Shown in pieces: positions 1 to 64,000 of a stretch of 64,000 nt of DNA (positions within the stretch are counted from its first letter, which is position 1; every line of letters begins with the position of its first letter). The DNA is taken from the IMG/VR virus record IMGVR_UViG_3300027763_000043, positions 1 through 64,000 of that record; one strand, 5' to 3'. Made by a program: the position numbers and the translations under genes. This stretch comes from a virus. The notes under the pieces were generated by a model. It was given only the letters and a program-made list of their open reading frames with translations, had not been told where the DNA came from and made no database searches.

Positions 1-237
1 TTCCCTGTTGCAATCATTAAATGCAACACGACAAGCACCATCCATAATGCCATACTCATCAAATCCAACAGCACGAAGAAAACTCTTGAAGAGTTCAAAA
101 TACTGATGAGTATTCAAGTCTTGTGCAGGTGCTTCAATCGTGATAGTTTGCTTATCAACGATTTCGGGAAAATACTTGTTGTGAGATGTTTCGGTGTCGT
201 TGATGTAGGAAAACTTGATGGTTGCGTTGTAAGTCAT
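1..237 (-). CDS. Hypothetical phage protein (partial, runs off the window start)
   Basis: Manually read ORF MTYNATIKFSYINDTETSHNKYFPEIVDKQTITIEAPAQDLN..., directly downstream of the promoter at 260-315. Confidence 0.65.
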   Translation of the reverse strand, partial: MTYNATIKFSYINDTETSHNKYFPEIVDKQTITIEAPAQDLNTHQYFELFKSFLRAVGFDEYGIMDGACRVAFNDCNRE

Positions 238-259
238 GGTTTTATTTGATTACCCCCAT

Positions 260-315
260 ACTATAAGACCCTTGACTGCGAAAGTCAAGGGTCAGTGGAC
301 GGTTTTTAAAGTGTC
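260..315 (-). promoter_or_regulatory. Early sigma70-type promoter with hairpin and upstream 22-bp box
   Basis: TTGACT (288-283), 17-bp spacer, TATAGT (265-260); 11-bp inverted repeat 267-277/283-293; upstream box GACACTTTAAAAACCGTCCACT. Confidence 0.8.
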
Positions 316-318
316 TGT

Positions 319-543
319 TTAGACTTCATAATCTTCTTGATAATAACCACTAACAACATTATCATCCCAAGCAGTCGGCAATTGATGCTCTCTTGCTTTC
401 ATGTGATTTACCTTAGAAACTGGAAGACCCTCCAAGTCTTCTTCATGTAAGATTCCATCTAACTGACGGATTTCATTGAATGTGTGCGGAAATCTAAGTG
501 CTCCGCTGTGCATCCATTCAATATTGCGATGAGTTCTAGACAT
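319..543 (-). CDS. Hypothetical phage protein
   Basis: 74-aa ORF within a co-oriented early cluster. Confidence 0.65.
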   Translation of the reverse strand: MSRTHRNIEWMHSGALRFPHTFNEIRQLDGILHEEDLEGLPVSKVNHMKAREHQLPTAWDDNVVSGYYQEDYEV

Positions 544-575
544 AATGTTTGTGAATAAACACAGTACTAATTATA

Positions 576-809
576 TCACTTTTTGAATTCTTTTTCAAGT
601 TCCTTTGCAATTTTTAAGGAACTACGCCACATTAACCATTTTACAATCGGATTAGCGGGATTGTGAAGCAACCACCACTTTTGTTTTTCATAGTGAAACC
701 TCAGTATTTTAGAGACTAAGGTGACGGCATATGCCACACTATTATCAGTTACGATAAAGTAAGCAATTACCGCAAAAGCAAAAAACCAAAAGTAGTAGGA
801 AGATGTCAT
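576..809 (-). CDS. Small putative membrane protein
   Basis: 77 aa with a hydrophobic/aromatic N-terminal helix. Confidence 0.7.
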   Translation of the reverse strand: MTSSYYFWFFAFAVIAYFIVTDNSVAYAVTLVSKILRFHYEKQKWWLLHNPANPIVKWLMWRSSLKIAKELEKEFKK

Positions 810-831
810 CGAATTAACGCATTATGTGTAT

Positions 832-1062
832 TTAATCAGATAAAAATTGATCCAAAGTTGAAATTGATGCACCTTTTGCCGCCTTTTGAATGTAAGACTT
901 GGCGGAGTTATAGTTGTTTGCAGTATGAACTTGTTGTCCTTTATAAATGATGATGTACTTTTTTCCAGTCCAGCATACTGCTGCCCATTCGCCATCTTTT
1001 GATACAAAACCATTCGGATCTCCTGGTTTAGGATCAAGAATACCTTCTTTCTGAATGTTCAT
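832..1062 (-). CDS. Hypothetical phage protein
   Basis: 76-aa ORF; its start overlaps the upstream stop (ATGA). Confidence 0.7.
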   Translation of the reverse strand: MNIQKEGILDPKPGDPNGFVSKDGEWAAVCWTGKKYIIIYKGQQVHTANNYNSAKSYIQKAAKGASISTLDQFLSD

Positions 1063-1202
1063 CGGAATACAACGTTGACATTGAGGATTTGTGCATTCGG
1101 ATACTGAGACTTTGCAACTCGCTTTGCATCCTGATAATCACGAGCATAGCATTCCACATAGAACACATTGCCTTGAACGTAGCACTGAACACGATGTTTC
1201 AT
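1059..1202 (-). CDS. Small hypothetical protein (47 aa, not in ORF track)
   Basis: MKHRVQCYVQGNVFYVECYARDYQDAKRVAKSQYPNAQILNVNVVFR fills the gap between neighbours, with an ATGA overlap. Confidence 0.7.
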   Translation of the reverse strand: MKHRVQCYVQGNVFYVECYARDYQDAKRVAKSQYPNAQILNVNVVFR

Positions 1203-1207
1203 GATTT

Positions 1208-2434
1208 TTACTTGTTGATGGTGGAGATTGCAGACTCGCCTTGAACAAAGATGGTGTCCACGACTGCCTGCAGTTTTTTGGCGGTTGTAATGCCAGTGTT
1301 ACTATAGACGGGAACATGGACGAATCCATATGCCTTGTGATAGTTCTTCAACTGTCCAGGAATCAGAGACCCTTCTGAGAGACGCCTAGCATCCTCTGTA
1401 TGAAGTCGAATCACACGACCGATGGTCTGTGCCATCGCAATGTAGTCCATGTTCCTCATGAGCACACAGGAGGTCAATCCAGGACAGTTGATACCTTCAC
1501 TCAGAATGGAATAGTGAAGAAGAATGAATTTCTTCTCAGAATCCTTACCCCATTCAGTCAGAGTATCAAAGAACACCTCACGACCAACCTTCTGATTGTT
1601 GATGAATGCACCGTACTTTGCAGTAATCCACATCACATCATAACCATGAGACTGTACTTCTGTCATGAATTCAGTCTCTGCAAGCATTCGCATGAGAACC
1701 TTAGTATTTGGTGCTGCCACCAGTACCTTCTCCATGTTATCTTCATTGAGAATCGTATCAAGAAGAGTCATGCAATCACGTTCTGCAGCAAACTCCTTAT
1801 CACGATGAACGCTCATAGAATGCACTTGAACTTGAGGAGGAAGAATATATCCACCATTCACCAGTTCAGGTGCAGAAACCTGGCAAATGACTTGACCATA
1901 GACTGATCCATCATTCATTCCAGGTTTGGATGCAACAGCAGAATGCTTTGGAGTTGCAGTAAAGAAATAGCAACGCTGAGCATGATTACTGAAATGCTTG
2001 GTTGATTCAAAGAAATGACGTTGAACTGAGTTATGTGCCTCATCAAAATAGATGGTATTTACATCAATACCAGATCGCTCAATCTGAATCAGTGAATGAT
2101 AAGTCGTAAAGATCAGTTTATGGCCATTCACATGATAATTCCATGCGAAGATCTTATTGGGATTAGTAGTACTATAATGATGTGTCTCACCGCTGTGTAC
2201 GTGCATCACAGAAGCATCGGTGATGTGCTCCAAGAACTCTGCAGACAACTGCTCTGCGAGCATGATTCTTGGTGCTACCACCACAATCGTCTGAGGAATG
2301 CTATTGGAAAACTCTCTGATAGCATCGAAAATCATGGTTGGAGTCTTACCTCCACCGGTGGTCATCAGCACTTGACCCTTGCTGTGATGCTCCATAGCAC
2401 TGTGAGCACGTTCTTGGTGAGGACGAAGAATCAT
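1208..2434 (-). CDS. Superfamily-2 (DEAH) helicase
   Basis: LRPHQ, TGGGKT Walker A, DEAH, TATP, SEGIN, QTIGRVIR motifs; start moved to 2434 because the ATG at 2458 lies inside the -10 box. Confidence 0.9.
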   Translation of the reverse strand: MILRPHQERAHSAMEHHSKGQVLMTTGGGKTPTMIFDAIREFSNSIPQTIVVVAPRIMLAEQLSAEFLEHITDASVMHVHSGETHHYSTTNPNKIFAWNYHVNGHKLIFTTYHSLIQIERSGIDVNTIYFDEAHNSVQRHFFESTKHFSNHAQRCYFFTATPKHSAVASKPGMNDGSVYGQVICQVSAPELVNGGYILPPQVQVHSMSVHRDKEFAAERDCMTLLDTILNEDNMEKVLVAAPNTKVLMRMLAETEFMTEVQSHGYDVMWITAKYGAFINNQKVGREVFFDTLTEWGKDSEKKFILLHYSILSEGINCPGLTSCVLMRNMDYIAMAQTIGRVIRLHTEDARRLSEGSLIPGQLKNYHKAYGFVHVPVYSNTGITTAKKLQAVVDTIFVQGESAISTINK

Positions 2435-2456
2435 CGGTTTCGTTGTGTACCGAATC

Positions 2457-2514
2457 ATTATAGCACTAAAAAACCCCCTGTGACGGGGGTGGAGTGGACG
2501 GTTCTTAAAGTGTC
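2457..2514 (-). promoter_or_regulatory. Early promoter (extended -10) with hairpin and upstream 22-bp box
   Basis: TGcTATAAT at 2465-2457; hairpin 2473-2490; box at 2493-2514 is 21/22 identical to 294-315. Confidence 0.75.
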
Positions 2515-2559
2515 TTAAAGCCTCATCTTCAAACCAGACAAAGGTACTCTAGCAGTATT

Positions 2560-4818
2560 TTAGGATAGTGTCAAGCTTGTAGAACCAACACCAACAACGG
2601 TAAATATTAATTTATTACCAACTGTTGTAATTTGAACTGCAGTACCAATACCACTATTGAATCCATTTATTGCAGTGACAATTCCAGAATTTGCAGTAAT
2701 TCCAGTTCCAACCTTCAATCTAGTTGCACTTATAATTCCAACATTAATATCTGGAGATCCTGTTAAACCGACTGGTTCCCATGAAGTTCCATCCCAAGCC
2801 TGATGGTTATTGGTTGAACTATTATAAATGATTGCCCCAGCAATAGCTGCATTATTAGTGAATATAATTCTTTCACTAGTTGTCATTATTGGTGGATAAA
2901 AAGCACCCCTGATAGACTTTGTTAAGTTTGCCAATCGCATATCAAGGGGTCCAGCTGGAGTATCAGTACCAATTCCAATCAATCCAAACTGATTAAAATA
3001 TGTTAAATTATCAGTACTTATTCCAGGATAAAGAATCAGATTTCCTTTCAAAGTTGTTTTTCCACCGTAAACTTGAAGATTACCATCCTCAGTAGTTGGA
3101 GAAGTTGTTCCAATACCAAGTCTATTAGATATTGCACTAGTCCCATTTACAAATAATGATGTGGTAGAATTTGTAATAGTTGTATTAATACCTACTTGAA
3201 GAAATAGTGCATTTTTAGTTGCAGCATCCAATCCTGCAACAGGAATCGATGTTCCAATTCCAACTGAAGATCCAAATCCAAAAACATGAAGTTGAGATAT
3301 TGTAGTAATTCCGATATTAGTATTTAAATTGAAATTTTTAAGAGTTCCACCACTAGATGAACCAAGTACAATTTGATTAACACCAGTACCGGCAGTCATT
3401 GTTCCAGTAATTGTTACATTATTTTCAAAAGAAGCGATACCAGTGACTGTGGAAGTACCATTAACATATAATTTTGTTGCTGGATTTGTTTTTCCTATAC
3501 CAAAATTGCCATCATAAGTAAGTGATGCAAGTTCAAGATTGCCTTGACCGTATAACCAGGCATATCTTCCGGTGTTTATACCACTATCAAAACCAGCATG
3601 TAAATAAAAATTAATATTTCCAGTATCATTGTTAATAATATCAAAATTCTTTGAAGGACTTCCAAATCGTATAATTCCAGAACTTTGTCCTACACCAACG
3701 GACTGACCAATGCTAATTCTTGCTTGTCCAGAATTGGAAATAATTTCCAATAAAGAACCAGAAGTTTTTATAATTTGAATATCTGATGTTGGGGCATTAG
3801 TTCCAACTCCAATTCTTCCCGAGGTTGTTGTAAATGTAGTTGCAGTTACAACACCAACTATAATATCTGGAGTTCCTATTAGTGATCTTGCAGTACTAGC
3901 AATACCGGTTACATTACCAACAATGCCACCAGAGAACGTCGAAAGTCCAGTAGAATTTACATTACCGGTTACATTACCAACGATGCCACCAGAGAATGTT
4001 GAAAGTCCAGTAGAATTTACACTACTAGCACTAATGCCACCAGAGAACGTTGAAAGTCCAGTAGAATTTACACTACTAACACTAATCCCACCAGAGAACG
4101 TTGAAAGTCCGGTAGAATTTACATTGCCAGTTACATTACCAATAATGCCACCAGAGAACGTTGAAAGTCCGGTGGAATTTACATTCCCAGTTAAGTTTCC
4201 ACTAAAATTTGTAGATGCAGTAATGACACCAGAAACATTAATATTTTGGGGCAATCTAGAATTATTTAATGTTCCATTACTAATATTAGATGCATTAATT
4301 CCTTGCAAATCAGTTCCAAAACCAGTAAAACTATATGCAGTTATAATACCAGATGCTCTGATGTCACCAGTAGAATTAAATCCAACACCAGAATTAGTAT
4401 TGGGATTATTGCCAATTTGAAAGGTATAACTTGGGTATGTTGTTGCAATTCCAACATTTCCTCTAGAAAATATACTTGTATATCCAAATCCACTATCAAC
4501 ATCTATCCATTGGGATGTTGGCAAATTGAGAAGTTTTCCACCATCACCATAGTATGTTATGATTCCACTAATTGCAGTTATAATACCTGATGTGATAGAA
4601 ACAATACCAACTCTCAATCTTGTGGTTGAAGTCAGTCCACTTAAAGTTATATCAGTACCTTTTATTGGACTATTAAACTTTGAAGTTCCATATACATCCA
4701 AAAAATCAGTTGGAATTGTTGTTCCAATTCCAACCAAACCGTTAGCATTTACAACAAAGTTGTCATTATCAACTTGAACTCCATTCCTAAAATTAAATGA
4801 CTTATTATAATTTGCCAT
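2560..4818 (-). CDS. Tail fibre / virion structural protein
   Basis: 752 aa; many VGIGT motifs; Gly/Thr/Ser-rich; TAAATA late promoter upstream. Confidence 0.75.
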   Translation of the reverse strand: MANYNKSFNFRNGVQVDNDNFVVNANGLVGIGTTIPTDFLDVYGTSKFNSPIKGTDITLSGLTSTTRLRVGIVSITSGIITAISGIITYYGDGGKLLNLPTSQWIDVDSGFGYTSIFSRGNVGIATTYPSYTFQIGNNPNTNSGVGFNSTGDIRASGIITAYSFTGFGTDLQGINASNISNGTLNNSRLPQNINVSGVITASTNFSGNLTGNVNSTGLSTFSGGIIGNVTGNVNSTGLSTFSGGISVSSVNSTGLSTFSGGISASSVNSTGLSTFSGGIVGNVTGNVNSTGLSTFSGGIVGNVTGIASTARSLIGTPDIIVGVVTATTFTTTSGRIGVGTNAPTSDIQIIKTSGSLLEIISNSGQARISIGQSVGVGQSSGIIRFGSPSKNFDIINNDTGNINFYLHAGFDSGINTGRYAWLYGQGNLELASLTYDGNFGIGKTNPATKLYVNGTSTVTGIASFENNVTITGTMTAGTGVNQIVLGSSSGGTLKNFNLNTNIGITTISQLHVFGFGSSVGIGTSIPVAGLDAATKNALFLQVGINTTITNSTTSLFVNGTSAISNRLGIGTTSPTTEDGNLQVYGGKTTLKGNLILYPGISTDNLTYFNQFGLIGIGTDTPAGPLDMRLANLTKSIRGAFYPPIMTTSERIIFTNNAAIAGAIIYNSSTNNHQAWDGTSWEPVGLTGSPDINVGIISATRLKVGTGITANSGIVTAINGFNSGIGTAVQITTVGNKLIFTVVGVGSTSLTLS
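3905..4190 (-). repeat. Five intragenic tandem repeats (VNSTGLSTFSGGI)
   Basis: Repeated ccaccagagaacgttgaaagtccagtagaatttac units, spaced 45-57 bp apart. Confidence 0.85.
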
Positions 4819-4837
4819 CTTTTGAGTCTATTTCTAG

Positions 4838-7800
4838 TTATTTATCGTTCAGTTTTTGTTGAAGTTCATCAACCTTTCTTGATAATTCCTTAACTGCCTC
4901 AATCAGAAGTGGAACAATCTTATCATACTTAACCGCAATATAATCTTTACCAATACCGGCAGCAGAAATAACTTCTGGAAGAACTGCCTGAACTTCTTGT
5001 GCAGAAACTCCAGAATGTCTAATAGCGGAATCGAGACCCAATTTTTCGGCAATTTCATTAAAATTGTAGGTAAATCCATTAAGAGTTAAAACTTTATTAA
5101 GTGCATCTCCAATTGGTTCAATATTAGTTTTAAGTCTAATATCGGAAGTTAATGCAGTAATATCACCAGTACATGTTATTTCTCCATCTACAGATAGACC
5201 TTTAATTGATGTACTACCACTTGTGACCGTTAAACCACTTCTTAGTGTAGTACTTCCACTTACATCTAGACTGCTACTGAGAGTTAAACCACCAGTAACA
5301 GTATGCCCACTAATATTTGATACGTTTAACGTATTATCAATTGTAGTAGTTTTTAATGATGTTGTTCCAGAAGTCTGAGTTAAATTGTTATTTAATGTAG
5401 TAGCACCAGTAACTCCAAGAGTACTACTAAGAGTTGTTGCTCCAGTAACTGTTAAAGCATCAGTAATAGTTGTAGTACCACCGGCAGAATCAATCGTTAA
5501 ATTTCCAGTACTTGTATCAATAGTATTATCATTTGCAACACCAATTCTAATATTATCAATAGTTGCTCCACCATTAACATCAAGAAGTCCTGTGAATGTA
5601 GCAGTTCCGCCCACATTTAGATTTTTAGCAATTCCAACACCACCCTTTACAATTAATGCTCCAGTTGTTGCGCTGGTAGAATCTTCTACATCATTTATTT
5701 TTAAAGTAAATGTTGCATTTGAATTTGCTGGTTTTGTTAATGTAACTTGATCGTTGATCTTAACTTCTTTGTTAAATGTAACAGGACCATCAAACTGTGA
5801 AAGAACAGTATTTGAGTTTCCTCCTTCAACAACAAGTCTTTCTTTAATCGTCGCTTCATCAAATACTACACTCAATCTCGATGGATCTACACCAGTAATT
5901 GTTGGAATAGGAGTATCGAATGTAATTTCTTCACCCGTTGCTGATGATTTCTTTTGATTTCCAACAAACGAATCTCCCTTGCTGTTCATTCCAGTGTAAA
6001 CAACGACACCAGCAGATCTTTCTTGCGATTGTGAAAGGAAGTCTTCTCTTTCTGTCAGAGTTTTGACTTGTACCTGTGGTAATCCAGTCGAATAGTTACC
6101 AGGACCATATCCAAGATATTCGAAAGTATGTCCAGAAGCACGTGCAATTGAAGGCCTTCTGAATTCCACAGGTAGTGGTTTAATCTTCGCAATGATTGAT
6201 CCACGATCATGATCTGTTTGTCTTGTTGCCAGAGCACCACGAATTACAGTAATCTCATCATTGAAAGTGCCACCAAGAGTGCTACTTACAATTCTCATGA
6301 TTTCATCATCAATTTGAATATAAGATCCTAATGGGAATCTATTGACAATTCCCGAAGAAGTACTACTAACTTTAATATGAGTAGCATCTGTAAATTCGAC
6401 GGCGATTAAAGTCTCATCATCAAATATTGAAATACCTCTTACTGCCAAATTTTCTGCAGAAGAATCAGATACTCCATTATTTGCAGATAATCCGTGCTTT
6501 AGAACATAACCATTTGCTGCAGAAATAGTTTTATTCGTAATTGCCGTAAAAGTATTAACTCCAACTCTCGTATCTACAATAAAATCACCAAGATTATTAT
6601 TACTTGAATCAATAACTCTGAATCTATTTCCAGTAACTAATCCATGAGGAGAAATACAATTAAAAGTGCTAATACCCGAAGTAGAATCAACTACAGTATT
6701 AGTTGAAATCTTAACCGAAGGTGACACTACAAATGCATAATGATCTGTAGTAATAATTGGATCACCTGCAGTTTTGGCAATTGAAATTTGATTTTTAGCA
6801 GGAATGGATGTAATTCTGTAATATCCATCAGAAGTTGTTGCGCCAGCACCAGTAAACTGAACAACATTTCCAATTGAAGTTGAGATACCAGAGGTGGTGA
6901 TTGTAATTGATGCATCAACTGTGCCACCAATTTGAGAATTATCGAAGAATAATGAAGGTGTAATACTGGGGGAATATCCAGAACCAGAAGACATAATATC
7001 TACTGATGTGATCGAATTTCCAACACCAGATACAACTACTTTTGCAGTTGCACCATTCCAACCACTAAGCCCGACAGTATTAAAGAGTTTTACGTTATAA
7101 TATGTTCCTGGTGTATGTCCACTACCACCAATAATGCCAGAATAAGTTATAATACCAGCAAATCCATGTTCTCTAGCGAATGTAATTGTTGCGCTTGTGG
7201 GAGAACTCGAAACAGTAGATACATCAAGACCAATACCAAATGATGTAAGGAAAGTGTCAACTGCTTCCTTCGTAACACTTTTCTTAAGATCGTTAGTTAC
7301 AACTTCACCAAGAGGAAATCTCTTTGCAAAAGTTTTGGCGCTTTGTGGAGTATCATTAATATTGTCTCTATCTAATTGTGGATAAAGATCTACAACAGTT
7401 TGACTATACTTCAGACCAGAAAATTCTCCTGGAACTGCATTATTGGCATTTAAAACATAGATGTGATAGATGCCATCCTGAATACCTTCAATATATTCTT
7501 GAATTATTTCATTTCTATAATTATAAAGATTTGTTTGTAGATTATTTCTTTCAAATCTTGGGGATAGTGTTGTTCTATTGCTTGTATTATTGGTAAATGT
7601 TCCTGGAGTTCTGATTGCAGGTAGTGCATAGGTAAATGTCATATCATTATCAATAGATGCAACCGTAAAGGTTCCATTGTATCCAAGATCATCTGCACCA
7701 GAAGTATTTGTACTGTCAGTTACGTATCTAATAATAACAGTATCATTTACTTGAAGATTATGAGGAAGTTCTGAAATAACGGTTACAGTTTTAGGCCCAC

Positions 7801-10342
7801 TATTATAAGAACACTTTGCAATTAAACTCAGATTTCTGTTATAATCATAATCTGTTCTTGTGATTGAAGAAGCACTAAAATCTGTATTATTCCTATAACC
7901 AGTGGAACTTGATTGTTGAATAATAAAACTATTTTCTGGATTTTTGGAATTTACAGTTTCTTTTGGAATAACAACTCTAATTTTGTAAATCTTTTCATCC
8001 AAACTTCTAGAATCTTGTGCTCTCTTAAAGTAAGAAGGTTCTGTTCTTACTGATAGATTTGCAACACCAAGTGAATTTAATATATTGTAAATGCCATTAC
8101 TTGCATCAGTATGAATAAACCACTGCTTATTTGTGGAATCATATTGAACAGGTGATCCAGCATCACCAGCATTTTTATCAGATACTCTGCTGAGAATTCT
8201 AAGATTAGTTCCGGCATAAACAGTAATTGAAGTGCCTGTTGATGCATTGGATGCAGAAGATGCTAACTGAATTTTTGTTGGTTCTAATGGAAGCGTGATC
8301 ACATAATAAACAGTATTTTCTACAATATTTTCTGGAAGATCGCCATCATCACTCAGAATAATAACTTTCTCACCAGTATTAAGTTTATGTGCTCCAATTG
8401 TAAATTTACTTGATGATACAGAAGATACTGAATATTCTTTTACACTACTTGTAGTTGGATTTGCAGTGCCATCAGACATTAAAATATTTGCCGAATACTC
8501 AGTCCCGTTTACTAAGAAATACAATTTATCACTTACTTTTGCACCAATTCTAAATCCTTGTGTAAGAACTGGTGGATAATCATCACGAGAATTAAATCCA
8601 TAAAGATAAAGACGATTTGCACTTGGATTAATAGAAGTATTTGTCGTAATTCCAACATCCAATGCCATCCAGTCAACATTTGCTTCTTCTGATATAATTG
8701 CTCTTGGAGGAATAATCGAAGTTACATATGCCTTATCATCTTTTGCGAATGCTTCTTTCTTAAACCCAGAAGAGTTAAGTGAAATTTGTCCAAAGTTAGA
8801 GTTTGAGTTTGTAATACTCATGTCTCCACCGGTTTCGCAATCAAAGTGCTTGGTAAAACCAATTGCAAAGACGGATACAATTTGAATAAAGGCATCATTA
8901 CTTGCCTTAATATGACTCGTTTCCCATCCAGATCTATAAACTGCATCAGAATCTAGGTGATATGCAGTTCCTGAAGTAGTAGAAGAAGATTGTCCAGAAA
9001 GTTCAGAAGCAGAAGTTCTAGTTATAGCAATAGATTCATAAGATCTTGATGTCTTATTATATTTTGCAAATGCACGGTCATCTTTCTGCAGAGATACACC
9101 GGTAAATTGTGCAACAACCATTGAACGGAAACCTGATGCTTTGCTGCCATCAGCGTGCATTCCAGCCATACCCCATACGGAACGCAAAGATATGTTAAAG
9201 ACGTATGGAGATGCACCAGATACAGTATCAGTCTCAATTGTTGCCGTTGCTCCAGTTACACTCGGAGATGTTGGCACATTTACTCTAATGTTTTCAATCA
9301 AGTATGTAAATGTTGTACTGTTAATAACACCTTGAACTTTTGCAGAAACATTATAATCGGTTACAGCAACTCCACGAATCTTAATTGGAGTTCCTTCGAT
9401 AAAATTGTGAGGAGTAGTTGTTGTGACAGTAATTTGTGGACTTGCAGTTCCACCTTGACCAGACTCAATACTTGAAATTTGAACTGGATCAGATGCAAAC
9501 GCACCGACAATTTCCCATTCAGGTCTTTGTTTTGCAAATCCAAGAGAATTTGATGGATACTTCTCATCAATATCTCTACCAGATGCAAAGTTATAAGCAT
9601 TTGAGAGTTTACTATAATACATGTCAAGATCAGTAAGTCCATATGAACCTACATTATTGACACCATCAGCATACTCAAAGCAAGTAAGTTTGTGATGAGA
9701 GAACGTTGGTGTTGATTGATTGTTATTCGAAAAATCGGCAGGATCAGTGTAAACTAATCCAGTTTCATCACCATCAAATAAACAAAACTGCCAGAAATAA
9801 CATGCACCAGTAATTTTAAAGATTGAAGATTTTCCAACAGTAGAATCAGTTGGATTCGGAACATATTTTGGACGTAGTTTAGTCTTTCTTAAGTCAAGAC
9901 CAACAACAGAAGTACCTCTTGGTACAATAACTCCACCATAGATACTATTAAATTTATAGAGAATATTGTCGTCTTGTGTTAAGTCAAAGTTAGAATCTAA
10001 TGTGAGTGATAGTGTATCAACAGCTGCGGAAGTTTGACCAGAAGGAGACTTTGCAATTGCAGTTCCACCACTACTATAAACAGCAAAACCAGGTCTATTA
10101 TCAATTGTATGCGCTCCAGGCATCAATAGGATGGTAGTTCTTTCAGTATAATCGTTATTATTTCCTTTAACGTAGGAGAATCTTCCTGCCTCTAACAGTG
10201 CCCTCTGTAGCGTCTTAAAGGGTTGTGCAAGAGAGTTTCCTTGATTAGTGATACTATCAGTAGAATCAAGATCACTTGGCGAAACATAAAGAATACGACC
10301 TTCTGTATTCTTGATAAAATTATCTAATTTGTTAAGGGGCAT
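4838..10342 (-). CDS. Large tail fibre/spike with C-terminal intramolecular chaperone (peptidase S74)
   Basis: 1834 aa; N-terminal YVSP...GNSLAQPFKTLQRAL beta-helix-type start; C-terminal SDIRLKTNIEPI...coiled coil; CTAAATA upstream. Confidence 0.85.
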   Translation of the reverse strand: MPLNKLDNFIKNTEGRILYVSPSDLDSTDSITNQGNSLAQPFKTLQRALLEAGRFSYVKGNNNDYTERTTILLMPGAHTIDNRPGFAVYSSGGTAIAKSPSGQTSAAVDTLSLTLDSNFDLTQDDNILYKFNSIYGGVIVPRGTSVVGLDLRKTKLRPKYVPNPTDSTVGKSSIFKITGACYFWQFCLFDGDETGLVYTDPADFSNNNQSTPTFSHHKLTCFEYADGVNNVGSYGLTDLDMYYSKLSNAYNFASGRDIDEKYPSNSLGFAKQRPEWEIVGAFASDPVQISSIESGQGGTASPQITVTTTTPHNFIEGTPIKIRGVAVTDYNVSAKVQGVINSTTFTYLIENIRVNVPTSPSVTGATATIETDTVSGASPYVFNISLRSVWGMAGMHADGSKASGFRSMVVAQFTGVSLQKDDRAFAKYNKTSRSYESIAITRTSASELSGQSSSTTSGTAYHLDSDAVYRSGWETSHIKASNDAFIQIVSVFAIGFTKHFDCETGGDMSITNSNSNFGQISLNSSGFKKEAFAKDDKAYVTSIIPPRAIISEEANVDWMALDVGITTNTSINPSANRLYLYGFNSRDDYPPVLTQGFRIGAKVSDKLYFLVNGTEYSANILMSDGTANPTTSSVKEYSVSSVSSSKFTIGAHKLNTGEKVIILSDDGDLPENIVENTVYYVITLPLEPTKIQLASSASNASTGTSITVYAGTNLRILSRVSDKNAGDAGSPVQYDSTNKQWFIHTDASNGIYNILNSLGVANLSVRTEPSYFKRAQDSRSLDEKIYKIRVVIPKETVNSKNPENSFIIQQSSSTGYRNNTDFSASSITRTDYDYNRNLSLIAKCSYNSGPKTVTVISELPHNLQVNDTVIIRYVTDSTNTSGADDLGYNGTFTVASIDNDMTFTYALPAIRTPGTFTNNTSNRTTLSPRFERNNLQTNLYNYRNEIIQEYIEGIQDGIYHIYVLNANNAVPGEFSGLKYSQTVVDLYPQLDRDNINDTPQSAKTFAKRFPLGEVVTNDLKKSVTKEAVDTFLTSFGIGLDVSTVSSSPTSATITFAREHGFAGIITYSGIIGGSGHTPGTYYNVKLFNTVGLSGWNGATAKVVVSGVGNSITSVDIMSSGSGYSPSITPSLFFDNSQIGGTVDASITITTSGISTSIGNVVQFTGAGATTSDGYYRITSIPAKNQISIAKTAGDPIITTDHYAFVVSPSVKISTNTVVDSTSGISTFNCISPHGLVTGNRFRVIDSSNNNLGDFIVDTRVGVNTFTAITNKTISAANGYVLKHGLSANNGVSDSSAENLAVRGISIFDDETLIAVEFTDATHIKVSSTSSGIVNRFPLGSYIQIDDEIMRIVSSTLGGTFNDEITVIRGALATRQTDHDRGSIIAKIKPLPVEFRRPSIARASGHTFEYLGYGPGNYSTGLPQVQVKTLTEREDFLSQSQERSAGVVVYTGMNSKGDSFVGNQKKSSATGEEITFDTPIPTITGVDPSRLSVVFDEATIKERLVVEGGNSNTVLSQFDGPVTFNKEVKINDQVTLTKPANSNATFTLKINDVEDSTSATTGALIVKGGVGIAKNLNVGGTATFTGLLDVNGGATIDNIRIGVANDNTIDTSTGNLTIDSAGGTTTITDALTVTGATTLSSTLGVTGATTLNNNLTQTSGTTSLKTTTIDNTLNVSNISGHTVTGGLTLSSSLDVSGSTTLRSGLTVTSGSTSIKGLSVDGEITCTGDITALTSDIRLKTNIEPIGDALNKVLTLNGFTYNFNEIAEKLGLDSAIRHSGVSAQEVQAVLPEVISAAGIGKDYIAVKYDKIVPLLIEAVKELSRKVDELQQKLNDK

Positions 10343-10396
10343 GGTATTATGACTTCTAAAAATATTTCTATGTTTTATTTAGTTAGTCAATTTTTA

Positions 10397-10681
10397 TCAA
10401 TCAAACTCCATAATGTCTTCTGGTAGGTCTTGTGGGTTCTCTAAATCCACCTCGAATAGTAATGGGTGTGCCTCTTCATCTATCAAATAGAAAGAGTTTT
10501 TGAATAAATCTTCTGGTTCAAATGATCTTTGCTTATCTGCTAATCTACATAGGTCTTTATCATACAAATGACCATCCGGTAGTTCATCAAATGTAAAAGG
10601 AACTTGATTGATAAAGTACATCTTAACAATCATCGTACCTTTATTGTACCAGCAGTATGCTTGACTGATTTGATAAGACAT
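10397..10681 (-). CDS. Hypothetical cyanophage-type protein
   Basis: 94-aa acidic ORF with ATAAATA late promoter upstream. Confidence 0.7.
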   Translation of the reverse strand: MSYQISQAYCWYNKGTMIVKMYFINQVPFTFDELPDGHLYDKDLCRLADKQRSFEPEDLFKNSFYLIDEEAHPLLFEVDLENPQDLPEDIMEFD

Positions 10682-10712
10682 TTTAGTATTTCAATATCTT
10701 ATATTTATTTTA

Positions 10713-10995
10713 TGCGAGTAGGGAGACTTGAACTCCCACGAGCAATGCCCAACAGATTTTCTTACCACTATAGTTTTCACTACCCTTTCGGTTTGTGGTC
10801 TGGACTATACCTTCACCATACCTTTAGGTTTAGGTGTTCCCCGTCTAGTCTCTACACCTTCAAGATTTCTCTTGCTTGGCTCGGTATTGCCATTTTACAG
10901 GTTTCACCGAATTTGAGGAATTACACTCATAAGGTTTCCCAAATGAGGCTCAATTTTCATAAGTCTGGTGTGTCTACCGATTCCACCATACTCGC
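10713..10995 (-). tRNA. trnL: tRNA-Leu(UAA), interrupted by an intron
   Basis: 5' exon GCGAGTATGGTGGAATCGGTAGACACACCAGACTT (10995-10961) plus 3' exon AAAATCTGTTGGGCATTGCTCGTGGGAGTTCAAGTCTCCCTACTCGCA (10760-10713); joined loop CUUAAAA; long variable arm. Confidence 0.92.
10761..10960 (-). ncRNA. Group I intron (IC3-like), 200 nt, no ORF
   Basis: Inserted after U34 and ends in G; AAUUGAGCC internal guide; P4 UUCGGU/ACCGAG; R GUAGAGACUAGACGG; S AAGGUAUAGUCC; GNRA-capped P2/P9. Confidence 0.92.
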
Positions 10996-11006
10996 TTGTG
11001 AGACCA

Positions 11007-11035
11007 TTATAACTCAAAGAATCATAATGGTCAAG
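11007..11035 (-). promoter_or_regulatory. sigma70 promoter for tRNA-Leu, embedded in an inverted repeat
   Basis: TTGACC, 17-bp spacer, TATAAT; inverted repeat gaccattat/ataatggtc at about 11002-11032. Confidence 0.7.
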
Positions 11036-11108
11036 TGCTCCTTGTCGGGATCGAACCGACCTTAGCCGAATTATGAGTTCGGTGCTTTCGCCAGAGAGCT
11101 AAAGGAGC
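11036..11108 (-). tRNA. tRNA with CAU anticodon (Ile2-like or elongator Met)
   Basis: Cloverleaf GCTCCTT...CCGAA-CTCATAA-TTCGG...GTTCGATC; C4-G69 and C5-G68 pairs; lacks the initiator GGG/CCC stem. Confidence 0.85.
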
Positions 11109-11132
11109 ATTCGCTATTCGCAAACAGCGAAT
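11109..11132. repeat. Palindromic hairpin between tRNAs
   Basis: attcgct-attcgcaaac-agcgaat. Confidence 0.6.
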
Positions 11133-11203
11133 GGGAATACTGGGAGTTGAACCCAGACTAAGCCCTTATAAGGAGCCCGCTCTAACCATTAAGCTATACT
11201 CCC
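11132..11203 (-). tRNA. trnI: tRNA-Ile(UAU)
   Basis: GGGAGTA...GGCTC-CTTATAA-GGGCT...GTTCAACTC...TATTCCCA cloverleaf. Confidence 0.85.
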
Positions 11204-11251
11204 ATAAAAGTTGCCTTGAAGCAACTTATAAGACCTATGTGTGGTCTTGAC

Positions 11252-11422
11252 TCAACTTCCCTCTTCGTGATCCGTGTGTATTCGTATGAGATCGTCATCT
11301 GCGGGCATCATCACTGCTGCCTGCCCATCTTCGTTGACGATACCAAAATGTTCTCCATTTTCAACTCTTTCCATAAGTTCATCGAACCTTTCTTGAAACT
11401 CTTCCACTGTAAAAACTTCCAT
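11252..11422 (-). CDS. Phd/YefM antitoxin-like small protein (56 aa, not in ORF track)
   Basis: MEVFTVEEFQERFDELMERVENGEHFGIVNEDGQAAVMMPADD... follows the Phd/YefM beta-alpha-alpha-beta-beta pattern. Confidence 0.6.
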   Translation of the reverse strand: MEVFTVEEFQERFDELMERVENGEHFGIVNEDGQAAVMMPADDDLIRIHTDHEEGS

Positions 11423-11425
11423 TTC

Positions 11426-11611
11426 TTAAAGGGGATTAGAATATGCAAGGCGATCATCACTTACCTGTGTACGAACTACTTCCAGTACGCTCATAAACTG
11501 CTCAATACTTTCACATTCTACCACCTTTTCCGAACCTTCGCTTGAATAGAGGTAAAATTTACGTGCAAGAGTATCGACGACACATCGGGACAGGAACTCT
11601 TCGGTGGGCAT
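11426..11611 (-). CDS. Hypothetical protein
   Basis: 61-aa ORF downstream of a consensus promoter. Confidence 0.7.
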   Translation of the reverse strand: MPTEEFLSRCVVDTLARKFYLYSSEGSEKVVECESIEQFMSVLEVVRTQVSDDRLAYSNPL

Positions 11612-11636
11612 GTGGTCTTTGATTGATTACCTTGAT

Positions 11637-11665
11637 ATTATAGGGCATTCGGGGGAGGTTGTCAA
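11637..11665 (-). promoter_or_regulatory. Consensus sigma70 promoter
   Basis: TTGACA, 17-bp spacer, TATAAT. Confidence 0.85.
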
Positions 11666-11671
11666 GGGGTA

Positions 11672-14600
11672 TCAGAATCCCAAATTTTTTCTACGAACAA
11701 ATTTCAAATCATAAGATGTATAAGTAATTGGAATAGATGGATTATTGTATGGATTTTCATGTGGTTTATAATTCCAAATAGCATGATGATGCTTTACTCC
11801 ATTTGAATCTATTATATAACCACTCCAAGCATCCCCCCACTTTTCTTCCATATAATAATGATTTGAGTCATGAGCATAATTTAGTTTTTCTTTTAAATTT
11901 GAGTCAATTCTCCAAGTTTGAGATCCTGTTGTTTTATAATCTTTTTCACCGTGAAGATAATGCAAATTCATATTATGAATCAAAACATTTTCCTTTTGAG
12001 TTCGGATATAATAATCACAATCCTCAACATATGCAGGATAAAAATTTTCATCAAATAGACCACATTTTTGAACTACCCAATCTTTGAGTAAGAACATATC
12101 CCATTGTGCCTCAGTTCCCTTTATGATTCCCACATTATCATGTTCAGATTGAATTTTAACCATTTCTTTAAGAAATCCTGGAGAAAATGCAATGTCATGA
12201 CTCGCCATTAACCAATAAGGATCCATCATATGAGTTTTAATAATCAAATTCCAGGCACCAGAACATCCAATGTTTGCTGGAAGATGGCATACTTTAATAT
12301 TTTCTATGAACTCATGATCAATTTTAGATAGATTGTCCAATTCTTCAGTCAATTCACCTTTACCATTATTATTAATTACACATAATTCTTTAACGGGATA
12401 ATCAATACTGTCAACCAATCTTTGCAACCAATGAAATCCATTAACAATCGGAACTCCAATTACTGGAATTGGTTCGCAGTCATAATCAATTTTTGGAATT
12501 TCAACTCCAATTCTTTTTAAATTTTCTTTAACGAAGTTTTTATAAATTGCCGATAATGTATAATTTTGTATAAGATCTAAAAATATTTCCTTACATTCTT
12601 TATCTTTACCCCACCAATATCCAGAAACCGCCTTTTCAAAAAGTAGAGCATATTTGCCCGGATATTCTACATCAGTACGAAGAGCAGGATAAGATTCATG
12701 CTCCGCAAACATTAAACCCTGATCCGCATAAATGTAACAATCTTGCCACCATTCTCTTCTTTCTGAAAATCTACTTAAAAGAAAATATGCTTCTGGTCTT
12801 TTGGGCATTAGACAAAGAGCCTGTTCAAGAAGAGATTTTGCACTCCCATCTCTAGTTCCTTGCTTATCATAACAATATGATGAACGAATTAATGCCTCAT
12901 AGGCAAGATTATTATCTTCTGCTCTTTCTGCACATCTTAAAAAGTAAGATAGTGCTGGTGCGGTATGACCTTCATTTTCATACCAAACACCCAAATTAAA
13001 ATTGTTAAGAGGATTTTCAGTATCCAAAGAGTAATCAACCAATAAAGATTCCAAGTTTGTTTTTATTTCATATTCTTCTGGTAACAGATAATTTTTAACT
13101 CTTGGAAGATTCCAAATAATATCAGGAAGATTTTCTGTAGGATATTTTTTCAATATTTGATTTACATTTCCACAAGGAGATATTTCACCTTCTTTTGGAA
13201 CATAGGATTTCATAAATTCAACATGCTCATCCTTTGTATAATCTTTATTTAAAAGAATTTTTAGATTATCTTCAGCATGACAAAATGATTTGAATTTATA
13301 AACTCGATTTTCTGGAGATTGCATCCAAGAAAAGTGCCATCCCAAGTCTGTTAATATTTGATTATTTTGAGTTGCATATGAAATTTTGACATCTTGAGCA
13401 TTTCTAATATGAGTAGCTGGAGTTTGTTCTAAATGTTTTTTCAAACACATAAACATAGATTTATCCCATAATTCTATATCTCCATCTTTAGTATAAACAC
13501 GCAAATCTGCCCTACCTTCAAGAAAAACTAAAGGTATTTTAAAAATTTTAGAGTTATGACGAACTAAATCACTTAAAAATTTAATATTATTTGGATTGAT
13601 AATTTCATCACAATCACTAATAATAAAAACAGTATCATCATCAAATTTATCTAAAATATCTTTGATAGCATCTCTTTGAAATCTTTCCCTACTTCCAACT
13701 TTCGCATTTGGAGAAAATCTAATATCATAATCTGTAGTTGGAGGACCGACAGATTCGTCGGACATATCCAATTCAATTAGATGTATTTTATCTTTTGGTA
13801 AATTGAGTTCTTCAATAACTTGTTTACATGTAAATGGCTTTGGATTTGCACTATGAGTATAATTTCCATCGATAATTACAAATAAATCAACGTAATCTTT
13901 TAACAAATTTACTCTAAGTTCTAATAGTTCTTTTTCATTAAAATAAGTAAAACAATCAACAACATTATACTTTTTCATTTTATTTTTCCAATAATTTAAA
14001 ACAATTTCATTTGCAACTTTATGATTATTTTTTTGCCCTTCATTTACATCATCATCCTGATCTTTAGAAAAAGTAGAATCAAATTCAATATTTTCTACAA
14101 ATAACGGTACAGTATAACATTTACCCAACGATGTGAATATAATGTTTTCAATTAATGGCATTACATCAGAGTTTGGAATCTCTAAATGAAAAATATCATC
14201 CTTAATGTAAGTATCTATAATTCTTTTAGCATAGTCTCTTCCAAGAATATATGCTGTTACTGCCCAATCATTCCAATATCTTTCACGTATTGAAAATGTT
14301 TTAAATTCATCTCTAATAGTTAATAACTGAACACATTCAGTATCTTCAGGAAGAGAATCCATGAATTCTTCCCAAGTAAAATTCCAATACTGAATTGTTT
14401 CTAAACTCAGATCATCCTCACAGAAAAATGCATAATCTTCATCAGTGGTGTCATACCACTCCTTAATTGCTTTAAGATGAGATATGGCGCAACCTTTTGT
14501 TCCATCATTTAATTGGTGCAAATATTTTCCGGTTACTTTATCGTCAGATTTTGAAAATCTCTTTGAAATAACTGGAATTGGTGTTATTCCATACTGTTTA

Positions 14601-14686
14601 AATTGATCCGTAAGATTTTTTTGGCGATCTACACTTTCTTCCAAAGACATATAATATGTTGTTGGAAAATTTTGCAATTTATTCAT
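11672..14686 (-). CDS. Multidomain glycosyltransferase (GT25-like + GT17-like + TPR + GT2-like)
   Basis: GCAISH...CEDD (GT25); DCFTYFNEKELLELR...SDCDEI...GWHFSW (GT17); TPR-like helices; NIGCSGAWN...FDENFYPAYVEDCDY (GT2). Confidence 0.8.
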   Translation of the reverse strand: MNKLQNFPTTYYMSLEESVDRQKNLTDQFKQYGITPIPVISKRFSKSDDKVTGKYLHQLNDGTKGCAISHLKAIKEWYDTTDEDYAFFCEDDLSLETIQYWNFTWEEFMDSLPEDTECVQLLTIRDEFKTFSIRERYWNDWAVTAYILGRDYAKRIIDTYIKDDIFHLEIPNSDVMPLIENIIFTSLGKCYTVPLFVENIEFDSTFSKDQDDDVNEGQKNNHKVANEIVLNYWKNKMKKYNVVDCFTYFNEKELLELRVNLLKDYVDLFVIIDGNYTHSANPKPFTCKQVIEELNLPKDKIHLIELDMSDESVGPPTTDYDIRFSPNAKVGSRERFQRDAIKDILDKFDDDTVFIISDCDEIINPNNIKFLSDLVRHNSKIFKIPLVFLEGRADLRVYTKDGDIELWDKSMFMCLKKHLEQTPATHIRNAQDVKISYATQNNQILTDLGWHFSWMQSPENRVYKFKSFCHAEDNLKILLNKDYTKDEHVEFMKSYVPKEGEISPCGNVNQILKKYPTENLPDIIWNLPRVKNYLLPEEYEIKTNLESLLVDYSLDTENPLNNFNLGVWYENEGHTAPALSYFLRCAERAEDNNLAYEALIRSSYCYDKQGTRDGSAKSLLEQALCLMPKRPEAYFLLSRFSERREWWQDCYIYADQGLMFAEHESYPALRTDVEYPGKYALLFEKAVSGYWWGKDKECKEIFLDLIQNYTLSAIYKNFVKENLKRIGVEIPKIDYDCEPIPVIGVPIVNGFHWLQRLVDSIDYPVKELCVINNNGKGELTEELDNLSKIDHEFIENIKVCHLPANIGCSGAWNLIIKTHMMDPYWLMASHDIAFSPGFLKEMVKIQSEHDNVGIIKGTEAQWDMFLLKDWVVQKCGLFDENFYPAYVEDCDYYIRTQKENVLIHNMNLHYLHGEKDYKTTGSQTWRIDSNLKEKLNYAHDSNHYYMEEKWGDAWSGYIIDSNGVKHHHAIWNYKPHENPYNNPSIPITYTSYDLKFVRRKNLGF

Positions 14687-15498
14687 GATTTTTCTGCAGT
14701 GTAAAGTTGATTGCTAATTTGAGTTACATGCCATTTAATTTTTGATTGGAAATAATAATTATTATCTTCACTAAGACATTGTTGTTTGTTCTTTTGAATA
14801 TGTTCTTGTGCCAAAACATATTCGGCCTGCCATTGAAGTTCATCGCCACTAAATTGCGTTGATAAACTGCTATAAACATATGATGTTAGTTCAGTATCAG
14901 TATGATATGCCTCAAAGTTTTCCAAACGTTTTTTATCTGGATGTGGAATATGAATAATGTTGTGATTATAATATACCTTCTTCTTTTCCAATCCAAGTAA
15001 CTCTAAACGATCATCAATTTCATCATCTTCATATGCATAATATTTGGTAATATTCTCATTAAATCCTCCAATTTTTAAAAAGTTTTCTCTAGTAACATAA
15101 AGAAGACCTCTCAAATATTTGAAATATGGACTTTGATTTATCTCCGGTTGAGTGTATCCATTTTCTCCACAAACAAAGCAAGTATTATCAACTTTATAAA
15201 AATCAAAAAAATTAAAATATGGATTTAAAATATAATCAGTATCTACTTTCAGAATGTAATCTCCCGTCGCCAAACTTGCTGCAAGATTGAGTGGTTCTGG
15301 TTGATTAAAATACTGTTGATTTGGTACGGATATAATTTTAATTCTAGGATCTAAATTTGTAAAATCATTTAATGATTCATCCGAACTCCAATCAACAATG
15401 ATAATTTCCGAAATTTGGGGAAATAATAACCATGAAGTTAGGGATATTTTGAGAGGTGCGTTTCTATTTTTACATGCACAAATTAGTGATACACTCAT
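14683..15498 (-). CDS. GT-A glycosyltransferase (GT2/GT7-like)
   Basis: CACKNR, IIVDWSS, KVDTD, GGFNE...YEDDE motifs. Confidence 0.85.
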   Translation of the reverse strand: MSVSLICACKNRNAPLKISLTSWLLFPQISEIIIVDWSSDESLNDFTNLDPRIKIISVPNQQYFNQPEPLNLAASLATGDYILKVDTDYILNPYFNFFDFYKVDNTCFVCGENGYTQPEINQSPYFKYLRGLLYVTRENFLKIGGFNENITKYYAYEDDEIDDRLELLGLEKKKVYYNHNIIHIPHPDKKRLENFEAYHTDTELTSYVYSSLSTQFSGDELQWQAEYVLAQEHIQKNKQQCLSEDNNYYFQSKIKWHVTQISNQLYTAEKS

Positions 15499-17114
15499 GG
15501 TTTTCTATGCTCCCAAATAATGCCATATTGAACTATGGATTTATTATCTCCAAAATATTCATCTACAGCTCTTCTAACTCCATCAAAATAAGGATAATCA
15601 TCACCATACATAATTCCACCACTTTTAAGCTTAGGATACCAAGATTTTATATCATCCAATACATCTTGGTATTCATGAGACCCATCAATATAGATCATAT
15701 CAATACTTTCATCTTCAAAATATTTACATGCATCTAAACTTTTAGATTTAATTGATTTAATAAGATGATCAACCTCACAATATTCAATATTTTTTTGAAA
15801 TTCTTTATAAAAATCTGAATTATTTTTATTGAGTTGATTTACCATATCAATATGGGAAATTTCATCACTTCCTTCAAATGTATCAATGCAATGTAATTTA
15901 ATATCTTTACCAGAATTTTTAATTAATTGTCCCATACAACATGAAGATCTTCCCATAAATGATCCAATTTCTACAAATGTTGCCGTAATTGGAGATTCAT
16001 TTACATATTTGGAAAAGAGTTCTGAATGATCCCCCCATCCAGGAATATCTTTCCAACTTGGATTATTTTTATTAGTTAAATTTGGAAAATTGAAAGATGT
16101 ATTATTAATTGATTCTGTTGGAGTAATATTAAGACGTTCCCTATCAAAAATATAATTTTCAACAAATTTCTTAGGAGCACGAAGAAGATATGCAGCATTA
16201 TCCTGAAATCCAAAAGTTATGAGATAATCATCACCATACTCACACATACCAACAGCAAATTCAACCTCGGCATTTAAAAAGGAGAATTGTCTGGATGCCT
16301 TTACAATATTCCAATCTTTATCCCAAACAATAAAACGATGCTTATATGTACCATCCTTGCGATCTGCTGGACTGCGAGTAAGGTATGTTTCATGAGTTAG
16401 AGCAAATCTATAATCCCCCATAGAGATAACTTGAGATCCTCCCCTTAAATCAACACATCCAAGATCTTTCCATTCCTTTTCTATTACAGAGACCGTAGTG
16501 TTTGTTTCAATATCATATTTGACAATATTTGTTCCATTGGTCCACTTCACAAAATGGTATGGCATGTCTAAAATTGGCATCCAATTTTTATTACAATACT
16601 CACCATCGTCACCAGGAGCAGGAATACGGTACTGTGAAATTTCTTTTACACCATTTTCAGTAATTTCTATTTCTGATAGTTCCATTCTACCAGTACCAAT
16701 GGTGTCAAGATCTCTTCTTACACCACAGATATAGAGTTTTCCGTCCCAACGAACAATACGTGCATCTTCCAATCCAACAAATTCCCATAGTTCTTTATCA
16801 GGAAATTTTGATGTATCAACACGATGGTGAGATTTGAATTGCATATCCTCATCCATTTCGCACATATAGTTCCATGTACGAAGTCGAAGATCATTTTCTG
16901 GATGAATATAAACTAATGGTCCCCAAGGATGCTCAAATTTTTTCTTTTCAGAATGATAAAGTGTATAGTTAATATTGCGAAGATTTACAAGAATCTTGCC
17001 ATCATCATTGTAGATGGATGGATTTGTAAGTGCCGGACCTTTTAAATCTGATGAAGGAATGATCAATGGATGAATACTTCCACCATTTTCCAATGCAAGT
17101 TTAACAAAATTCAT
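15495..17114 (-). CDS. Beta-propeller glycosidase/phosphorylase-like (GH130-like) domain fused to a class I SAM methyltransferase
   Basis: NPSI, GLEDARI, KNWMP, RGGS motifs; C-terminal EIGSFMGRS...IDGSHEY...GDDY. Confidence 0.7.
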   Translation of the reverse strand: MNFVKLALENGGSIHPLIIPSSDLKGPALTNPSIYNDDGKILVNLRNINYTLYHSEKKKFEHPWGPLVYIHPENDLRLRTWNYMCEMDEDMQFKSHHRVDTSKFPDKELWEFVGLEDARIVRWDGKLYICGVRRDLDTIGTGRMELSEIEITENGVKEISQYRIPAPGDDGEYCNKNWMPILDMPYHFVKWTNGTNIVKYDIETNTTVSVIEKEWKDLGCVDLRGGSQVISMGDYRFALTHETYLTRSPADRKDGTYKHRFIVWDKDWNIVKASRQFSFLNAEVEFAVGMCEYGDDYLITFGFQDNAAYLLRAPKKFVENYIFDRERLNITPTESINNTSFNFPNLTNKNNPSWKDIPGWGDHSELFSKYVNESPITATFVEIGSFMGRSSCCMGQLIKNSGKDIKLHCIDTFEGSDEISHIDMVNQLNKNNSDFYKEFQKNIEYCEVDHLIKSIKSKSLDACKYFEDESIDMIYIDGSHEYQDVLDDIKSWYPKLKSGGIMYGDDYPYFDGVRRAVDEYFGDNKSIVQYGIIWEHRKP

Positions 17115-17147
17115 GAAATAAACAATAATATTTCTTACATACTATCT

Positions 17148-17176
17148 ATTATAGCACAATTTAGATGATATCTAAA
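17148..17176 (-). promoter_or_regulatory. Extended -10 sigma70 promoter of the glycosylation operon
   Basis: TGcTATAAT at 17156-17148; weak -35 TTTAGA at 17-bp spacing. Confidence 0.6.
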
Positions 17177-18084
17177 GTCTGTGTAATTGGATAAGATCTT
17201 CCCAATCCCCAAATAATCTTAACTGCTCCTGATCCACCAGTTCCACCCGCTCCACCTACTTTTCCCGAACCACCTCCACCACCAAAATTTCCCCCATTTC
17301 CACCATCAATTGTTGTACTATTACTTCCCGAACTACCACCAGATCCTCCACCTCCACCATTTCCAAAATTTGTATTCAATGTTCCATTGGTTAATGATGC
17401 TGTTGCGATTGAAACTCCTCCTCCACCTCCACCAGATATAGTAGAAACTACACTAGGACTTCCTACAGCACCTCCTGCTCCTCCAGTTGATGTTGTGGGA
17501 TTAGTACTACCAAAAATTGATGATGGTGGAACACCAGAAATCTGTCCAGCTCCACCACTGCCGCCATTAGCATTCCAACCAGCAGCAGAACCTCCTCCAG
17601 CACCAGTAGAACTGAAACTACTATTTCCATTACCACAACCTTGTCCACCTGATCCACCACTAAATTTTGTGTTACCAACACCACCAGAAGAAGATCCTCC
17701 AGGATTTGCAGTTGTTGTACTAGTCCATCCACCAAACCCACCTTCTGCCAATACTAAGACTGTTGCTTGTCTTTTAATAAAACTAGATCCACCATCTAAA
17801 CCATTTGCACCATTTGCACCACCTGTTCCTCCAGATCCAACAGTAATATCTAAAATTTCTCCTGGAAAAACCGGAATACCATTTGAAAATGATAATGCCC
17901 CCCCTCCACCTCCTTGTCTTGTCGTAGATCCATTACCTCCTCCTCCTCCGCCACCTCCACCAACTGCAACTGCGTAAATTTCAAAAACACCCTGAGGAAT
18001 CTCTAATGTATAAGTTCCTGGAGTAGTAAATGACTGTTGCCCTATTGAATTAAAAAATCCAAGCATTATTGATGGAATTGTCAT
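17161..18084 (-). CDS. Glycine-rich adhesin-like protein
   Basis: FTTPGTY...AVGGGGGGG...GAVKIIW; follows the collagen-like fibre gene. Confidence 0.7.
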   Translation of the reverse strand: MTIPSIMLGFFNSIGQQSFTTPGTYTLEIPQGVFEIYAVAVGGGGGGGGGNGSTTRQGGGGGALSFSNGIPVFPGEILDITVGSGGTGGANGANGLDGGSSFIKRQATVLVLAEGGFGGWTSTTTANPGGSSSGGVGNTKFSGGSGGQGCGNGNSSFSSTGAGGGSAAGWNANGGSGGAGQISGVPPSSIFGSTNPTTSTGGAGGAVGSPSVVSTISGGGGGGVSIATASLTNGTLNTNFGNGGGGGSGGSSGSNSTTIDGGNGGNFGGGGGSGKVGGAGGTGGSGAVKIIWGLGRSYPITQTLDII

Positions 18085-18090
18085 AAGATA

Positions 18091-20583
18091 TTAAAGAAGT
18101 CCGGCGCCGGAAATTACATATTCAAAAGTAGTACCAAAGACCCAATTAGTACACAATACTGTTGCAAGACCTCTTCCTTGAAGTGTTCTGTTACCATCTT
18201 TAGTTGTTCCTGCAAGTCTTAAATTAGTTGCAGTACCCATTGCAATTGTTATAGGAGAACTACTATTGTTATATATGACCACATTCATACCAGTTATAAG
18301 AGTATTATTAATAGTTACAGTTCCGGTAGCTGCAATAAATTTACCATTATCCGTGATTGAAACATTAACAGGAGTACCAGATTGACCTGGTGGTATTGTT
18401 GCTGGTCCAAAAATACCTTGTATTCCCTGAGTTCCCTGATTACTTTGGATTCCTTGAGTTCCTTGATTACTTAAACCCTGAAGTCCCTGATTTGCCTGAA
18501 GTCCTTGAGTTCCTTGAGTTCCCTGATTTGCTTGCAATCCTTGATTTCCTTGAGTTCCCTGCCTTCCCTGCAATCCTTGAGTTCCTTGATCGCCCTGAAG
18601 TCCTTGAGTTCCTTGGTTTGCCTGAAGTCCTTGAGTTCCTTGGTTTGCTCTTCCCTGAAGTCCTTGAGTTCCTTGGCCACTTTGAAGACCTTGAGATCCT
18701 TGAGATCCTCCCCCCTGCATTCCTTGAGTTCCCTGATTATTTTGAAGTCCTTGAGTTCCTTGAGTTCCTTGAAAATTGGAAAGAGGACCTTGAATACCTT
18801 GAGTACCTTGTCTTCCTTGAACTCCTTGACTTCCCTGAGTTCCTTGAAAATCGGAAAGAGGACCTTGAATACCTTGAGATCCTTGAGAAGATGCTCCTTG
18901 AAGACCCTGCATTCCTTGATTTCCACCACCACCCTGAAGACCTTGAAGTCCTTGAGTTCCCTTATCCCCCTGAAGTCCCTGTCTTCCTTGAGTTCCCTGA
19001 TTTGATTGTAATCCTTGAGTTCCCTGATTTGCTTGCAATCCTTGATTTCCTTGAGTTCCCTGCCTTCCCTGCAATCCTTGAGTTCCTTGATCACTTTGAA
19101 GGCCTTGAGTTCCTTGATTACTTAAACCCTGAAGTCCCTGCCTTCCTTGAGTTCCTTGATCACCCTGAAGTCCTTGAGTTCCTTGATTGCTTAAACCTTG
19201 TAATCCTTGTGTTCCTTGAGTTGCTTGAAGACCCTGAGATCCTTGAGTTCCTCCACCCTGAAGTCCTTGATTTCCTTGAGTTGCCTGAAGTCCTTGATTT
19301 CCTTGAGTTCCTTGGTTTGCCTGAAGTCCTTGAGTTCCTTGGTTTGCCTGAAGTCCTTGAGTTCCTTGGTTTGCCTGAAGTCCTTGAGTTCCTTGAGTTC
19401 CTTGTCCCCCCTGCAATCCTTGAAGACCTTGAGTTCCTTGAGTTCCTTGATTACTTAAACCCTGCAATCCTTGAATTCCTTGAGGACCCCTAATAACTCC
19501 AACATCAACCCAAGTTGCAGTAGGTGTTACTCCATTAGAAACCCACAAATGTCCATCAGCATCATTAATAACTCCAGAACCTTGACCATATGTTGATGAT
19601 GGAAAATAATGATTTAAATATCCTTGAGGATCATTTGGACCTCCACCAGGATAAGTACCATTGACATCAGTTGCAAATCCAACAATACTAACCGAAGTAC
19701 CATCTTTTCCAATTATTCCTTGAGCTCCATATACACCTTGAAGTCCTTGAAATCCTTGAGTTCCTTGAATTCCTTGATTACTTAAACCTTGCAATCCCTG
19801 AAGACCTTGAGTTCCTTGCCTTCCCTGCAATCCTTGAGTTCCCTGATTACTTAAACCTTGCAATCCTTGTGTTCCTTGATCACCTTGAAGTCCTTGTGTT
19901 CCTTGAGTTGCTTGAGTTCCTTGATTACTAACACCTTGCAATCCTTGAAGGCCTTGTGTTCCCTGATTGCTTAAACCTTGCAATCCTTGTGTTCCCTGAG
20001 ATCCTTGAGTTCCTGCTCCCTGCAATCCCTGAAGACCTTGAGTTCCTTGAGTTGCCTGAAGGCCTTGTGTTCCCTGATTACTTAAACCTTGCAATCCCTG
20101 AAGACCTTGAGTTCCTTGCCTTCCCTGCAATCCTTGAGTTCCCTGATTACTTAAACCTTGCAATCCTTGTGTTCCTTGATCACCTTGAAGTCCTTGTGTT
20201 CCTTGAGTTCCTTGATTTCCAGTTCCCTGAAGTCCTTGAGTTCCTTGATCACCCTGAAGTCCTTGAGTTCCTTGATTACTTAACCCCTGCAATCCTTGGA
20301 GGCCTTGTGTTCCTTGATTTGCCTGAATTCCTTGAGTTCCTTGAGTTCCTTGAGTTCCCTGTGTTCCTTGAGATCCAGTAGCTAAATTTTTCCAATATCG
20401 ATCATAAGTTGTCCCATTATCAACCGTAACTAAACTATAATATATTGGTGACGCTGGAATAGGTTTTTCTCCAGGATATCCCAAATTTGGTTCTACCTCA
20501 TCCAATCCCAAATAACGATATCTTTCCGAATTAATACCGGAAAATGGTCTAAGTTTTTTTCTTCCAGTTTTATAATCTGCCAT
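18091..20583 (-). CDS. Collagen-like tail fibre protein
   Basis: Two long G-T/L-Q triplet blocks separated by a small globular domain; C-terminal ...YVISGAGLL domain. Confidence 0.85.
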   Translation of the reverse strand: MADYKTGRKKLRPFSGINSERYRYLGLDEVEPNLGYPGEKPIPASPIYYSLVTVDNGTTYDRYWKNLATGSQGTQGTQGTQGTQGIQANQGTQGLQGLQGLSNQGTQGLQGDQGTQGLQGTGNQGTQGTQGLQGDQGTQGLQGLSNQGTQGLQGRQGTQGLQGLQGLSNQGTQGLQATQGTQGLQGLQGAGTQGSQGTQGLQGLSNQGTQGLQGLQGVSNQGTQATQGTQGLQGDQGTQGLQGLSNQGTQGLQGRQGTQGLQGLQGLSNQGIQGTQGFQGLQGVYGAQGIIGKDGTSVSIVGFATDVNGTYPGGGPNDPQGYLNHYFPSSTYGQGSGVINDADGHLWVSNGVTPTATWVDVGVIRGPQGIQGLQGLSNQGTQGTQGLQGLQGGQGTQGTQGLQANQGTQGLQANQGTQGLQANQGTQGNQGLQATQGNQGLQGGGTQGSQGLQATQGTQGLQGLSNQGTQGLQGDQGTQGRQGLQGLSNQGTQGLQSDQGTQGLQGRQGTQGNQGLQANQGTQGLQSNQGTQGRQGLQGDKGTQGLQGLQGGGGNQGMQGLQGASSQGSQGIQGPLSDFQGTQGSQGVQGRQGTQGIQGPLSNFQGTQGTQGLQNNQGTQGMQGGGSQGSQGLQSGQGTQGLQGRANQGTQGLQANQGTQGLQGDQGTQGLQGRQGTQGNQGLQANQGTQGTQGLQANQGLQGLSNQGTQGIQSNQGTQGIQGIFGPATIPPGQSGTPVNVSITDNGKFIAATGTVTINNTLITGMNVVIYNNSSSPITIAMGTATNLRLAGTTKDGNRTLQGRGLATVLCTNWVFGTTFEYVISGAGLL
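18410..20375 (-). repeat. 9-bp-periodic collagen-coding repeats with higher-order duplications
   Basis: ccttgagtt/ccttgaagt units; a ~130-bp block repeated 300 bp apart (about 19780 and 20080). Confidence 0.9.
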
Positions 20584-20585
20584 AA

Positions 20586-21245
20586 TTATGCAATGCTATT
20601 TTCAAGAATACTACAAATGAATTCCATTTGTAATGGTGCAACCAATCCACCACTCACATATGTATGAGCAATACCGACAATAGATCCGGAATTAGTGACA
20701 AAAGTCTTAGATGTACCAACATCACCAATAATAGATGTTACAGTAAAAGATTGTTGTGGTGATGGGAAAATAGTTGTTGTGATTCCAGTACTTCCAAAAC
20801 ATGTAAATGCTAAACCACTCATTGTAACTTGATCATCAACAATAAAGTTGTGTGGATTGAAAGTAGTAATTGTTGTAATTCCAGTATTATTATCATATAA
20901 ACACCCCGTAATACTCACTATTCCCGCCTGGGAACCTTCAATTACAATAGAATCTGAAATTAAAGAAGTTCTTTCAAGTACCAATCGTCCATCAATAATC
21001 ATCAAATTATCATTTGGGGGAATTTCCGTTTCCTTTAAAACTCTAATATCTCTAATATTTCCCGTTTTATTTGTTTTTCTTCTGTGAGTAAATGTAATTG
21101 TAGGATATGTAGTCAAACCAACATTAGCAACTTGTGCCAATAGGACAATCGCAGATACTCCAGTTGGTGTAGTATATACTGTTTGCTCTCCTGGAGCAAC
21201 TGGAACTGCAATTGTTATAAATTTATTGACTGGTGCTACTGCCAT
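20586..21245 (-). CDS. Putative virion structural protein
   Basis: 219 aa; beta-rich; YDNNTGITTITT...HTYVSGG motif; lies in the late operon. Confidence 0.65.
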   Translation of the reverse strand: MAVAPVNKFITIAVPVAPGEQTVYTTPTGVSAIVLLAQVANVGLTTYPTITFTHRRKTNKTGNIRDIRVLKETEIPPNDNLMIIDGRLVLERTSLISDSIVIEGSQAGIVSITGCLYDNNTGITTITTFNPHNFIVDDQVTMSGLAFTCFGSTGITTTIFPSPQQSFTVTSIIGDVGTSKTFVTNSGSIVGIAHTYVSGGLVAPLQMEFICSILENSIA

Positions 21246-21246
21246 T

Positions 21247-24200
21247 TTATCTTAATGCAAGAATTAGAGGTGTAACTTCTGCCTGAATTGCTTTACTGAA
21301 ATCTCTTCCCGTAATTGAAGCAGTTGTTTGGTTAATTTGAATACCAGCGCCAATATTAAAATTACCTCGTTGATCTGTACTTGTATATGGTATTTGAGCA
21401 CCATCCAAGGCAACGACTTCATTTGATTTTATTGGTACTCCACCACCTTGAGGAGTTGAATTATTTATGGACGTACCAGCACCAATGTATTCAAAAGAAT
21501 GTCCACTGGTAAGAATACGACTGATTCTTCTAAGTTCAAATTCAGTACCGGCAGACACAAGATAAGGTACAAATTCATTGAATGTAACTGTAGTGACACC
21601 AACATTATTTCCACCAACTGTTCTGTTTAATGGAAGAGATGGAGATGTTGGATTAATTGCGAATGTTACGATTCCGACTAAAGTATTAATTGCATCTTGA
21701 ACATTTGTGCAAGATAGTGGAGATGTATTAGATCCAGTACCAGAATCGGCAATCAGAGAAAGATTTTTAACTTGTGTATAAGTATTACTGGAAGGATTTT
21801 GTTTTGTAATAGTTTGGTTTGTTATGATTAACTTTGCAAGATCTCTTGCTCTCTCATACGTATAGATTGATTCATTCTGCTCACCAGCAAGAAGTACTGG
21901 ATGGTCAATATAATATTTGGCCGCATCATAAGTCTTATCATTTCCACCAAATTGGAGATTGTGACATATTTTCTTCAATACTAACTTAACATCAGCAATA
22001 CACTTCGAATTTCCTCCCGGAATAGTAAATGTGGGGAAGTTAGCAAGCATTCTATCAACTGCTTCCGTTGCAATAAAATCAAGATTATCCAGAATTAAAT
22101 TCACTGCATCGGCATATCTTCCGTTAGCACCAACAGCAAGTGTTGATTCAGTTGCCTCCAGAACTGTATAATAAATCGATTCCATCACGGCAACTAAATC
22201 ATTCGTTGGAGTACCATTAATTTTGACTCCTATATTCTGTGTTGCTAAGTAATTTCTTCCACCATTCACAACATCAACTGCAGTAATAGATCCATCATCA
22301 CCTACAGTTGAAGAAACTTCTGCAATAATTCCTTCTGGTCCCAATGGAACATTTTCATTTGTATTAATATCATAAATTGCAACATCTGGTGGAGATACTT
22401 GACTATACCCAGATCCACCATTAATAACATCGATTTTTAATAATCGCTTCATTGGAGCACTAGTAATTCCAGTCTGTCCAGTATTATAATCTGCAAGATT
22501 TAATTTAAAGAATAATGCCTGACCATCATAAGGTTTTCTTATATCAATGAATTCATCACTCACATTTGTAAATACAATTGTATCAGTTTCTTCGGTTGTT
22601 GCGGTAAGAACATTTCCAGTAAATTCTGTTGCTCCGACCCCGACTGCATACAATCCATAATTACCAAATGATGAATTGGAGTTTGTAAGATCACATTGTC
22701 CACCAGAATCTACATATACCGCAATATCAGATGCAATTGTGAATAGTGAAACTAACTGCGCATATCCATTATTGGTAATTGAGACTCCAATTCCTGCCTC
22801 ATTATATTGTGTAAATGAGTCGAGAACCATACATTTCAAGTTTGCTCCAATAGTAGAAGCAGTTGCATGATCACCATTGATCTTCATACCAATACTTCTA
22901 GACATGAAGTTAGTACAGTTCCGAACGTATGGACTCTTCCATCTTCCAGTTTCTCCTTCTGTTGCTGGTCCTGGAGCAATATATCCACTTATAGCATATT
23001 GTGATGGATTTATTGGGGGGAATGCAACCGCCCCTGCGCCAGTATGAGCAACGGAGATATTTGATCCTGCAAAGGATAGATTTTCAATTAGACAACCTCT
23101 TCTCACATGAAAAACATCTTTGGTTGGATTATTTGGAATAATAGTAACCAATCTTAGATCTTGACCTGATAAGCAAACATCAGTTCTAAGTCCGATGGGA
23201 TTATTTTCGTAATAAACACCGGAACGAACAATAATGGTATCACCAGGTTCTGCTATGGAAGCACCTGCACCAATCGTTCTTTTTGCATCACCCTCCAACA
23301 ATCCACTATTAGAATCATCACCATTAAGTGTAACCCATATGGATCTCTTTGTTTGAACGCCAGGAGGTCTCCACGAAACACCAGTACCTACAGATGCTAA
23401 ACGATAATCAGTTTTTCCAATAGCAGTACTGCCATTTATGTCGATTAGTGAAGAATCAAGTTTTAATGTTCCACCAATTTTTGTATTTCCACCAACATTC
23501 AAATTACTTCCAATACCAACACCACCCTTGATTATAAGAGCACCAGTAGATTTATTTGTGGAATTAGTTGTTGAATTAAATGTTACATTACCACCAACAG
23601 ATAATGATGAGGTTAATGATGTTATACCAGAAACATTCAATGAAGAATTTAGGTAAGTTGCTTGATTTACATTCAATGTATCATTGAGAGTTGTTGCTCC
23701 AGATACAATTAATTGATCATCAATGGTCGTAGTTCCACCATCAGAATTAATTCGCAAATTACCAGTGGAGGTATCAATAGTATTATCATCGGCAATACCA
23801 ATTCTAATATTATCGATTGTAGCGCCACTATTGACATCAAGAAGACCAGAAATTGTAGTATTGCCAGCAATATTTAAAGAATCATCTAAAGTATCCCCAA
23901 TGATAATAGTTCCATTACCACTATTAAGTATTAAACTTCCTGTAGAAGTATCAATTGTATTATTATTAGAAATGCCAATTCTAATATTATCGATTATAGC
24001 ACCATCATTAACGTCAAGAAGACCTTCAATTGTAGCATTTTTAGTTACATTTAGTGTTTCACCAATGGTTACACCATAATCGACACTTAATGAATTATAA
24101 ATTCTGCTAGCACCATAAACATTTAATGTACGATAAAATTCGGCAGATTGTTCTACATATAAATTTCCATCAATATTAACCGTTCCAACTACATCAAGAG

Positions 24201-24852
24201 TATATACTGGATCTGGATTATTGATTCCAACATTAGAATTCCTATAGATATTGGATGTTCCTGAAGCAACTTCCCAAAAATTATACAGATTAACATCTGC
24301 AATACTTGGATTGGATGTATTTGTAATTGCCTGTACTGGATCTATTGCAATTCCAGAACCATTAACATTTCTAAAGTTAAGACCTCTATATGATTGTACG
24401 CCAGCAAGAACACCTTCATTATAAACAAATATACCTTCAGTAAATGATGGTTCAAGTGCAGTCCATTTAATACCCTCATTATCTTTTGTAAGAAATCCCC
24501 CAAGTGGTCCTGGACTATTTGTAGCATCATATATTTGAGAGCTAATCTTTATATTTCCAAGAATATCTAATTTTTGTTGTGGAATAAGACTTCCAATACC
24601 AACCTTACCTGCAGCAGCATCTGCAACTAGTGTAGTTCCATCAGCACCAACAGATAATTTTTTAAGAACTGTTAAATTATTGATTCTCCCACCATCAAAA
24701 TTAACGTCTCCATAAAAATTTGCAGGTCCACGGAAATTAACTGCTCCACCAAATTCTACAGGAGAATCTATGGAATTAAAGAAAACATTTTTAAAAAACG
24801 TAACGTTTTCATTAAAATATGCTTCCTGACCTGTAACTAAAATATCTGACAT
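21247..24852 (-). CDS. Tail fibre/spike protein with beta-helix domain
   Basis: 1201 aa; VGIGS motifs; WVTLNGDDSNSG...KRTIGA; shares LLDVNxGATIDNIRIG repeats with the 1834-aa fibre. Confidence 0.75.
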   Translation of the reverse strand: MSDILVTGQEAYFNENVTFFKNVFFNSIDSPVEFGGAVNFRGPANFYGDVNFDGGRINNLTVLKKLSVGADGTTLVADAAAGKVGIGSLIPQQKLDILGNIKISSQIYDATNSPGPLGGFLTKDNEGIKWTALEPSFTEGIFVYNEGVLAGVQSYRGLNFRNVNGSGIAIDPVQAITNTSNPSIADVNLYNFWEVASGTSNIYRNSNVGINNPDPVYTLDVVGTVNIDGNLYVEQSAEFYRTLNVYGASRIYNSLSVDYGVTIGETLNVTKNATIEGLLDVNDGAIIDNIRIGISNNNTIDTSTGSLILNSGNGTIIIGDTLDDSLNIAGNTTISGLLDVNSGATIDNIRIGIADDNTIDTSTGNLRINSDGGTTTIDDQLIVSGATTLNDTLNVNQATYLNSSLNVSGITSLTSSLSVGGNVTFNSTTNSTNKSTGALIIKGGVGIGSNLNVGGNTKIGGTLKLDSSLIDINGSTAIGKTDYRLASVGTGVSWRPPGVQTKRSIWVTLNGDDSNSGLLEGDAKRTIGAGASIAEPGDTIIVRSGVYYENNPIGLRTDVCLSGQDLRLVTIIPNNPTKDVFHVRRGCLIENLSFAGSNISVAHTGAGAVAFPPINPSQYAISGYIAPGPATEGETGRWKSPYVRNCTNFMSRSIGMKINGDHATASTIGANLKCMVLDSFTQYNEAGIGVSITNNGYAQLVSLFTIASDIAVYVDSGGQCDLTNSNSSFGNYGLYAVGVGATEFTGNVLTATTEETDTIVFTNVSDEFIDIRKPYDGQALFFKLNLADYNTGQTGITSAPMKRLLKIDVINGGSGYSQVSPPDVAIYDINTNENVPLGPEGIIAEVSSTVGDDGSITAVDVVNGGRNYLATQNIGVKINGTPTNDLVAVMESIYYTVLEATESTLAVGANGRYADAVNLILDNLDFIATEAVDRMLANFPTFTIPGGNSKCIADVKLVLKKICHNLQFGGNDKTYDAAKYYIDHPVLLAGEQNESIYTYERARDLAKLIITNQTITKQNPSSNTYTQVKNLSLIADSGTGSNTSPLSCTNVQDAINTLVGIVTFAINPTSPSLPLNRTVGGNNVGVTTVTFNEFVPYLVSAGTEFELRRISRILTSGHSFEYIGAGTSINNSTPQGGGVPIKSNEVVALDGAQIPYTSTDQRGNFNIGAGIQINQTTASITGRDFSKAIQAEVTPLILALR

Positions 24853-24853
24853 T

Positions 24854-25420
24854 TTATAGTCCTATAATTGAAGTTAATCCACCACTAAAGGTCTTCGTAA
24901 TTATATCAGCACCAACAAAAGAACCAGAAAAAACTTGCTCCCCAAAACTAGTACCAGGTGGTAGTAAATTTCCATCCAGTGCATCACAATCTACTTTATT
25001 TCCTTTGATAAGAACTCTACCAGAACCAGAATCTAATGTAATATTTCTTCCCGCCTTAATATCTACATCTTCATCTGCATCAATCATAATGTTTTGAGCA
25101 CGAATTCTAACTCTCCCATTCTTTTCTGCAGTGATGCAAACATCACCATTTCTACCACTAATTACAATATCTACACCGTTTGATTGACTTTTTTGTCCTG
25201 CGACAATTTCAATGGAATGATCATTGTAAATTTTATATGTCCCACCTTCACTTAATCCAGTAATACAAACATCATTATTATCAGTAACTGCATAAAAATT
25301 ATAGACATCAGTACCATTCAACCCCATTGTGGGATTGTTCATATCTAATCTGAATTTTGGACCAAAACTGGTTACACTCCTATTCTGCCAGTTTTGTTTA
25401 TCAAAAGGTCTTTCTGCCAT
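24854..25420 (-). CDS. Baseplate spike / gp5 C-terminal beta-helix-like protein
   Basis: Short beta-strand repeats (IMIDADEDVDIKAGRNITLDS); immediately follows the gp5 N-domain gene. Confidence 0.6.
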   Translation of the reverse strand: MAERPFDKQNWQNRSVTSFGPKFRLDMNNPTMGLNGTDVYNFYAVTDNNDVCITGLSEGGTYKIYNDHSIEIVAGQKSQSNGVDIVISGRNGDVCITAEKNGRVRIRAQNIMIDADEDVDIKAGRNITLDSGSGRVLIKGNKVDCDALDGNLLPPGTSFGEQVFSGSFVGADIITKTFSGGLTSIIGL

Positions 25421-25421
25421 T

Positions 25422-27491
25422 TTATGTCACACAATCGATTACTTGTTTTACTTCACCTTGGAATTCTGCAGGTTCTATATCCAATATTGGTCGCAATATA
25501 GCACCAGAACCAGTTTCAGATTCAATAGTAATTATAGGAAGATCATTGACTATAGTAGTATTATTATTAGTAGTAGTAATATCATTCCCACTGATATTTA
25601 TTGGTTGAATCTTATTGATATAACCTTCAAAGACTTCAATTGAATAGTCATTACCAAATTGATCAGTTGCAGTATCAGTTTGACTATAATTTTGACCTGG
25701 ATTTTGAATTAGAATATTCTTAACGATATAATTTCTAGCAACAAGTGACCCAGTTTGGGGATCATTTAAATTATTAGTTACTGATGTATTTTCATATACA
25801 TCCCCAATTGGATAATTTTCACCTTCAGAAACAATATAAATTGAATCAACTTCACCAGCATCATTAATTGTTGCTCTTGCTATAGCACCATAACCTTGAT
25901 TACAATTATCAGATATCTCTACAAATGGTGGGAAATCATATCCAGAACCACCATTAGTTAATTTTGCGCCTATAACACTTCCAGTTGATCCAACAATTGC
26001 TCCCATTAAAGGAATTGCAGTTGCACCAGATCCCCCACCACCAAAAATGGTAACCGTAGGAGCACCAAATGAAGTAGGTGGTCCAGTATAACATCCTCCA
26101 AGTGTATTGGGTATATTATTTACAGCACTAAACGCACCGGCAACTCCACCAACAATATTTTGTACTCCACCTAAAATACCACTACCAGATGTTATTGCAC
26201 CAGCAAGATTTGCATTTTCCAAAATTTTCCCAAAATCGGGTGCTGGTACATTCGATGGTCCTTGCCCAATTACCCACTGTTCAACAATACCTTTTGCCTT
26301 ACCAGTACTTTGATTACAATCAAACATCCCAACAAGACCCTTAATAGCATCAATACCTCCTCTCAAAAATCCATCAACACTAAATGAAGAGAAGAATTTA
26401 AGAAGTGTTTGAACTCCACCAATGGCAGATTGCAATCCGCTGGTTATTTTTCCAATAATATCATTAATCAGTGATCCTGCAAATTGATTGGCAGCACAAC
26501 TTACAAAATTTTGAACATTGTCTACTGCCGAATTAAGAATTTTCTTAATTACACTACCTAACCCACTCACAATTGCCCCAGAAACACAAGACATTGCTTT
26601 TTGTAATATATTAACTGGTTGAACCATCACAGTTTGTGCTGCCACTCCAGCAAGATGAGCAGCGCCGGGATTTAATGTTGCGGACAAAACTTTGGCAAAA
26701 ACGGATTTATAAAGTAAATCTAAACCTTTGCTTAATAACTTTGTCAGATGCTTAAATAACCCATTGGTCATATTACCAACTAATCCATTGGTAATTGCCT
26801 GAACTTTATCAACTACACGATTGATCTCATTTTTGATATTAGTAAAAATAGCAGGTGCTTTAACTTTATTCAGCAAATTGCCAACTTCTGTGGAGATTTT
26901 ATTGACAACAGTATTGTTTACAGTATTTGCAAGTTGAATCTTGTCACCGATTGCACTATAATATGAGATTTCATCATCTCCAATATTTTGCGCTTGTTCT
27001 GGAGATACATGTCTCGGAGATTTCTGAGACTCAGCATTTTGCTCACTTGACTGATCAGGTTTGAGTGTTCCGTTTGGTTTTTTAACCTTATCAGTATATC
27101 CAGTAAATGGTTGAAATGGTCCTGGTTTATTGGAAGTAAGAACCTGTGAAGTTCTTCCAAAACATCCCATAATTACGGGAGTCTGTGCATTATCAGTATC
27201 TAAGAAAAATCCAAAAACAACATCACCAGGAGAGACCTTTACACTAGTCGCATTATTTCCAGCGCCTGTTCCTGAAGTTGTTGGAAGTAAGCATTGTGCC
27301 CAAGGCAAATCTTCATCTGGAAGTTCGGTAAGATCATAAGGATGATATCCCATAATACGAACCTTAAATCTATTTCCCCATCCTGCACCATTAATTTGCC
27401 CACCATGAGCAGTCTCTGGTGGAATCTGCCCAATCCACCAACGAAATCCGTCTCTTCCTAGAAAATTAGTTTTTAATGAGGATTCTTGCAT
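25422..27491 (-). CDS. gp5: Baseplate hub gp5-like protein (OB-fold N-terminus)
   Basis: FRWWIGQ...KVRIMGYH...LPDEDLPWA...VFGFFLD..NAQTPVIMG. Confidence 0.85.
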   Translation of the reverse strand: MQESSLKTNFLGRDGFRWWIGQIPPETAHGGQINGAGWGNRFKVRIMGYHPYDLTELPDEDLPWAQCLLPTTSGTGAGNNATSVKVSPGDVVFGFFLDTDNAQTPVIMGCFGRTSQVLTSNKPGPFQPFTGYTDKVKKPNGTLKPDQSSEQNAESQKSPRHVSPEQAQNIGDDEISYYSAIGDKIQLANTVNNTVVNKISTEVGNLLNKVKAPAIFTNIKNEINRVVDKVQAITNGLVGNMTNGLFKHLTKLLSKGLDLLYKSVFAKVLSATLNPGAAHLAGVAAQTVMVQPVNILQKAMSCVSGAIVSGLGSVIKKILNSAVDNVQNFVSCAANQFAGSLINDIIGKITSGLQSAIGGVQTLLKFFSSFSVDGFLRGGIDAIKGLVGMFDCNQSTGKAKGIVEQWVIGQGPSNVPAPDFGKILENANLAGAITSGSGILGGVQNIVGGVAGAFSAVNNIPNTLGGCYTGPPTSFGAPTVTIFGGGGSGATAIPLMGAIVGSTGSVIGAKLTNGGSGYDFPPFVEISDNCNQGYGAIARATINDAGEVDSIYIVSEGENYPIGDVYENTSVTNNLNDPQTGSLVARNYIVKNILIQNPGQNYSQTDTATDQFGNDYSIEVFEGYINKIQPINISGNDITTTNNNTTIVNDLPIITIESETGSGAILRPILDIEPAEFQGEVKQVIDCVT

Positions 27492-28840
27492 TACTTGTCG
27501 TTTGTCCCATGTGCTCCGAATGTATCTCTAATCAATTTCATTGAAGTATAAGATGCATCACTATCAAAATGATGACACAATTCTTTTATCATATATAGAC
27601 CACTTTGCTCCTTATCATATTCTTCCTTATCTCCTCTTGAAATTTTGGGGAAATTGCATTTAATAATATCTCCCGCTTTTAGATTCGTATTTGATCCCAC
27701 AACAATGCTCATAGTTTGTGTAAACAGCATATTGTATCTCATAATTGCCTGAGATTGATATTTGAAAGGATCAGAATTCACATCAGTCGAAACATCCTTT
27801 TCCATTGTACCAATATCGAGTACCTGAGTTAAATATCTGGTTGGAATGTGTCCAAGATCAATATTAGAATCATTGGAAATTTTGGGAAGTTCAAGTTGTT
27901 GTCCAAGATTCTTTACACCACTCACATAATCATCAGTCGTGAATGTTCCTTTTTGAGGATCGGTAAATTCAAATGTTAGTGGATTATAAAACATACGATA
28001 ACTTGCATAAGAACCAAGTCTCAATTTTTCAATTAAATTTTGATTCTTCTCTGTCTTATAATTTAAAATTGCAAAATCGTTATCTCTAGTCGTTCCAGAT
28101 TCATTGACCTGTGTATAAGTATACGTTGGAATATCATCCGGTTTTTGTGAGATTAGACTATCAATCGATCTAAACTGAAATCCTTCTCTGGTTTGATAAA
28201 ATACAAATCCTGCCGTTGCATCTCCAGAAATTTCTGCAGGAACTCCTTTTGATGCTAACCATACTAAGATTGTGAATGGTTTTCTTAGATTACCAATAAA
28301 TCCATATTTGTTTTGTGTTTTATCAATTTTACCAATCTTTTCAGTCTTGAGATAGTTTTTAAGAATATCTGTTACTGATGCATCAATTGTTGAACTTGTA
28401 GGATATTTTTTTCCGACTCTTGAAGTTTCATTCGTGATTGCTTCTCTTGAAGTTAAGTGTAATAGAAATGTTTCTCTTTGAGATTCGGATACAATATCAG
28501 TAATACTTGAGACATAAAGATAATCTTTTTGATTTGTGGCAAAATCCAATCCTGGATTTTTATCAGAGTTACCTTTTATCTTTAATGAAACTCTTTCTCC
28601 ACCACGAAGAGGAAGTCCATTATAAATTGATTGCCTTTCTCCATCAGGATTTCCTTCCTTATCTGGTGCTTGAATTGAATCTCCAGTATTAATTACTCTA
28701 ATCTTGGCGGTAATTGTTGGTGAAAAAATATCCTCATAGTAATCAATTGACACAGTACCTTGTCTAATATCAATCGTTCTCTTTTGATCATTTGATTCTA
28801 GTATCAATTCCTCATAAATTGACTTATTAATTGCTGCCAT
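27491..28840 (-). CDS. Baseplate hub protein (gp27-like)
   Basis: YYEDIFSPTITA, FVFYQTREGFQFRSIDSL, SGLYMIKELCH; adjacent to gp5. Confidence 0.65.
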   Translation of the reverse strand: MAAINKSIYEELILESNDQKRTIDIRQGTVSIDYYEDIFSPTITAKIRVINTGDSIQAPDKEGNPDGERQSIYNGLPLRGGERVSLKIKGNSDKNPGLDFATNQKDYLYVSSITDIVSESQRETFLLHLTSREAITNETSRVGKKYPTSSTIDASVTDILKNYLKTEKIGKIDKTQNKYGFIGNLRKPFTILVWLASKGVPAEISGDATAGFVFYQTREGFQFRSIDSLISQKPDDIPTYTYTQVNESGTTRDNDFAILNYKTEKNQNLIEKLRLGSYASYRMFYNPLTFEFTDPQKGTFTTDDYVSGVKNLGQQLELPKISNDSNIDLGHIPTRYLTQVLDIGTMEKDVSTDVNSDPFKYQSQAIMRYNMLFTQTMSIVVGSNTNLKAGDIIKCNFPKISRGDKEEYDKEQSGLYMIKELCHHFDSDASYTSMKLIRDTFGAHGTNDK

Positions 28841-30681
28841 TATGTGTACGCCAACTCTAGAAGTATTTGATTCTTAATAAGACTATTTAACGAACTTTCA
28901 GTAGGAATCATTTGTGGTTGTGATCCACCACCTACAAGAACTTGTTGAGGTTGAGGTTGTTGAGGATTATCTGCAATTATAATTTGTTGACCTTTCCTAT
29001 CTTGCGCCACTGAAGGAACATTTTGTCCTGGTGGAGTTGTTGGAGAAACTTTTGCTATTTGTGGTTTTTGGTTATTAAGAAATGCTATAGGATCTACCGT
29101 ATTTTCAAATCCACCATCAACTTTTTTTCTAATTTCATAATGAATAACTCCCGTACCACTTTCCCCCACTGCAACTAAATCTCCGGGTTTAATTGTTTGA
29201 CCCGGTTTAACCACTATTTTTGCAGCTTCAGCAATTCTTTCATATACACCAAGTTGCTGATTGTATATGTCTGTCGCCCATCCATCGTCACCATATCTAA
29301 ATTGTCCACCATATACAACTCCCCCAATTCTACTGTAAAACTTGGCATTTGGTCCACTAATATCAAAATCAACACCAGCATGTTTTCTACCCGGTCTTGA
29401 AGCACCATAATGCTGTTTTCCAGGTAAAGTGTTTGTTGGGGGTAATGGTGGTAAAGAACTTTGAGATATTCCAGATACTCCAGTTGGTTTTGTGGGAGAA
29501 GTTAAAGAAGATTGATAAACTGATTTTAAGTCTTGAGATCTTTTTGTTGGTTGTCCATAAGTATTTCCAGGAAAAGATGCCCATTCTGGAGAAAGTTTTT
29601 TAATAACTGTTTCACTAAGACCTTCCCTTTTCAATACCTCAGAAGTTACACCTCTTGCAGCAGCGAGACGAAGTGCCATCTCATCTTGAAAACTTTGATC
29701 AAATTTTCGATTCATATTCATTCCCAAAGATCGTGCCTTCGCTGTAATATCAATAATTTGATATGCACCAACAGCAGCAGAACTACCACCACCAAACTTT
29801 GATTGCGGATCGTTTAAGAATTTAGTAACTAATTTTTCAACTTCATTGGCACTTAGTTTCGTCAAATCTCCATATTTTGATTTTCCATATTTGTCTCCAA
29901 AAAACATACTATATCCAGTAGGTCCTGCAGTTCCTTCAGCAAATCTAATAGTTTTTAATAATGCTTGTTGTTCTTTAGTTCCATATCCAGACACATCACC
30001 ACCACTAGTTGGTCCAGGTTGAGTATAATCAGTATTCAGTTCTGGAACTGATTCTTCTCCAGGACCTTCTCCAAGAGGTTTACTAAGCATATCGAATCCT
30101 TGCAGGAATTGATCACGCATTGTTTCAAGATTAACATTCAAATCGTCCATAGCACTTTGGACTCTTTTTGATTGATCAGTAAAATCAAATTGAGTAACAT
30201 TCTGATATACACCAGAAAGAAGATTTCCAAAATTTTGAAATGTATATTTAATATTTGTCATAAAATCTGACAGTAATCCATATAAAGATTTAATTCTAGT
30301 AATCAAATCTTCAATTGCCGTCATAATTGTTGGCAAATTATAAAGTAACCAACCAATCAAAAGACTGGAGGAAAAATCCAATATTCTCTCAAGAAATCCC
30401 TTTGTACTATCACCAATAACTGATGCAGTTCTTCTCATTGCACCACCAATTCCAGACGCTTCGATTATACTTTCTTGATCTTTTCTTCGAATTGCTTCCT
30501 CTCTCATATTTGAAAGAACTTTATCTCTGGCAAAAGATTCTCTTTTTATTCGAGTTCTATTAAGAGTTACAGTTTTTATAGTATCTGAAGACTTTTTTAA
30601 ATTTCCCAATCCAGCATTAAGGGAATTCATCCCCTTTGAAACATTAGTAATATTAATTCCCGGTGCTAATGTTGTTGCCAT
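28840..30681 (-). CDS. Virion-associated lysin: lambda-type lysozyme plus M23 peptidase
   Basis: ALLKTIRFAEGT...AVGAYQI...QDEMAL...EWASFP; HAGVD...HYE; helical N-terminus. Confidence 0.8.
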   Translation of the reverse strand: MATTLAPGINITNVSKGMNSLNAGLGNLKKSSDTIKTVTLNRTRIKRESFARDKVLSNMREEAIRRKDQESIIEASGIGGAMRRTASVIGDSTKGFLERILDFSSSLLIGWLLYNLPTIMTAIEDLITRIKSLYGLLSDFMTNIKYTFQNFGNLLSGVYQNVTQFDFTDQSKRVQSAMDDLNVNLETMRDQFLQGFDMLSKPLGEGPGEESVPELNTDYTQPGPTSGGDVSGYGTKEQQALLKTIRFAEGTAGPTGYSMFFGDKYGKSKYGDLTKLSANEVEKLVTKFLNDPQSKFGGGSSAAVGAYQIIDITAKARSLGMNMNRKFDQSFQDEMALRLAAARGVTSEVLKREGLSETVIKKLSPEWASFPGNTYGQPTKRSQDLKSVYQSSLTSPTKPTGVSGISQSSLPPLPPTNTLPGKQHYGASRPGRKHAGVDFDISGPNAKFYSRIGGVVYGGQFRYGDDGWATDIYNQQLGVYERIAEAAKIVVKPGQTIKPGDLVAVGESGTGVIHYEIRKKVDGGFENTVDPIAFLNNQKPQIAKVSPTTPPGQNVPSVAQDRKGQQIIIADNPQQPQPQQVLVGGGSQPQMIPTESSLNSLIKNQILLELAYT

Positions 30682-30682
30682 A

Positions 30683-32476
30683 TTATAACACTACATTATA
30701 ATTAATTTGTGAATATAATGTATAGAAATTATCAGTATTTGATGATGGAATAAAAGGAACATCACTAGCAGCACCAGTACTCAGTGGTTGCTGTTGTTGT
30801 GGAGTAGAAGATCCGGAAGGAGCATAAACTACATTTGGTTTTGGTTCAGGTTCTGGTCCAATATTAAATGGAACAGTTTGCATTTTTGTTGTTTGTGCTG
30901 GAGTTATTTCTGGTGTAGAAGGTTTTGAAGAAGTTTCTGCTGGAGTAGTTGTTGATGTAGTAGAAGGTTTGGATGAAGTTTCTGCCGTTTTTGGCATCTC
31001 TTTAGAAGGAACTGGTGATGTCTGATTTACTGGATCAGGTAATTTCATTTCTTTCCAATCATATCCTTTTGATGTTGCCCAATCTTTTGCTTGCTGCTTT
31101 TCTTCAGAACTCATTTTATTCCAAGCGCCTTCTATTCTTCCTCTTGCCAAAGGATTATTTTTATATTGCCATGCCTGTTCAAACTGTTTTACTTTTGCAG
31201 GATCTGGTGCTTTTGGAGTTTCTGGTACTTTTGGAGTTTCTAATGCTTTTTGGGTATCTGGTGTTTTTTGAGTTTCTGGGGCATTGATCTGCAAATTACT
31301 TGCAGGGGGTGTCATAGAAGTTGTTGGAGCAGGTTTAGCAGTTGCTGGTTTTGGTGGTTCATCTTTTTTAAGTGGAGATGATGTAAGTTTATTTTTTTTA
31401 TTTTTTTGTGCTTCTTCTTTTGCAACCTTAGCAATTGCTTCTGCCTGTTTTTTCTTTTTTGGATCTTCCCCGAATAAATTACTACCAAATGCTTCTGCTA
31501 TTTCATCAGCAAGAAATCCCGCACCGGCAGCCAATTTCACAAATTTTCCTGGACCAAGAAGAGTTGCTATTGCTAAAAGGGCATCAACATTTTCACCATT
31601 GAAATAATTCATTAATCCAGAAATTACAGTTACACCTTTAGAAATAGTACCTCCTATTCCTCCTCCTACTTTTGGTCCTTTAGGTCCTGTACCTTTAGGT
31701 GGTGTTGGAGTTCTACCAGGTAAAGCACCCCCCAATCCACGCATGACTGCCTGAAATGGTTTAATAATTAATCCACCAACTAAAAATTTTCCAATCTTTC
31801 CGACAAGTCCAGTAATAGTACTAATAACTTTAACTATACCAACATTGATAATAGTAAATACACCACCCGCAATTAGTAGAGTTTTAATTACAGAATCTTT
31901 AATTTCATTTAGTTTCTTCGTATTGCCATCTTGAAGTGCCTTTAAGACATTAATTCCTTGAGTGGTTAACCATCCACCAAGAAGTGTCATTACAAAACTC
32001 ATCAAATTATTGAAACCAAATGATACCTTATCACCAATACGCTTTACTGGTTCTGATAAGGCACTCTGAATTTTAGTTTCTAATAAACCTTCTTGTCCTC
32101 CTCGTGCTCCAGATTCTGCTAATCTCTTTTGCTTCTCTTGTTCATAGAGATCCTTCTGCTTTTCTAATGCACTTTCACTTGCAGTGATTGTTGCAACCGA
32201 TTGTAACGTATCACTAATTCCATTCAATTGAAGTCTAACACTATCTACTTGCGCCTGAAAACTTCCAATCTGAGTTAGATTAGAAAGTATTTGTGCATTA
32301 GTTTGTGATAATTGGTTTACTTGTTTCTGCAGGGATGCTACTGCAGAAGTATTTGCGTTTATTGCAGATTCCGTTTGTGGATCAACTTTATTTCCACCAC
32401 CAAAAATACTTCCCGATACGGTACTCTGATTAATACCTGCAAGAGAATTAGAAAGTGGCGATGCTATAACAGCCAT
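30683..32476 (-). CDS. Tape-measure/baseplate hub-associated protein
   Basis: Coiled-coil N-terminus, hydrophobic segments, Pro/Thr-rich C-terminus; lies between gp51 and the lysin. Confidence 0.55.
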   Translation of the reverse strand: MAVIASPLSNSLAGINQSTVSGSIFGGGNKVDPQTESAINANTSAVASLQKQVNQLSQTNAQILSNLTQIGSFQAQVDSVRLQLNGISDTLQSVATITASESALEKQKDLYEQEKQKRLAESGARGGQEGLLETKIQSALSEPVKRIGDKVSFGFNNLMSFVMTLLGGWLTTQGINVLKALQDGNTKKLNEIKDSVIKTLLIAGGVFTIINVGIVKVISTITGLVGKIGKFLVGGLIIKPFQAVMRGLGGALPGRTPTPPKGTGPKGPKVGGGIGGTISKGVTVISGLMNYFNGENVDALLAIATLLGPGKFVKLAAGAGFLADEIAEAFGSNLFGEDPKKKKQAEAIAKVAKEEAQKNKKNKLTSSPLKKDEPPKPATAKPAPTTSMTPPASNLQINAPETQKTPDTQKALETPKVPETPKAPDPAKVKQFEQAWQYKNNPLARGRIEGAWNKMSSEEKQQAKDWATSKGYDWKEMKLPDPVNQTSPVPSKEMPKTAETSSKPSTTSTTTPAETSSKPSTPEITPAQTTKMQTVPFNIGPEPEPKPNVVYAPSGSSTPQQQQPLSTGAASDVPFIPSSNTDNFYTLYSQINYNVVL

Positions 32477-32509
32477 TAGGATTGTTGATTCTTGAGATTT
32501 TCTTCTTCA
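32476..32509 (-). pseudogene. Orphaned former 3' end of gp51
   Basis: GAAGAAGAAAATCTCAAGAATCAACAATCCTAATG encodes EEENLKNQQS*, matching the C-terminus of the gp51 ORF at 33253-33289. Confidence 0.85.
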
Positions 32510-32517
32510 GTCAAGAA

Positions 32518-32535
32518 TATTTATGTTCATAAATA
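32518..32535. promoter_or_regulatory. Back-to-back divergent late promoters
   Basis: TATTTATG-TT-CATAAATA gives CATAAATA on both strands. Confidence 0.6.
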
Positions 32536-32537
32536 GA

Positions 32538-32588
32538 AATACCTGTTGAACCGCATTCGCAGGGGGGGAGTGAAAATCTCCCCTTTTT
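32538..32588 (+). ncRNA. Candidate ~50-nt antisense sRNA against the endonuclease leader
   Basis: Late promoter; stem-loop with CCGCA loop; GGGGAG/CTCCCC-TTTTT terminator; 13-nt complementarity to 32603-32615. Confidence 0.45.
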
Positions 32589-32590
32589 AA

Positions 32591-32598
32591 TATAAATA
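32591..32598 (+). promoter_or_regulatory. T4-type late promoter of the endonuclease
   Basis: TATAAATA, 25 nt before the ATG. Confidence 0.8.
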
Positions 32599-32622
32599 AT
32601 ATTGCGGTTCAATAGAGTAGAA

Positions 32623-33237
32623 ATGTATTATACTTACGCATATTTGCGGGAAGATAGAACTCCCTACTACATAGGTAAAGGAAAAGATAATAGGGCATAT
32701 GAAAAAAGAAGGAAAGGTATAAAACCACCAAATGATAAATTAAGAATAATACTATTAAAACAAAATCTTACTGAAGAAGAAGCATTTAGACACGAAATCT
32801 ATATGATTTCTGTGTTTGGTAGAAAAGATTTGGGAACAGGTATTTTACACAATATGACTGATGGTGGAGATGGATGTAGTGGTGCTATTCGTTCATTAGA
32901 ATTCAAGGAAAATTTAAGAAATTTAAATAAAAATAAAGTTCTTTCAGAAGAACACAAAAGAAAAATAGGTGATGCACAAAAGGGAGACAAAAATCATAAT
33001 TATGGTAAGTCCTCCTCACCAGAAACTAGAGAAAAGATGAGTAAATCAAGAAGAGGTGAAAAGCACCATTCATCTAACTGGTGGAAACTTACCTACACAA
33101 CTGGAAATACAATTACGATATGTGGATTATCCATTTGGGCAAAGGAAAACGGTTATAATGTTGGTAATATTCATAGTATTTACATGGGAAATAGAAAAAA
33201 ACATAAAGATATCATAAAAGTTGAAAAATTAAAATAA
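32623..33237 (+). mobile_element. Free-standing GIY-YIG homing endonuclease with NUMOD3-like repeats
   Basis: YTYAY...YYIGKG..R, E, NMTDGGDG; SEEHKRKIG / SPETREKMS repeats; opposite in orientation to the flanking operon. Confidence 0.88.
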
Positions 33238-33252
33238 AACGGAGATAATATT

Positions 33253-33426
33253 TTAACTTGACTGCTGATTTTTAAGATTTTCTTCTTCAATGTACTGTTG
33301 CAATAATGTAATATAAACTTCCTTTTCCCAAGGAATCATATCATTAATTTCTGTTAATGACCATTTATGGTGTTGCATCAAGGAAAAATTAGTTCTAAAG
33401 TATGACGCAAGATCATTGTGCGCCAT
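33253..33426 (-). CDS. gp51: Baseplate hub assembly protein gp51 (57 aa, not in ORF track)
   Basis: MAHNDLASYFRTNFSLMQHHKWSLTEINDMIPWEKEVYITLLQQYIEEEN...; follows gp26. Confidence 0.85.
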   Translation of the reverse strand: MAHNDLASYFRTNFSLMQHHKWSLTEINDMIPWEKEVYITLLQQYIEEENLKNQQSS

Positions 33427-33428
33427 AC

Positions 33429-34148
33429 TTACACGAAAAAAGATGGAAGTCCCTCCAATACGACTTCACTTTCGACACCAGTATTAGGATTTTTAATTTG
33501 AATAAGATGAGAAAGTTTTGGCATCGTTTCAAAAAACTTCTCAATTTCCTTAAATTGCTTGGAACTTAATTGCTCAACAAATTCGGAAAGTTCTTTTTTA
33601 GAGCATTCACTTCCAACCCATGACTCTTCTTCAGAATACACTTGGTCAATACAAGCACAAATCAAGTCAAAAGATTCATTAACACCAATTCCCTCTCCAC
33701 TATTAAAATTGTTCTTAATGAATTCTGCCATAGAAGGATATTTCATTCTCATAGTCAAAGTATCATCCAACTTAATATCTCTCGAATGTCCTTCCTGATC
33801 TTGTACCATAATCTCATCCAAATTAATGCTGACAGGAACTTTTGTCACACCATCATCTGGACAAGTAATTAGTACATCAACAGTCTCACCAACTGACTTG
33901 CCACGAATATTAAGGAACAAATATTCAATGTCAAATGTGGCAAGATCATCAATCTTAATTCCTTTACTTAAAATACAGTTAGAAATTACTGTCTTAACTG
34001 CATTTGCAATTTGCTTACTATCCTCACTCTCCATTGCAATGATGAGGATCTTTTCTTCTTTAACTAAAAATGGCCTATATCTAATCTTTTTCTTTAATGA
34101 TGGAATTTCCAACTCATAAATTGGAGTCGCAATCTTTGGTAAAGGCAT
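33429..34148 (-). CDS. gp26: Baseplate hub subunit gp26
   Basis: MPLPKI..P.YEL...YRPFLVKEEKIL...FDIEYLFLNIRGKSVGE. Confidence 0.9.
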   Translation of the reverse strand: MPLPKIATPIYELEIPSLKKKIRYRPFLVKEEKILIIAMESEDSKQIANAVKTVISNCILSKGIKIDDLATFDIEYLFLNIRGKSVGETVDVLITCPDDGVTKVPVSINLDEIMVQDQEGHSRDIKLDDTLTMRMKYPSMAEFIKNNFNSGEGIGVNESFDLICACIDQVYSEEESWVGSECSKKELSEFVEQLSSKQFKEIEKFFETMPKLSHLIQIKNPNTGVESEVVLEGLPSFFV

Positions 34149-34177
34149 AATAACCTATAGAATTCAGGTGCTTTTAT

Positions 34178-35068
34178 TTATGTTACAGTAAACCATCCAC
34201 TAACGTTTTTAGATGTTGATGAATTGGAACGATTAGATGAACTTCTACCAGCATTGGCAGTATTGATGTCATTAACATTATTAATAGGTCCACCAATTCC
34301 TCTAGGTCTTGGATCATCCAATCTTCCAGTACCCTGATTAAGATTTCTCCACATTAATTCATCTCTTCCAGTTGCAAGTCTACCATTATTATTGGATGCA
34401 TCTGCATAATTCGATGCTGTTATATTTTGAGGTTTCTTATTATTATCTCTTAGGTAACTTACATCCAAACTTCTAATAGAACCGCAAACATATCTTTCAT
34501 AACTAAATGATGCGGTTACGGTCAATACTTGAGAATCATTGTATGCTATCGTTGGAGAATACATTGATGTTGGAAATAATCCGACAAAATTATATTCAAT
34601 CTCATTATTATAATCACGGTCAAACTTCAAAATTCTAGTTGCATCTGTCTTATAATCTGCAGGATACTTCATCCTGAAAAAATATCCCTTATCGATAGAA
34701 ATTGATCTAGATCCGCTAGCAATAAATTCTATCCAATGTTCTAAAAATTTAATCATTTTATATTCTTTATCAACATAAAATGTTAAATCAATTGGAGTAA
34801 ATATTCTAGTATGAGCCATCTTCTCAGTGACACCCGTAACATCACCAACAATATCAGCAGTTCCAAGAGAACTACCTGGCAATGATGCAGAAGAGCACAA
34901 CAATCCAGCATCTTCAACAACAAATCTCCAATCAACACCTCTCAAAGATAAGTGAGTTTGAAGAGGGGGTTGCAATCCCCCAAAAATTACTTGATAATGA
35001 CTGGTTTGTGCCAGATTACCAAAAAGTGGTTTAATTTCTGATATTCTGCGAGGACGTGCTATGGACAC
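34178..35068 (-). CDS. Tail tube-like protein (gp19/gp54 family)
   Basis: LCSSASLPG...LTFYVD...VTASFSYE; synteny. Confidence 0.65.
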   Translation of the reverse strand: MSIARPRRISEIKPLFGNLAQTSHYQVIFGGLQPPLQTHLSLRGVDWRFVVEDAGLLCSSASLPGSSLGTADIVGDVTGVTEKMAHTRIFTPIDLTFYVDKEYKMIKFLEHWIEFIASGSRSISIDKGYFFRMKYPADYKTDATRILKFDRDYNNEIEYNFVGLFPTSMYSPTIAYNDSQVLTVTASFSYERYVCGSIRSLDVSYLRDNNKKPQNITASNYADASNNNGRLATGRDELMWRNLNQGTGRLDDPRPRGIGGPINNVNDINTANAGRSSSNRSNSSTSKNVSGWFTVT

Positions 35069-35102
35069 TCTAAATACTGTTAAGGTCTTATGTACTGTAT
35101 GT

Positions 35103-35540
35103 ATGTCATATAAGGGAAAATATCAACCAACTAATCCCCAGAAGTACCGAGGAGATCATAGTAACATTATTTATAGGTCTTTGTGGGAACGCAAGTTTAT
35201 GAAGTATTGTGATCTTAATGAAAATATTCTTGAATGGGGAAGTGAAGAAATTGCATTGCCATATAGATCTCCCATCGATAATAAGATTCATAGATATTTT
35301 CCAGATTTTTATATTAAAGTAAGGGAAAGTAGTGGTGAAATTAAAAAATGTATCATAGAAATTAAACCCAAAAAACAAACAGTAGAACCAATTCCACAAA
35401 AAAGAAAGACAAAAGGATATATTTACGAAGTGGTTGAGTATGCAAAGAATCAGGCAAAGTGGAAGGTAGCAAAAGAATGGTGTGCTGATAGAGGATATGA
35501 GTTTAAAATTCTCACAGAAGATCACTTAGGTATCAAATAA
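35103..35540 (+). CDS. gp4: Head completion nuclease gp4
   Basis: YKGKYQPTNPQKYRGD...YRSLWE...YFPDF...EIKP...NQAKW; CTAAATA at about 35070. Confidence 0.92.
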   Translation: MSYKGKYQPTNPQKYRGDHSNIIYRSLWERKFMKYCDLNENILEWGSEEIALPYRSPIDNKIHRYFPDFYIKVRESSGEIKKCIIEIKPKKQTVEPIPQKRKTKGYIYEVVEYAKNQAKWKVAKEWCADRGYEFKILTEDHLGIK

Positions 35541-36094
35541 TGGCACTCACAGGATACGAAAAATCATTAGAACAATATACTAAAAATGAATTAGTTGATA
35601 TTGCAAAAGAATATACCATATATTATAAGACAGATTCTGGGCAAGGATCTACTGGAAATTATGACAAATTAACAAAAGAAAAATTAATCTCGATCATAAA
35701 ATCTGATAGAGATTATCAAAACTCTGCTCCGCCAACTAAAAAATTAAGCAGAGTTGAAATGATGATGCAAAGAATTTCGCAAGGAATTGATACCGCAGAT
35801 GAAATTATGGCAGTTATTCGGGAAGTTTTTGATGATACTGAAAAATATCCAAGACCAGGAAATATATACACATTTGTTTATACAGCAAAAACACCAGGAA
35901 TTCGATATGATCAACATCCATTATTAATGGTTGAATCAATTAGTTTATCAGGATTCAAAGGATATAATGTTCATTGGCCCGATCATAGAAATTATGTTTG
36001 GGAAGGAGTTGAAAGTTCATTTCATAGAGTTCAAAGAGGTGAAGAATTTGATTATCTTCATGATGTACCATATATGAAAAAGATGTCAACATAG
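35540..36094 (+). CDS. gp2: DNA end protector gp2-like protein with N-terminal extension
   Basis: YTFVYTAKT...YDQHPL...GYNVHW; position after gp4. Confidence 0.6.
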   Translation: MALTGYEKSLEQYTKNELVDIAKEYTIYYKTDSGQGSTGNYDKLTKEKLISIIKSDRDYQNSAPPTKKLSRVEMMMQRISQGIDTADEIMAVIREVFDDTEKYPRPGNIYTFVYTAKTPGIRYDQHPLLMVESISLSGFKGYNVHWPDHRNYVWEGVESSFHRVQRGEEFDYLHDVPYMKKMST

Positions 36095-36116
36095 TCTAAA
36101 TAGTTAGAAAATCTAA

Positions 36117-36992
36117 ATGGCGGAAACTCTCAGATATCCACTAAAAAAAATAAATGCTTCGGATGATTATCTGCAGATTCTTGTCGTCAAGTATGCCCCT
36201 CCAGGTGTAAGTACAAATCCATCAAATCTTATTCAAAGAACTTCCACTGAGGCATTAGGTCCAAGTTTGAATTTAAAGAATTCATTGTATCAGATTCTTC
36301 TTCCCATGCCACAAGGAATTAGTGATAGTAATATGGTTGATTGGGGTGATGATAGTTTAAATCCATTAGCTGCGGGACTAGTTGGTGGGGCACAGCAGGC
36401 TATAGCAGGAGATCCTGAAAAAGGATTTAAAGATATTACATCAGCAATAAAAAATGTTGCCACAAGCGGAAATGGACAAGATTTAGTTACCAGTTATTTT
36501 GCAGCAAAGGCAGCCAATTCCCTTAATGCGAATGTAAGTGCAGAAGGTCTTCTTTCCAGATCAGAAGGTAAAGTTCTTAATCCAAATATGGAACTCCTAT
36601 TCAAAGGAGTTACGTTGAGATCATTTAATTTTTCATTTAATCTTGCACCAAGAGATGAAACAGAAGCAGGATCTGTTAAGAATATTATAAGAGCATTTAA
36701 AAAATCAATGGCCGCCAGAACCTCAAGTGGTGCTGGTGCTGGATTGTTTATTGATTCTCCAAATGTATTTCAACTAGAATATAAAAGTGGGAATAAAAAA
36801 CATCCATTCTTACATTCATTTAAACCATGTGCATTGACAAATATGGCAGTTGACTATACTGCATCTGGTGCTTATGCAACTTATGAAGATGCAACACCTG
36901 TTCATATGAAACTTACACTATCATTTCAAGAATTGAATCCAGTTTACTTTAGTGATTATGATGATTCGAATGATATTGGAGTAGGATACTAA
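36117..36992 (+). CDS. gp48: Baseplate tail tube cap gp48
   Basis: LRYP, LPMP, NPNMELLFKG..LRSFNFSF, LSFQEL. Confidence 0.9.
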   Translation: MAETLRYPLKKINASDDYLQILVVKYAPPGVSTNPSNLIQRTSTEALGPSLNLKNSLYQILLPMPQGISDSNMVDWGDDSLNPLAAGLVGGAQQAIAGDPEKGFKDITSAIKNVATSGNGQDLVTSYFAAKAANSLNANVSAEGLLSRSEGKVLNPNMELLFKGVTLRSFNFSFNLAPRDETEAGSVKNIIRAFKKSMAARTSSGAGAGLFIDSPNVFQLEYKSGNKKHPFLHSFKPCALTNMAVDYTASGAYATYEDATPVHMKLTLSFQELNPVYFSDYDDSNDIGVGY

Positions 36993-37639
36993 TGGGATAC
37001 TTTAGAGAACTACCAGACTTAGAATATCAATCACCTTTTTCAGACAGAAATTCTTCTGATTCATATGTTCGTGCTAAGAATTTATTTCGTAGAATCAAAC
37101 TTCGTGATGACTTACAAAATGTTTTTACACTCTTTAACAAGTACCAAATTCCTGATGGTGCTCGTCCAGACACTGTTGCAGAAGAATTTTATGGTAGAGC
37201 AGATTTAGATTGGGTTGTGATTCTAACTGCAGGAATTGTAAACGTAAGAAACGAATGGCCGCTATCCGACAGAGATGTTTATGATTATACCGAAGACATT
37301 TATGGAGAAAACTTAAACTCAATTCACCATTATGAGACTAGAGAAGTTAAAGATTCACAAGGTCGTTTGATTCTTCCTGCTGGTAATGTTGTCGATTCAA
37401 ATTTTACAATTCAAAATCCTAATGATTATAGAGCAACATTAAATCCTGTTGTTGGTATCAGTAATTATGAATACGAAGTTCTTAAAAATAATAAGAAAAG
37501 ATCAATTTATATTTTAAAGAAAGGTTATCTTCAACAATATCTAAACGATATGAGAAGAATTATGTATTATGATAAGTCTTCACAATATGTTGACAAGACT
37601 CTAATTCGTACCGAGAACACTAGAGTCACAATGCCATAA
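36992..37639 (+). CDS. gp53: Baseplate wedge subunit gp53
   Basis: YFRELPD...RPDTVAEEFYG...WVVIL...WPLS...HHYET...SNYEYE. Confidence 0.9.
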   Translation: MGYFRELPDLEYQSPFSDRNSSDSYVRAKNLFRRIKLRDDLQNVFTLFNKYQIPDGARPDTVAEEFYGRADLDWVVILTAGIVNVRNEWPLSDRDVYDYTEDIYGENLNSIHHYETREVKDSQGRLILPAGNVVDSNFTIQNPNDYRATLNPVVGISNYEYEVLKNNKKRSIYILKKGYLQQYLNDMRRIMYYDKSSQYVDKTLIRTENTRVTMP

Positions 37640-37661
37640 AAAAGGGGAGGTTTCCCTCCCC
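37638..37661 (-). terminator. Intrinsic terminator between convergent gp53 and gp32
   Basis: GGGGAGG-GAAA-CCTCCCC-TTTTTT. Confidence 0.85.
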
Positions 37662-37668
37662 GCTCTTA

Positions 37669-38586
37669 TCACTCGGCAAGTTTTGCAAAGTAACTCAGAG
37701 TATCATCGTCCTCATCCTCATCATAAGAAGAAGACTTAGTGGGAGCAAGATTCTTCAGTTCTGTACGAAGATCTTCATCGAGTTCACGAACCGAACCACG
37801 AGAAGTTGATTCCTCATCGGCAACTTCGGGATCTTGACGACGAGCACCCTTGTTACCAAGCACATAATCAAGACGCTTCTTCAGTTCATCATAAGACTTG
37901 AACTGATCAGGTGCAACAAGTTCTGCAAGAGAATACTGCTTCTTCCACACTGCTTCCATCGCATCATCATCGTCGAGCATAGCACCTTGTGCGGCAAACT
38001 CACTGGAATCATAGTTGCGATAACCGGCAACGTTCTTTGCCTTCAGTTTGAAGTTAGCACCCTGCCAGAAGTCAAAAGGATCGATAGGAGTCTCATCCTC
38101 AAACTCAGGTTGCATTGCGGCAGTGATCTTATCAAAGATTTTCTTACCAAACTTATAAAGGAATACTTTACCTTCATTATCAGGATTGGCAGGATCTTTG
38201 ACCACATAGATGTTGCTTACATAAGTCAGTTTACGCTTCTGCTTACGGGCAATTTCCTTACCAGCATCTGTACCATTGTTCCACAGTTCAGAATTCATTT
38301 CCGAAACTGGATCTTTTTGGTTCAGAGTGGTGAGAGAGTTTTCAATGTACCAACCACCAGAACCTTGGAAGGCATGAGAATACAACTTAACAAACGGCAG
38401 ATCTTCGCCGTTAGGAGCAGGAAGGAAACGAATGACGGCATAACCGTTGCCGCTCTTATCGCATTCAAGTTTCCATACACGATCATCACCAGATGATGTG
38501 GTATTATTCATTTTTTCGACTTCCTTGACCAGTTTTGCGGTCAGGGAACCAAGTTTGGATTGTTTCTTAAGATCAGAAAAAGACAT
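37669..38586 (-). CDS. gp32: ssDNA-binding protein gp32
   Basis: GNGYAVIRFLP, WYIENSLTT, GKKIFDKI, NYDSSEF; acidic tail. Confidence 0.95.
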   Translation of the reverse strand: MSFSDLKKQSKLGSLTAKLVKEVEKMNNTTSSGDDRVWKLECDKSGNGYAVIRFLPAPNGEDLPFVKLYSHAFQGSGGWYIENSLTTLNQKDPVSEMNSELWNNGTDAGKEIARKQKRKLTYVSNIYVVKDPANPDNEGKVFLYKFGKKIFDKITAAMQPEFEDETPIDPFDFWQGANFKLKAKNVAGYRNYDSSEFAAQGAMLDDDDAMEAVWKKQYSLAELVAPDQFKSYDELKKRLDYVLGNKGARRQDPEVADEESTSRGSVRELDEDLRTELKNLAPTKSSSYDEDEDDDTLSYFAKLAE

Positions 38587-38658
38587 TTGGATTCGTTGTG
38601 TAAATTGGGTGTTTTGGATTTACTTGGATATTATAACAAAAATGATCTCACTTGTCAA
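38587..38658 (-). promoter_or_regulatory. gp32 sigma70 promoter and unstructured leader
   Basis: TTGACA, 17-bp spacer, TATAAT (38658-38630); leader has three ATCCAA copies. Confidence 0.8.
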
Positions 38659-38980
38659 TAAATTGTTTGAGAGATTCAATTGTTTTAGTCATACTATTGA
38701 ACAGTACGTTCATATCTGTGTCTGGTGGGAATCCCATCAGAGCCACAGATTTGCGTAGATTCTCTTTCATCTCAACTGCTTGTGAGTCATCAGAAAGAGA
38801 AAGTCTTGTGTACATGATGCGTTGCTTTTCTAACAACAAAGACAGTTTATCAATATGTTCCAGTTTATCTTCACGAGTCATAGAACCAAAAGACAGGATA
38901 CTCCCGTAAATGAACTTTTGAAGTTCATTAATTTCTTCAAGTTCATCTTGAATCAACTCAGAGTCAAAGAATTTACTCAT
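38648..38980 (-). CDS. Conserved cyanophage protein (DUF1825-like)
   Basis: FFDSELIQ...LLEKQRIMYTRLSLSDD..A. Confidence 0.75.
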   Translation of the reverse strand: MSKFFDSELIQDELEEINELQKFIYGSILSFGSMTREDKLEHIDKLSLLLEKQRIMYTRLSLSDDSQAVEMKENLRKSVALMGFPPDTDMNVLFNSMTKTIESLKQFIDK

Positions 38981-39563
38981 TTACTATTTCCCGTAGAAGT
39001 TTTTTGTACTGAAACTTATCAATATTTAGAAATGGTTTGTACTTCTTAATTTTTAAACTTACTGTTTCCCATACAGGATCCAGAAGTTTTTTATCAAACA
39101 CATCACCAAACATGAATATTATATCATAAATCACCAGAGTTTCAATACCAATCTTCCCACTCAGGAATTTTTTTAGAATTGGTGGATGACCTTTCGAACA
39201 GTTGAAAGCATCTTCTAATTTTATCTCCGAGAACAATTCTTCCGATTGTTCTTTGAACAAGTAGGTCAAACTCTGCCGTCGTTTCATCCACTCGACGTAT
39301 GTTCTTTCTCCAGAATTTATAATTTCTCCGATCCATAAGTTTTGGGGATTATCTGTGGAAACAAAATTTGATACAAGAAAATCTACAATTTCCTTATCAG
39401 AGTACTTTCTTGAACTTTTTTCAAACCAATACTTATCCTTACGTTTGTTGAAGGAAGTCAGAGTTGCTCTAGACTTCCCACCATATTTAAAGAAATCGTA
39501 TTTTGGATTTGTAAAATGACTTTTGAGAGAAAGATAATGTTGATAACACTCAAAAGGACTCAT
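38973..39563 (-). CDS. gp59: Helicase loader gp59
   Basis: YLSLKSHFT..KYDFFKY.GK...FNKRKDKYWFEK. Confidence 0.88.
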   Translation of the reverse strand: MSPFECYQHYLSLKSHFTNPKYDFFKYGGKSRATLTSFNKRKDKYWFEKSSRKYSDKEIVDFLVSNFVSTDNPQNLWIGEIINSGERTYVEWMKRRQSLTYLFKEQSEELFSEIKLEDAFNCSKGHPPILKKFLSGKIGIETLVIYDIIFMFGDVFDKKLLDPVWETVSLKIKKYKPFLNIDKFQYKKLLREIVNE

Positions 39564-39820
39564 AGGGGAAGTTTTGCCCTCGACGTTTTTTTCATAAAAT
39601 TAAGATTGATAGCATCATACTTCAATCTTTCTTTGAGGGGTTTTGATACTAGTTTCGTAATAGAATCTACCTCGATCTTATTAATCTCACAATAATGAAC
39701 AATAGCATCAATGTAATTCATATTCTCATCCACAACAATCTTCTCTATCTCTAGAGAAAACTTGGAAGGAGTTAGAAACTTATCCTCTATTGCCTGTTCT
39801 AATTCTTTATTTGGTTCCAT
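39560..39820 (-). CDS. gp33: Late transcription coactivator gp33
   Basis: FSLEIEKIV...NYIDAIVHYCE...KPLKERL...LNF; start placed at MEPNKE. Confidence 0.88.
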   Translation of the reverse strand: MEPNKELEQAIEDKFLTPSKFSLEIEKIVVDENMNYIDAIVHYCEINKIEVDSITKLVSKPLKERLKYDAINLNFMKKTSRAKLPL

Positions 39821-40490
39821 AGAGTTCCAATTTATCTCTAACAAATGTTCTAATATATTCGGAGAGCAATTTGATGTACTTTCCTTTGTCGTATTCTTCA
39901 TAAACTACACATTCTCCATTTTCACAAGCCATAATAATGACTAATTTCTTTACCATTATACCAGTAATTTCGTATAACATACAACCATATGCCATACACT
40001 GAACAAAATAATGTTCAATCCACTCTCGTGGTTTTGGTTTTTTAGAAGTCTTAAAGTCGATAATTGCCAATTCTCCATTGTATTCTGCAATACAATCGAC
40101 TGTTCCCGCAATACCTAATTGCTTACTATATAGGGAACCTTCAAGAGCGTGAATATTATTTATACGATTGAGTTCCGCTTTAGCAATCTTAAAAAGAAAA
40201 TCCGGCAACGGCGGAACAGACGGTAAATCTTGATTTTTAAGATAGTTCTCCGTAAGAGAATGCATATCCGTACCACGAGCAGTAGCTGCCTTAGTAATCT
40301 TCTCCGCCTCCTCATCACCAATCCTTTTGCGCCATTTAACAAAGATTTCTTTATTGAAATGACTGGTCACCGAAGTAATCGAGACCAGTCGGAGAAGTTC
40401 TTCTTCATCAGGAACTTTATAATATCGAATACCATCTATAGTCTCCCGATCAAGTTTCGGGAGAATCAAATCAACATGATTGAACATCAA
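39807..40490 (-). CDS. PD-(D/E)XK exonuclease
   Basis: SITSV, RGTDMH, AGTVDCIAEY...IDFKTS, Q..AY. Confidence 0.88.
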   Translation of the reverse strand: MMFNHVDLILPKLDRETIDGIRYYKVPDEEELLRLVSITSVTSHFNKEIFVKWRKRIGDEEAEKITKAATARGTDMHSLTENYLKNQDLPSVPPLPDFLFKIAKAELNRINNIHALEGSLYSKQLGIAGTVDCIAEYNGELAIIDFKTSKKPKPREWIEHYFVQCMAYGCMLYEITGIMVKKLVIIMACENGECVVYEEYDKGKYIKLLSEYIRTFVRDKLELYGTK

Positions 40491-41242
40491 AAACCTGCTT
40501 CTATTTTTGCAAGGATGTATTCTTTGACAAGTCCAGAGCGGACAATATCATCAACACCAAACTCTATTATATCAATAGATGGCATTTTACGCAAGATGCT
40601 CATAAAATCAACAATTCCATTACGCTCATTAGATTTCTGCAAATCCGACTGAGTAGCATCTCCACAAAACATAATCTTAGAGTTCTCACCAACACGAGTA
40701 ATGATCGAGTCCAGTTCATGTGATGTACAATTTTGAAATTCATCTACGATCACAATTGCGTTATCAAGAGTAGTACCTCTTAAGAATGATGTGCTCCAGA
40801 ACTTAATTGTTTCCTGAGATTTGAGATTACCATAGAGCATCTCGAACTCAGCATCAGAAGGCATCTGGAACATATACTTCACCATATTCTTATAAGGAAT
40901 TTGGTAGATGTCCGACTTATCCTCATAAGAACCAGGAAGGAATCCAATCTCTCTGGTGGCAACTAAAGAACGAACCAGATAGATTTTCTCATAAGGAGTT
41001 CTTTCATCAAGAACTTCACGAAGAGCATTATAAAGAGTAATGAATGTTTTACCGGTTCCTGCACATCCGTAGGCAACTACATGTTTACCTTCGGCATATG
41101 CATCAAAAAGTTTTCTTTGATTGTCTGTTAAGGGTTCAATATCTAAAAGATATTCATTTCCCAGTGCTTTTTTTCTTTTTGGTTGGCGGCCAGCAAGATC
41201 TGGACCGGTTTGTTGTTCATTTGCTCTTTTTCTTCTTGCCAT
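40487..41242 (-). CDS. phoH: PhoH-like ATPase
   Basis: GCAGTGKT, IGFLPG, FLRGTT, DEFQN, GDATQSD, IVRSGLV. Confidence 0.95.
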   Translation of the reverse strand: MARRKRANEQQTGPDLAGRQPKRKKALGNEYLLDIEPLTDNQRKLFDAYAEGKHVVAYGCAGTGKTFITLYNALREVLDERTPYEKIYLVRSLVATREIGFLPGSYEDKSDIYQIPYKNMVKYMFQMPSDAEFEMLYGNLKSQETIKFWSTSFLRGTTLDNAIVIVDEFQNCTSHELDSIITRVGENSKIMFCGDATQSDLQKSNERNGIVDFMSILRKMPSIDIIEFGVDDIVRSGLVKEYILAKIEAGF

Positions 41243-41251
41243 ATTAGTAGT

Positions 41252-41494
41252 TTAGATTTTTTTGACTTTTGATTTGGGAGCTTTGCTTGCATTGCCTAGA
41301 ACTTCGTTCCATCCTGGATGTTTGGAAACCAACTTATTACGCCAATCTCCAACTTCTCCCGGAGTCGCACATCCTTGCGACCAATCTCTTTGCCATTCGG
41401 GATTGTCCTGATACCACTGAGTGATGTCATGAACACTCATTTCAATCACTTTAGTCTCGCCAGTTTCTTTATGAATAATCGGATAAATTGCCAA
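41252..41494 (-). CDS. Conserved hypothetical protein
   Basis: 80 aa, lies between thyX and phoH. Confidence 0.7.
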   Translation of the reverse strand: MAIYPIIHKETGETKVIEMSVHDITQWYQDNPEWQRDWSQGCATPGEVGDWRNKLVSKHPGWNEVLGNASKAPKSKVKKI

Positions 41495-41523
41495 AATTAA
41501 ATCTCCATTTTATATGACTTTAT

Positions 41524-42174
41524 TTAGATGCTCCACTCATCAGAACCACCAAGTGCTTCATAGCAAGTAGGAAATTGTTCTCCAAATACTGCTTTACAGG
41601 ATTTGGCAATATCCATATGTTCTTTCTGAGTTCCCGATTTTTCTCTGAGAGCAATGTAGGTTATCCACGACCTGCAAGAACCCGTCATATAAATCCGTGT
41701 GGGAACTGCCAGTGGCAATACAAACCTTGCACATTCCTTTGCCACATCTGCCTCTAAGAGTTCCTTGTAGAGGTTCTGAGCAGCATCAAAGTGATCTTGG
41801 ATCTTGGAGTAGAGTTCAATCTTAAGATCCACTGGAAGGTCATCTGTGGAGTTCTGACGGTTCTTTGTGTCTTGCCTACGAAGTTCTGGTAGAGGAATAT
41901 CCTCAGCAATCAAATTCGTGTCAGCATAGCGTTGACTGAACTCTTGAAATGTGAAACTACGGTGACGCAGAATCTGTGCCGCAATACCACGAGTGGTCTC
42001 AATCTCCAGAGTCATAGAAGACTGCTCAAACACAGACCAATGATTATGCTTAATGCAATAAGCAAGCAACTTGGAATAGTTTTGGTTGTCCTGATTCGCA
42101 GGATTAGAAACTCTCGCAATAAATGCCATTGTTTTTTCTGCATCTGGTGTAATACTAATCAATTTTACAGTCAT
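41524..42174 (-). CDS. thyX: Flavin-dependent thymidylate synthase
   Basis: HWSVFEQ and the RHRSFTFQEFSQRY ThyX motif. Confidence 0.95.
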   Translation of the reverse strand: MTVKLISITPDAEKTMAFIARVSNPANQDNQNYSKLLAYCIKHNHWSVFEQSSMTLEIETTRGIAAQILRHRSFTFQEFSQRYADTNLIAEDIPLPELRRQDTKNRQNSTDDLPVDLKIELYSKIQDHFDAAQNLYKELLEADVAKECARFVLPLAVPTRIYMTGSCRSWITYIALREKSGTQKEHMDIAKSCKAVFGEQFPTCYEALGGSDEWSI

Positions 42175-42338
42175 TTTTTTCCAAATCCTTTTGAGTATTT
42201 TGCTTCGATTTGTGCAAGTTCTTCTTTTACAACTCGCAATTGTCCTTTCATTTCTTTAATTTTCTCACCAGAATATAAATGATCCTGCTTTGTAAGTTTC
42301 TCAAGCAACTTCACTAATTGTTTTGCTTTTTTAGTCAT
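42171..42338 (-). CDS. Small hypothetical protein
   Basis: MTKKAKQLVKLLEKL...KGFGKK; overlaps both neighbours. Confidence 0.65.
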   Translation of the reverse strand: MTKKAKQLVKLLEKLTKQDHLYSGEKIKEMKGQLRVVKEELAQIEAKYSKGFGKK

Positions 42339-42489
42339 CGTCATCCTCAAAGATTTCGTCATAATCCGCTTCTCTTGGTTTAATATCATCATATCGATAT
42401 GACGATACATCAGAATAAATTTCTGCCTTCAAAGAATCAACAAGAAGTTCCATATTTCGAACAATCAATTTTAGTTTGTCTTTGTTCAT
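42331..42489 (-). CDS. Small acidic hypothetical protein (52 aa, not in ORF track)
   Basis: MNKDKLKLIVRNMELLVDSLKAEIYSD...DYDEIFEDDDD. Confidence 0.75.
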   Translation of the reverse strand: MNKDKLKLIVRNMELLVDSLKAEIYSDVSSYRYDDIKPREADYDEIFEDDDD

Positions 42490-42520
42490 GGGTTAAAAAT
42501 GTTTCAGTTTATTTTAGCAC

Positions 42521-42546
42521 AAAAAAAGGAGGGAATCAATCCCTCC
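42521..42546 (-). terminator. Intrinsic terminator
   Basis: GGAGGGA-TTGAT-TCCCTCC-TTTTTTT. Confidence 0.8.
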
Positions 42547-42552
42547 AGATAA

Positions 42553-42645
42553 TCAGCGCATTGCCATTGCTAGTTTTGCTTGGTGTTTGCGTTGTTCTTT
42601 TTCTTTTTGTTTTTTGATTAAAATAAGTTGCCAGTTGTTTTTCAT
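42553..42645 (-). CDS. 30-aa basic peptide downstream of the glutamine riboswitch (not in ORF track)
   Basis: AAGGAG RBS; MKNNWQLILIKKQKEKEQRKHQAKLAMAMR. Confidence 0.7.
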   Translation of the reverse strand: MKNNWQLILIKKQKEKEQRKHQAKLAMAMR

Positions 42646-42675
42646 AAGAGATGCTCCTTTACTTTGTGGGTATTG

Positions 42676-42724
42676 GTGCGTTGCTTCCCGTATTGGTACT
42701 TCCACTGGTTTCCCAGTCAACGAT
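42676..42724 (-). ncRNA. glnA-type (glutamine-I) riboswitch
   Basis: AUCGUUG-ACUGG-GAAA-CCAGU-GGAAGUA-CC-AAUAC-GG-GAAG-CAACG matches the glnA aptamer three-way junction and E-loop. Confidence 0.85.
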
Positions 42725-42731
42725 TGCAATT

Positions 42732-43961
42732 TTATTTGCCGGGAAGCATCTTGACTCCTAATGCCTTATTGCGAGCAGTATCAGATTGACGTGCCTGATT
42801 AAGTTTCTTAGCGGCATTCGCAGCATCAGATTGCTTATAAGCACCAGCAAATAAAGATCTACCAATTCTTTCTAATGGATTGGAGGATGTCTGCGCCAGA
42901 CTCTTAGTATCTGATCTCTTATAAACTGCCTTACCATCTTTATATGCAAGATTACCAACTTCTTGTTTGCCAGTTTTAGGATTAGTAACAACAGAAGTCT
43001 TACCTAACTGAGCAGTTTTTCCTCCACTCGTAATGGTATTCTTTTTGGTATCGAAAGTAGTCTTACCACCAATACCTTTGATTGCTCCACCCGCCTGACC
43101 TTGACGATTAGCAGTTGCAATTGCTCTTCTTTCTTTTGCATTTGCACCAGCAGCAACATCAAATGCCTTTGATGCTGCCATAGATCCACCTACAGCACCA
43201 CCAACTGTTCCAACTGGACCAGCAACGCTTCCTCCTGCACCACCAAGAGCACCACCAGCGGCAACCACAGCACCTTTTGCCAATGATCTTGCCCATCCAG
43301 ATCCTTTTGATCTTTCATCAGCAACATCAAGTGCGGCAGAAGCAGGTCCGATAAGTTTTCCAGCACCCCTAAGAATACCTTTTCCTACAGATTTTGTTGC
43401 TGTTTTGGCGGCCGCCTTTTCTGCTTCCTTCGCAGCAGAAGAGGCACCTGAAGGAAGTGCTTTTGGTTTACTACCAGAAGGTAATTTGCCCTTAGGTTCA
43501 TTAAGAACTTTCACATCTACTGGTTTAACTGATGTATCCACAACTGATGATGAAGATTTATTTGCAAGATTACCAGATTTTGGTATTGTTGCTAATGCAT
43601 TAGAAGATTTTGATGTAGTTGCCAATGCACCAGATTTTGGTGTTGTTGTTAATGCACTAGAAGATTTTGGTCGTAATGCCAATGCACCACCTTTTCCAGT
43701 TTCACCCCTAACATCAGATCCAGGTACTTTAGTTGTTTTTGGTTCTGGAATCTCCATTTGTCCAGGAGATGTTCTTGGCCCTTCAGGAGATCCGGCAGGT
43801 AATCTTCTGGATGCTGGTGTTGGTGTAGGATCAGTTCCAGTAAATGGAATTCTTTTAGGATTTCTAAAATTCTGAGCAGTTCCCCTATTTGTAAGTAATC
43901 TACCTTGCACCTCCTCTTCACTCAAATAGCATTCATTTAAAAACTGATTAAACGATTTCAT
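42732..43961 (-). CDS. Putative internal head / ejected protein with glycine zipper
   Basis: MKSFNQFL..E leader; basic; GALGGAGG..GGAVGG; TATAAATA at 43987-43980. Confidence 0.55.
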   Translation of the reverse strand: MKSFNQFLNECYLSEEEVQGRLLTNRGTAQNFRNPKRIPFTGTDPTPTPASRRLPAGSPEGPRTSPGQMEIPEPKTTKVPGSDVRGETGKGGALALRPKSSSALTTTPKSGALATTSKSSNALATIPKSGNLANKSSSSVVDTSVKPVDVKVLNEPKGKLPSGSKPKALPSGASSAAKEAEKAAAKTATKSVGKGILRGAGKLIGPASAALDVADERSKGSGWARSLAKGAVVAAGGALGGAGGSVAGPVGTVGGAVGGSMAASKAFDVAAGANAKERRAIATANRQGQAGGAIKGIGGKTTFDTKKNTITSGGKTAQLGKTSVVTNPKTGKQEVGNLAYKDGKAVYKRSDTKSLAQTSSNPLERIGRSLFAGAYKQSDAANAAKKLNQARQSDTARNKALGVKMLPGK

Positions 43962-43979
43962 TTTTTTCGTCTTTTTAGT

Positions 43980-43987
43980 TATTTATA
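43980..43987 (-). promoter_or_regulatory. T4 late promoter
   Basis: TATAAATA. Confidence 0.8.
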
Positions 43988-44002
43988 AAATTGCCCATAA
44001 AC

Positions 44003-44031
44003 AAAAAAGTACCGGAAAGATCTTCCAGTAC
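44003..44031 (-). terminator. Intrinsic terminator
   Basis: GTACTGGAA-GATCT-TTCCGGTAC-TTTTTT. Confidence 0.75.
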
Positions 44032-44039
44032 CTTTAAAA

Positions 44040-44387
44040 TCACTTTCTCTTCTTAGGTTGAGGTGGTTTATATCCCCAAAGTCTAGGATTTACACTACCC
44101 TCAGTCCACTCAATAGATTTAAGACAATCACCGAATTTATCATAGTACATATCAAAAATACCAACTTTCTTACTCGTTTTGATGATGTCATGAAATACAT
44201 TACCATCAATTTCATAAGTAACTAGATGAGAATCAAGAGGTAGTTGTTTATTCTTTGCATCCTGTCTTGTACACCGTTCTTGTAGAATTTCACACCCATA
44301 ACGAGACCTAGAGATTTCTCTTTCTTGATTAGACCAGACTTCAGGTTTATTCTCTTTACTAGATGTTTTTTCCTTTTCTTCCGCCAT
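44040..44387 (-). CDS. Hypothetical cyanophage-type protein
   Basis: IFDMYYDKF...VNPRLWG; start uncertain (44414 or 44387). Confidence 0.7.
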   Translation of the reverse strand: MAEEKEKTSSKENKPEVWSNQEREISRSRYGCEILQERCTRQDAKNKQLPLDSHLVTYEIDGNVFHDIIKTSKKVGIFDMYYDKFGDCLKSIEWTEGSVNPRLWGYKPPQPKKRK

Positions 44388-44442
44388 TGTATTAGTTTTG
44401 GTTATATTTTCCAAATTTATTCCTCATGATTAAAAATTAAAT

Positions 44443-45024
44443 TTATCCTCGATTACCCCATTGGATATCCGGATATGCTTCAGAAACAATTTCTTTTGTA
44501 ATCTTATATTTTGTTGCAAGTTTCTTATCCTTCACAAGACACAGAATTTCTGCTTCTAGAGGATGAAGACCTTGAAGAATGTTGATAAACATACTTTCTC
44601 TACGAAGAGAACTCAGTCCATCATTACCACCTTTGATAAAATTATAAAACTTCTGATATTCTTTACGAATTGAAGATCTTCCCTGATCTTGAGAACCTAA
44701 TGAATTAGAACCAAGTTCACTCATCTTATCAACGGCATCATTAATCTTTTCAGAGAGTGTACCACTGAAAGAATTTTGCTCACTTGTTGCTGCATAAGGA
44801 ACTTCACCTTCTGGAAGAACAGAAGTAATACTTTCATCAAAATTCCAAATAAAAATTGCCTTCAAAGAAGGGTCTTCATATCTTTTCAGTAGTTCTACCT
44901 TTTTTGCATTTGAACGTTGTTTAGATACAAGATTCAAAACTTCAAAAGAAAAAGGATTTGAAGGAAGATCTTCAGGTACTGTTTCTACCTTTTTGGTCGT
45001 TGCTTTAGTTTTTGTTACGGTCAT
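44443..45024 (-). CDS. Conserved T4-like hypothetical protein
   Basis: LPEGEVPY...RRESMFINILQGLHPLEA. Confidence 0.75.
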   Translation of the reverse strand: MTVTKTKATTKKVETVPEDLPSNPFSFEVLNLVSKQRSNAKKVELLKRYEDPSLKAIFIWNFDESITSVLPEGEVPYAATSEQNSFSGTLSEKINDAVDKMSELGSNSLGSQDQGRSSIRKEYQKFYNFIKGGNDGLSSLRRESMFINILQGLHPLEAEILCLVKDKKLATKYKITKEIVSEAYPDIQWGNRG

Positions 45025-45052
45025 GTCAAAAAATTTTTATTAATTGTACAAT

Positions 45053-45277
45053 TTATTCCTCATCATCCTCATCATCGTATCCAAAATCACTTTCAAAACG
45101 AAATGCAATGACTTCATCAGGAATCAGATTTCCCTGCGAATCAAACATTTCTGGATGTGGCATTGGAACTTCACGATAGTTCATCATATATTCTCTTGCT
45201 ACCCAACCACCGATGAGGCCCACTATTAGAAACAAAACGGTTAGAAATGAACCTAGGACTAGACTAACTGCTAACAT
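45053..45277 (-). CDS. Small membrane protein
   Basis: One TM helix, then HPEMFDSQGN. Confidence 0.7.
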   Translation of the reverse strand: MLAVSLVLGSFLTVLFLIVGLIGGWVAREYMMNYREVPMPHPEMFDSQGNLIPDEVIAFRFESDFGYDDEDDEE

Positions 45278-45482
45278 TTTTTTTCTCCGGGAATTTAGTG
45301 CGTTTCCTTGACTCAAAAGAAAATTGAAAATGAATGATGATTTCTCGATTCAGAAAACAAATCATCTTCTCAAAAATAATATGAAATGGATAGGTCTTTT
45401 TTCTCTTTCCTCCCGTGAGAATGAGTTCGACTCCACGATTTATACCGTGGTTCTCAGAGTTATTTATGTTCCTATTAGACAA
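45264..45482 (-). CDS. Hypothetical protein
   Basis: 72-aa ORF overlapping both neighbours. Confidence 0.55.
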   Translation of the reverse strand: MSNRNINNSENHGINRGVELILTGGKRKKTYPFHIIFEKMICFLNREIIIHFQFSFESRKRTKFPEKKNVSS

Positions 45483-45711
45483 CTTGCTTCTCTTTCAAAA
45501 ACTTAACAGTATCAGTGCATCCACCAAGTTTTTGATCATCACAAAGAACCTGTGGGAAAGTAGAACCTTCACCAAACTCAGAATAGAACTCTTCTTTGGT
45601 AAAGTCTTCTCCCAAAGTATACATTACAAAGTTATTTCCTGTCAACTCTAGAACTTGTTTGACTTTATAACAATGTGGGCAATCTTGTTTCGAATAAACT
45701 GTGAAATTCAT
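45475..45711 (-). CDS. nrdC: Glutaredoxin
   Basis: CPHC, TFPQV, GGCTD. Confidence 0.92.
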   Translation of the reverse strand: MNFTVYSKQDCPHCYKVKQVLELTGNNFVMYTLGEDFTKEEFYSEFGEGSTFPQVLCDDQKLGGCTDTVKFLKEKQVV

Positions 45712-45743
45712 AATTGTTTAATATCTAAAGTAATTTATATAAG

Positions 45744-45843
45744 AAAAAAGAGGAGATTTCTCCCCTCTCGTTATACCACCAACCGACCTTTCCCACCACA
45801 GAAAGGATCTTCATTCCCAAAGATACAAGGATTTTGAAGACCT
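45744..45843 (-). ncRNA. Stand-alone ~100-nt structured RNA (wcaG-motif-like)
   Basis: Own consensus promoter; two stems; two UGGUG motifs; intrinsic terminator; no ORF. Confidence 0.6.
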
Positions 45844-45847
45844 TGAT

Positions 45848-45876
45848 ATTATAAGGGATTTTGAATCAAATGTCAA
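45848..45876 (-). promoter_or_regulatory. Consensus sigma70 promoter
   Basis: TTGACA, 17-bp spacer, TATAAT. Confidence 0.85.
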
Positions 45877-46471
45877 GTATTCTCTTTTTACTCACCAAAA
45901 CCCATGCATCAACAGTTACATTATTAGATATTTCCATAGTAGTAGAGCATAAGTTTACAATTTTCATGTGTGGTTCTATAAATGAAATCATTTCAGAACA
46001 AGTCCTTCTTGGTGGACCACAATATACTTCTTTACCATCATACGATCCAATAATACTTAACCATAACCCACTTGGTGATATGATTCTACTTACCTCATAA
46101 GCAAATTTTTCAATGTCACCGTAATTCATTCCATGAATACATCCCCGATCAAAAACAAGATCATAATAATTGTCGGATAATGTATTATTTTCCAAAAAAT
46201 TCATTACATCAAAATCAACTTGAAGATTTTTATTCTTCAAATTACTTTTAGCAGTATCAATTGCTCTTTCAGATATATCAATCCCAGTAACTTTAATACC
46301 TTGACTAGCCATCCATAAGGAATTAGTACCAAGACCACATCCAATATCAATTGCAGTTTTAAATTTTATGTTATTGGAAGAAAAAAATGATACCAAATTT
46401 TTATCGGGAATATATGTTTCCCATGGTAGATTATCGATATCATTATTATTCCAGTATTCTATCCAGTTCAT
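45866..46471 (-). CDS. Class I SAM methyltransferase (TPMT/TehB-like)
   Basis: LPWE, DIGCGLG, GIDIS, DRGCIH. Confidence 0.85.
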   Translation of the reverse strand: MNWIEYWNNNDIDNLPWETYIPDKNLVSFFSSNNIKFKTAIDIGCGLGTNSLWMASQGIKVTGIDISERAIDTAKSNLKNKNLQVDFDVMNFLENNTLSDNYYDLVFDRGCIHGMNYGDIEKFAYEVSRIISPSGLWLSIIGSYDGKEVYCGPPRRTCSEMISFIEPHMKIVNLCSTTMEISNNVTVDAWVLVSKKRILDI

Positions 46472-46472
46472 T

Positions 46473-47096
46473 TTAATCCAAAGAATTTATATTAAAAGAT
46501 ATACTTATTCTTTCACTATCGGAAGAATTGCTTCGCACACCATGATCCAACCAACTGGGAAATAATATTATCATTCCGGTAACTGGTGTAATTTCATAAT
46601 CTTGACTGGAATAATCGGATGAAGATCTACTGAATATATTAGAGATCTCCATATATTTTGTTGGAGTTCTAAAATACAAATTCCCATCCTTTCCACTAGT
46701 TTTATAATAATAAATTCCAGAAATATCACAACTCTGATGATGATGAGTTTGTGTATAATTTCCCCTATCTGAAAATGTTACCCAAGAATTTTTTATATTA
46801 AGATTAATAGGGCCTTTTATGCCAATATTGGAAAAATACTGATTTACATTTTCTGATATTTTCTGTACTAATTCCGAACAACTATATTCATTTAAAAATT
46901 TAGAAGTTGTTATGTTACCATAAACTTTTGTATTTAATGGATCATGTTCGGAATGAAAATAATTTGAGCTTACAATATCATTATTAGATTTTACAAGATC
47001 AATTGCATCTTTAATTTCTTTCTGAATTGTATCTAGGTCCGTATATTCAAATATATTTGAATATATTGGAGTTGAAAATAAATTCCAAATGGTCAT
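46473..47096 (-). CDS. 2OG-Fe(II) oxygenase (TIGR02466-like)
   Basis: HHH...SGIYY...FPSWLDHGV...RISISFN. Confidence 0.85.
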   Translation of the reverse strand: MTIWNLFSTPIYSNIFEYTDLDTIQKEIKDAIDLVKSNNDIVSSNYFHSEHDPLNTKVYGNITTSKFLNEYSCSELVQKISENVNQYFSNIGIKGPINLNIKNSWVTFSDRGNYTQTHHHQSCDISGIYYYKTSGKDGNLYFRTPTKYMEISNIFSRSSSDYSSQDYEITPVTGMIILFPSWLDHGVRSNSSDSERISISFNINSLD

Positions 47097-47098
47097 TT

Positions 47099-48277
47099 TC
47101 AGAATCCATGAACACAAACATTTTTAGTAAATTCCGTCATTGGCATTCCAGTCATTCCAGAATGAATTGCTCGAAAATCTTGATAACAAAATACTCCAAT
47201 ATTTAAGAAATTATTTGTCCTATACTTACTTGCATAATTGTAGGCATAAGATAAAGATTCTTCAGAAAGTCTTGGATGAATATTCATAAAGTCTTTTGCT
47301 CTGGCATGAACATCTTGCCAGAAGATACTATCAAACTTTGAACCATAAGAATAATGAAATGCCAATGAAATTTGATAATCAAATAATTCTTGATAGTAAA
47401 GTTGATTTGCATATTCAAAACTTTCTAGCGTTCTATCTTCCAAAAACTTACAAATATGTTGAGCATATCTAACATAATAAAATAATGATAGTGCTTGCAA
47501 TGGTTCCAGGAACATCAGACGATTGCCATTATTTGCAGCATACTTATTTGCAATCATCTTCTTGGCATATTTTGGTGTCCAATCGATGGTTTTACAATCT
47601 TCTTTTCCAAGAAGTTTTTGTACTTCTTCTTTATTATGGAATTTCTTATTAAATAGATACCCACATTTAGTTAGATTTCTGTCTGGAAATGGAAGACCGA
47701 ATTGCCAACCATGCTCTGTGGCACGATGCAAAGTATATGTAGGATCATCTACTTCATTCTCAGTATAAAGAATGGCACTATTCACAGTTTCAAAAAGTGG
47801 TTTCACATAATCATTATCATTAGACCATCCACTACAAGAAATGATGAAATCGTATTCGTGTCCATTGATATAAACCTTATCGTTTTCAATACGATATTCT
47901 GAAATTTTCTTTGGATGATACTTAACACCAACTTCTTCTAGTTTTTGATGAATGAATCCATTAAAGATTGAACTTTCAAACTGAAAAGCATCTGAGTTAT
48001 TGTTGAAATGATGCCTAAAATAATCAGATTTACCATAACCCCAATTAATAAATTTAATTCCATTTTTAAAAGAGACAATACCATTATCTCTTAGATCACC
48101 AATACAAATATCTAAAATACTTGTAAGTAATTCACCAATATGAGGTGTTGTAGATTCTCCAACATTCAGTGCTGGTTTATCTGGATCATAATGAATTTCA
48201 ACTTGGTGACCATTTTGAATGCAAACTAATGCACTAATAATGGCACTTGTTCCTTTTCCAATAATTGCAATTTTCAT
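47099..48277 (-). CDS. Tryptophan halogenase-like flavoprotein
   Basis: IIGKGT, VGESTTP, FKNGIKFINW, FLEPLQA. Confidence 0.8.
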   Translation of the reverse strand: MKIAIIGKGTSAIISALVCIQNGHQVEIHYDPDKPALNVGESTTPHIGELLTSILDICIGDLRDNGIVSFKNGIKFINWGYGKSDYFRHHFNNNSDAFQFESSIFNGFIHQKLEEVGVKYHPKKISEYRIENDKVYINGHEYDFIISCSGWSNDNDYVKPLFETVNSAILYTENEVDDPTYTLHRATEHGWQFGLPFPDRNLTKCGYLFNKKFHNKEEVQKLLGKEDCKTIDWTPKYAKKMIANKYAANNGNRLMFLEPLQALSLFYYVRYAQHICKFLEDRTLESFEYANQLYYQELFDYQISLAFHYSYGSKFDSIFWQDVHARAKDFMNIHPRLSEESLSYAYNYASKYRTNNFLNIGVFCYQDFRAIHSGMTGMPMTEFTKNVCVHGF

Positions 48278-48474
48278 TCAGTAATAAGTCTCCATTCCAA
48301 ATTTAGGCTTTCCATATAATCTACAAGATCTTGTCCATTAATGGAACAAATATCTACGGCCGTATCAAAAACAAAATCTGCCTCATAGAGATTTTCTTCT
48401 CCATCAACCTCACGAATAGCAGTTAGATATCCTTGAATGTTTCTAATTTGAAACTTTCTAATTTCTTTAATCAT
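48274..48474 (-). CDS. Hypothetical protein
   Basis: 66 aa, ATGA overlap with the next gene. Confidence 0.6.
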   Translation of the reverse strand: MIKEIRKFQIRNIQGYLTAIREVDGEENLYEADFVFDTAVDICSINGQDLVDYMESLNLEWRLITE

Positions 48475-48491
48475 TGGTTTTCTCCTATAAA

Positions 48492-49061
48492 TTAATTTCC
48501 TCGGTCATAAGCATATTGGACACAATGACCATTTCTTCTTACATAATGAAAGAATACTTGATGATAATAACTATCTTTATTTCCTTTCATCGGTTCCCTC
48601 CAATGTGGAAGAATACATCCCTTATAGAGTGCTCCATCTCCTGGTTTCATAGTACATGAAAGAGGTGGTTCTCCATCAGGGCGCTCAAACATAATTGGCC
48701 ACTCATAATCTAAATTTTGACTTATATTTACAGTAATACTGATCTCACAAGAAGGTCTATCAGTATGCTTTGTAAGTTCATGACCTTTAAAATAAAATCG
48801 ATCATAATAATAGGTGGGATACAATCGTTCACCAATCGTATCCTCAATCACTTGCATAATTTCATAGTGTGCTTCTTTGAATTTGGGATGATTATATCGT
48901 GCCAAACTACCAGAAACTTGTGCCTCATTTGGTTCTACAGAAACTCTTCCAGGACCATCATAACGATACATTCCTCTTTCCCAAGGAACATCCTCATAAA
49001 GTTGAGATGCATCAATGAGATTTGGCATCTCAATTACAGACCATTCTACTTTATTACTCAT
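48492..49061 (-). CDS. 2OG-Fe(II) oxygenase-like protein
   Basis: LTKHTDRPSCEIS...GDGALYKG...HWRE...QVFFHY. Confidence 0.8.
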   Translation of the reverse strand: MSNKVEWSVIEMPNLIDASQLYEDVPWERGMYRYDGPGRVSVEPNEAQVSGSLARYNHPKFKEAHYEIMQVIEDTIGERLYPTYYYDRFYFKGHELTKHTDRPSCEISITVNISQNLDYEWPIMFERPDGEPPLSCTMKPGDGALYKGCILPHWREPMKGNKDSYYHQVFFHYVRRNGHCVQYAYDRGN

Positions 49062-49654
49062 TTCCACCTAGGACCTACCACCCAACCAATTAGTGATTTG
49101 CGATGACCAGAAATAACTTTCTTCACACGATGTTGAGTTCTACTATCAAATACGATTACAGTTCCTCTGGTCTTTGGAACAAAGTAGGATCTTCCATCAC
49201 CATTCATCAACTGAACTTCACCACCCTCATAATCATCAGGGTCTGAAAGTTGTAGAATAAATGAGAGTTTTCGAATTTGTTCAGAATTCGTAATTACAAA
49301 ATTTTCTTGTTTATTTTCTGTGGGTTTGTAAGAAACTTCAATACTTGCATCATTGTGCCAACCATAATATTCACCTTTCTCATAAGAAGTATATTGCATT
49401 GCTTCCCCATCAAACCCAGTAACATCATACAAAAAGTTTTCACGATTTGCACGAAGAACATAATGATAACAAAGTCCTGTTGCCCAATGACTTGAGGGCA
49501 ACCAGGAAGTTCTACTATCCCTTTTATCTAAGGTAAGTCCACCAAATGTTGTCGCCTGTTGGAAATTACCATCGAGTTGATTTAAATCTTTTTCAATCAA
49601 CTCAACAATTTCTTTTGGCATTATAGTGGAATACCAAACTGATGTACCTGCCAT
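49058..49654 (-). CDS. PKHD/prolyl-4-hydroxylase-type 2OG-Fe(II) oxygenase
   Basis: WHND...RKLS..LQLS..YEGG...HRV...RKSLIGW. Confidence 0.88.
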   Translation of the reverse strand: MAGTSVWYSTIMPKEIVELIEKDLNQLDGNFQQATTFGGLTLDKRDSRTSWLPSSHWATGLCYHYVLRANRENFLYDVTGFDGEAMQYTSYEKGEYYGWHNDASIEVSYKPTENKQENFVITNSEQIRKLSFILQLSDPDDYEGGEVQLMNGDGRSYFVPKTRGTVIVFDSRTQHRVKKVISGHRKSLIGWVVGPRWK

Positions 49655-49678
49655 ATAAAAATAATAATATTTTCAATA

Positions 49679-49707
49679 ATTATATAGGATTATAACTCAT
49701 ATGTCAA
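49679..49707 (-). promoter_or_regulatory. Consensus sigma70 promoter of the oxygenase operon
   Basis: TTGACA, 17-bp spacer, TATAAT. Confidence 0.8.
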
Positions 49708-50117
49708 GTTGTGGGTTTTGGTACGGGTGATTCCCATTCACAAGTTTCTTCATTCAAAATCCAAGAAGGATAAGGTTTTGGTGCAATAAATGCAGTTAAT
49801 GTTTCATCATAAGTCCCACCAATTCCTGGTTGATTTTTGATTTCATCAGTATTTTCAATATAAATTGTATCGCCATAAGGTTTCGTATCCATAAACTCAC
49901 GACTTGCAGAAATCGTGTTCAGGACAGATCCATCTTCTCCAATGTGTACAAATAATCTTGGAAGTTGATACTCATAAATTGCTTGTGATTCTTCTTGTTG
50001 TTGCCTCTCAAGTTCTTGTTGTTGTTCTAGTTCATACTGAACAATTTCTTCTTGTGTTTTCCAAGAAGTTGTAAGTTCGTGCCAAAGGTATTCTGGCGTT
50101 TGTTCTGTGTTTTCCAT
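49704..50117 (-). CDS. Fibre-associated hypothetical protein (possible chaperone)
   Basis: GIGGTYD...FIAPKPYPSWILNE..CEWESPVPKP; ends the Gly-rich array. Confidence 0.6.
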   Translation of the reverse strand: MENTEQTPEYLWHELTTSWKTQEEIVQYELEQQQELERQQQEESQAIYEYQLPRLFVHIGEDGSVLNTISASREFMDTKPYGDTIYIENTDEIKNQPGIGGTYDETLTAFIAPKPYPSWILNEETCEWESPVPKPTT

Positions 50118-50123
50118 AGTTTT

Positions 50124-50861
50124 TTAACCTATATATCTAATAATTACACAACCCGGATTTCCGGCAGCTCCTGGCGTTGATGTAGCAGTACTACCACCTA
50201 AACCAAACATTGTTGGGAAAGAAGTTGGATGGAGAGGTTGCCCTCCACTACCGCCTCCACTATAAAAAATAGGACTACCAGTGATTGTATAGGGTACTCC
50301 CTGTCCACCTACACCTTGAAGAAAAGAACCTCCAGCACTTCCAGCACCGCCACCGCCGCCTGGATTGCCGGGCCCACCCGCCACCTGGCCAGGAAATCCA
50401 AGTCCTATAACATTAGCACCAGTGCCGGCGGGGTTGCCAGCACCACCAGAAGCTTGAGGGCTAGGGCCTCCGGAGTTACCAGGGCCAGGGCTACCAAAAC
50501 CACCCCCCTGTGCAGTAATACTTCCACCATTATAAGTAAAAGTAGTAGCTGCACCAGAAAAAGGCCCAAGTCCCCCTGCACCAATAATTATTGGATAAGA
50601 AACACCGGCAACTAGTGGAATATTTTTTGAATATAAAGTAGCTCCTGCTCCGCCACCACCAGCCCAATTAGTTCGAGGGTTGAGTCCCCCCCCTCCGCCA
50701 CCACCAACTACCAGAACATCTATAACAGTTCCAGATCCCGTTACACTGAATGTTGTTGCACCAGGAGTACTAAAAGTATGAACAACGTATCCACTATAAT
50801 CAGTCTTAACTGTAGTAGAATTTGTTATGTTTGATATTCTATTTCCTACGATGATTGCCAT
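50124..50861 (-). CDS. Glycine-rich adhesin-like protein (complete domain)
   Basis: HTF...VLVVGGGG...GLGFPG...YTITG...GCVIIRY. Confidence 0.75.
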   Translation of the reverse strand: MAIIVGNRISNITNSTTVKTDYSGYVVHTFSTPGATTFSVTGSGTVIDVLVVGGGGGGGLNPRTNWAGGGGAGATLYSKNIPLVAGVSYPIIIGAGGLGPFSGAATTFTYNGGSITAQGGGFGSPGPGNSGGPSPQASGGAGNPAGTGANVIGLGFPGQVAGGPGNPGGGGGAGSAGGSFLQGVGGQGVPYTITGSPIFYSGGGSGGQPLHPTSFPTMFGLGGSTATSTPGAAGNPGCVIIRYIG

Positions 50862-50868
50862 GGTTTTT

Positions 50869-51648
50869 TTAAGTTATATATCTAACAATGATGACGCCAG
50901 GATTTCCAGGAACACCGCCAGGAGAAGGACTAGTTCCCGAAGTACCACCCAAACCAAAGTTTGTTGGAGAAGAAGTGGGATGTAAGGAACCAAGGGCGCC
51001 AGGGCCACCACCGCCACCGCCACCACCATAAGATACTGGAGATCCGGTAATACTATAAAGTACTCCCGCCCCTCCAGGTCCACCGGTGGAACCTGGTGCA
51101 GGACTACCAGCCCCACCAGCACCACCTCCACCACCGCCCCAATTTGATATAGCGTTTCCGCCAGGAAATCCCAGTCCAATAATATTAGCACCCGTACCAC
51201 CGGGACGACCACCATCAGGTCCACTGCCACCACCGCCACCACTACCATTAGGAACCGAATTGCCAACAGTACCAATCGGGTTGGCCGATTGACCTCCTCC
51301 TCCACCGCCCACGGCAGTAATACTTCCACCATTATAATTTAAAACACTTGAAGTTCCATTTGTTGCTGCACCACTAGATCCAGGACCAACAACAAATGGA
51401 TACGATACTCCAGAAACAATTGGTATATTTTTTGCATAGATAGTAGAACCTCCACCTCCTCCACCGCTAGCCCAATTACTAAAGAACGCCTGTCCGCCGC
51501 CGCCACCAACTACAAGAACATCAATAATCCCACTTCCTCTTGCTACAAAATTACCTGATGATGTAAAAGTATGAATGGTATATCCACTAATGGTATTAAT
51601 TGTTCCGCCAGTTGCCGTAACTATTCTTGGTCCTACGTATATGGTCAT
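50869..51648 (-). CDS. Glycine-rich adhesin-like protein (complete domain)
   Basis: Paralog with the same framework. Confidence 0.75.
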   Translation of the reverse strand: MTIYVGPRIVTATGGTINTISGYTIHTFTSSGNFVARGSGIIDVLVVGGGGGQAFFSNWASGGGGGGSTIYAKNIPIVSGVSYPFVVGPGSSGAATNGTSSVLNYNGGSITAVGGGGGGQSANPIGTVGNSVPNGSGGGGGSGPDGGRPGGTGANIIGLGFPGGNAISNWGGGGGGAGGAGSPAPGSTGGPGGAGVLYSITGSPVSYGGGGGGGGPGALGSLHPTSSPTNFGLGGTSGTSPSPGGVPGNPGVIIVRYIT

Positions 51649-51652
51649 AATT

Positions 51653-52390
51653 TTATGAAGGGTAACGGATAATTATAACGCCATTGGTTCCGCCAAAATT
51701 ACCTAGACCATTAGAAGAACCACCTAAACCAAAGTTTGTTGGGGAAGAAGTGGGGTGTAGAGCACCGGCAGTGGCGCCACCACCACCACCATAAAATACT
51801 GGAGAACCAGTAATACTATAAGATACTCCCACACCAGCCAAGGTAGTTGTACCACCACCAGCACCGCCGCCAGCACCAGAACCAGGGGCACCCCCAGGAC
51901 CTCCTGGAAATCCATATCCTATAATACCAGCACCTGAACCACCACTGCCACCAAATGCACCACCGCCTCCAGATGCAAGTGGCGAAGACGCTCCAGGATT
52001 GCCGGGAATTCTTCCGCCGCCGCCACCACCAGTGGCAGAAATTGCACCACCATTATAAGTACAAGTTGTTATTCCACCCGGAACACCAGTACTAGGCAAA
52101 CCACCAGGAAGACCTCCAGCACCTATAGACATTGTATATGCAACACCAGAAATAACTGGTACAAATTTTTGATAAATTGTAGCACCTCCTCCACCACCGC
52201 CAGCATCCTGTTGAGGCGCCGTCACTACTCCACCACCGCCACCACCACCAACAACAAGAACTTCTATAGGACCACTTCCATTTGGAGTAAAAGTACCTGA
52301 TAATGAAAAAGTATGAACAGTATAACCAGTGATACTACTAATAGTACCCCCAGTTGCCGAAGTTATTTTTGCTCCTAATAATAATGACAT
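51653..52390 (-). CDS. Glycine-rich adhesin-like protein (complete domain)
   Basis: Paralog with the same framework. Confidence 0.75.
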   Translation of the reverse strand: MSLLLGAKITSATGGTISSITGYTVHTFSLSGTFTPNGSGPIEVLVVGGGGGGGVVTAPQQDAGGGGGGATIYQKFVPVISGVAYTMSIGAGGLPGGLPSTGVPGGITTCTYNGGAISATGGGGGGRIPGNPGASSPLASGGGGAFGGSGGSGAGIIGYGFPGGPGGAPGSGAGGGAGGGTTTLAGVGVSYSITGSPVFYGGGGGATAGALHPTSSPTNFGLGGSSNGLGNFGGTNGVIIIRYPS

Positions 52391-52408
52391 ATTTCTTTTT
52401 TCCTTTAT

Positions 52409-52771
52409 TTATGCTGGATATCTAATAATAACAACACCAGGAGTTCCTGCGCCACCTAAACCATGTCCACCTGTACCATAAGTACCACCACCAGGAGATG
52501 CAAAACTAGTACCAGTTGCGTTTGCTCCACCGCCGCCACTACCATAAACGGTAGCAACTCCAGTAATGGCATAAACTACTCCTACTCCACCAGCACCACC
52601 CGAAGTATTGGTACTTGGTTGTCCATAGTCACCGGCACCGCCACCACCGCCACATCCATTACCAACAGCACTATCTCCACCAGAAAAACCTATTCCAATT
52701 TGATTGGGACCAGATCCTCCAGTATTTGTAACTCGTGCGTTATTGTTTCCTCCACCACCAGAACCAGGCAT
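52409..52771 (-). CDS. C-terminal half of the glycine-rich domain, expressed separately
   Basis: MPGSGGGG...GIGFSGG...YAITG...GVVIIRYPA; own ATAAATA promoter and AGGA RBS. Confidence 0.7.
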   Translation of the reverse strand: MPGSGGGGNNNARVTNTGGSGPNQIGIGFSGGDSAVGNGCGGGGGAGDYGQPSTNTSGGAGGVGVVYAITGVATVYGSGGGGANATGTSFASPGGGTYGTGGHGLGGAGTPGVVIIRYPA

Positions 52772-52801
52772 AATTATTATCCTTAATTTTTAATTATTTA
52801 T
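52746..52801 (-). repeat. ~56-bp direct repeat, copy 1 (late promoter, RBS, MPGSGGGGN)
   Basis: Near-identical to 55283-55339. Confidence 0.9.
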
Positions 52802-55272
52802 CAAAGTTTTACAATAATAACAAATCCACTACTACCATTACCAATAGAATTGGATTGATTGGATCCATTATTAAGAGAAGATCCGCCCCCACCATTTCCA
52901 CCGGCACTTGATTGTCCCGAACCGCCGCCGCCAGAAAATCCTCCCCCTCCGGCGCCAAACTGTCGGGTTGACCCTCCACCACCAAAAGATCCCGCCTGGC
53001 CAAAACCTGGATTAGGTCCACCTGCCAAACCATTAAGAAAAGATTTACCCCCTATGCCCTCGGCGTTTGCACCATTTGTTAAAAATCCTCCTCCACCACC
53101 CTGACCTCCAAATGATCCTCCACCATTTCCACCAGTTCCACCATTATTATCAGTTAAAAACTGAGTCCATGAAGCAGAACTATTTGCTGGATCTGATAAA
53201 GTTGCATTAGTAAATTGTGGTTGTGAAGGACCTCCAGATCCAGCACTACTTCCACCACCACCAGCAATTACTAATATGTCAGAAGTTGTTGCTGCTCCTA
53301 CAGTATTGTTTACAACAAATGTTCCCCCTCCACCACCACCAAAACCAGTACTTGAAGCAGTTTGTCCAACAGCTATTTTTATTTTTTGATTGATAACTAA
53401 GCTAAAATCACCTTGCATTATAGCACCAAGTCCAGGAGTACCAGAATTTCCTTGCCCACCTCTACCTCCTGCCGCAGTTATTCTGTAAGTACCAGTTACA
53501 GGAACAGTCCACAACTGAATTCCATCAGTAGAATTAAAATAATTTGTATTGTCTATCCAAGGAAATGATGAAGTATTATAAAATGTTTTAAGAGTTGCTA
53601 AAGATGGCCCAGCTGTCCCAGCAATTCCTGCACTACTAAAATTAAACGAAGTAAATGGATACAATACATCCAAAGTAGTAACAATAGGACTATAAGTAAG
53701 AATAGGTCCACCAGCACTTGTCTTAACACCTAACTGGAATGTTTCTTGATCAGTAATGCCATCATCAACTAGGGTAAGTGTTGTACTAGCAAAACCAGAA
53801 GAAACTGTATATATACCACTTAGAGAATTACTTGTAAAATCGGTAGAGGTAATTCCTGCAGAACCAATAATATCATAATAAAGTGTAGTACCATTAGGAA
53901 ATTCTGTGGCATTTGTTGTAAATGTGACTGACTGACCTTCTTCAACAGTATTTTTAGATACTACGGTTGTAAGTGTTGTATTATTAATTGCAACTATAGA
54001 ACTGCTGGCAACTATTTGTCCATCAATACTTTGGTATCTAACCTGCACTCTAAAGGTTTCTGCAGCATCAACTAATGCATCAGTTGCTATGGAAACATTA
54101 AATGTTCCAGCATTATTATTGATTGTAAATGAACCCGAAGTAGCAATAAAATCAGAATCTACAGTACTTATATTATCGATAGTCCAGAATAATGTGGTTC
54201 CGTTTGGTATATTAAATGTTGTAAAGTTAAATGTACCAGAAGCGCCTTCATTAATACTAGATGGTACTAAACTGAACGTATAAGTCTTAGCAGGTATTGT
54301 AACCGTAGAACTGGTAGCAACTACTTCTCCTGTAATACTTAGATACCTGATTTTTACCGTAAATGTTTCTGCACCTTCTATAAACAAATTAGTTGCTATA
54401 GGAACACTGAATGTTCCAGAATTACTATTGATTGTAAATGAACCGGAAGTGGCACCAAAGTCTGCAGAATTAGTGGTTCCATGTTCTACAGTCCAGAATA
54501 ATGTGGTTCCATTCGTTACGTTAGTGGTTGTAACGTTAAATGTGCCAGAAGCACCTTCAAGTATTGTGGATGGTACTGAACTAAACGCATAAGTCTTAGC
54601 AGGTATTGTAACTGTAGAACTTGTTGCGAGAACATTTCCACTAATACCAATACCTCTTACACTTACGGTAAACGTTTCTGCACCTTCTGCAGTTAAATTA
54701 GTTGCTACAGGAACACTAAATGATCCAGCGTTACTTGTAATCGTAAAGGAACCCGAAGTGGCACCAAAATCATTATCTAATGTAGTTCCATTGTTTATAG
54801 TCCAATATAAAGTAGTTCCGTTTGGTATTTTATCAGTGGTAACGTTAAATGTACCAGAAGCACCTTCATTGATACTAGATGGTACTGAACTGAATATAGT
54901 TTTTCCAAAACTACCAATACCAACATCTCCGGCAAGTGCAGTAATAATTTGGTTAGGAAGATTTATAACACTATCAGTTCCAAGATTACCATTAGTTCCA
55001 CCAGCACCAACATTCATTGTATAAGCAACACCAGCATTCACTTTAATCAGTTTTTGATATAAAACAGAACCTCCTCCTCCACCACCGCTACCACCAGTTT
55101 GAGCAGAACCAGCACCACCACCACCAACTACAAGAACTTCTATGGTTCCATCTGTAGTTGGTATAAAAGTATTGAGTCCTACAGTATTAAAAGTATGAAG
55201 TATATGACCCCCAATAGTACTAATCGTTCCACCAGTTGCACGATTTATTTTTCCGCCAGAGATAAATGCCAC
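52801..55272 (-). CDS. Stalked adhesin: Gly-rich N-half, 3+1 Ig/Calx-beta-like repeats, Gly-rich tip
   Basis: GTG start; ~102-aa repeats FSSVPS.I.EG...EGAETF; tip GIQLWTVP. Confidence 0.75.
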   Translation of the reverse strand: MAFISGGKINRATGGTISTIGGHILHTFNTVGLNTFIPTTDGTIEVLVVGGGGAGSAQTGGSGGGGGGSVLYQKLIKVNAGVAYTMNVGAGGTNGNLGTDSVINLPNQIITALAGDVGIGSFGKTIFSSVPSSINEGASGTFNVTTDKIPNGTTLYWTINNGTTLDNDFGATSGSFTITSNAGSFSVPVATNLTAEGAETFTVSVRGIGISGNVLATSSTVTIPAKTYAFSSVPSTILEGASGTFNVTTTNVTNGTTLFWTVEHGTTNSADFGATSGSFTINSNSGTFSVPIATNLFIEGAETFTVKIRYLSITGEVVATSSTVTIPAKTYTFSLVPSSINEGASGTFNFTTFNIPNGTTLFWTIDNISTVDSDFIATSGSFTINNNAGTFNVSIATDALVDAAETFRVQVRYQSIDGQIVASSSIVAINNTTLTTVVSKNTVEEGQSVTFTTNATEFPNGTTLYYDIIGSAGITSTDFTSNSLSGIYTVSSGFASTTLTLVDDGITDQETFQLGVKTSAGGPILTYSPIVTTLDVLYPFTSFNFSSAGIAGTAGPSLATLKTFYNTSSFPWIDNTNYFNSTDGIQLWTVPVTGTYRITAAGGRGGQGNSGTPGLGAIMQGDFSLVINQKIKIAVGQTASSTGFGGGGGGTFVVNNTVGAATTSDILVIAGGGGSSAGSGGPSQPQFTNATLSDPANSSASWTQFLTDNNGGTGGNGGGSFGGQGGGGGFLTNGANAEGIGGKSFLNGLAGGPNPGFGQAGSFGGGGSTRQFGAGGGGFSGGGGSGQSSAGGNGGGGSSLNNGSNQSNSIGNGSSGFVIIVKL

Positions 55273-55275
55273 GAC

Positions 55276-55339
55276 TTAATTATTTCCTCCACCACCAGAA
55301 CCAGGCATAATTATTATCCTTTAATTTTCAATTATTTAT
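55276..55339 (-). repeat. Direct repeat, copy 2, encoding the 10-aa mini-ORF MPGSGGGGNN
   Basis: ATG at 55308, TAA at 55278-55276, three nt before the GTG of the next gene. Confidence 0.85.
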
Positions 55340-55353
55340 ATTCCTCTTATAAA

Positions 55354-57216
55354 TTATTGAATATAAGTTACAACAACAGAACCTCCTCCAGTATTCGTAG
55401 TAATAGTGTTTTGACCATTGCTAGAGAATGATCCGCCGCCACCGCCGCCACCGCCGCCTGGGAAACCGCCGCCGCCACCACCAGAAAATCCCCCTCCTCC
55501 ACCACCATAACCATTACCTGTTGCACCTCCTCCTCCACCACCAAATCCACCTGAACCAACTGTATTTTCATTATCTCCACCTATTGCAGGACCACTCAAA
55601 GATTTTGCATTAAAGTCACTAATTCTACCGCATCCTGAATTACCCAGCACCCCATCTTCATTCCATCCAGCAGCAGAGAAACCACAAACGCTGGGCCCGC
55701 CTTGACCCCCAGCACTTCCGCCAGATCCTCCATTTCCAATAACAGATCCAGGACCTAATAGACCAGAAGCACCAGAAGTAGAACTTGGTGCAGGTACTCC
55801 TCCATTATTTAATCCGGCGCCGCCACCACCACCAGCAATTGCAATTAAAGAACTAGTAGTTTCATTGTATACTACACTTCCACCACCACCACCTGCTCCT
55901 ACCGAATCAATTGTAGTCTGCCCAACTTGTCCAGCAACGATACGAATAATATGTGTTCTAGTTAATAAAATTGGATTGGTTGTAAATTTACGTCCAGTTC
56001 CACCAAGACTACCAGTGTTTCCTCCAGAAGCTCCGGCAACAGTAAATGTATAATACCCATCAATTGGAACAGTCCAAAGTTGAAGACCTTGTGTTACCAC
56101 ATTAAATTTATTAGTATTCAATAACCAAGGATATAATGTAGTATTATATGAAGATAGTAAGTTTGCCAATGTTGGTCCAGCAAATCCAGCAAGACCAGCA
56201 TTCGTAAAAGTAAACGAATCAAATTTTTCACTAATAGTAATAGTAGGACTATAAGCAAGAATAGATCCACCAGCACTTGTCTTAACGCCCAACCGGAATG
56301 TTTCCTCAGGATTTTCCACAGCATCAATACTTGCAGTAAGTGTCGTACTAGCAACACCAGCAGAAACTGTATATGTACCACTCAATGAATTACTTGTAAA
56401 ATCAGCAGCAGTAATTCCTGCAGAACCAATAATATCATAATAAAGTGTAGTACCGTTAGCAAATCCTTGCGCCTGTGTTGTAAAGGTAACTGACTGACCT
56501 TCTTGAAATATAGTTTGAGATGCTGTAGTAACAAGAGTTCTATCAACAATACTAACTACAGGACTTGTACTCAAAATAGTACCACTAGGACTATCAGATC
56601 TTATACTTACAGTAAATGTTTCTGATCCATCAATTAATTGATCATGTGCTATAGGAACACTGAATGTTCCAGCATCATTATTGACTACAAAAGAACCAGA
56701 AATGGCATCAAAGTCAACATTTACAGTACCTATATGATTAATAGTCCAGAATAATGTAGTTCCGTTTGGTATTTTATCAGTAGTAACGTTAAATGTACCA
56801 GAAGCACCTTCATTGATACTAGATGGTACTGAACTGAATATAGTTTTTCCAAAACTACCAATACCAACATCTCCAGAAAATGCAGTAACAGTTCCTGTAG
56901 GAAGATTTATAACACTATCAGTTCCAAGATTGCCATTAATTCCACCAGCACCAACATTCATTGTATAAGCAACACCAGCACTTACCCTAACTACTTTCGT
57001 ATATAAAACAGAACCTCCTCCTCCACCACCGCTACCACCAGTTTGAGCAGAACCAGCAGCACCACCACCAACTACAAGAACTTCAATAAGTCCATTTGTA
57101 GTTGGTGTAAATGTATTAAGTCCTACAGTATCAAAAGTATGAACTTTATATCCTCCAATAGTACTAATCGTTCCACCAGTTGCATTTTCCAATTTTCCGC
57201 CAGAAATAAATGCCAT
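55354..57216 (-). CDS. Stalked adhesin: Gly-rich N-half, 1+1 Ig-like repeats, Gly-rich tip
   Basis: Paralog of 52801-55272; tip GLQLWTVP. Confidence 0.75.
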   Translation of the reverse strand: MAFISGGKLENATGGTISTIGGYKVHTFDTVGLNTFTPTTNGLIEVLVVGGGAAGSAQTGGSGGGGGGSVLYTKVVRVSAGVAYTMNVGAGGINGNLGTDSVINLPTGTVTAFSGDVGIGSFGKTIFSSVPSSINEGASGTFNVTTDKIPNGTTLFWTINHIGTVNVDFDAISGSFVVNNDAGTFSVPIAHDQLIDGSETFTVSIRSDSPSGTILSTSPVVSIVDRTLVTTASQTIFQEGQSVTFTTQAQGFANGTTLYYDIIGSAGITAADFTSNSLSGTYTVSAGVASTTLTASIDAVENPEETFRLGVKTSAGGSILAYSPTITISEKFDSFTFTNAGLAGFAGPTLANLLSSYNTTLYPWLLNTNKFNVVTQGLQLWTVPIDGYYTFTVAGASGGNTGSLGGTGRKFTTNPILLTRTHIIRIVAGQVGQTTIDSVGAGGGGGSVVYNETTSSLIAIAGGGGGAGLNNGGVPAPSSTSGASGLLGPGSVIGNGGSGGSAGGQGGPSVCGFSAAGWNEDGVLGNSGCGRISDFNAKSLSGPAIGGDNENTVGSGGFGGGGGGATGNGYGGGGGGFSGGGGGGFPGGGGGGGGGSFSSNGQNTITTNTGGGSVVVTYIQ

Positions 57217-57231
57217 GACTTACTAATACCT

Positions 57232-57594
57232 CTATAATGATTCTAACCAAGAATGAAAATTATCATCGCTCATCTCTTCGCCCAATCCAGAATAAAGTGC
57301 TTGTATGATTTCTTCGTATTTTGAATTTACCCAGTCTACGTTAGAATATTTCCATTTACTAATTGGACAAGATTTTAAACTAGATCTTGTCATAGAATCT
57401 AAATGGCAATTATATTGATTATAATTACACGTAACTTGAGATTCATTATAAAATTCACAAGATTTGCAAATATTAAGACGTTGTTGTTGAATTTCTGGAG
57501 ATACAAATAATGAATCACCATCAAGTGCTGCTTTAACGACTTGATATGCAGCATATTTAAATTTTCTCAATTCTTCTAATGGATCAACATTCAT
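57232..57594 (-). CDS. Cys-rich small protein (DUF6171-like)
   Basis: RLNICKSCEF...C...C...SCPISKW; CTAAATA upstream. Confidence 0.6.
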   Translation of the reverse strand: MNVDPLEELRKFKYAAYQVVKAALDGDSLFVSPEIQQQRLNICKSCEFYNESQVTCNYNQYNCHLDSMTRSSLKSCPISKWKYSNVDWVNSKYEEIIQALYSGLGEEMSDDNFHSWLESL

Positions 57595-57625
57595 AATTAT
57601 CTATTTTTTAAATATTTAGTACAGT

Positions 57626-60600
57626 TTAACTTAGATAGAAAGTTCCAGCTGCTCCGACTAATCCATTACCACCATTAACACTACCATCAGTACTAAAAGT
57701 AACGTTTCCAGAATTTGAAGTAAATGATCCACTAAATCCAGTTATTTTTTGATATGTATTTGATCTGCTGCCAGAAGCACTGAATATAGTTATTCCACCA
57801 AAATTCATACCATAAGAATCACAACATGATTCGGATGCTCCACTAATTGGCGATACACCAAAACTTCCGGTTCCAAATATATAACTAACATCACTCATAA
57901 TACTATAATCTGATGCTCCCATCGTAAATGGTGTGATTTGATTTTGACCATTTGACACGAAGGAACTACTTGGCCAAGTTACTGGGAATTTGATTGATTT
58001 TACTGTGGATGGATCAGCAATTACTGCTAATGAGTATAATGTATTTGAAGTTCCTCTAAGAATTGCATTTTGACCAATCGTGGCATTTGTTGTCCATAAA
58101 GCACGACTATTGATAATAGGAGTATCACTGATTGTAACTGTAGGACTTGTAGAAATATAAGGCCCTGTTGGACCTGTTCGTATATTTAATTGGAATGTTT
58201 CTAAACCTTCACTAGATCCATCGGAAGTTGCAGTAATTGTCGTACTTGCAAATCCAGAAAGAACGTTATATGTACCAGTTAATGAATTTCTAGTAAAATC
58301 TGCAGCAGTAATTCCTGCTGAACCAGTAATATCATAATAAAGTATAGTACCATCTGCATATGCCGCATTTGTGGTAAATATGACTGATGTACCTTCCTGA
58401 ATTGCAGTTGTGGATGCCGTAGTTAAAAATGTCCGATCATTAATTGTAACAGAAGCACTGGTAGCATAAACAGCACCAGAAGTACTACCATCTCTCACAC
58501 TTACAGTGAATGTTTCTGCACTGTCATTTAATAAATCATTTGCTACAGGAACATTAAAAGATCCAGCATTACCCGTAATCGTAAAGGAACCAGAATTAGA
58601 TGTAAAGTCTGAAGAGTCGGTGGTTATGTGATTTATAGTCCAGAATAATGTATAACCATTACTTATACTATTGGTAGTAACGTTAAATGTACCAGAAGCA
58701 CCTTCATTAATATTAGATGGAATGGAACCAAAAGTAACCGTGGCGGCAGATATGGTAACCGAAGAACTAGTAGCAACTACTTCTCCAGTAATGCTTTGAT
58801 ACCTCGCCTGAACACTAAATGTTTCCGCACCTTCAAGTGTTGCATCGGTTGCTATGGGAACACTAAATGTGCCAGAATTACTTGTAATTGTAAAGGATCC
58901 TGAAGTGGATGCAAAGTCAGCATCTACTGTAGTTCCATTTAATACTGTCCAGAACAATGTAGTTCCATTTGCCACATTGAATGTTGTAAGTACAAAGTTT
59001 CCTGATGTACCGGTGGATTCATTTATAGCGGTTGGTGTAGTTGTGAATGCATAAGTCTTAGCAGGTAATGTAACAGAGGCACTGCTAGCGACTATTTCTC
59101 CAGTAATACTTTGATATCTAATCTGAACTCTAAATGTTTCCGCACCTTCTGTAGTTAAATTAGTCGCTACAGGGACACTAAATGATCCAGCGTTACTTGT
59201 AATCGTAAAGGATCCTGAAGTGGATGCAAAGTCGGCATCTACAGTACTTATATTATCAATAGTCCAGAATAATGTGGTTCCATTCGTTACATTCGTAGTT
59301 GTAACATTAAATGTACCAGAAGCACCTTCAAGTATTGTAGATGGAATAGAACTGAATATATAAGTCTTGGCGGGTATTGTAACTGTACCACTGGTAGCAA
59401 CTAGTTCTCCACTAATACTTTGGTATCTAACCTGCACAGTAAATGTTTCTGCACCTTCTACAAACAAATTAGTTGCTATAGGAACACTAAATGTTCCAGC
59501 GTTATTTGTAATCGTAAAGGATCCTGAAGTGGATGCAAAGTCAGCATTTACTGTAGTTCCATTTACAATATTCCAGAATAGTGTGGTTCCATTAGTTACA
59601 TTAGTGGTTGTAAAATTAAATGTACCAGAAGCACCTTCGTTAATAGTAGATGGAATAGAACTGAATATATAAGTCTTAGCAGGTATTGTGACCGTAGAAC
59701 TTGTTGCATAAACAGCACCAGAAGTACTACCATCCCTTACACTTACTGTAAACGTTTCTGCACCTTCTATAAACAAATTAGTTGCTATAGGAACACTAAA
59801 TGATCCAGCATTATTTGTAATCGTAAAGGAACCCGAAGTGGCACCAAAGTCTGTAGAGTCGGTAGTTCCATTGTTTATAGTCCAGAATAATATATGCCCA
59901 TTACTTATACTATTAGTAGTAACGTTAAATGTACCAGAAGCACCTTCATTGATAGTAGATGGTACTGAGCTAAATGTAACTGTTGCGGCAGATACTGTAA
60001 CTGAAGTACTAGTAGCAACTATTTCCCCAGTAATACTCTGATATCTAACCTGCACTCTAAATGTTTCCGCACCTTCAAGTGTTGCATCGGTCGATATAGG
60101 AACACTGAATGTACCAGAATTACTTGTAATCGTAAAGGATCCTGAAGTGGATGCAAAGTCAGCATCTACTGTAGTTTCATTCAATACTGTCCAGAATAAT
60201 GTTGTCCCATTTGTTACATTGAATGTTGTAAGTACAAAGTTTCCTGATGTACCGGTGGATTCATTTATAGCTGTTGGTGCAGTTGTGAATGTATAAGTCT
60301 TGGCAGGTAGTGTAACTGCACCGCTGGTAGCAACTACTTCTCCTGTAATACTTAGATACCTGATTTTTACAGTGAATGTTTCTGCGCCTTCTATAAACAA
60401 ATTAGTTGCTACCGGGACGCTAAATGATCCAGCATTACTGGTAATCGTAAAGGAACCAGAAGTGGCACCAAAGTCTGCAGAATTAGTGGTTCCATGTTCT
60501 ACAGTCCAGAATAATGTGGTTCCATTCGTTACGTTAGTGGTTGTAACGTTAAATGTGCCAGAAGCACCTTCAAGTATTGTGGATGGTACTGAACTAAACG

Positions 60601-61588
60601 CATAAGTCTTAGCAGGTATTGTGACCGAATTACTAGTGGCAACTGCCGTACCAGAAGTACCATCAATTCTTAGACTTACAGTAAACGTTTCTGCACCTTC
60701 TGCAGTTAAATTAGTTGCTATAGGAACACTAAATGATCCGGCATTATTTGTAATCGTAAAGGAACCCGAAGTGGCGCCAAAGTCTGTAGAGTCGGTAGTT
60801 CCATTGTTTATAGTCCAATATAAAGTAGTTCCATTCTCAACATTTGCAGTAGTAACATTAAATGTACCAGAAGCACCTTCATTGATAGTAGATGGTACTG
60901 AACTGAACACAAATGTTGCTTGTGGTATAACAACAGGAATAGGTAAAGTGGATACAATTTGCCCACTATTACTATCTACTCTCAAATTCAACTTAAAGGA
61001 TGTATTTCCCGTTCCAGTTATTGTTTTACTGATTGGAACAATTGCACTATTAGAAACAGTTGTTGCTCCAGTTAAAATCCCATCAGTAAAAGATGATGTA
61101 GACACACCAACAATATCATAGTATAATGTAGTCCCATTTGCCAACATTGAAGTGGAATTAAATATAACCGTTTGTCCAACTGTTCTTGTATATGAATTTG
61201 GAGTTATTGGTAAAAGACCATAACTACCAATACCAACATCTCCACCATAAGCAGTAATAATTCCTTCAGCATGATTAAATACACTATCAAATCCAAGACC
61301 AGAATTACTATTAGTTCCACCAGCACCAACAATTACTGGATAAGAAACACCGGCAGTTACTGGAATGAATCTTTGATATAAAACAGAACCTCCTCCGCCT
61401 CCACCACTTACACCAGACTGAATGGAACCGCCAGCACCACCACCAACTACAAGAACTTCAACATAACCACTTCCTCTTGCTACAAAGGTATTCAGTCCTA
61501 CAGTATCGAAAGTATGAACATTATAACCTTCAATTTGGGAAACATTTCCACCAATCGCCGTCACCCTTGATCCAGAAATAAATGCCAT
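57626..61588 (-). CDS. Stalked adhesin: Gly-rich N-half, about 8+2 Ig-like repeats, unrelated tip
   Basis: 1320 aa; tandem repeats with ~306-bp period. Confidence 0.75.
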   Translation of the reverse strand: MAFISGSRVTAIGGNVSQIEGYNVHTFDTVGLNTFVARGSGYVEVLVVGGGAGGSIQSGVSGGGGGGSVLYQRFIPVTAGVSYPVIVGAGGTNSNSGLGFDSVFNHAEGIITAYGGDVGIGSYGLLPITPNSYTRTVGQTVIFNSTSMLANGTTLYYDIVGVSTSSFTDGILTGATTVSNSAIVPISKTITGTGNTSFKLNLRVDSNSGQIVSTLPIPVVIPQATFVFSSVPSTINEGASGTFNVTTANVENGTTLYWTINNGTTDSTDFGATSGSFTITNNAGSFSVPIATNLTAEGAETFTVSLRIDGTSGTAVATSNSVTIPAKTYAFSSVPSTILEGASGTFNVTTTNVTNGTTLFWTVEHGTTNSADFGATSGSFTITSNAGSFSVPVATNLFIEGAETFTVKIRYLSITGEVVATSGAVTLPAKTYTFTTAPTAINESTGTSGNFVLTTFNVTNGTTLFWTVLNETTVDADFASTSGSFTITSNSGTFSVPISTDATLEGAETFRVQVRYQSITGEIVATSTSVTVSAATVTFSSVPSTINEGASGTFNVTTNSISNGHILFWTINNGTTDSTDFGATSGSFTITNNAGSFSVPIATNLFIEGAETFTVSVRDGSTSGAVYATSSTVTIPAKTYIFSSIPSTINEGASGTFNFTTTNVTNGTTLFWNIVNGTTVNADFASTSGSFTITNNAGTFSVPIATNLFVEGAETFTVQVRYQSISGELVATSGTVTIPAKTYIFSSIPSTILEGASGTFNVTTTNVTNGTTLFWTIDNISTVDADFASTSGSFTITSNAGSFSVPVATNLTTEGAETFRVQIRYQSITGEIVASSASVTLPAKTYAFTTTPTAINESTGTSGNFVLTTFNVANGTTLFWTVLNGTTVDADFASTSGSFTITSNSGTFSVPIATDATLEGAETFSVQARYQSITGEVVATSSSVTISAATVTFGSIPSNINEGASGTFNVTTNSISNGYTLFWTINHITTDSSDFTSNSGSFTITGNAGSFNVPVANDLLNDSAETFTVSVRDGSTSGAVYATSASVTINDRTFLTTASTTAIQEGTSVIFTTNAAYADGTILYYDITGSAGITAADFTRNSLTGTYNVLSGFASTTITATSDGSSEGLETFQLNIRTGPTGPYISTSPTVTISDTPIINSRALWTTNATIGQNAILRGTSNTLYSLAVIADPSTVKSIKFPVTWPSSSFVSNGQNQITPFTMGASDYSIMSDVSYIFGTGSFGVSPISGASESCCDSYGMNFGGITIFSASGSRSNTYQKITGFSGSFTSNSGNVTFSTDGSVNGGNGLVGAAGTFYLS

Positions 61589-61597
61589 TTTATCTGC

Positions 61598-62350
61598 TCA
61601 ATTTAAATATCTGATGAATATACATCCAGGTGTTGCATCCGGAAAAAATGCTCCAGATCCTCCACTACCGCCCAATCCAAAGTTTGAAGGACTGGACGTT
61701 GGATGCAATGATCCACCACCTCCAAATCCTCCTCCGCCGCCGCCATAAAAAGTAGAAACTCCAGTAATACTATATGCCAATCCTTGACCCCCAATATTGT
61801 CAATAGCTGCTCCACCGGCACCTCCACCAGCACCAGTAAAAGTATCACTACCATTTCCACCAGGAAATCCAAATCCGGGATTACCATTTCCAATTCCCCC
61901 AGCACCACCTCTTCCAGGAAAAGCCCCACTACCGCCGCTAGCAGAACCAACAGGATTTGGATTTCCAGGAAAAGATGCACTACTAGGAACACCACCGGAA
62001 CCACCACCAGCAGTAATAGTTCCACCATTATATCTAAAAGTAGTTGCAGTACCAGCAACAGTTCCGGCACCTGTAAAACCTACATTTAGACTATATGAAA
62101 CACCAGAAAGAACAGGAACAAATCTCTGATAAAAGACAGAACCTCCCCCACCACCACTAATTTCATTTGCACCAAGATTTTCACTTCCTCCTCCACCACC
62201 ACCAACAACGAGAACATCAACAGTTCCATTCCCTCTGGGTGTAAAAGTAAAAGTTCCCGGAGTAGTAAAGGCGTGTACAACGGCACCAGGAATATTATTT
62301 ATTATTCCACCAGTAGCAGTGGTAACACGAGGTCCTGCAATAAATCCCAT
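61598..62350 (-). CDS. Glycine-rich adhesin-like protein (complete domain)
   Basis: Paralog; CATAAATA late promoter upstream. Confidence 0.75.
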   Translation of the reverse strand: MGFIAGPRVTTATGGIINNIPGAVVHAFTTPGTFTFTPRGNGTVDVLVVGGGGGGSENLGANEISGGGGGSVFYQRFVPVLSGVSYSLNVGFTGAGTVAGTATTFRYNGGTITAGGGSGGVPSSASFPGNPNPVGSASGGSGAFPGRGGAGGIGNGNPGFGFPGGNGSDTFTGAGGGAGGAAIDNIGGQGLAYSITGVSTFYGGGGGGFGGGGSLHPTSSPSNFGLGGSGGSGAFFPDATPGCIFIRYLN

Positions 62351-62384
62351 ATTATTTTATTATCTTTCCAGTATTTATGCTAAT

Positions 62385-63290
62385 TTATTGCGCTTCAATT
62401 GCCTCAAAGATTTTATCAATATCGAATAAATCTTCGTTCTCATTGAATGGATACTCATGTTCAGATCCATTAAAATCAAAATCAAACAAATAAGAACCAG
62501 GTAACTTAAAGTTATGAGGTTTTACTGTTTCAATATTCGTATGCATATCATATCCAAATACTTTAGGACTTGTACCATTCCACAAAACAACAGAAGGAAG
62601 TTTGATTGCGGCGGCCGCATGTTGCAAACAACTATCAATCAATACTCTTTTATCACTATGAATAATTAAACTCAAAAATTCCAATGTAGAAAGTTGAGTT
62701 TCTTCATCAAACTGAATTGGAATTGTATTCATCAGTTTTGGTGAATTCATCTTAGTTGCCTGATAAATTGTATATTTTTTATGATACTTATCTACAATTT
62801 GTTGTGCAATATCAAAGGGCATATCTCTTGCCCACATATAAGGTTTTGCATCAGGAGTAATTAAACCACCATTGGTGTGAATAACCATTGTTGGTTTTTT
62901 ATCCTTGAGCCAAACATCTTTTGAAATTTTCTTTTGTAATGGGTTAAAAATTAATTCTGGAGTTTCTCCCTTATAATCCAATCCATACATCTTGCACCAT
63001 GTTTGAATGAGTGGAAGTTTCTTATGAATATGATCTGTCGTAAAATAAGGTTCATTATGAAAAATCAATGAATCTTGATTTTCAATATAATTTTGATAGA
63101 AATAATTGGTATTATTCAACTGATAGACTCTATCCACGAATGGTAGATTCATAAAAACATCAGTATAAACAGCAACTACAATGAGTTTTCTGCTTGGATG
63201 ATTGTTTTTAATACACTTTGCTACTGCAGATGCTGCAATATGCTTTCCCAACCCACCTTGAACATGGAAAATACTATACTTTTCTTTCAT
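62385..63290 (-). CDS. GT-B glycosyltransferase (GT9/heptosyltransferase-like)
   Basis: GGLGKHI...IDSCLQHAAAA..LPSVVLW..TSP..FGY. Confidence 0.7.
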   Translation of the reverse strand: MKEKYSIFHVQGGLGKHIAASAVAKCIKNNHPSRKLIVVAVYTDVFMNLPFVDRVYQLNNTNYFYQNYIENQDSLIFHNEPYFTTDHIHKKLPLIQTWCKMYGLDYKGETPELIFNPLQKKISKDVWLKDKKPTMVIHTNGGLITPDAKPYMWARDMPFDIAQQIVDKYHKKYTIYQATKMNSPKLMNTIPIQFDEETQLSTLEFLSLIIHSDKRVLIDSCLQHAAAAIKLPSVVLWNGTSPKVFGYDMHTNIETVKPHNFKLPGSYLFDFDFNGSEHEYPFNENEDLFDIDKIFEAIEAQ

Positions 63291-63306
63291 TATAAAGTCT
63301 CAGAGA

Positions 63307-63642
63307 TTACCAGGGAAGTTCTGTAGAAATAGTTGTAGGTGCTGGAGGATTTGCAACGGCATCAATCCAGGCGGCATTATTAACTTCATGACCACCAAGA
63401 CTTTCTCCAAGTTTTTCTTTTACCCATCCAATAACAGTTTCCTCATTTAAAGATTCATAAGGAACAAAGTTTTCAATGTTTTCTGTTTCCAATTGAATAG
63501 AACCGTATGCATCACAGGAATTAGTTCCATCAGTACTTCTAACCTTATAGTCCAAAGAAGTAACTGCACCAGACCCATCATTCAATTGAACGAGTCTTTC
63601 AACTGTCCAAGTATGTGTGATTGTATTCTTCTTAGTTGCCAT
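63307..63642 (-). CDS. Hypothetical fibre-associated protein
   Basis: TWTV...FVPYESLNEETVIGWV...LPW. Confidence 0.6.
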   Translation of the reverse strand: MATKKNTITHTWTVERLVQLNDGSGAVTSLDYKVRSTDGTNSCDAYGSIQLETENIENFVPYESLNEETVIGWVKEKLGESLGGHEVNNAAWIDAVANPPAPTTISTELPW

Positions 63643-63653
63643 TTTATTCTACC

Positions 63654-64000
63654 TTAAGTTACAATTTTAATTTGATTTGAATTTGTTGAAATATATTTTG
63701 GAATAGAAACATCGGTTTGTTTCTGCCTCCAAATATCCATCCCATTACATTTATTTAACACATAAGAAGAAAGAACTTCTGATGGATTCGGGGCAGTTGA
63801 TTTGAGTTTTGAACGTACTTCGTGCATATCTGCAAGTCCATAAGTATTCATATCTTGCTCACGATTTTGATTCTGCAAGTTATCAAATTCATGTTCATAA
63901 TATTCTTCACCAAGAAACTCATACAATTTCTTAAGTGTTTGCTTTGATTTTTTAACAAGATCCCGATATTCCACAAAATGCATTCTATCACCAAATTCTT
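63654..64000 (-). CDS. Sulfotransferase-like protein, C-terminal part (partial)
   Basis: Frame is open to the window end; FVEYRDLV...LKKLYEFLG...H.F..L pattern. Confidence 0.6.
   Translation of the reverse strand, partial: EFGDRMHFVEYRDLVKKSKQTLKKLYEFLGEEYYEHEFDNLQNQNREQDMNTYGLADMHEVRSKLKSTAPNPSEVLSSYVLNKCNGMDIWRQKQTDVSIPKYISTNSNQIKIVT

What the first reader, a model, noticed from the sequence alone, without database searches (positions are those of the whole stretch)
32518..32625. Candidate loop-presenting antisense sRNA controlling a homing endonuclease
Seen: a plus-strand CATAAATA (32528-32535) precedes ~50 nt. These fold into a stem (CCUGU-U-GAA/UUCGCAGG) displaying the loop CCGCA, followed by a GGGGAG/CUCCCC-U5 terminator. 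A second late promoter, TATAAATA (32591), then starts the endonuclease mRNA. Its leader UGCGGUUCAAUAG (32603-32615) is complementary over 13 nt (one G-U pair) to 32543-32555 and abuts the likely RBS. Known: T4 I-TevI-type endonucleases are silenced by cis hairpins over the RBS, and plasmid antisense RNAs initiate pairing through loops. Inference: here the silencing arm is a separately promoted and terminated sRNA, giving a type-I-antitoxin-like throttle on a toxic nuclease. The alternative is a cis hairpin that forms only on read-through transcripts.
Basis: partly seen in the sequence, partly recalled or inferred. Interest (0 to 1): 0.72.

Follow-up and report, generated by a model that had tools for sequence, protein, structure and literature searches.

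The report
Two-promoter RNA mask of a homing endonuclease
A selfish DNA-cutting gene in this T4-like cyanophage carries a conserved, portable RNA control region whose upstream segment pairs with and hides the gene's translation start. That segment has its own late promoter and terminator, so it is probably also made as a separate ~48-base antisense RNA, but no RNA data exist.

Summary
The pairing is under selection. In 49 distinct homologous cassettes from IMG/VR, the upstream arm and the endonuclease leader covary: 94.5% paired against 66.7% in shuffles, 0/500 shuffles as high. G.U pairs outnumber A.C by 22 to 0, which points to RNA on the + strand.

A late promoter nested inside a hairpin that hides the RBS is the known T4 I-TevI / Aeh1 mobE design. 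It was already seen in cyanophage-like metagenomic endonuclease leaders (Dassa 2009).

Three features go beyond that design. First, a second late-type promoter P1 (N[A/C]TAAATA) is kept in 49 of 50 cassettes, 5 nt before the arm. Second, a covarying local hairpin SL1 starts at the predicted +1. Third, a GC hairpin with a U-tract follows directly. Together these look like a ~48-nt sRNA gene.

In this window the endonuclease is the only + strand gene inside a minus-strand block of more than 20 kb. P1 is therefore the only evident source of the masking arm.

No RNA evidence exists, so action in trans (about 50%) cannot be separated from a cis-only mask (about 35%). This is a new variant of a known kind. 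The scan has noted the same module before on at least 15 other genomes, with the same verdict.

The parts
32518..32525 (-). Outward-facing late-type promoter (CATAAATA on the minus strand), 49 nt before the ATG of the 597-aa gene (start 32476)
   Evidence: A minus-strand N[A/C]TAAATA box is present at the same place in the related cassettes that lie antisense to their flank (L003-L012, L022).
32528..32535 (+). P1, a late-type promoter box (CATAAATA). Predicted +1 is at 32541, using the T4 rule of the sixth base after the box.
   Evidence: N[A/C]TAAATA is kept in 49 of 50 distinct class-1 cassettes, 5 nt before the arm; the box is depleted in this genome and mostly sits 22-50 nt before gene starts. 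P1 and P2 are the only + strand copies in the first 35 kb of the window.
32541..32588 (+). Predicted ~48-nt short RNA, running from the P1 +1 to the end of the U-run. Its existence is inferred, not observed.
   Evidence: two-hairpin fold, -19.2 kcal/mol. (47 of 48 distinct relatives give the same two-hairpin fold).
32540..32555 (+). Upstream (anti-leader) arm. It pairs with 32603-32619.
32542..32563 (+). SL1, a local hairpin whose 5' strand is the start of the anti-leader arm. Its loop and upper stem carry the part that is complementary to the 5' end of the P2 transcript.
   Evidence: the outer stem is 97% canonical against 67% with shuffled partners (maximum 0.749 in 1000), and there are many stem types.
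32564..32588 (+). SL2, a GC-rich hairpin plus U5: an intrinsic-terminator-like site active on the + strand only
   Evidence: The stem covaries among relatives. The U-tract is weak or absent in about 7 relatives.
32591..32598 (+). P2, the consensus T4-type late promoter TATAAATA. Predicted +1 is at 32604.
   Evidence: TATAAATA in 46 of 49 cassettes, and AATAAATA or CATAAATA in the other three.
32603..32619 (+). Leader arm of the endonuclease mRNA, including the SD-like AGAG. It ends 3 nt before the AUG.
   Evidence: in 47 of 47 combinations the helix starts at the predicted +1 of the P2 RNA..
32623..33237 (+). Homing endonuclease gene, 204 aa: a GIY-YIG-like N-terminus plus NUMOD3 motifs
   Evidence: NUMOD3 61.8 bits; LEM-3 GIY-YIG below cut-off; phrog_314 homing endonuclease, 6e-14. 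TIGR01453 below cut-off.
32480..32509 (-). Orphan copy of the last 10 codons of gp51, still overlapping the next gene's ATG as TAATG. This is the left border of the cassette.
   Evidence: D1: 30 nt, 87% identical to 33260-33289.
33260..33289 (-). In-use, synonymously recoded 3' end of gp51 (gene 33253-33426). This is the right border of the cassette.
   Evidence: phrog_634, baseplate hub assembly catalyst.

Best explanation
The stretch 32518-32622 is the portable control module of a free-standing homing-endonuclease cassette.

Shown by sequence and comparison:
- An upstream arm (32540-32555) pairs at the RNA level with the whole short leader of the endonuclease mRNA (32603-32619), covering the SD-like AGAG up to 3 nt before the AUG.
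- A consensus late promoter P2 lies between the arms, so P2 transcripts carry only the leader arm and can be translated.

Inferred:
- The upstream arm is transcribed from its own late-type promoter P1.
- That RNA starts at about 32541, folds into SL1 plus the terminator hairpin SL2, and mostly ends in the U-run near 32588, giving a ~48-nt RNA.
- The upper part of SL1 is complementary to the extreme 5' end of the P2 mRNA. Pairing would start there and spread by displacing the 3' strand of SL1, which mimics the leader, until the ribosome site is covered.
- Any P1 transcript that reads through SL2 masks itself in cis by the same helix.

The net effect would be a throttle that keeps nuclease output low and sub-linear with genome copy number late in infection. 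This is the logic of IS10 RNA-OUT/RNA-IN.
For: Pairing is real and is at the RNA level:
- The full leader folds at -34.3 kcal/mol, z -5.45.
- On 49 cassettes, 94.5% of cells are paired against 66.7% in shuffles, and the covariation score is 0.781 against 0.268, 0/500 for both. Slid controls give 29-40%.
- All 11 RNAalifold pairs show double-sided changes.
- Anchored at the mRNA 5' end, the first 7 pairs are 100% canonical with 2-5 pair types each. G.U outnumbers A.C 22 to 0.
- Cognate duplexes average -20.8 kcal/mol, non-cognate -9.9 +/- 3.9.

Evidence for a dedicated short RNA:
- P1 is kept in 49 of 50 distinct class-1 cassettes, always 5 nt before the arm. It is kept at many insertion sites and in both orientations relative to the upstream gene.
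- N[A/C]TAAATA behaves as the late promoter of this phage. There are 29 copies in 93 kb, mostly 22-50 nt before gene starts, and all four first bases are used.
- The window has 23 copies against 44.7 +/- 6.9 expected. P1 and P2 are the only + strand copies in the first 35 kb.
- SL1 starts at predicted +1 or +2 in 47 of 48 RNAs. Its stem covaries: 97% canonical against 67% shuffled. SL2 follows after 0-1 nt in 44 of 47.
- Net trans hybridisation, after paying for opening SL1, is -13.5 kcal/mol for cognate pairs (range -9.4 to -17.4) and -3.8 +/- 3.4 for non-cognate pairs.

Local context:
- Every gene from 11672 to 32476 is on the minus strand. No upstream + strand gene can supply the arm by read-through.
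- The module is nonetheless intact here and in cassettes at the same site whose proteins are only 70-92% identical.
Against: - No transcript data of any kind were available. Both transcription starts are inferred from the T4 spacing rule, not measured in a cyanophage.
- In five relatives (L028, L042, L050, L051, L072) P2 abuts SL2 with almost no U-tract. In L005 and L006 the tract is AUUAUUA. There P1 RNA should mostly read through, which favours action in cis.
- A sister class of cassettes (L023, L041, L053, L062, L066, L073) keeps complementary arms and P2 but has no recognisable P1. The mask itself therefore does not need P1.
- Repressor and target would be made in the same late period, so the design has no temporal logic. 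Only a dosage logic remains.
- Some of the covariation may come from whole modules being swapped between cassettes rather than from independent compensatory events.
Confidence: 0.5

Rival explanations
1. Cis-only mask, the classical T4 design. The upstream arm matters only on RNAs that contain both arms: read-through from P1, from upstream genes, or from stray antisense transcription. On those RNAs it hides the ribosome site. SL2 merely reduces and insulates incoming transcription. P2 gives the only translatable mRNA. Any terminated P1 product is an inert by-product.
For: - This is the documented mechanism for I-TevI, I-TevII, I-TevIII, segB and Aeh1 mobE (PMC2988022; PMC3014915).
- Hairpins containing TATAAATA were already reported in the 5' UTRs of cyanophage-like metagenomic endonuclease genes (PMC2677866).
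- The minimum-energy fold of the full leader is the long-range helix.
- Class-2 cassettes keep the arms without P1.
- Several class-1 relatives lack a U-tract after SL2.
- About 28 of 46 class-1 cassettes lie in the same orientation as the upstream reading frame, so read-through is available to them.
Against: - It gives no reason for P1 to be conserved at a fixed 5-nt spacing in 49 of 50 cassettes. This phage otherwise purges late-promoter boxes from the antisense strand.
- It gives no reason for a covarying SL1 that competes with the cis helix.
- In this window there is no + strand gene upstream for more than 20 kb, so the classical substrate of the mask is missing.
Confidence: 0.35
2. A short P1 RNA is made, but its main role is something other than repressing its own endonuclease mRNA. 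For example, it could repress the leader of a related endonuclease on a co-infecting phage, protect or insulate neighbouring transcripts, or act with the minus-strand late mRNA that crosses the cassette.
For: - The sequence marks of an sRNA gene are present.
- The cassette lies antisense to a late operon, so complementary minus-strand RNA exists.
- Arms are highly diverse between cassettes and differ between two cassettes of one genome, S-SRM01.
Against: The only conserved complementarity found is to the cognate leader. Cognate ddG is -13.5 against -3.8 kcal/mol for non-cognate pairs. The module is the same whether or not the cassette lies antisense to its neighbours.
Confidence: 0.08
3. A DNA-level element: the inverted repeat flanking P2 is an operator for a dimeric protein or for the endonuclease itself (as with I-TevI autorepression). 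Alternatively, it is a chance palindrome without function.
For: I-TevI represses its own late promoter by binding an operator that overlaps it (PMC2988022). The two arms bracket P2.
Against: - Wobble asymmetry: 22 G.U and 0 A.C in the first ten pairs. This is expected for RNA on the + strand and not for a DNA palindrome.
- The arm sequences are hypervariable while their complementarity is kept.
- Chance is excluded by recurrence in 49 cassettes.
Confidence: 0.03

Closest known systems
T4-type translational masks with a nested late promoter (I-TevI, I-TevII, I-TevIII, segB; mobE of Aeromonas phage Aeh1)
   Same: [quoted passage not shown] A TATAAATA late promoter is placed so that late transcripts lack the 5' arm and can be translated (PMC2988022; PMC3014915).
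   Different: In those cases the 5' arm comes from long early or middle transcripts of upstream host genes. Here the arm has its own late-type promoter 5 nt upstream. It is folded into its own covarying hairpin and is followed by a terminator that lies inside the 'loop' of the mask. In this window no upstream same-strand gene exists.
Hairpins in the 5' UTRs of free-standing endonuclease genes of 'fractured gene' loci from marine metagenomes (Dassa et al. 2009, PMC2677866)
   Same: [quoted passage not shown] This is very probably the same module family.
   Different: In the text I could read, that paper interprets it as a cis translational hairpin only. It does not describe a second upstream late promoter, the local hairpin SL1 or an internal terminator. 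Its supplementary motif figure was not available.
IS10 RNA-OUT / RNA-IN (from my own knowledge, not checked in a paper here)
   Same: A mobile element throttles its own DNA-breaking enzyme with a small, stable stem-loop RNA. The loop of that RNA pairs first with the extreme 5' end of the enzyme's mRNA and then covers its ribosome site. Inhibition grows with copy number.
   Different: RNA-OUT is transcribed from the opposite strand across the same DNA. Here the complementarity is encoded as an inverted repeat on the same strand, upstream of the target.
c4 antisense RNA of phages P1/P7 (Rfam C4 family; from my own knowledge)
   Same: An antisense RNA is encoded upstream on the same strand as its target. 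Its exposed loops pair with the ribosome site of a downstream gene.
   Different: c4 is processed out of the same transcript as its target and controls an antirepressor. No Rfam family, C4 included, matched this region.
CfrI antisense RNA of cyanophage S-PM2 (Millard et al. 2010, cited in PMC5931967)
   Same: A non-coding RNA in a T4-like cyanophage that is linked to a homing endonuclease gene (F-CphI).
   Different: CfrI is a long, true cis-antisense transcript spanning the psbA / F-CphI junction on the opposite strand. It is not a ~50-nt same-strand RNA aimed at the leader.
Type I toxin-antitoxin systems
   Same: A small RNA blocks translation of a potentially harmful product encoded next to it.
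   Different: The target here is a 204-aa nuclease of a lytic phage, not a small membrane peptide. There is no addiction or post-segregational logic and no differential-stability evidence. This is an analogy only.

Membership tests
T4-type translational mask with nested late promoter | An RNA helix includes the translation initiation region of the endonuclease gene | tested here: met
   A 16-bp helix, 32540-32555 with 32603-32619, ends 3 nt before the AUG. It is conserved with covariation in 49 cassettes.
T4-type translational mask with nested late promoter | A late promoter is placed so that late transcripts lack the 5' arm | tested here: met
   TATAAATA at 32591-32598 lies between the arms. 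The predicted +1 at 32604 is the first paired base of the leader arm in 47 of 47 combinations. The start site is predicted, not measured.
T4-type translational mask with nested late promoter | The 5' arm is supplied by longer early or middle transcripts of upstream genes | tested here: not met
   All genes from 11672 to 32476 are on the opposite strand. Instead, a dedicated late-type box P1 sits 5 nt before the arm.
T4-type translational mask with nested late promoter | Demonstrated repression of translation on masked transcripts | not testable with these tools
   Needs reporter or protein assays.
Stand-alone antisense sRNA gene (IS10 RNA-OUT-like, c4-like) | Own promoter | tested here: met
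   Met at the sequence level only. N[A/C]TAAATA is kept in 49 of 50 cassettes at fixed spacing. The same box variants precede structural genes of this phage. The box is depleted elsewhere.
Stand-alone antisense sRNA gene (IS10 RNA-OUT-like, c4-like) | Own terminator giving a discrete short RNA | tested here: inconclusive
   The window copy has a GC hairpin plus U5. Most relatives have a UUUUCUU-type tail, but about 7 have little or no U-tract.
Stand-alone antisense sRNA gene (IS10 RNA-OUT-like, c4-like) | A stable autonomous fold that exposes the complementary bases | tested here: met
   A two-hairpin fold is predicted in 47 of 48 distinct RNAs. The SL1 stem covaries, and the upper part of SL1 is complementary to the mRNA 5' end.
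Stand-alone antisense sRNA gene (IS10 RNA-OUT-like, c4-like) | The RNA is detected and acts in trans | not testable with these tools
Rfam families (including C4 antisense RNA) | Match to a curated covariance model | tested here: not met
   No match at E <= 1 in 31500-34000 on either strand.
Type I toxin-antitoxin | The toxin is a small hydrophobic peptide whose mRNA outlives the antitoxin RNA | tested here: not met
   The target is a 204-aa NUMOD3 endonuclease. RNA stabilities are unknown.
GIY-YIG / NUMOD3 free-standing homing endonuclease (Seg / I-TevI type) | GIY-YIG catalytic domain | tested here: inconclusive
   PF22945 scores 17.6 bits (cut-off 27). TIGR01453 scores 23.6 bits (cut-off 56). 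There is no PDB sequence match. The motifs YTY...YIGKG...R...E...N can be read in the first 80 residues. phrog_314 homing endonuclease matches at 6e-14.
GIY-YIG / NUMOD3 free-standing homing endonuclease (Seg / I-TevI type) | NUMOD3 DNA-binding motifs, and an insertion between conserved phage genes with a recoded target | tested here: met
   NUMOD3 scores 61.8 bits with 2 stretches. The cassette is flanked by a 30-nt duplication of the gp51 3' end that differs at synonymous sites.

The most novel reading that the evidence does not exclude
P1-SL1-SL2 is a true sRNA gene. It would be the first trans-acting regulatory RNA of T4-like phages with an identified target, and it travels together with that target as a self-contained pair inside homing-endonuclease cassettes. 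The arms have diversified into many mutually non-reacting specificities, much as plasmid antisense incompatibility groups do. Each endonuclease in a phage with several cassettes would then have a private, copy-number-compensating throttle. A cassette remnant that keeps only the sRNA could even blunt homing by a co-infecting relative.
Probability: 0.42. Interest if true: 0.75.

Novelty: new variant of a known kind. Interest (0 to 1): 0.6.

Why it matters
A 2010 review of T4 post-transcriptional control states that no small trans-acting regulatory RNA had been functionally characterised from T4 (PMC3014915).

This module is a compact and very widespread candidate. There are 205 related endonuclease loci in IMG/VR, and at least one cultured phage, S-SRM01, carries it. 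The predicted target, start and end are exact, and covariation is strong, so a Northern blot and a two-plasmid reporter would settle the question.

If the RNA acts in trans, it shows how selfish nucleases limit their own cost to the phage by antisense control, as transposons do. It would also supply a natural library of orthogonal sRNA/leader pairs.

If the RNA acts only in cis, the module is still a well-supported, portable elaboration of the I-TevI / mobE mask. It would then help in annotating endonuclease cassettes and late promoters in cyanophage metagenomes.

Tried and rejected
- Rfam scan of 31500-34000 at E <= 1: nothing.
- Other copies of the module or the endonuclease in the 93-kb record: none. 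No other tandem pair of late boxes forms a module.
- Gibb & Edgell 2007 (PMC1913452) is not held. The supplement of Dassa 2009 is not held. A search for a cyanophage paper on late-promoter start sites found nothing.
- One paper reading failed on a term that was too short.
- Literature searches for an sRNA controlling a phage homing endonuclease returned only CfrI and general reviews.
- DNA operator or palindrome reading: rejected on G.U against A.C asymmetry.
- The 33-aa minus-strand ORF 32511-32612 and the in-frame TTG at 32602: rejected as coding features. The arms change by compensatory substitutions that ignore those frames, and relatives start at the ATG.
- P1 as a mere mirror image of the minus-strand box: rejected. 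The two boxes differ at non-palindromic positions in relatives, and P1 is kept in cassettes that have no minus-strand box.
- Sequence search of the endonuclease against PDB chains gave only spurious weak hits.
Full report
**Setting**

The window is part of a 92,973-base IMG/VR virus record. Its best DNA matches are T4-like cyanomyoviruses of Synechococcus and Prochlorococcus.

Every substantial gene from 11672 to 35068 lies on the minus strand, with one exception. That exception is the ORF at 32623-33237 (+), 204 aa. It has two NUMOD3 motifs (61.8 bits), a sub-threshold GIY-YIG match, a PHROG homing-endonuclease match and a sub-threshold TIGR01453 match. The motifs YTY...YIGKG...R...E...N can be read at its N-terminus.

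The ORF sits between two minus-strand genes. One is gp51, the baseplate hub assembly catalyst (33253-33426, phrog_634). The other is a 597-aa gene (30683-32476). The insert is bracketed by a 30-nt direct repeat, 32480-32509 and 33260-33289, 87% identical. The repeat encodes the last ten codons of gp51. The left copy still overlaps the next gene's ATG as TAATG. The right copy is the one in use and differs at synonymous positions. This is therefore a free-standing homing-endonuclease cassette inserted antisense into a late structural operon.

**The observation**

- CATAAATA at 32528-32535 (P1).
- A hairpin at 32542-32563 (SL1).
- A GC hairpin plus U5 at 32564-32588 (SL2), picked up as a + strand terminator-like site.
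- TATAAATA at 32591-32598 (P2).
- The inverted repeat 32543-32555 / 32603-32615 (I4).
- The ATG at 32623.

The short RNA folds as two adjacent hairpins at -19.2 kcal/mol.

The full leader prefers a long-range helix of 16 pairs, 32540-32555 with 32603-32619. This helix encloses SL2 and P2 and ends 3 nt before the AUG. Its energy is -34.3 kcal/mol, z -5.45, with 0 of 200 shuffles as good. No Rfam family matches.

**Relatives**

A scan of IMG/VR found 205 loci encoding relatives of the endonuclease, and 80 were fetched. Reading their upstream regions shows that 50 distinct cassettes share one layout, which I call class 1. In order, it consists of:
1. A late-type box.
2. Five bases.
3. The arm, folded in a local hairpin.
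4. A GC hairpin.
5. TATAAATA.
6. Five bases.
7. The complementary arm.
8. The start codon.

These cassettes lie at many insertion sites and in both orientations relative to the upstream reading frame. The arm sequences differ widely, but the two arms of each cassette always match each other.

**Is the pairing selected, and on which molecule?**

On a MAFFT alignment of 49 distinct modules, RNAalifold recovers the long-range helix. All 11 pairs show double-sided changes.

The pair count gives the following:
- 94.5% of cells paired against 66.7% in shuffles (0/500).
- 175 cells with changes on both sides against 46 in shuffles (0/500).
- Covariation score 0.781 against 0.268 (0/500).
- 29-40% paired when the partner strand is slid by 1-3 columns.

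I also anchored the helix at the predicted 5' end of the P2 transcript, which avoids alignment artefacts. The first seven pairs are then 100% canonical, with two to five pair types each. There are 22 G.U and no A.C pairs in the first ten positions. That asymmetry fits RNA on the + strand and argues against a DNA palindrome.

Cognate arm/leader duplexes average -20.8 kcal/mol. Non-cognate combinations average -9.9 +/- 3.9.

**What is already known**

A helix that hides the ribosome site of a homing endonuclease gene, with a late promoter nested so that late transcripts escape, is the established control of T4 I-TevI, I-TevII, I-TevIII and segB, and of Aeh1 mobE (PMC2988022; PMC3014915).

Dassa et al. 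2009 reported hairpins containing TATAAATA in the 5' UTRs of cyanophage-like metagenomic endonuclease genes, with two mutually complementary conserved motifs. They read these as that kind of cis mask (PMC2677866).

The masking helix and P2 are therefore a known kind of element.

**What goes beyond it**

1. P1.
   - N[A/C]TAAATA is present in 49 of the 50 class-1 cassettes, always 5 nt before the first paired base. This is the same spacing that P2 has to its arm.
   - In this phage the box behaves as the late promoter. There are only 29 copies on both strands of 93 kb. About 16 of them lie 22-50 nt before a gene start, with T, C, G or A at the first position, or with C at the second.
   - The window has 23 copies against 44.7 +/- 6.9 expected from dinucleotide shuffles.
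   - On the + strand of the first 35 kb, which is antisense to the structural genes, the only two copies are P1 and P2. An accidental antisense late promoter would therefore be unusual here.
2. SL1.
   - In 47 of 48 distinct predicted RNAs a hairpin starts at predicted nucleotide +1 or +2.
   - Its outer stem is 97% canonical against 67% with shuffled partners (maximum 0.749 in 1000). Many stem types occur, for example CCUG/CAGG, CCUUA/UAAGG, CUUUA/UAAAG, UCUGU/ACAGA, CUCUA/UAGAG and CUUGA/UCAAG.
   - The 3' strand of SL1 thus mimics the part of the leader nearest the start codon. The upper part of SL1 carries the bases complementary to the first bases of the P2 transcript.
   - A purely cis mask has no need for this competing hairpin.
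3. SL2 follows SL1 after 0-1 nt in 44 of 47 RNAs. In most it ends in a UUUUCUU-type tail.

With the T4 spacing rule, the P1 RNA of the window would run from 32541 to about 32588, roughly 48 nt. The P2 mRNA would begin at 32604, which is exactly the first paired base of the leader arm. This holds in 47 of 47 combinations.

Co-folding the short RNA with the P2 leader, after paying for the opening of SL1, gives a net -13.5 kcal/mol for cognate pairs (range -9.4 to -17.4). Non-cognate pairs give -3.8 +/- 3.4.

**Local context**

In this window no + strand gene lies upstream for more than 20 kb. The classical substrate of a cis mask, namely early or middle read-through from upstream genes, is therefore absent. 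P1 is the only evident source of RNA that carries the arm.

The module is nevertheless intact here. It is also intact in cassettes at the same gp51 site whose proteins have diverged to 70-92% identity. This argues that the P1-driven RNA matters in this orientation.

**Cautions**

Start sites are inferred.
- In five relatives P2 abuts SL2 with almost no U-tract, and in two more the tract is poor. There P1 RNA should read through and mask itself in cis.
- A sister class of cassettes (L023, L041, L053, L062, L066, L073) keeps P2 and complementary arms, with the upstream arm in the apical loop of a long terminator-like hairpin. It has no recognisable P1. The mask is therefore older or more general than P1.
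- Repressor and target would be made at the same time, so the only logic is a dosage throttle.
- Cassettes with similar proteins can carry identical or wholly different arms. Some of the covariation therefore reflects module swapping. Stepwise compensated changes are also seen within sub-families, for example L018, L020, L027, L019 and L049.

**Verdict**

The RNA-level mask is as good as shown by comparative evidence, at about 0.9. It belongs functionally with the I-TevI / mobE masks, except that the arm is not supplied by upstream genes.

I put the claim that the arm is made as a separate ~48-nt late RNA acting in trans, with cis masking of read-through molecules as a second mode, at about 0.5. 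A cis-only mask is at about 0.35. Other roles for the short RNA are at about 0.08. A DNA-level element or no function is at about 0.03.

The link to type I antitoxins is an analogy only. IS10 RNA-OUT/RNA-IN and the P1/P7 c4 RNA are closer functional parallels; both comparisons come from my own knowledge.

The scan has reported this same module on at least 15 other genomes, and follow-up agents reached the same verdict. I reached mine from the tests above before reading those notes.

The isolate Synechococcus phage S-SRM01 carries class-1 modules in front of two GIY-YIG-type genes and, by annotation, an HNH gene. The decisive RNA experiments are therefore feasible.

Noticed in passing
window 32480-32509 and 33260-33289: A 30-nt direct repeat brackets the cassette. 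Both copies encode the last ten codons of gp51 (EEENLKNQQS). The left, orphan copy still overlaps the 597-aa gene's ATG as TAATG. The right copy is in use and differs at synonymous third positions, as expected if the donor allele is recoded to escape cleavage.
   Followed up: partly
window 32518-32525 (minus strand): A second CATAAATA points outward, 49 nt before the start of the 597-aa gene that the insertion uncoupled from gp51. The same minus-strand N[A/C]TAAATA box is present in related cassettes that lie antisense to their flank (L003-L012, L022). It is absent from cassettes in the sense orientation. The cassette therefore seems to bring a replacement late promoter for the host gene downstream of it.
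   Followed up: partly
L023, L041, L053, L062, L066, L073 (upstream of position 1501 in each): A second class of control region occurs in front of related endonucleases. It has no P1. The anti-leader arm sits in the apical loop of a long GGGGC...GTCCCC hairpin followed by a U-rich tail and P2. In L023 a sigma-70-like TTGACC-17-TATTAT lies just upstream of the hairpin.
   Followed up: partly
Synechococcus phage S-SRM01, MW015081.1, about 48434-48545 (H71); also L084, L085, L086: This cultured phage has four places similar to the class-1 module. One lies by a gene annotated as an HNH endonuclease, so the module is not tied to one nuclease family. Another endonuclease copy (L086) instead has a perfect TTGACA-17-TATAAT promoter and no arms.
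   Followed up: no
whole window, both strands: The late-promoter core [A/C]TAAATA is about two-fold depleted: 23 copies against 44.7 +/- 6.9 expected. On the + strand of the first 35 kb, which is antisense to the structural genes, it occurs only at P1 and P2. This suggests selection against antisense late promoters.
   Followed up: partly
homologous modules, e.g. L039, L045, L057, L063 (SL2): In many relatives SL2 is symmetrical: an A-tract, a GC hairpin, then a U-tract. It would therefore look like a terminator on both strands. In the window it is a terminator shape on the + strand only.
   Followed up: no
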